Positions 1-9,196 of a DNA stretch of 9,196 bases are shown here, piece after piece. Source of the stretch: a virus (lineage: Duplodnaviria > Heunggongvirae > Uroviricota > Caudoviricetes); the IMG/VR virus record IMGVR_UViG_3300029214_000125; one strand, 5' to 3'. The position numbers and the translations under genes are program-made. The notes beneath the pieces were generated by a model. That model saw only the letters and a program-made list of their open reading frames with translations. It ran no database searches and had not been told where the DNA came from. Position 1 is the first letter of the stretch; each line of letters begins with the position of its first letter.

Positions 1-24
1 TATTTATCTGGAAGGATTCTGTTG

Positions 25-273
25 ATGAAAATCGAAGAATTACGTGAAATTTTTAGTGAAGATGGCCTCTATGCTGTGTGCGTTGAAAATGGAAATCTTG
101 TTAGTCATTACCGCATTATGTGTTTGCGAAAGAATGGGGCTGCGTTAATTAATTTTGTGGATGCTCGGGTCACGGACGGATTTATCTTGCGCGAAGGTGA
201 GTTTGTCACTTCATTACAGGCATTGAAAGAGATCGGAATAAAAGCTGGCTTTTCTGCTTTTTCAGGAGAATAA
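25..273 (+). CDS. Hypothetical small protein (82 aa from ATG 25); may instead be the C-terminus of a longer gene starting before the window
   Basis: ATG at 25 is preceded by GGAAGGA at 11-17. The frame is open back to base 1, so an upstream start cannot be excluded. Stop TAA at 271-273. No family recognised by eye. Confidence 0.4.
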   Translation: MKIEELREIFSEDGLYAVCVENGNLVSHYRIMCLRKNGAALINFVDARVTDGFILREGEFVTSLQALKEIGIKAGFSAFSGE

Positions 274-342
274 ACTCATCTACAATCTTGCGCGGGGCTG
301 AACTCCCGCTGAGTAACACCGTGCCACCGGAGAAACCCGACA

Positions 343-858
343 TTGAACAAATTGAGTGAAGAAATCCGGTTACAGATTATTCCTTACCTCGTGAGTTTTG
401 CCTTTGCTGATTACTCCAGGTCTGCGGCAAGTAAGGCTCGCTGTGAGCATTGTTCAGGTACGGGATTTTATAATGTATTGCGCGAAGTGGTGAAACACTA
501 CAGACGCGGGGAATCTGTAATCAAGGAAGAATGGGTGAAGGAACTATGTCAGCATTGCCATGGTAAGGGCGAAGCCAGCACAGCGTGCAGAGGGTGTAAG
601 GGTAAAGGGATTGTTCTGGATGAAAAAAGAACCCGGTTTCATGGCGTACCGGTATATAAGATTTGTGGGCGTTGTAATGGAAACCGGTTTAGTCGTTTAC
701 CGACCACGCTGGCACGACGTCATGTCCAGAAGCTGGTACCAGACCTGACCGATTATCAGTGGTATAAGGGGTATGCGGACGTCATTGGTAAACTGGTAAC
801 AAAGTGCTGGCAGGAAGAAGCATACGCGGAAGCGCAATTGAGGAAGGTGACGAGATAA
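343..858 (+). CDS. quuQ: Late-gene antiterminator Q-like protein (171 aa, apparent TTG start)
   Basis: Lies immediately upstream of the cspF/cspB pair and the lysis cassette, the position of Q in lambdoid phages and of quuQ in Qin. The protein carries four CxxCxGxG motifs (CEHCSGTG, CQHCHGKG, CRGCKGKG, CGRCNGNR), suggesting a zinc-binding domain. First in-frame start after the TGA at 310-312 is TTG 343, with GGAG at 329-332. The symbol is assigned by synteny and the start is uncertain. Confidence 0.5.
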   Translation: MNKLSEEIRLQIIPYLVSFAFADYSRSAASKARCEHCSGTGFYNVLREVVKHYRRGESVIKEEWVKELCQHCHGKGEASTACRGCKGKGIVLDEKRTRFHGVPVYKICGRCNGNRFSRLPTTLARRHVQKLVPDLTDYQWYKGYADVIGKLVTKCWQEEAYAEAQLRKVTR

Positions 859-889
859 ATGATTTTTGCTGAAGATGGCGACATGATGT

Positions 890-918
890 TTGCATTTTTC
901 AAAAAATATGGATAAAAT
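890..918 (+). promoter_or_regulatory. Candidate late promoter (PR'-like) downstream of the Q gene
   Basis: TTGCAT at 890-895, a 17-nt spacer, then TAAAAT at 913-918, about 35 nt after the Q stop. This is where lambdoid phages place PR' and the qut site. Motif match only. Confidence 0.25.
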
Positions 919-963
919 TTTTTCAACGATGGGCTTTGTATACCCGACGTTAAGAAAAAGTAG

Positions 964-994
964 AAAACCCGCTGATGAGCGGGTTTTGTGCTTT
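964..994. terminator. Intrinsic terminator hairpin (tR'-like), possibly bidirectional between convergent quuQ and cspF
   Basis: Perfect 10-bp stem aaaacccgct / agcgggtttt with loop gatg (964-987), followed by ttttgtgcttt. The opposite strand has a T-rich tract too. Confidence 0.5.
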
Positions 995-1279
995 AAATGG
1001 GGCAATGGTAATGTTGAATCTCATCCCGGGACTCATGTCTGTTAACTTATTATTTAGCTGGTGACTTGGTTATTTGCCTGATGTTTAAAATGTTTTCTTC
1101 CAGTACAATGTCCCTAAACACAATGAGTCTGCTTATTATATTATTAGCAGAGCTATTACGGCCAAAGTACAGCATAAGCTTTTAAAGCCAATCAACCAGT
1201 CATCAAGACAGACGGGGTTATTCATAAAAACTCTCCATGTGTGATCCGATGGGGCCTGAAATTAAAGCTTTAATATAGC

Positions 1280-1492
1280 TCATGAAAGGTAAACATTGGC
1301 AGCTGAAGGGCCACGCAGACCATTTATCCGGCAAAATTCCACGCGTAATCCGGTGGTAATTTCTTCTGCATCGCGGAGATTGAGCGCTGAGACATGAAGC
1401 TGGACATCGATACGACCATCGGATGGGGTGATAAGACCCTTGCCGCTTTTGCCGTCAAAGGTTTTGACAATTCCTGTCATTTTACGGGACAA
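1280..1492 (-). CDS. cspF: Cold-shock protein, CspA family (70 aa)
   Basis: Translation [13 protein letters not shown]...[16 protein letters not shown] has the cold-shock domain and is divergent from cspB as in Qin. The first codon is TTG, with AAGGA 6 nt upstream on the - strand. Confidence 0.9.
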
Positions 1493-1638
1493 AAAAATTC
1501 CTTAATACTGATAACTTGGCGCACTATACACACGTTCCTGAAGAAAGCTATAGTTTTTTGATGGGGTTGAAGATGGCTGGATGTCTAAAATAAACATTGC
1601 TTCATATGTTCAACTATGCGTTAATGATTGCGTCGGTT

Positions 1639-1665
1639 TGAAGAACAGACGATATACGAAGTAGT
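1639..1665 (+). promoter_or_regulatory. Cold-box-like element in the cspB 5' UTR
   Basis: tgaagaacagacgatatacgaagtag resembles the cold box at the 5' end of cspA-family leaders (recalled from cspA). It sits about 150 nt upstream of the cspB ATG. Confidence 0.35.
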
Positions 1666-1792
1666 TTACTAAAGCAGTTCTCATTTCAGGTGTTATTCAC
1701 TTATTCCTTCTTTGAGTCTCTCCAATTAAGTACGAAGTCGTTTCTGTTATGCAAACCATTTATGCCGAAAGGCTCAAGTTAAGGAATGTAGA

Positions 1793-2008
1793 ATGTCAAA
1801 TAAAATGACTGGTTTAGTAAAATGGTTTAACGCTGATAAAGGTTTCGGCTTTATTTCTCCTGTTGATGGTAGTAAAGATGTGTTTGTGCATTTTTCTGCG
1901 ATTCAGAATGATAATTATCGAACCTTATTTGAAGGTCAAAAGGTTACCTTCTCTATAGAGAGTGGTGCTAAAGGTCCTGCAGCAGCAAATGTCATCATTA
2001 CTGATTAA
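1793..2008 (+). CDS. cspB: Cold-shock protein CspB (71 aa)
   Basis: [38 protein letters not shown]... contains the RNP1/RNP2 motifs. SD TAAGGAA lies 6 nt before ATG 1793. Confidence 0.95.
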
Positions 2009-2288
2009 AATTCATCGCTCGTCTGTATACGATAACGAAGAAGGCTGATGCCTGAGTAGAGATACGGACAGAGTAGTGAATATTGGATCTCTTTAATAAA
2101 AAGTAAGGAGGTCCAATACATGAAACAATGGCTAGCATATTTGGCAAAATCTTAATCAGGAAAAGTATGCTAACCATTGTGGTGAAGTGCAGGTTTGCTG
2201 CATGAATAGTTTTACAGCAGAAGCTAACTGCTGGCATGGCAAAACAAAGTGCGTAAGTGGATGACTCCCACAAAAAGCACCACAATCT

Positions 2289-2314
2289 CAAACCCGCTCA
2301 GGCGGGTTTTTTAT
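2289..2314 (+). terminator. Intrinsic terminator closing the cspB transcription unit
   Basis: Stem aaacccgc / gcgggttt with loop tcag (2289-2308), followed by a T run. Confidence 0.55.
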
Positions 2315-2371
2315 TATCTGCTTTAAATATATTATTAAAATATAAAAAATACTTGTTACTAATAAAATCAA

Positions 2372-2542
2372 TCAGGCTACAGCTTTAAGATTTGTCTGGA
2401 ATACTTTGTTGCAATGAGGGCAGATCAAAAGGGCACCTTTTTGTACTCTTGAAAAACTGTGTTCTGACTCTTGGGTGCAGTTTGGGCAGGAACATTTAAC
2501 GAGATAATTACGGCGTGATTTTGAGTTTTTACGTTCTGACAT
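2372..2542 (-). CDS. Small zinc-ribbon protein (56 aa), divergent from the holin gene
   Basis: MSERKNSKSRRNYLVKCSCPNCTQESEHSFSRVQKGALLICPHCNKVFQTNLKAVA has two CxxC pairs about 20 residues apart. AGGAAA lies 5 nt upstream of the ATG on the - strand. Could match one of the small Qin proteins found by ribosome profiling (ynfU-like); not verified. Confidence 0.45.
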   Translation of the reverse strand: MSERKNSKSRRNYLVKCSCPNCTQESEHSFSRVQKGALLICPHCNKVFQTNLKAVA

Positions 2543-2761
2543 AGGCTTTTCCTGTATAAATGGCCGTATACAGTACACTAAATATGAAAACATTTCTCGT
2601 ATTATTATTTTATATATGACTTTCTTTCAAAATAATTACCCACATTTTTAATGTGTATGTTTTTTTAGCGCCGTTGAGAACAACGTGTGCTGTCAAAACT
2701 ACCCCGTAGACTCCGATCTTTTCAAACATATTGCACCATCCGTGTACATCGGGGTGAGGAT

Positions 2762-2977
2762 ATGAAATCAATGGATAAGTTAACAACAGGTGTTGCCTAT
2801 GGCACATCGGCGGGTAATGCTGGTTTCTGGGCATTGCAGTTACTCGATAAAGTAACTCCGTCACAGTGGGCTGCAATCGGTGTGCTGGGTAGCCTGGTTT
2901 TTGGCCTGCTGACGTATCTGACAAATCTTTATTTCAAGATTAAAGAAGACAGGCGTAAGGCTGCGAGAGGAGAGTAA
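2762..2977 (+). CDS. essQ: Phage-21-type pinholin (class II holin S21-like, 71 aa)
   Basis: [71 protein letters not shown] has two transmembrane segments and a charged C-terminus. The Met1-Lys-Ser-Met4 dual-start motif matches the antiholin/holin pair of S21, recalled from the phage 21 sequence. Confidence 0.9.
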
Positions 2978-2981
2978 TCCA

Positions 2982-3308
2982 ATGACTCAAGACTATGAAC
3001 TGGTTGTGAAAGGAGTCCGTAATTTTGAGAATAAAGTTACGGTAACTGTAGCCTTACAGGACAAAGAACGCTTTGACGGTGAAATTTTTGACCTGGATGT
3101 CGCCATGGACCGTGTTGAAGGAGCTGCGCTGGAGTTTTATGAGGCAGCAGCCAGAAGGAGCGTCCGGCAAGTCTNNNNNNNNNNNNNNNNNNNTCCTGGA
3201 AGTAGCAGAAAAATTGTCAGAAAAAGTTGAGTCTTATCTGCAGCATCAGTACTCCTTTAAGATTGAAAATCCTGCCAATAAGCACGAGCGTCCTCATCAT
3301 AAATATAT

Positions 3309-3312
<4 letters not shown>
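2982..3312 (+). CDS. ydfR: Conserved lysis-cassette protein of unknown function (YdfR-like), interrupted by an N run
   Basis: ATG 2982 follows an AGGAG RBS. The ORF runs into the N run at 3175-3193 and resumes one frame over (LEVAEKLSEKVESYLQHQYSFKIENPANKHERPHHKYI). Joining the flanks directly restores a single ORF of about 103 aa. The stop overlaps the rrrQ start (ATGA). Confidence 0.7.
3175..3193. other. Run of 19 ambiguous bases (assembly gap or masked bases)
   Basis: Nineteen consecutive n characters in the sequence. Confidence 0.99.
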
Positions 3313-4336
<1,024 letters not shown>

Positions 4337-4699
4337 GGTAATATTAAATCGGAACATTTACATCGCGGAATGTAAAATTTAAATAAAAAGGACTCTTCCA
4401 TGAGCCAAAATTCCTGAAATCTTAAGGGTAAGATAAAAGGTCTTAATCAGAATGACACGTTATTATTAATAAATAAAGCTATTCTTTCATTGCTGTGTTT
4501 TTCTTTACAAAAGTAATCCTTGCTATGGGTGGTTAATCATGCGTTAATGGTGTTCTGGTTTGTTACAAATTTATCTGAAGCAGTCATTGTTATAATTTTA
4601 TTATTTGTACCTCTTGAGATTTCCTTGTTGGTTTTTCTCTCTGATATTTTTTTTCGGACCATTCTGCCCAAGGGCTAATTTCTTCAAAAGGTAATAATT

Positions 4700-4912
4700 A
4701 TGTCTAACAAAATGACTGGTTTAGTGAAATGGTTTAACCCTGAAAAAGGTTTTGGTTTCATCACGCCGAAAGATGGCAGCAAAGATGTGTTTGTCCATTT
4801 CTCAGCAATTCAGAGCAACGATTTCAAAACATTAACTGAGAATCAGGAAGTTGAATTTGGTATTGAGAACGGACCTAAAGGTCCTGCCGCTGTTCATGTA
4901 GTGGCGCTTTGA
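4700..4912 (+). CDS. cspI: Cold-shock protein CspI (70 aa)
   Basis: [71 protein letters not shown] long AT-rich leader (4337-4699) with TATAAT at 4591-4596 precedes it. Confidence 0.95.
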
Positions 4913-5000
4913 GGTAGACAATATTACAAACCATATTCACTTTAGATGCCCGTGTTGTCATGGTTCCCAGTATAGAACATCATCTTTTGATGTTTCTGAC

Positions 5001-5111
5001 ATGAATCCTTTCGGGGCAAAATGTATCTTTTGTAAATCAATGATGATTACATTTGATAATATTTCACAATACTTAAATGCCAGCCGTCTGTCGTTGGATT
5101 TAAAAAAGTGA
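5001..5111 (+). CDS. Small zinc-ribbon-like ORF (36 aa from ATG 5001; frame open from 4902)
   Basis: The frame reads ...CPCCHGSQYRTSSFDVSDMNPFGAKCIFCKSMMITFDNISQYLNASRLSLDLKK. The first CxxC lies upstream of the only canonical start, so the gene may be 5'-degenerate or use a non-canonical start. No convincing SD. Confidence 0.3.
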   Translation: MNPFGAKCIFCKSMMITFDNISQYLNASRLSLDLKK

Positions 5112-5115
5112 AAAT

Positions 5116-5140
5116 GAAGGCTCCTTCGGGAGCTTTTTTG
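5116..5140 (+). terminator. Intrinsic terminator after cspI
   Basis: Stem gaaggctcc / ggagcttt closed by a UUCG tetraloop, followed by a T run (5134-5139). Confidence 0.7.
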
Positions 5141-5183
5141 CTTGGTATCTATTCGATGGATACTCACATACTACGGTAACATC

Positions 5184-5414
5184 ATGAAAAAAATCATAGT
5201 TTTTTTTAACTCTGAACCTGCAGTGGTAGTGCCAGCGATGACTGGAGTTAACACCATCATGCGTGAATATCCAAATGGCGAAAAAACACACCTTACTGTA
5301 ATGGCCGCAGGGTTTCCATCTCTGACCGGAGATCATAAAGTCATTTATGTAGCCGCGGATCGACATGTTACTTCAGAAGAAATTCTGGAAGCAGCAATAA
5401 GGCTCTTGAGTTGA
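5184..5414 (+). CDS. Hypothetical protein (76 aa)
   Basis: ATG 5184 gives MKKIIVFFNSEPAVVVPAMTGVNTIMREYPNGEKTHLTVMAAGFPSLTGDHKVIYVAADRHVTSEEILEAAIRLLS. RBS is weak and no family was recognised by eye. The six-frame track extends it to 5142 (likely spurious). Confidence 0.45.
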   Translation: MKKIIVFFNSEPAVVVPAMTGVNTIMREYPNGEKTHLTVMAAGFPSLTGDHKVIYVAADRHVTSEEILEAAIRLLS

Positions 5415-5585
5415 TTTGATGCTATTGTATTGATAATTCAGGAAAATTTTCTTTGTCTGTTTGTGTAAAATTTAGACTATCGTATGTTGATTATTGCGAT
5501 GTTTCATCTTATCTTTTACACGTTTGCACCATATAATCGACTTACTGTGTAACTGGAAAGTCATAACAGACTAAAAGAGGAAATG

Positions 5586-5759
5586 ATGAATATTGAAAAC
5601 TTAAAAACAAAAGCAGAAGCAGATATTTCTGAATATATAACAAAAAAAATTATTGAACTTAAGAAAAAGACCGGGAAAGAAGTTACCAGTATTCAGTTTA
5701 CCGCACGGGAAAAAATGACGGGTCTTGAAAGCTATGATGTCAAGATTAATTTAATCTGA
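5586..5759 (+). CDS. gnsB: GnsA/GnsB-family small protein (57 aa)
   Basis: Translated by hand: MNIENLKTKAEADISEYITKKIIELKKKTGKEVTSIQFTAREKMTGLESYDVKINLI, matching the GnsA/GnsB family from memory. GAGG at 5577-5580. Absent from the ORF track because it is under 60 aa; ATG 5583 is an alternative start. Confidence 0.8.
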   Translation: MNIENLKTKAEADISEYITKKIIELKKKTGKEVTSIQFTAREKMTGLESYDVKINLI

Positions 5760-5785
5760 TGTATTCAATAATAAAATTTATCCAT

Positions 5786-5812
5786 AAACCTCGTTTTTAC
5801 GGGGTTTTGTTA
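5786..5812 (+). terminator. Candidate intrinsic terminator after gnsB
   Basis: Stem aaacctcg / cggggttt (one G-U pair) with loop ttttta, followed by ttttgtt. Confidence 0.45.
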
Positions 5813-5910
5813 TATTTGAATGGTTCCGAATATCTAAATCACAATTGTTGATGGTTTTTATTAAACCAATGCAGTCCGGCTCAGGAGTGAGAGAAGCCGG
5901 ACGTTATGGT

Positions 5911-6321
5911 TTAGCGTGGTAAGATCTGTGTAGTTTTCTGGATGCTTTCAGTAAATAGTAATGAATTATCAAAGGTATAGTAATATCTTTTTTGTTCGTG
6001 GATATTTGTAACCCACCGAAAAACTCCTGCTTTAGCAAGGTTTCTTCTGTATTCCTGAAATGTGATCTCTCTGGATTTCAGCTTATTAGAGGTCGTTTCT
6101 ATAAGATGCCTATCCTTTGAAAATTTGACAGACACAATGTTTTTTAGGCCCTTTAATAACACTGTATTATCATTTTTTAATACAATATGAACATTCTCTG
6201 TGGCTAAATAGTAAATGTAATGTGAGACATTGTGACGTTTTAGCTCAGAATAAAACCATTGATAGTTTAAATCGTTTCGAACTTTATCAAATATTTGTTT
6301 AAAAATGACTACCTGATCCAT
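5911..6321 (-). CDS. ydfO: Prophage protein of unknown function (YdfO/YbcV-like, about 136 aa)
   Basis: [31 protein letters not shown]... Preferred start is ATG 6321 with GAAGG 7 nt upstream; ATG 6336 is the alternative. Immediately downstream of ynfO on the same strand. Confidence 0.75.
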
Positions 6322-6378
6322 AGATAAACCTTCCATGTGATATGAGGGGGCGTAGTCTGCACGATTATCTAAATTGCT

Positions 6379-6612
6379 TCAATCTGGTCTGACCTGTTTT
6401 CTGAGCAATTCAGTAATGTCACTCTTTTCTTTGTTTGCTTCAGAAGAAACTCTTTTTTCTGAGCACAGTCTCCGGCGGCAGGCTTCAATGACCCAGGCTG
6501 AGAAATTCCCGGACCCTTTTTGCTCAAGAGCGATGTTAATTTGTTCAATCATTTGGTTAGGAAAGCGGATGTTGCGGGTTGTTGTTCTGCGGGTTCTGTT
6601 CTTCGTTGACAT
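6379..6612 (-). CDS. ynfO: Small basic protein with ribbon-helix-helix-like core (YnfO/YlcI-like, 77 aa)
   Basis: MSTKNRTRRTTTRNIRFPNQMIEQINIALEQKGSGNFSAWVIEACRRRL... has a basic arm, an alternating beta-strand-like RNIRFP, a helix, a GSGN turn and a second helix, which is the RHH pattern. Recalled as similar to YlcI/YnfO. Confidence 0.7.
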   Translation of the reverse strand: MSTKNRTRRTTTRNIRFPNQMIEQINIALEQKGSGNFSAWVIEACRRRLCSEKRVSSEANKEKSDITELLRKQVRPD

Positions 6613-6811
6613 GAGGTTGTCCCGTATTCAGTGTCGCTGATTTGTATTGTCTGAAGTTGTTTTTACGTTAAGTTGATGCAGATCAATTAATACGATATCT
6701 GCGTCATAATTGATTATTTGACGTGGTTTGATGGCGTAGATGCACGTTGTGACATGCAGATGATAATTATTATCATTTTGCGGGTCCTTTCCGGCGATCC
6801 GACAGGTTACG

Positions 6812-6823
6812 GGGCGGCGACCT
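6812..6823 (+). other. cosN: the 12-nt lambda cohesive-end sequence
   Basis: GGGCGGCGACCT is preceded by ...cgggtcctttccggcgatccgacaggttacg and followed by cgcgggttttcgctatttatgaaaattttccggtttaagg. This matches the recalled right-end/left-end junction of phage lambda with a few substitutions. Confidence 0.85.
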
Positions 6824-6990
6824 CGCGGGTTTTCGCTATTTATGAAAATTTTCCGGTTTAAGGCATTTCCGTTCTTCTTCGTCGTAACTTAATGTTTTTA
6901 TTTAAAATACCCCCTGAAAAGAAAGGAAACGACAGGTGCTGAAAACGAGCTTTTGGGCCTCTGTCGTTTCCTTTCTCTGTTTTTGGCCGT
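6824..6990 (+). promoter_or_regulatory. cosB-like region with R-element repeats (Nu1 binding sites)
   Basis: A perfect 15-bp inverted repeat gaaaggaaacgacag (6921-6935) / ctgtcgtttcctttc (6961-6975) and a related tttccgttcttcttcg near 6856-6871 lie between cosN and the Nu1 start, matching the positions of lambda R2, R1 and R3. Confidence 0.7.
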
Positions 6991-7000
6991 GGAATGAACA

Positions 7001-7456
7001 ATGGAAGTCAACAAAAAGCAGCTGGCTGACATTTTCGGTGCGAGTATCCGTACCATTCAGAACTGGCAGGAACAGGGAATGCCCGTTCTGCGAGGCGGTG
7101 GCAAGGGTAATGAGGTGCTTTATGACTCTGCCGCCGTTATAAGATGGTATGCCGAAAGGGATGCTGAAATTGAGAACGAAAAGCTGCGCCGGGAAGTTGA
7201 AGAACTGCGGCAGGCCAGCGAGACAGATCTCCAGCCAGGGACTATTGAGTACGAACGCCATCGACTTACGCGTGCGCAGGCCGACGCACAGGAGCTGAAA
7301 AATGCCAGAGACTCCGCTGAAGTGGTGGAAACCGCATTCTGTACTTTCGTGCTGTCGCGGATCGCAGGTGAAATTGCCAGTATTCTCGACGGGATCCCCC
7401 TGTCGGTGCAGCGGCGTTTTTTTTATTGCAGAAAAGCGAGAGGTAATTATGCGTAA
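7001..7456 (+). CDS. nohA: Terminase small subunit Nu1 homologue, C-terminally truncated and fused to foreign sequence (151 aa)
   Basis: MEVNKKQLADIFGASIRTIQNWQEQGMPVLRGGGKGNEVLYDSAAV... is near-identical to recalled lambda Nu1 through ...LSVQRRF, then diverges to FYCRKARGNYA and stops. The Nu1 C-terminal domain that binds gpA is absent. Confidence 0.85.
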   Translation: MEVNKKQLADIFGASIRTIQNWQEQGMPVLRGGGKGNEVLYDSAAVIRWYAERDAEIENEKLRREVEELRQASETDLQPGTIEYERHRLTRAQADAQELKNARDSAEVVETAFCTFVLSRIAGEIASILDGIPLSVQRRFFYCRKARGNYA

Positions 7457-8048
7457 AGTTTGTGCAGCAATTTTGTCCGCAGCCATTTGTCTGGCCGTAT
7501 CCGGTGCGCCTGCATGGGCGTCTGAACATCAGTCCACGCTGAGCGCGGGGTATCTTCATGCCTCGACGAACGTCCCCGGCAGTGATGATCTGAACGGGAT
7601 TAACGTGAAATACCGTTATGAGTTTACGGACACACTGGGGCTGGTGACGTCATTCAGCTATGCAGGAGACAAGAATCGCCAGCTGACCCGTTACAGCGAT
7701 ACCCGCTGGCATGAAGATTCCGTTCGTAACCGCTGGTTCAGCGTAATGGCGGGGCCGTCTGTGCGCGTGAATGAATGGTTCAGCGCGTATGCGATGGCGG
7801 GTGTGGCTTACAGCCGTGTGTCGACTTTCTCCGGGGATTATCTTCGCGTAACTGACAACAAGGGGAAAAAGCACGATGTGCTGACCGGAAGTGATGACGG
7901 TCGCCACAGCAACACGTCTCTGGCGTGGGGGGCTGGCGTGCAGTTTAACCCGACCGAATCCGTGGCCATTGATATTGCTTATGAAGGCTCCGGCAGTGGT
8001 GACTGGCGCACTGACGGTTTCATCGTGGGTGTCGGTTATAAATTCTGA
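7449..8048 (+). CDS. lom: Lom outer-membrane protein (Ail/Lom/OmpX family, 199 aa)
   Basis: MRKVCAAILSAAICLAVSGAPAWA is a signal peptide with an AxA cleavage site. The C-terminus ...DIAYEGSGSGDWRTDGFIVGVGYKF matches recalled lambda Lom. GAGAGG RBS; the start overlaps the nohA stop. Confidence 0.9.
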   Translation: MRKVCAAILSAAICLAVSGAPAWASEHQSTLSAGYLHASTNVPGSDDLNGINVKYRYEFTDTLGLVTSFSYAGDKNRQLTRYSDTRWHEDSVRNRWFSVMAGPSVRVNEWFSAYAMAGVAYSRVSTFSGDYLRVTDNKGKKHDVLTGSDDGRHSNTSLAWGAGVQFNPTESVAIDIAYEGSGSGDWRTDGFIVGVGYKF

Positions 8049-8074
8049 TTAGCCAGGTAACACAGTGTTATGAC

Positions 8075-8101
8075 AGCCCGCCGGTTCAGGCGGGCTTTTT
8101 T
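8075..8101 (+). terminator. Intrinsic terminator after lom
   Basis: Stem agcccgcc / ggcgggct with loop ggttca, followed by tttttt (8096-8101). Confidence 0.6.
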
Positions 8102-8112
8102 GTGGGGTGAAT

Positions 8113-9196
8113 ATGGCAGTAAAGATTTCAGGTGTACTGAAAGACGGCACAGGAAAACCGGTACAGAACTGCACAATCCAGCTGAAAGCAAAACGTAACA
8201 GCACCACGGTGGTGGTAAACACGCTGGCCTCAGAAAATCCGGATGAAGCCGGGCGTTACAGCATGGACGTTGAGTACGGGCAGTACAGCGTTATTCTGTT
8301 GGTGGAGGGATTCCCGCCGTCACATGCCGGGACCATCACCGTGTATGAAGATTCCCGACCCGGTACGCTGAATGATTTTCTCGGTGCCATGACGGAGGAT
8401 GATGCCCGTCCTGAGGCACTGCGCCGTTTTGAACTGATGGTGGAAGAGGTGGCGCGTAACGCGTCCGCGGTGGCACAGAACACGGCAGCCGCGAAGAAGT
8501 CAGCCAGCGATGCCGGCACATCAGCACGTGAGGCGGCAACCCATGCGACTGATGCTGCAGGCTCAGCACGCGCAGCCAGCACGTCAGCCGGACAGGCCGC
8601 GTCGTCGGCTCAGTCAGCATCTTCCAGCGCAGGAACGGCATCAACAAAGGCCAGTGAAGCATCGAAAAGTGCTGCTGCTGCAGAGTCCTCAAAAAGCGCG
8701 GCAGCTACCAGTGCCGCTGCGGCGAAAACGTCAGAAACGAATGCGGCAGCGTCACAACAATCAGCAGCCACTTCTGCATCCGCCGCGACCACGAAGGCGT
8801 CAGAAGCTGCCACCTCAGCCCGGGATGCGGCGGCCTCAAAAGAGGCGGCAAAATCATCAGAAACGAGCGCAGCCTCGAGCGCCAGTAGTGCAGCCTCCTC
8901 GGCAACAGCGGCAGGAAATTCCGCGAAGGCGGCAAAAACGTCAGAGACGAACGCCAGGTCTTCTGAAACGGCAGCGGGACAGAGCGCCTCGGCTGCGGCA
9001 GGCTCAAAAACAGCGGCTGCGTCGTCTGCCAGTGCAGCGTCAACAAGTGCCGGGCAGGCCTCAGCCAGTGCCACCGCCGCCGGAAAATCGGCAGAAAGCG
9101 CCGCATCGTCTGCTTCAACAGCCACAACGAAGGCTGGCGAAGCCACTGAACAGGCCAGCGCAGCAGCGAGGTCTGCTTCCGCAGCGAAGACATCCG
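8113..9196 (+). CDS. stf: Side tail fibre protein Stf, N-terminal part (3' end beyond the window)
   Basis: MAVKISGVLKDGTGKPVQNCTIQLKAKRNSTTVVVNTLASENPDEAGRYSMDVEYGQYSVIL... matches the recalled N-terminus of lambda Stf, followed by the Ala/Ser/Thr-rich repetitive region. Frame checked open at several points to 9196; absent from the ORF track because it has no stop in the window. Confidence 0.9.
   Translation, partial: MAVKISGVLKDGTGKPVQNCTIQLKAKRNSTTVVVNTLASENPDEAGRYSMDVEYGQYSVILLVEGFPPSHAGTITVYEDSRPGTLNDFLGAMTEDDARPEALRRFELMVEEVARNASAVAQNTAAAKKSASDAGTSAREAATHATDAAGSARAASTSAGQAASSAQSASSSAGTASTKASEASKSAAAAESSKSAAATSAAAAKTSETNAAASQQSAATSASAATTKASEAATSARDAAASKEAAKSSETSAASSASSAASSATAAGNSAKAAKTSETNARSSETAAGQSASAAAGSKTAAASSASAASTSAGQASASATAAGKSAESAASSASTATTKAGEATEQASAAARSASAAKTS

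What the first reader, a model, noticed from the sequence alone, without database searches (positions are those of the whole stretch)
6640..7000. Intact lambda-type cos site retained in a prophage that has lost its packaging and structural genes
cosN (GGGCGGCGACCT, 6812-6823), the flanking right-end sequence and the R-element repeats of cosB appear essentially intact, yet the adjacent Nu1 gene is truncated and no large terminase, head or tail genes follow. A cos site without its own terminase could be a substrate for the terminase of a superinfecting or co-resident lambdoid phage, as in cos-type satellites. That would allow packaging or transduction of this locus and adjacent chromosome.
Basis: partly seen in the sequence, partly recalled or inferred. 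Interest (0 to 1): 0.55.

Follow-up and report, generated by a model that had tools for sequence, protein, structure and literature searches.

The report
Leftover lambda cos site in Qin prophage
The window holds a complete lambda-type DNA-packaging (cos) site next to a cut-off small-terminase gene in a Qin-type defective prophage of E. coli, which is a real but common and long-known kind of phage remnant, not a satellite-like mobility device.

Summary
cosQ (6782-6788), the 22-bp cosN (6807-6828), I2, R2 and R1 are identical to phage lambda. R3 carries one change (lambda bp 54 G>A), outside the TerS contact segment. The whole stretch 6699-7420 is base-for-base identical to the complete lambdoid phage PhiR42_1, so the site is most likely functional.

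Nu1 is cut after codon 140 of 181. An ~18.4-kb deletion (A through J) joins it to lom and the side tail fibre gene.

The locus is the Qin cryptic prophage, 99.4% identical to E. coli K-12 Qin. Lambda-type cos copies without an adjacent terminase A gene are commonplace: 8,796 cos places against 5,230 A-gene places in 5,426 E. coli genomes.

A lambda-specificity helper terminase should bind and nick this cos. However, cos terminases need a second cos 38-51 kb downstream to finish packaging, and K-12 has none there. The locus also lacks the defining features of cos-type satellites: it has no rpp gene and no cosB of its own.

Near-identity to a living phage, together with a deletion junction found in no other genome searched, shows the remnant is young. 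No selection is needed to explain the intact site. Interest is low and the feature is already known.

The parts
6782..6788 (+). cosQ (GGGTCCT, lambda 48473-48479), the packaging-termination subsite
   Evidence: Identical to lambda and PhiR42_1. Its role is described in PMC4669245.
6807..6828 (+). cosN, the nicking site; the 12-nt cohesive end GGGCGGCGACCT lies at 6812-6823
   Evidence: All 22 of 22 bases identical to lambda. It is the only copy in the window.
6829..6860 (+). I2 spacer between cosN and cosB
   Evidence: All 32 of 32 bases identical to lambda, so the critical cosN-to-R3 spacing is kept (PMC9026076).
6861..6876 (+). R3, the critical TerS binding box (lambda bp 50-65); carries bp 54 G>A at 6865
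   Evidence: One difference from lambda, lying outside the contact segment bp 55-63 and the critical bp 56, 58 and 59. The same base is present in K-12 Qin and in the complete phage PhiR42_1. It also occurs in 66 IMG/VR contigs; of the 32 of these with at least 3 kb held downstream of cos, 17 run on through Nu1 and A.
6877..6919 (+). Region between R3 and R2 that holds the IHF site I1
   Evidence: Two differences from lambda (bp 73 A>G, bp 102 T>C), both shared with PhiR42_1. The exact I1 boundaries were not scored.
6920..6935 (-). R2, TerS binding box in inverted orientation
   Evidence: Identical to lambda.
6961..6976 (+). R1, TerS binding box
   Evidence: Identical to lambda.
7001..7456 (+). 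Truncated small terminase gene (nohA/Nu1 remnant): Nu1 residues 1-140 plus 11 unrelated residues; the C-terminal TerL-binding domain is missing
   Evidence: Pfam Phage_Nu1, E = 8.8e-88, profile positions 1-141 of 164. Alignment with lambda, PhiR42_1 and K-12 NohA. Domain map from PMC9026076.
7417..7424 (.). Deletion junction in a run of eight T: Nu1 codon 140 is fused to the spacer 25 bp upstream of lom; about 18.4 kb (A through J) is missing relative to PhiR42_1
   Evidence: The contiguous junction is absent from 5,426 complete E. coli genomes, from the GTDB species-representative genomes and from 186 IMG/VR cos loci.
7449..8048 (+). lom (Ail/Lom outer-membrane protein gene)
   Evidence: Pfam Ail_Lom, E = 9.9e-123, full length. 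98% identical to PhiR42_1 lom.
8113..9196 (+). 5' part of the side tail fibre gene stf, which runs off the window
   Evidence: Pfam phage_tail_N, E = 2.3e-72; phage matches.
343..858 (+). Remnant of the late-gene antiterminator Q (ydfT/quuQ), lacking about 76 N-terminal codons after a ~1.57-kb deletion that also removed ydfU
   Evidence: blastn against K-12 and strain 19SZHZ713Rt; Pfam Antiterm.

Best explanation
This is the cos site of a Qin-type defective lambdoid prophage of E. coli. A recent deletion of about 18.4 kb, formed at a short T-run microhomology, removed the genes from the end of Nu1 through J and left the site stranded. The site is intact simply because the remnant is young; it is not kept for a purpose.

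Mechanistically (inferred): when a phage of lambda packaging specificity grows in the cell, its TerS should bind R3/R2/R1 with IHF, and its TerL should nick cosN at 6812/6823. Packaging would then run rightwards through nohA', lom and stf into the chromosome. No second cos is known at 38-51 kb, so no terminal cut can be made and no normal infectious transducing particle results.

The realistic consequences are two. One is a terminase-made double-strand break. The other is a local recombination hot spot through which infecting phages and the remnant exchange cos-proximal DNA.

The element cannot act on its own cos. It has no TerL, its TerS remnant lacks the TerL-binding tail, and its Q antiterminator is truncated.
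For: Shown:
- The locus is Qin: 99.4% identity to MG1655 Qin over 7,087 bp, with the same gene order.
- Every cos subsite is identical to lambda except single changes at bp 54, 73 and 102.
- Window 6699-7420 is identical to the complete phage PhiR42_1, which has full Nu1, A, W and B. The 5,041 bp shared with that phage are 99.4% identical.
- The bp 54 A variant sits next to collinear Nu1-A in 17 of the 32 IMG/VR loci that have at least 3 kb held downstream of cos.
- Nu1 ends at codon 140, and Q is truncated.
- The junction is private to this sequence.
- Orphan cos copies are common: 8,796 cos places in 4,591 genomes against 5,230 terminase-A 5' places in 3,761 genomes.

From the literature:
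- The R3 contact bases are bp 55-63, and the cosN-cosB spacing is critical.
- cosQ, cosN and I2 serve termination, and a helper phage packages unexcised cos-to-cos prophages.
- A second cos is required, and cos phages do not perform lateral transduction.
- Half of the lambda x DLP12 recombinant junctions lie next to cos.

K-12 used as a stand-in: only chance-level 2-mismatch matches to cosN occur in the 50 kb L009 locus (1,580,000-1,629,999), which with L003 covers about 56 kb downstream of the Qin cos (4 found, 3.07 expected).
Against: No experiment was done here, so cutting of this cos by a helper terminase is inferred from sequence identity. I could not find a paper describing PhiR42_1; its viability rests on the GenBank record ('complete genome', host ECOR13). 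The flanks of the source genome are unknown, so a second cos at packaging distance cannot be excluded for this strain. E. coli genomes carry up to 8 lambda-type cos places. The bp 54 G is conserved in all three lambda R boxes, so a modest effect on affinity for lambda TerS cannot be ruled out.
Confidence: 0.78

Rival explanations
1. Proto-satellite or 'hitcher': the cos is kept because it lets the remnant, or the neighbouring chromosome, be packaged and transferred by a helper lambdoid phage.
For: The cos is intact and of lambda specificity. Defective O157 prophages can be released as particles and transferred with help from co-resident prophages (PMC2669165). Defective prophages have been proposed as proto-hitchers (PMC11389934). 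Many E. coli genomes hold several lambda-type cos sites (median 2, up to 8), so cos-to-cos pairs at packaging distance may exist in some strains.
Against: The locus has no rpp and no private cosB; the gene next to cos is a Nu1 fragment. Q is truncated. Cos terminases need a second cos, and cos phages are reported not to perform lateral or generalized transduction. K-12 has no downstream cos within 56 kb. The deletion junction is private and the DNA is nearly identical to a living phage, so there has been no time for selection to act.
Confidence: 0.08
2. Interference module: the truncated TerS (DNA-binding plus oligomerisation domains, no TerL-binding tail) binds cosB or forms mixed oligomers with a helper's TerS. 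Together with the chromosomal cos it poisons or diverts packaging by infecting lambda-specificity phages.
For: NohA' keeps residues 1-140, with a recognition helix and wing identical to lambda TerS, and lacks the C-terminal ~40 residues needed to bind TerL. PICI Rpp proteins block helpers by pairing with TerS.
Against: There is no evidence that NohA' is expressed, and the element's own Q is truncated. This truncation point is private to this sequence, whereas K-12 NohA keeps almost the whole C-terminus. A selected function for this form is therefore unlikely. Nothing was tested.
Confidence: 0.04
3. Dead site: the changes at bp 54 (R3), bp 73 and 102 (I1 region) and lambda 48486 (between cosQ and cosN) disable the site.
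For: The G at bp 54 is conserved in all three lambda R boxes, and R3 is the most critical box.
Against: All these bases are present in the complete phage PhiR42_1. The bp 54 A variant is common next to intact Nu1-A. bp 54 lies outside the NMR contact segment 55-63 and the genetically defined bp 56, 58 and 59.
Confidence: 0.04

Closest known systems
cos / nohA region of the Qin cryptic prophage of E. coli K-12 (b1548 region), and the analogous cos-nohD region of DLP12
   Same: Same prophage with the same gene order: rem, Q, cspF, cspB, essQ, ydfR, rrrQ, rzpQ, cspI, gnsB, ydfO, ynfO, cos, nohA. Identity is 99.4%, and the cosB haplotype is identical. In both, cos sits beside a damaged Nu1 with no working terminase.
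   Different: The deletion end points differ. K-12 NohA keeps about 175 Nu1 residues fused to stfQ. Here Nu1 stops at residue 140 and is joined upstream of lom, so lom and the stf 5' end are kept. This copy also lacks ydfU and the start of Q. The 100 bp to the left of cosN follow the PhiR42_1 haplotype, not the lambda-like one found in K-12.
cos of phage lambda and of lambda-specificity phages such as PhiR42_1
   Same: cosQ, cosN, I2, R2 and R1 are identical to lambda, and the R3-I1-R2-R1 layout and all spacings are kept. The entire cos is identical to PhiR42_1.
   Different: No cognate terminase, head or tail-shaft genes lie behind it. It has a single R3 polymorphism (bp 54) relative to lambda.
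cos-type phage satellites: Gram-negative PICIs (EcCICFT073 type, with Rpp), and SaPIbov5 in staphylococci (the latter from my own knowledge)
   Same: A chromosomal element with helper-like cosQ and cosN and no terminase of its own.
   Different: PICIs have no lambda-like R sequences. Next to cos they carry rpp, whose product redirects helper TerS to the island, and they excise and replicate on helper induction. Here cosB is the helper's own, the adjacent gene is a broken Nu1, and no excision, replication or redirection function is seen in the window.
Helper packaging of unexcised tandem prophages (Feiss laboratory assay), and lambda doc particles (the latter from my own knowledge: Sternberg and Weisberg 1975)
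   Same: A helper terminase starts at a chromosomal cos and packages rightwards in situ.
   Different: Those assays supply a second cos one genome length downstream. With a single cos only unfinished, non-infectious filled heads are expected.

Membership tests
lambda-type cos site (lambda packaging specificity) | 12-nt cohesive-end sequence within a cosN that has symmetric flanks | tested here: met
   All 22 of 22 bases identical to lambda at 6807-6828.
lambda-type cos site (lambda packaging specificity) | 7-bp cosQ upstream of cosN | tested here: met
   GGGTCCT at 6782-6788, equal to lambda 48473-48479.
lambda-type cos site (lambda packaging specificity) | cosB ordered R3-I1-R2-R1, with R2 inverted and the cosN-R3 spacing unchanged | tested here: met
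   Boxes lie at 6861-6876 (+), 6920-6935 (-) and 6961-6976 (+). I2 is identical and there are no indels relative to lambda.
lambda-type cos site (lambda packaging specificity) | R3 bases contacted by TerS (bp 55-63; critical bp 56, 58, 59) intact | tested here: met
   The only R3 change is at bp 54; the criteria come from PMC9026076.
lambda-type cos site (lambda packaging specificity) | Cleaved by terminase and able to start packaging | not testable with these tools
   Inferred from identity to the cos of the complete phage PhiR42_1.
Qin cryptic prophage | Collinear late region (Q, csp genes, essQ-rrrQ-rzpQ, gnsB, ydfO, ynfO, cos, nohA) highly similar to K-12 Qin | tested here: met
   99.4% identity over 7,087 bp to MG1655 positions 1,635,948-1,643,013.
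cos-type phage satellite (Gram-negative PICI) | rpp gene immediately downstream of cos | tested here: not met
   The gene at 7001-7456 is Phage_Nu1 (E = 8.8e-88) and identical to phage Nu1 residues 1-140.
cos-type phage satellite (Gram-negative PICI) | Its own cosB, without helper R sequences | tested here: not met
   Three lambda R boxes are present; PICIs have none.
cos-type phage satellite (Gram-negative PICI) | Helper-induced excision and replication (int, alpA, pri-rep) | not tested
   No such genes lie in the 9.2-kb window, and the rest of the element is outside it. The element's own Q is truncated.
Lateral transduction from a prophage packaging site | Headful (pac-type) termination that allows successive chromosomal headfuls | tested here: not met
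   The site is cos-type. Cos terminases need a second cos, and cos phages are reported not to perform lateral transduction.
Lateral transduction from a prophage packaging site | For a cos system: a second cos in the same orientation 38-51 kb downstream | tested here: inconclusive
   K-12 has none within about 56 kb downstream of the Qin cos. The source genome beyond the window is unknown.

The most novel reading that the evidence does not exclude
Lambda-type cos copies without a terminase are very numerous in E. coli: at least about 3,500 in 5,426 genomes, and up to 8 cos places per genome. They could therefore act together. Where two cos sites (orphan or intact) lie 38-51 kb apart in the same orientation, a helper terminase would package the chromosome between them into normal infectious particles. 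That would be a cos-type counterpart of lateral transduction, which current literature says does not exist. In such a pair this cos could serve as the start site (cosN plus cosB) or the stop site (cosQ, cosN and I2).
Probability: 0.07. Interest if true: 0.5.

Novelty: already known. Interest (0 to 1): 0.15.

Why it matters
As it stands, little. It is another decay variant of a well-known cryptic prophage. Its intact cos is what one expects from a young deletion.

It is still a useful reminder that E. coli chromosomes are full of cos sites that a lambda terminase could probably cut. These sites can break the chromosome during lambdoid infection, and they favour exchange of cos-proximal genes (lysis genes, bor/lom-type morons, terminase) between phages and remnants.

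It would matter more if pairs of such sites at packaging distance were shown to drive transfer of chromosomal segments.

Tried and rejected
- The exact Nu1'-lom junction was sought in 5,426 complete E. coli genomes (only separate halves, plus one different deletion in TUM9812), in the GTDB species-representative genomes (none) and in 186 IMG/VR cos loci (none). The source strain therefore stays unidentified. It may be a Shigella or a draft E. coli genome; this is a guess.
- Several literature searches found nothing usable in the open library. The targets were nohA/nohB, lambda qin hybrids, lambda doc particles, and lethality of terminase through cryptic chromosomal cos sites. What I recall of Espion et al. 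1983, Murialdo 1988 and Sternberg and Weisberg 1975 is therefore marked as memory and not used as evidence.
- No paper describing PhiR42_1 was found.
- Rfam found only the two cspA thermoregulator leaders and nothing at cos.
- The 47-aa ORF at 6718-6861, which spans cosN and is annotated as hypothetical in PhiR42_1, was dismissed as a mechanical ORF call.
- The ungapped 50-bp-block collinearity census can mistake indels or divergence for deletions, so its fractions are rough.
- The idea that bp 54 G>A disables R3 was rejected, because complete phage genomes carry the same base.

Full report
**What the window is.** The 9,196-bp window is the late region of a Qin-type defective lambdoid prophage of E. 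coli. Window 334-7420 is 99.4% identical to the Qin prophage of MG1655, and relatives occur in nearly all of 5,426 complete E. coli genomes. Reading left to right, it contains:
- rem;
- a ~1.57-kb deletion that removed ydfU and the first ~76 codons of the Q antiterminator (remnant at 343-858);
- cspF, cspB, essQ, ydfR, rrrQ, rzpQ, cspI and gnsB;
- ydfO (5911-6336, minus strand) and ynfO (6379-6612, minus strand);
- the cos site;
- a truncated Nu1 homologue (7001-7456);
- lom (7449-8048);
- the start of the side tail fibre gene (8113 onward).

**Check of the observation.** GGGCGGCGACCT is at 6812-6823 and nowhere else in the window. By itself the 12-mer proves little. The real evidence is homology: 96.7% identity to phage lambda across cos and Nu1.

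With window 6812 set to lambda bp 1, the subsites score as follows:

| Subsite | Window coordinates | Differences from lambda |
|---|---|---|
| cosQ (GGGTCCT) | 6782-6788 | 0 |
| cosN (22 bp) | 6807-6828 | 0 |
| I2 spacer | 6829-6860 | 0 |
| R3 | 6861-6876 | 1 (bp 54 G>A) |
| I1 region | 6877-6919 | 2 (bp 73 A>G, bp 102 T>C) |
| R2 (inverted) | 6920-6935 | 0 |
| R1 | 6961-6976 | 0 |

There are no indels, so all spacings are kept. Three R boxes were found where 0.06 were expected by chance.

Murialdo and Feiss place R3 at bp 50-65. The TerS contact segment is bp 55-63, and the functionally defined bases are 56, 58 and 59. The cosN-cosB spacing is critical (PMC9026076). The bp 54 change therefore lies inside the box but outside the contacted bases.

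**Is the site likely to work?** The strongest evidence is comparative. Window 6699-7420 covers lambda 48390 through cos to Nu1 codon 140. It is identical, base for base, to the complete 48.7-kb phage PhiR42_1 (PV340562.1, host ECOR13). That phage has the same Qin-like lysis, csp, gnsB and ynfO region, followed by full-length Nu1, A, W, B and so on. Over the 5,041 bp shared with that phage, identity is 99.4%.

The exact cosN-to-R3 stretch with bp 54 = A occurs in 66 IMG/VR viral contigs. The lambda form (G) occurs in at least 120. Of the 32 A-form loci with at least 3 kb downstream, 17 run collinearly through Nu1 and A.

The Nu1 of PhiR42_1 and the remnant here differ from lambda Nu1 only at residues 48, 75 and 131. 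None of these lies in the recognition helix (17-24) or the wing (31-39). The site therefore belongs to lambda packaging specificity and is very probably cleavable. This is inference; nothing was cut here.

**The truncation.** Nu1 is collinear with lambda, PhiR42_1 and K-12 NohA up to base 7420 (codon 140 of 181). It then reads 11 unrelated codons to a stop at 7454-7456. Pfam matches Phage_Nu1 positions 1-141 of 164.

The junction lies in a run of eight T (7417-7424). Nu1 contributes up to four of these T and the lom upstream spacer up to six, so there is a microhomology of at most 4 nt. In PhiR42_1 the two sides are about 18.4 kb apart, which means A through J are gone.

The lost C-terminal ~40 residues are the TerL-binding domain. 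The retained part holds the winged-helix DNA-binding domain and the oligomerisation domain (PMC9026076).

The contiguous junction is absent from all 5,426 complete E. coli genomes, from the GTDB species-representative genomes and from 186 IMG/VR loci. Other strains show different end points:
- K-12 and G4/9: Nu1 fused to stf;
- 19SZHZ713Rt: Nu1 cut at 131 bp and joined to a J fragment.

Qin remnants are thus decaying independently in different lineages, and this particular deletion looks recent.

**How common is this?** A 231-bp cos core (6770-7000) has 8,796 places in 4,591 of 5,426 E. coli genomes, with a median of 2 and a maximum of 8 per genome. A 501-bp segment from the 5' part of the neighbouring terminase A gene has 5,230 places in 3,761 genomes. 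Roughly 3,500 lambda-type cos copies therefore lack the adjacent A segment. This is a lower bound, because truncated A genes are counted as present.

In IMG/VR, 30 of 97 loci with at least 3 kb downstream lose collinearity before the end of A (a rough, ungapped measure). An intact cos next to a broken packaging module is ordinary in E. coli.

**What it most likely does.** Initiation needs cosN and cosB. Termination needs cosQ, cosN and I2 (PMC4669245). All of these are present, so a lambda-specificity terminase supplied in trans should bind and nick here. Feiss's helper-packaging assay shows that a helper packages repressed, unexcised prophages directly from chromosomal cos to the next cos.

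Packaging would run rightwards, through nohA', lom and stf and then into the chromosome. [quoted passage not shown] Cos phages, including lambda, are reported not to carry out lateral or generalized transduction.

In K-12, the best available stand-in for the unknown flanks, the ~56 kb downstream of the Qin cos hold only chance-level 2-mismatch matches to cosN (4 found, 3.07 expected). The expected outcome is therefore cutting plus unfinished packaging. From my own knowledge, this corresponds to the single-cohesive-end 'doc' particles of lambda, which are not infectious without further treatment.

A better documented consequence is recombination. Half of the lambda x DLP12 recombinant junctions lie next to cos, and this is attributed to terminase-made breaks (PMC3945230).

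The window fits that picture. It and K-12 Qin differ at 11 positions, all within 6698-6795, just to the left of cosN. In that stretch K-12 equals lambda and the window equals PhiR42_1. To the right of cosN the window and K-12 are identical, and both differ from lambda. Kati and 19SZHZ713Rt show the opposite combination. All four left/right haplotype combinations therefore exist, which means recombination has occurred at or near cos.

**Comparison with cos-type satellites.** Gram-negative PICIs have helper-like cosQ and cosN but no lambda R sequences. Next to cos they carry rpp, whose product captures helper TerS and redirects it to the island. They also excise and replicate on helper induction (PMC9026076).

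Here cosB is lambda's own, and the gene next to cos is a Nu1 fragment. No excision or replication function lies in the window, and the element's Q is broken. Two defining features were tested and not met, so this is not a satellite.

The wider idea that defective prophages can be mobilised by co-resident phages has precedent (PMC2669165; PMC11389934). Nothing here points to adaptation for that purpose.

**Verdict.** The feature is already known as the cos/nohA region of Qin, here with a private deletion end point. Interest is low.

The least ordinary reading still open is that pairs of such abundant chromosomal cos sites at packaging distance mediate cos-to-cos transfer of chromosomal segments. 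This can be tested by a genome-wide census of cos spacing and by sequencing helper lysates.

Noticed in passing
window 6698-6795 versus 6865-6986: The window and K-12 Qin differ at 11 positions, all in the 100 bp to the left of cosN. There K-12 equals lambda and the window equals PhiR42_1. To the right of cosN the two are identical and both differ from lambda. Kati and strain 19SZHZ713Rt carry the reverse combination. All four left/right haplotype combinations therefore exist, which indicates recombination at or near cos.
   Followed up: partly
window 334-340: A ~1.57-kb deletion relative to K-12 and other Qin copies removes a small hypothetical gene, all of ydfU and the first ~76 codons of the Q antiterminator (ydfT/quuQ). 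There is a 7-bp overlap at the junction. The prophage has therefore also lost its own late-gene activator.
   Followed up: partly
window 1632-2024 and 4554-4939: Two full-length matches to the cspA thermoregulator RNA family (RF01766; 158.8 and 112.8 bits). They are the leaders of the prophage cold-shock genes cspB and cspI.
   Followed up: no
window 7446-7456: The stop codon of the truncated Nu1 reading frame (7454-7456) overlaps the lom start codon (7449). The deletion also removed part of the hairpin-plus-T-run that lies upstream of lom in PhiR42_1. lom may therefore now be read through from the nohA' transcript.
   Followed up: no
E. coli genome collection: Lambda-type cos cores are present in 4,591 of 5,426 complete E. 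coli genomes (8,796 places, up to 8 per genome). They outnumber the adjacent terminase A 5' segments by about 3,500. Nobody appears to have asked whether any pairs lie at packaging distance.
   Followed up: partly
window 6718-6861: A 47-aa ORF runs straight across cosQ and cosN. Its counterpart is annotated as a hypothetical protein in phage PhiR42_1 (L006 4319-4462). It is most likely an annotation artefact.
   Followed up: no

What the first reader, a model, noticed from the sequence alone, without database searches (positions are those of the whole stretch)
7380..7460. Deletion junction fusing Nu1 codon ~140 to the region just upstream of lom
Nu1 identity ends at ...cagcggcgtttt (about 7420) and lom begins at 7449. 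In lambda these two points are about 18 kb apart, separated by genes A through J. The window therefore records a single clean deletion of all morphogenetic genes that spares cos on one side and lom/stf on the other. The 28-bp joint contains the lom RBS, so lom may now be driven by read-through from across cos.
Basis: partly seen in the sequence, partly recalled or inferred. Interest (0 to 1): 0.5.

Follow-up and report, generated by a model that had tools for sequence, protein, structure and literature searches.

The report
Deletion scar in Qin cryptic prophage
This is a real but ordinary scar of prophage decay: an 18-kb deletion in a Qin-type defective lambda-like prophage of E. coli removed every head and tail gene and joined a shortened terminase small-subunit gene directly to the outer-membrane gene lom.

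Summary
The window is a Qin-type cryptic lambdoid prophage of E. coli. Window 6812-7420 matches lambda 1-610 (cos plus nu1 codons 1-140) at 97.5%. From 7419 onward it matches the J-lom intergenic region, lom and stf of intact lambdoid phages at up to 99.8%. In the intact phage ev243 the two points lie 18.45 kb apart, with genes A to J between them.

The crossover lies in a run of eight T (7417-7424). Only 2 nt (TT, 7419-7420) are perfectly shared, inside an imperfect match GGCGTTTT/GGCGCCTT. No filler DNA or IS element is present, which fits illegitimate, microhomology-type deletion.

The deletion removed the hairpin of the terminator after J but kept its T tract and the lom ribosome-binding site. 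The truncated nu1 frame (151 aa) now stops 5 nt inside lom.

The junction is absent from 5,426 complete E. coli genomes. It is identical in the 10 public contigs I read (the fused 151-aa protein is recorded on 24), and these continue into the Qin right end, so it is a real lineage allele. Other Qin-locus relatives carry different, independent deletions. Whether lom now depends on read-through is untested. Low interest.

The parts
6450..6811 (+). Homologue of the right end of the lambda chromosome (lambda 48141-48502), i.e. the side of cos upstream of the nick site
   Evidence: 95.0% identity to lambda 48141-48502
6812..6823 (+). cosN cohesive-end sequence GGGCGGCGACCT
   Evidence: Identical to lambda bases 1-12; the sequence is quoted in PMC9611059
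6824..7000 (+). cosB-equivalent region between cosN and the nu1 start
   Evidence: Aligns to lambda 13-190 with 6 substitutions and a 1-nt gap
7001..7456 (+). Truncated nu1/nohA ORF (151 aa): Nu1 residues 1-140 plus 11 out-of-context residues (FYCRKARGNYA). The stop codon TAA at 7454-7456 overlaps the start of lom
   Evidence: BLASTP 137/140 to lambda Nu1 residues 1-140; Pfam Phage_Nu1 profile positions 1-141 of 164, E 8.8e-88; ORF list
7401..7416 (+). Weak hairpin made of nu1 sequence that now precedes the T run (5 pairs, 2 of them G-T)
   Evidence: Lowest-ranked terminator-like hit. The 46-nt region folds no better than shuffles (z -0.63), against z -3.25 and -5.40 for the intact J terminators of relatives
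7413..7420 (+). Imperfect microhomology GGCGTTTT (nu1) versus GGCGCCTT (3' arm of the J terminator in the Qin-locus relative 19SZHZ713Rt)
   Evidence: The blastn match to L005 already begins at 7413; sequences
7419..7420 (.). Deletion junction: 2-nt perfect overlap (TT) between the end of the nu1 match and the start of the J-lom intergenic match, inside the T8 run 7417-7424
   Evidence: The left match ends at 7420 and the right match starts at 7419. T8 is identical in 10 independent contigs
7421..7448 (+). Surviving 3' part of the J-lom intergenic region: the remainder of the terminator T tract and the lom Shine-Dalgarno sequence GAGAGG (7438-7443)
   Evidence: Identical to the sequence upstream of lom in PhiR42_1, TUM9812, 19SZHZ713Rt and ev243
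7449..8048 (+). lom, an intact Ail/Lom family outer-membrane beta-barrel gene (199 aa). The allele is shared with many lambdoid phages and is 45% identical to lambda Lom
   Evidence: Pfam Ail_Lom positions 1-199 of 199, E 9.9e-123; 99.8% DNA identity to PhiR42_1
8075..8102 (+). Strong intrinsic-terminator-like hairpin plus T run between lom and stf
   Evidence: Top terminator-like hit, 8 pairs of which 7 are G-C
8113..9196 (+). 5' part of the side tail fibre gene stf; it is open to the end of the window
   Evidence: Translation open for 361 codons; Pfam phage_tail_N positions 1-134 of 134. The gene is 986 or 942 aa in contigs that carry the same junction

Best explanation
The window is a Qin-type cryptic lambdoid prophage of E. 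coli. Its ancestor carried a lambda-like morphogenetic region (nu1, A to J, lom, stf, tfa).

An illegitimate, homology-poor recombination event joined nu1 codon 140 to the 3' arm and T tract of the intrinsic terminator that follows J. This could have been replication slippage or break repair. The perfect overlap is 2 nt, and 6 of 8 bases match in register. About 18.4 kb was excised, comprising the last 41 nu1 codons and genes A through J.

The result is a packaging- and virion-dead prophage. It keeps cos, a Nu1 fragment that retains the N-terminal DNA-binding part but lacks the C-terminal part, an intact lom, and the stf-tfa-pin module.

Shown:
- both parental sequences;
- the position of the junction;
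- the absence of filler or IS DNA;
- the Qin chromosomal context;
- recurrence of the identical junction in independent assemblies.

Inferred:
- the recombination mechanism;
- that the loss happened in one step;
- any effect on lom expression. The hairpin is lost and the nu1' stop now overlaps the lom start, which could allow read-through and translational coupling.
For: - Lambda alignment: window 6812-7420 = lambda 1-610.
- Intact phage ev243: window 6812-7420 = ev243 1-607 and window 7419-8457 = ev243 19056-20094. Genes from the terminase large subunit to the J-type tail fibre lie between these points.
- K-12 and 52F4 nohA continue as Nu1 past the break.
- The Qin-locus relative 19SZHZ713Rt keeps the J 3' end and the terminator GGGCGCC-agaaat-GGCGCC-T6, followed by the same 24 nt and lom.
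- The Qin gene order is matched at 99% identity.
- The exact 151-aa fusion ORF is on record on 24 contigs from NCBI, ENA, Logan and JGI. All 10 contigs read have the same T8 junction. Four of them (L010, L011, L012, L014) continue through stf, tfa, pin and ydfK into ydfJ and ydfI, and two of these (L010, L011) also extend left of the junction to flxA, relBE and hokD, which places the junction at the Qin locus.
- Other Qin-locus genomes show different end points: lambda 321|17220, 719|~21.2 kb, 956|mid-lom, 1944|6683 plus 8067|19585, and 882|6066 plus 8064|mid-lom. This proves a lambda-like ancestor and recurrent independent decay.
- The literature reports Qin sizes from 11 to 97 kb across 189 strains (PMC6379469).
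Against: - The one-step nature of the deletion cannot be shown from the end product.
- The microhomology is very short (2 nt perfect). The register-based 6/8 match depends on which relative is taken as a proxy for the ancestor; phages with GACGCC in place of GGCGCC give 5/8.
- The window itself ends inside stf, so the chromosomal context comes from near-identical contigs (99.6-100% over the shared length), not from the window.
- No expression data exist for lom or nu1' in this allele.
Confidence: 0.88

Rival explanations
1. The same end product arose through two or more successive, nested deletions rather than one clean event. The last deletion erased the earlier junctions.
For: Qin-locus relatives 1303 and DP051 each carry two separate internal junctions in this region (A'|'E ... 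Z'|stf or 'lom). This shows that stepwise erosion does occur here.
Against: No remnant of any gene from A to J is left in the window. None of the variants examined could be an intermediate, because each lacks something the window keeps: nu1 up to nt 420, or an intact lom with its upstream 30 nt.
Confidence: 0.2
2. The joint was made by recombination between two different lambdoid prophages in one chromosome (Qin nohA and the lom-stf of another prophage). It would then mark a chromosomal rearrangement rather than an internal deletion.
For: E. coli genomes hold a median of 3 and up to 17 places matching this nu1/lom query. The right side is slightly closer to free phages (99.8%) than to the Qin-locus relative 19SZHZ713Rt (98.7%).
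Against: Contigs with the identical junction run on through stf, tfa, pin, ydfK, ynfT, ydfJ and ydfI, the normal Qin right end, in the normal orientation. Several other Qin-locus prophages have lom and stf in the same place.
Confidence: 0.04
3. The joint is an assembly or scaffolding artefact: a chimeric join at a homopolymer.
For: The junction sits in a T8 homopolymer. The window contains an artificial run of 19 N elsewhere (3175-3193), so its source was scaffolded or masked. The junction is absent from 5,426 complete E. coli genomes, from the GTDB species representatives and from the JGI metagenome scan.
Against: The identical junction appears in at least 10 independently assembled contigs from different projects and assemblers, one of them a 285-kb contig of an NCBI genome assembly. 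The fused protein is recorded on 24 contigs. A 2-nt overlap cannot mislead an assembler.
Confidence: 0.01

Closest known systems
Qin cryptic prophage of E. coli K-12 (nohA/nohQ - stfQ' - tfaQ - pinQ region)
   Same: Same chromosomal element and gene order, at about 99% identity up to nohA. It is also a lambda-like prophage that has lost genes A to J by deletion while keeping cos and a nu1 homologue.
   Different: The K-12 junction is different and independent. nu1 is kept to about lambda base 719 (about codon 177) and fused to the distal part of stf, so K-12 has no lom and only a stf fragment. The window keeps lom and a full stf start but loses 41 nu1 codons. The window lineage also has a 1.58-kb deletion removing ydfU and the 5' end of the Q antiterminator gene.
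Intact lambda-like phages carrying the same lom allele (ev243, PhiR42_1, phage 434, BP-4795)
   Same: nu1 codons 1-140 are 97.5% identical, and the J-lom intergenic 3' part, lom and the stf 5' end are 97-99.8% identical. The order cos - nu1 ... J - terminator - lom - terminator - stf is the same.
   Different: These phages have 18.4 kb of head and tail genes between the two points, and a strong terminator hairpin after J that is missing in the window.
Microhomology-mediated (illegitimate, short-homology) deletions in bacterial chromosomes and decaying prophages
   Same: A flush junction with no filler or IS element, 2 nt of perfect overlap inside an 8-nt imperfect match, next to a hairpin-forming terminator. 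The second deletion in the same window has a similar imperfect short homology.
   Different: The mechanism is inferred from the scar only. The 2-nt overlap is at the low end of what is usually called microhomology, so simple end joining of a break cannot be excluded.

Membership tests
Qin cryptic prophage (E. coli, ydfJ locus) | Characteristic gene order rem - quuQ - cspF - cspB - essQ - ydfR - rrrQ - rzpQ - cspI - gnsB - ydfO - ynfO - cos - nohA at high identity | tested here: met
   About 99.1-99.2% identity to K-12 C600, 52F4 and 19SZHZ713Rt across these genes
Qin cryptic prophage (E. coli, ydfJ locus) | Right end abuts tfaQ - pinQ - ydfK - ydfJ | tested here: met
   The window stops inside stf, so this is not visible in the window itself. 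It is met in contigs L010, L011, L012 and L014, which carry the identical junction and are 99.6-100% identical to the window.
Lambda terminase small subunit Nu1 (PF07471) | N-terminal DNA-binding part and central region of Nu1 | tested here: met
   Pfam Phage_Nu1 profile positions 1-141 of 164, 292 bits; 137/140 identity to lambda Nu1
Lambda terminase small subunit Nu1 (PF07471) | C-terminal ~40 residues. From my own knowledge, these are needed for binding the large subunit gpA (Frackman, Siegele and Feiss 1985; Yang et al. 1999, both listed in the references of PMC9611059). | tested here: not met
   Residues 141-181 are replaced by 11 unrelated residues. The gene is therefore a truncated remnant, not a functional terminase subunit.
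Lambda-type cos site | 12-nt cohesive-end sequence GGGCGGCGACCT, flanked by homologues of the lambda left and right ends | tested here: met
   Window 6812-6823 is identical to lambda 1-12, and the flanks are 95-97.5% identical to lambda. Function was not tested.
Ail/Lom outer-membrane beta-barrel family | Full-length match to the family profile with an N-terminal signal peptide | tested here: met
   Pfam Ail_Lom positions 1-199 of 199, E 9.9e-123. The N-terminus MRKVCAAILSAAICLAVSGAPAWA reads as a signal peptide by direct reading.
Internal deletion by illegitimate or microhomology recombination | Both flanks are collinear with one intact relative, nothing lies in between, and there is short homology at the joint | tested here: met
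   Collinear with ev243 at 1-607 and 19056-20094, with a 2-nt overlap. The imperfect 8-nt match is shown. No IS or filler DNA is present.
Internal deletion by illegitimate or microhomology recombination | RecA-independent slippage or end-joining mechanism, in a single event | not testable with these tools
   Only the scar is available.
Intrinsic terminator between J and lom | Stable G+C-rich hairpin immediately followed by a T run | tested here: not met
   In relatives the hairpin is -15.7 to -17.2 kcal/mol with z -3.25 to -5.40. In the window only the T run survives; the substitute hairpin has 5 pairs with 2 G-T, and the region folds no better than shuffles (z -0.63).

The most novel reading that the evidence does not exclude
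The retained cos plus Nu1(1-140) may not be inert debris. The fragment keeps the N-terminal, cosB-binding part of Nu1 but lacks the part that recruits the large terminase subunit. It could act as a dominant-negative decoy that occupies cosB of superinfecting lambda-like phages and interferes with their packaging. The deletion also rewires lom: it loses its upstream terminator hairpin and becomes translationally coupled to nu1'. Nothing found here excludes this reading, but nothing supports it beyond the domain boundary and the ATG/TAA overlap.
Probability: 0.04. Interest if true: 0.5.

Novelty: new member of a known kind. Interest (0 to 1): 0.12.

Why it matters
The finding matters little beyond bookkeeping.

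- It is a cleanly resolved example of how a lambda-like prophage becomes 'grounded', and it gives a base-pair-precise lineage marker for one E. coli Qin allele.
- Taken with the other Qin-locus variants, it shows that the head and tail region was lost repeatedly and independently, while cos/nu1' and the lom-stf-tfa-pin side were often kept. This is in line with published views of prophage domestication.
- It would become more interesting only if the truncated Nu1 or the rewired lom proved to have a selected function.

Tried and rejected
- Exact-junction search, allowing 4 to 12 T, in the GTDB species-representative genomes and in JGI metagenome contigs: 0 hits each.
- Megablast of the junction against 5,426 complete E. 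coli genomes: no single-piece hit. The only full-coverage hit (TUM9812) is a two-piece match that still holds a J fragment.
- These negative results briefly raised the possibility of an artefact. That was rejected after the exact-protein look-up found the fused ORF on 24 contigs.
- A lom promoter was sought in the intact J-lom regions of relatives by consensus scan. None was found, and the literature says little is known about the lom promoter (PMC2147009). Whether the deletion removed lom's own promoter therefore cannot be decided.
- The '-' strand ORFs called after lom in contigs L016, L017 and L019 were considered as a possible IS insertion. This was rejected because those contigs align collinearly with the window's stf.
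- Rfam found nothing at the junction.
- A literature search for the gpNu1 domain boundaries returned only reference-list citations, so the domain statement rests on my own knowledge.

Full report
**What the window is.** Megablast of the whole window against 5,426 complete E. coli genomes matches the Qin cryptic prophage. The gene order is rem, quuQ (ydfT), cspF, cspB, essQ, ydfR, rrrQ, rzpQ, cspI, gnsB, ydfO, ynfO, nohA, at about 99% identity. The finding lies at the distal end of this block.

**The left flank.**
- Window 6450-6811 aligns to lambda 48141-48502 (95%), and window 6812-7420 to lambda 1-610 (97.5%).
- The 12-nt cohesive end GGGCGGCGACCT is intact at 6812-6823.
- Lambda nu1 starts at 191, so base 610 closes codon 140.
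- The ORF 7001-7456 encodes 151 aa. The first 140 are 137/140 identical to lambda Nu1, and Pfam Phage_Nu1 covers profile positions 1-141 of 164.
- K-12 nohA is 100% identical up to 7420. In an alignment, K-12 and strain 52F4 go on with Nu1 sequence (…CGGCGTTTT CCGGAACTGGAAAACCGA…), whereas the window reads …CGGCGTTTT TTTTATTGCAG….

**The right flank.**
- From 7419 onward the window matches intact lambdoid phages across the end of the J-lom intergenic region, lom and the start of stf. Identities are PhiR42_1 99.8%, ev243 99.7%, phage 434 97.4% and BP-4795 98.0%.
- In these phages, and in prophages that still keep the 3' end of J, the intergenic region is: J stop, about 40 nt, a G+C-rich hairpin (GGCGTCA-ggaa-TGACGCC or GGGCGCC-agaaat-GGCGCC), T6, then ATTGCAGAAAAGCGAGAGGTAATT-ATG.
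- Window 7421-7448 is identical to the last 28 nt of that region. The '28-bp joint' is therefore not filler. It is the native tail of the J terminator plus the lom Shine-Dalgarno sequence (GAGAGG, 7438-7443).
- lom (7449-8048) is full length: Ail_Lom 1-199 of 199. It is a different allele from lambda's own lom (45% amino-acid identity). This is why lambda itself only re-aligns from lambda 19458.
- A strong terminator-like hairpin follows at 8075-8096. stf starts at 8113 and is open to the end of the window.

**Size and content of the gap.** In the intact phage ev243, window 6812-7420 equals ev243 1-607 and window 7419-8457 equals ev243 19056-20094. About 18.45 kb is therefore missing. That segment holds the terminase large subunit, portal, protease, decoration, capsid, FI, FII, all tail genes and J. 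In lambda coordinates the break is 610 | about 18938, roughly 18.3 kb. None of 252 matching phage records has nu1 and lom adjacent.

**Anatomy of the joint.**
- nu1 reads GCAGCGGCG-TTTT-CCGG.
- The Qin-locus relative 19SZHZ713Rt reads AATGGCG-CC-TTTTTT-ATTGC.
- The window reads GCAGCGGCG-TTTTTTTT-ATTGC.
- In register, GGCGTTTT and GGCGCCTT share 6 of 8 bases (5 of 8 if the ancestor had GACGCC, as in the phages).
- The crossover must lie in the last TT (7419-7420). That is exactly the 2-nt overlap between the left and right BLAST matches.
- There is no IS element, filler or duplication.
- This is the signature of illegitimate, short-homology deletion. The mechanism is inferred, not shown.

**Consequences read from the sequence.**
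- The 5' arm, the loop and most of the 3' arm of the J terminator are gone. The intact terminators fold at -15.7 to -17.2 kcal/mol (z -3.25 to -5.40). The junction region folds no better than shuffled sequence (z -0.63). Only a 5-pair hairpin with two G-T pairs precedes the T8 run.
- The truncated nu1 frame runs on through the lom ribosome-binding site and stops at TAA 7454-7456, overlapping the lom ATG (ATGCGTAA). Translational coupling is therefore possible, but this is inference.
- Nu1 loses its C-terminal 41 residues. From my own knowledge of the lambda literature (Frackman et al. 1985; Yang et al. 1999, both cited in PMC9611059), that region binds gpA. gpA itself is deleted here.
- The read-through idea is plausible but untested. 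In intact phages lom already sits downstream in the late operon. The neighbouring upstream genes ydfO and ynfO are divergent. Only one consensus promoter-like site lies upstream (6749-6776), and the count of such sites is no higher than in shuffled sequence. The Q antiterminator gene of this prophage is truncated at its 5' end (see the passing notes below). Little is known about lom's own promoter (PMC2147009), and consensus scans of intact J-lom regions found none.

**Is the junction real?**
- It is absent from all 5,426 complete E. coli genomes, from the GTDB species representatives and from the JGI metagenome scan.
- However, the exact 151-aa fusion protein is on record on 24 contigs from NCBI, ENA, Logan and JGI.
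- All ten contigs I read carry the identical junction with T8 and are 99.5-100% identical to the window.
- The long contigs give the chromosomal context. L010 (a 285-kb contig of GCA_902859435.1) and L011 read flxA, relBE, hokD, rem, truncated quuQ (171 aa), and so on to ynfO, then nu1' (151 aa), lom (199), stf (986), tfa (191), pin, ydfK, ydfJ and ydfI. L012 and L014 also reach ydfJ and ydfI, with a 942-aa stf.
- This is the Qin locus with its normal right end. It excludes a misassembly and an inter-prophage rearrangement.

**Context.** Other Qin-locus prophages carry different deletions. In lambda coordinates:

| Strain | Junction(s) |
|---|---|
| K-12 | 719 \| about 21.2 kb (no lom, stf fragment) |
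| 52F4 | 956 \| mid-lom |
| 19SZHZ713Rt | 321 \| 17220 |
| 1303 | 1944 \| 6683 and 8067 \| 19585 |
| DP051 | 882 \| 6066 and 8064 \| mid-lom |

- The remnants are 91-98% identical to lambda's A, E, FI, FII, Z and J. The ancestor was therefore a lambda-like phage, and decay has been recurrent and independent.
- None of these variants can be a precursor of the window allele, because each lacks something the window retains.
- The protein cluster holding the 151-aa ORF has 881 members. The named members listed are annotated as partial E. coli DNA-packaging proteins of many different lengths.
- Published work already reports Qin sizes from 11 to 97 kb among 189 strains (PMC6379469).

**Verdict.** The feature is an ordinary deletion scar in a known cryptic prophage. 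It is a new allele of a known kind, of low interest. One speculative reading remains open at low probability: that the retained cos plus Nu1(1-140) fragment, or the rewired lom, has a selected function.

Noticed in passing
window 333-340 (flanks 1-340 and 299-860): A second deletion scar. Relative to 52F4, 19SZHZ713Rt, 1303 and DP051, about 1.58 kb is missing: a small hypothetical gene, ydfU, and roughly the first 76 codons of the Q antiterminator gene ydfT/quuQ. The joint is at an imperfect short homology (CACCGGAGAAAACCGA versus CACTGGATAACCCGA). The remaining ORF 343-858 (171 aa, TTG start) still has the Pfam Antiterm domain. No complete E. coli genome has this joint, but the contigs that carry the nu1'-lom junction and reach this region also encode the 171-aa ORF.
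   Followed up: partly
window 3175-3193: A run of 19 N inside ydfR. All 14 related loci that cover this position read GGCAAGTCT|TCCTGGAAG with nothing in between. The N run is therefore an inserted scaffolding or masking artefact, not missing sequence.
   Followed up: yes
window 1632-2024 and 4554-4939: Two Rfam cspA thermoregulator (RF01766) matches above the gathering score, in front of the prophage cold-shock genes cspB and cspI.
   Followed up: no
window 6749-6776: A sigma-70-like site (GTGACA-16-TATCAT, 10 of 12) on the + strand, just upstream of cos and pointing towards nu1' and lom. Lambda differs at four positions in or near the site, two of them inside the hexamers. It is the only candidate found for a promoter reading across cos. 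The count of such sites is not above chance.
   Followed up: partly
window 1-55: Eight of the nine substitutions between the window and contig L010 cluster in the first 55 bases. The rest of the window is nearly identical to L010, which suggests a local recombination patch or a different haplotype at the rem-proximal end.
   Followed up: no
L010 11113-14073 versus L012 11113-13941: In contigs with the same junction, stf is 986 aa in some and 942 aa in others. The window shows that the stf 5' part is Ala/Ser-rich; where in the gene the length difference lies was not examined.
   Followed up: no
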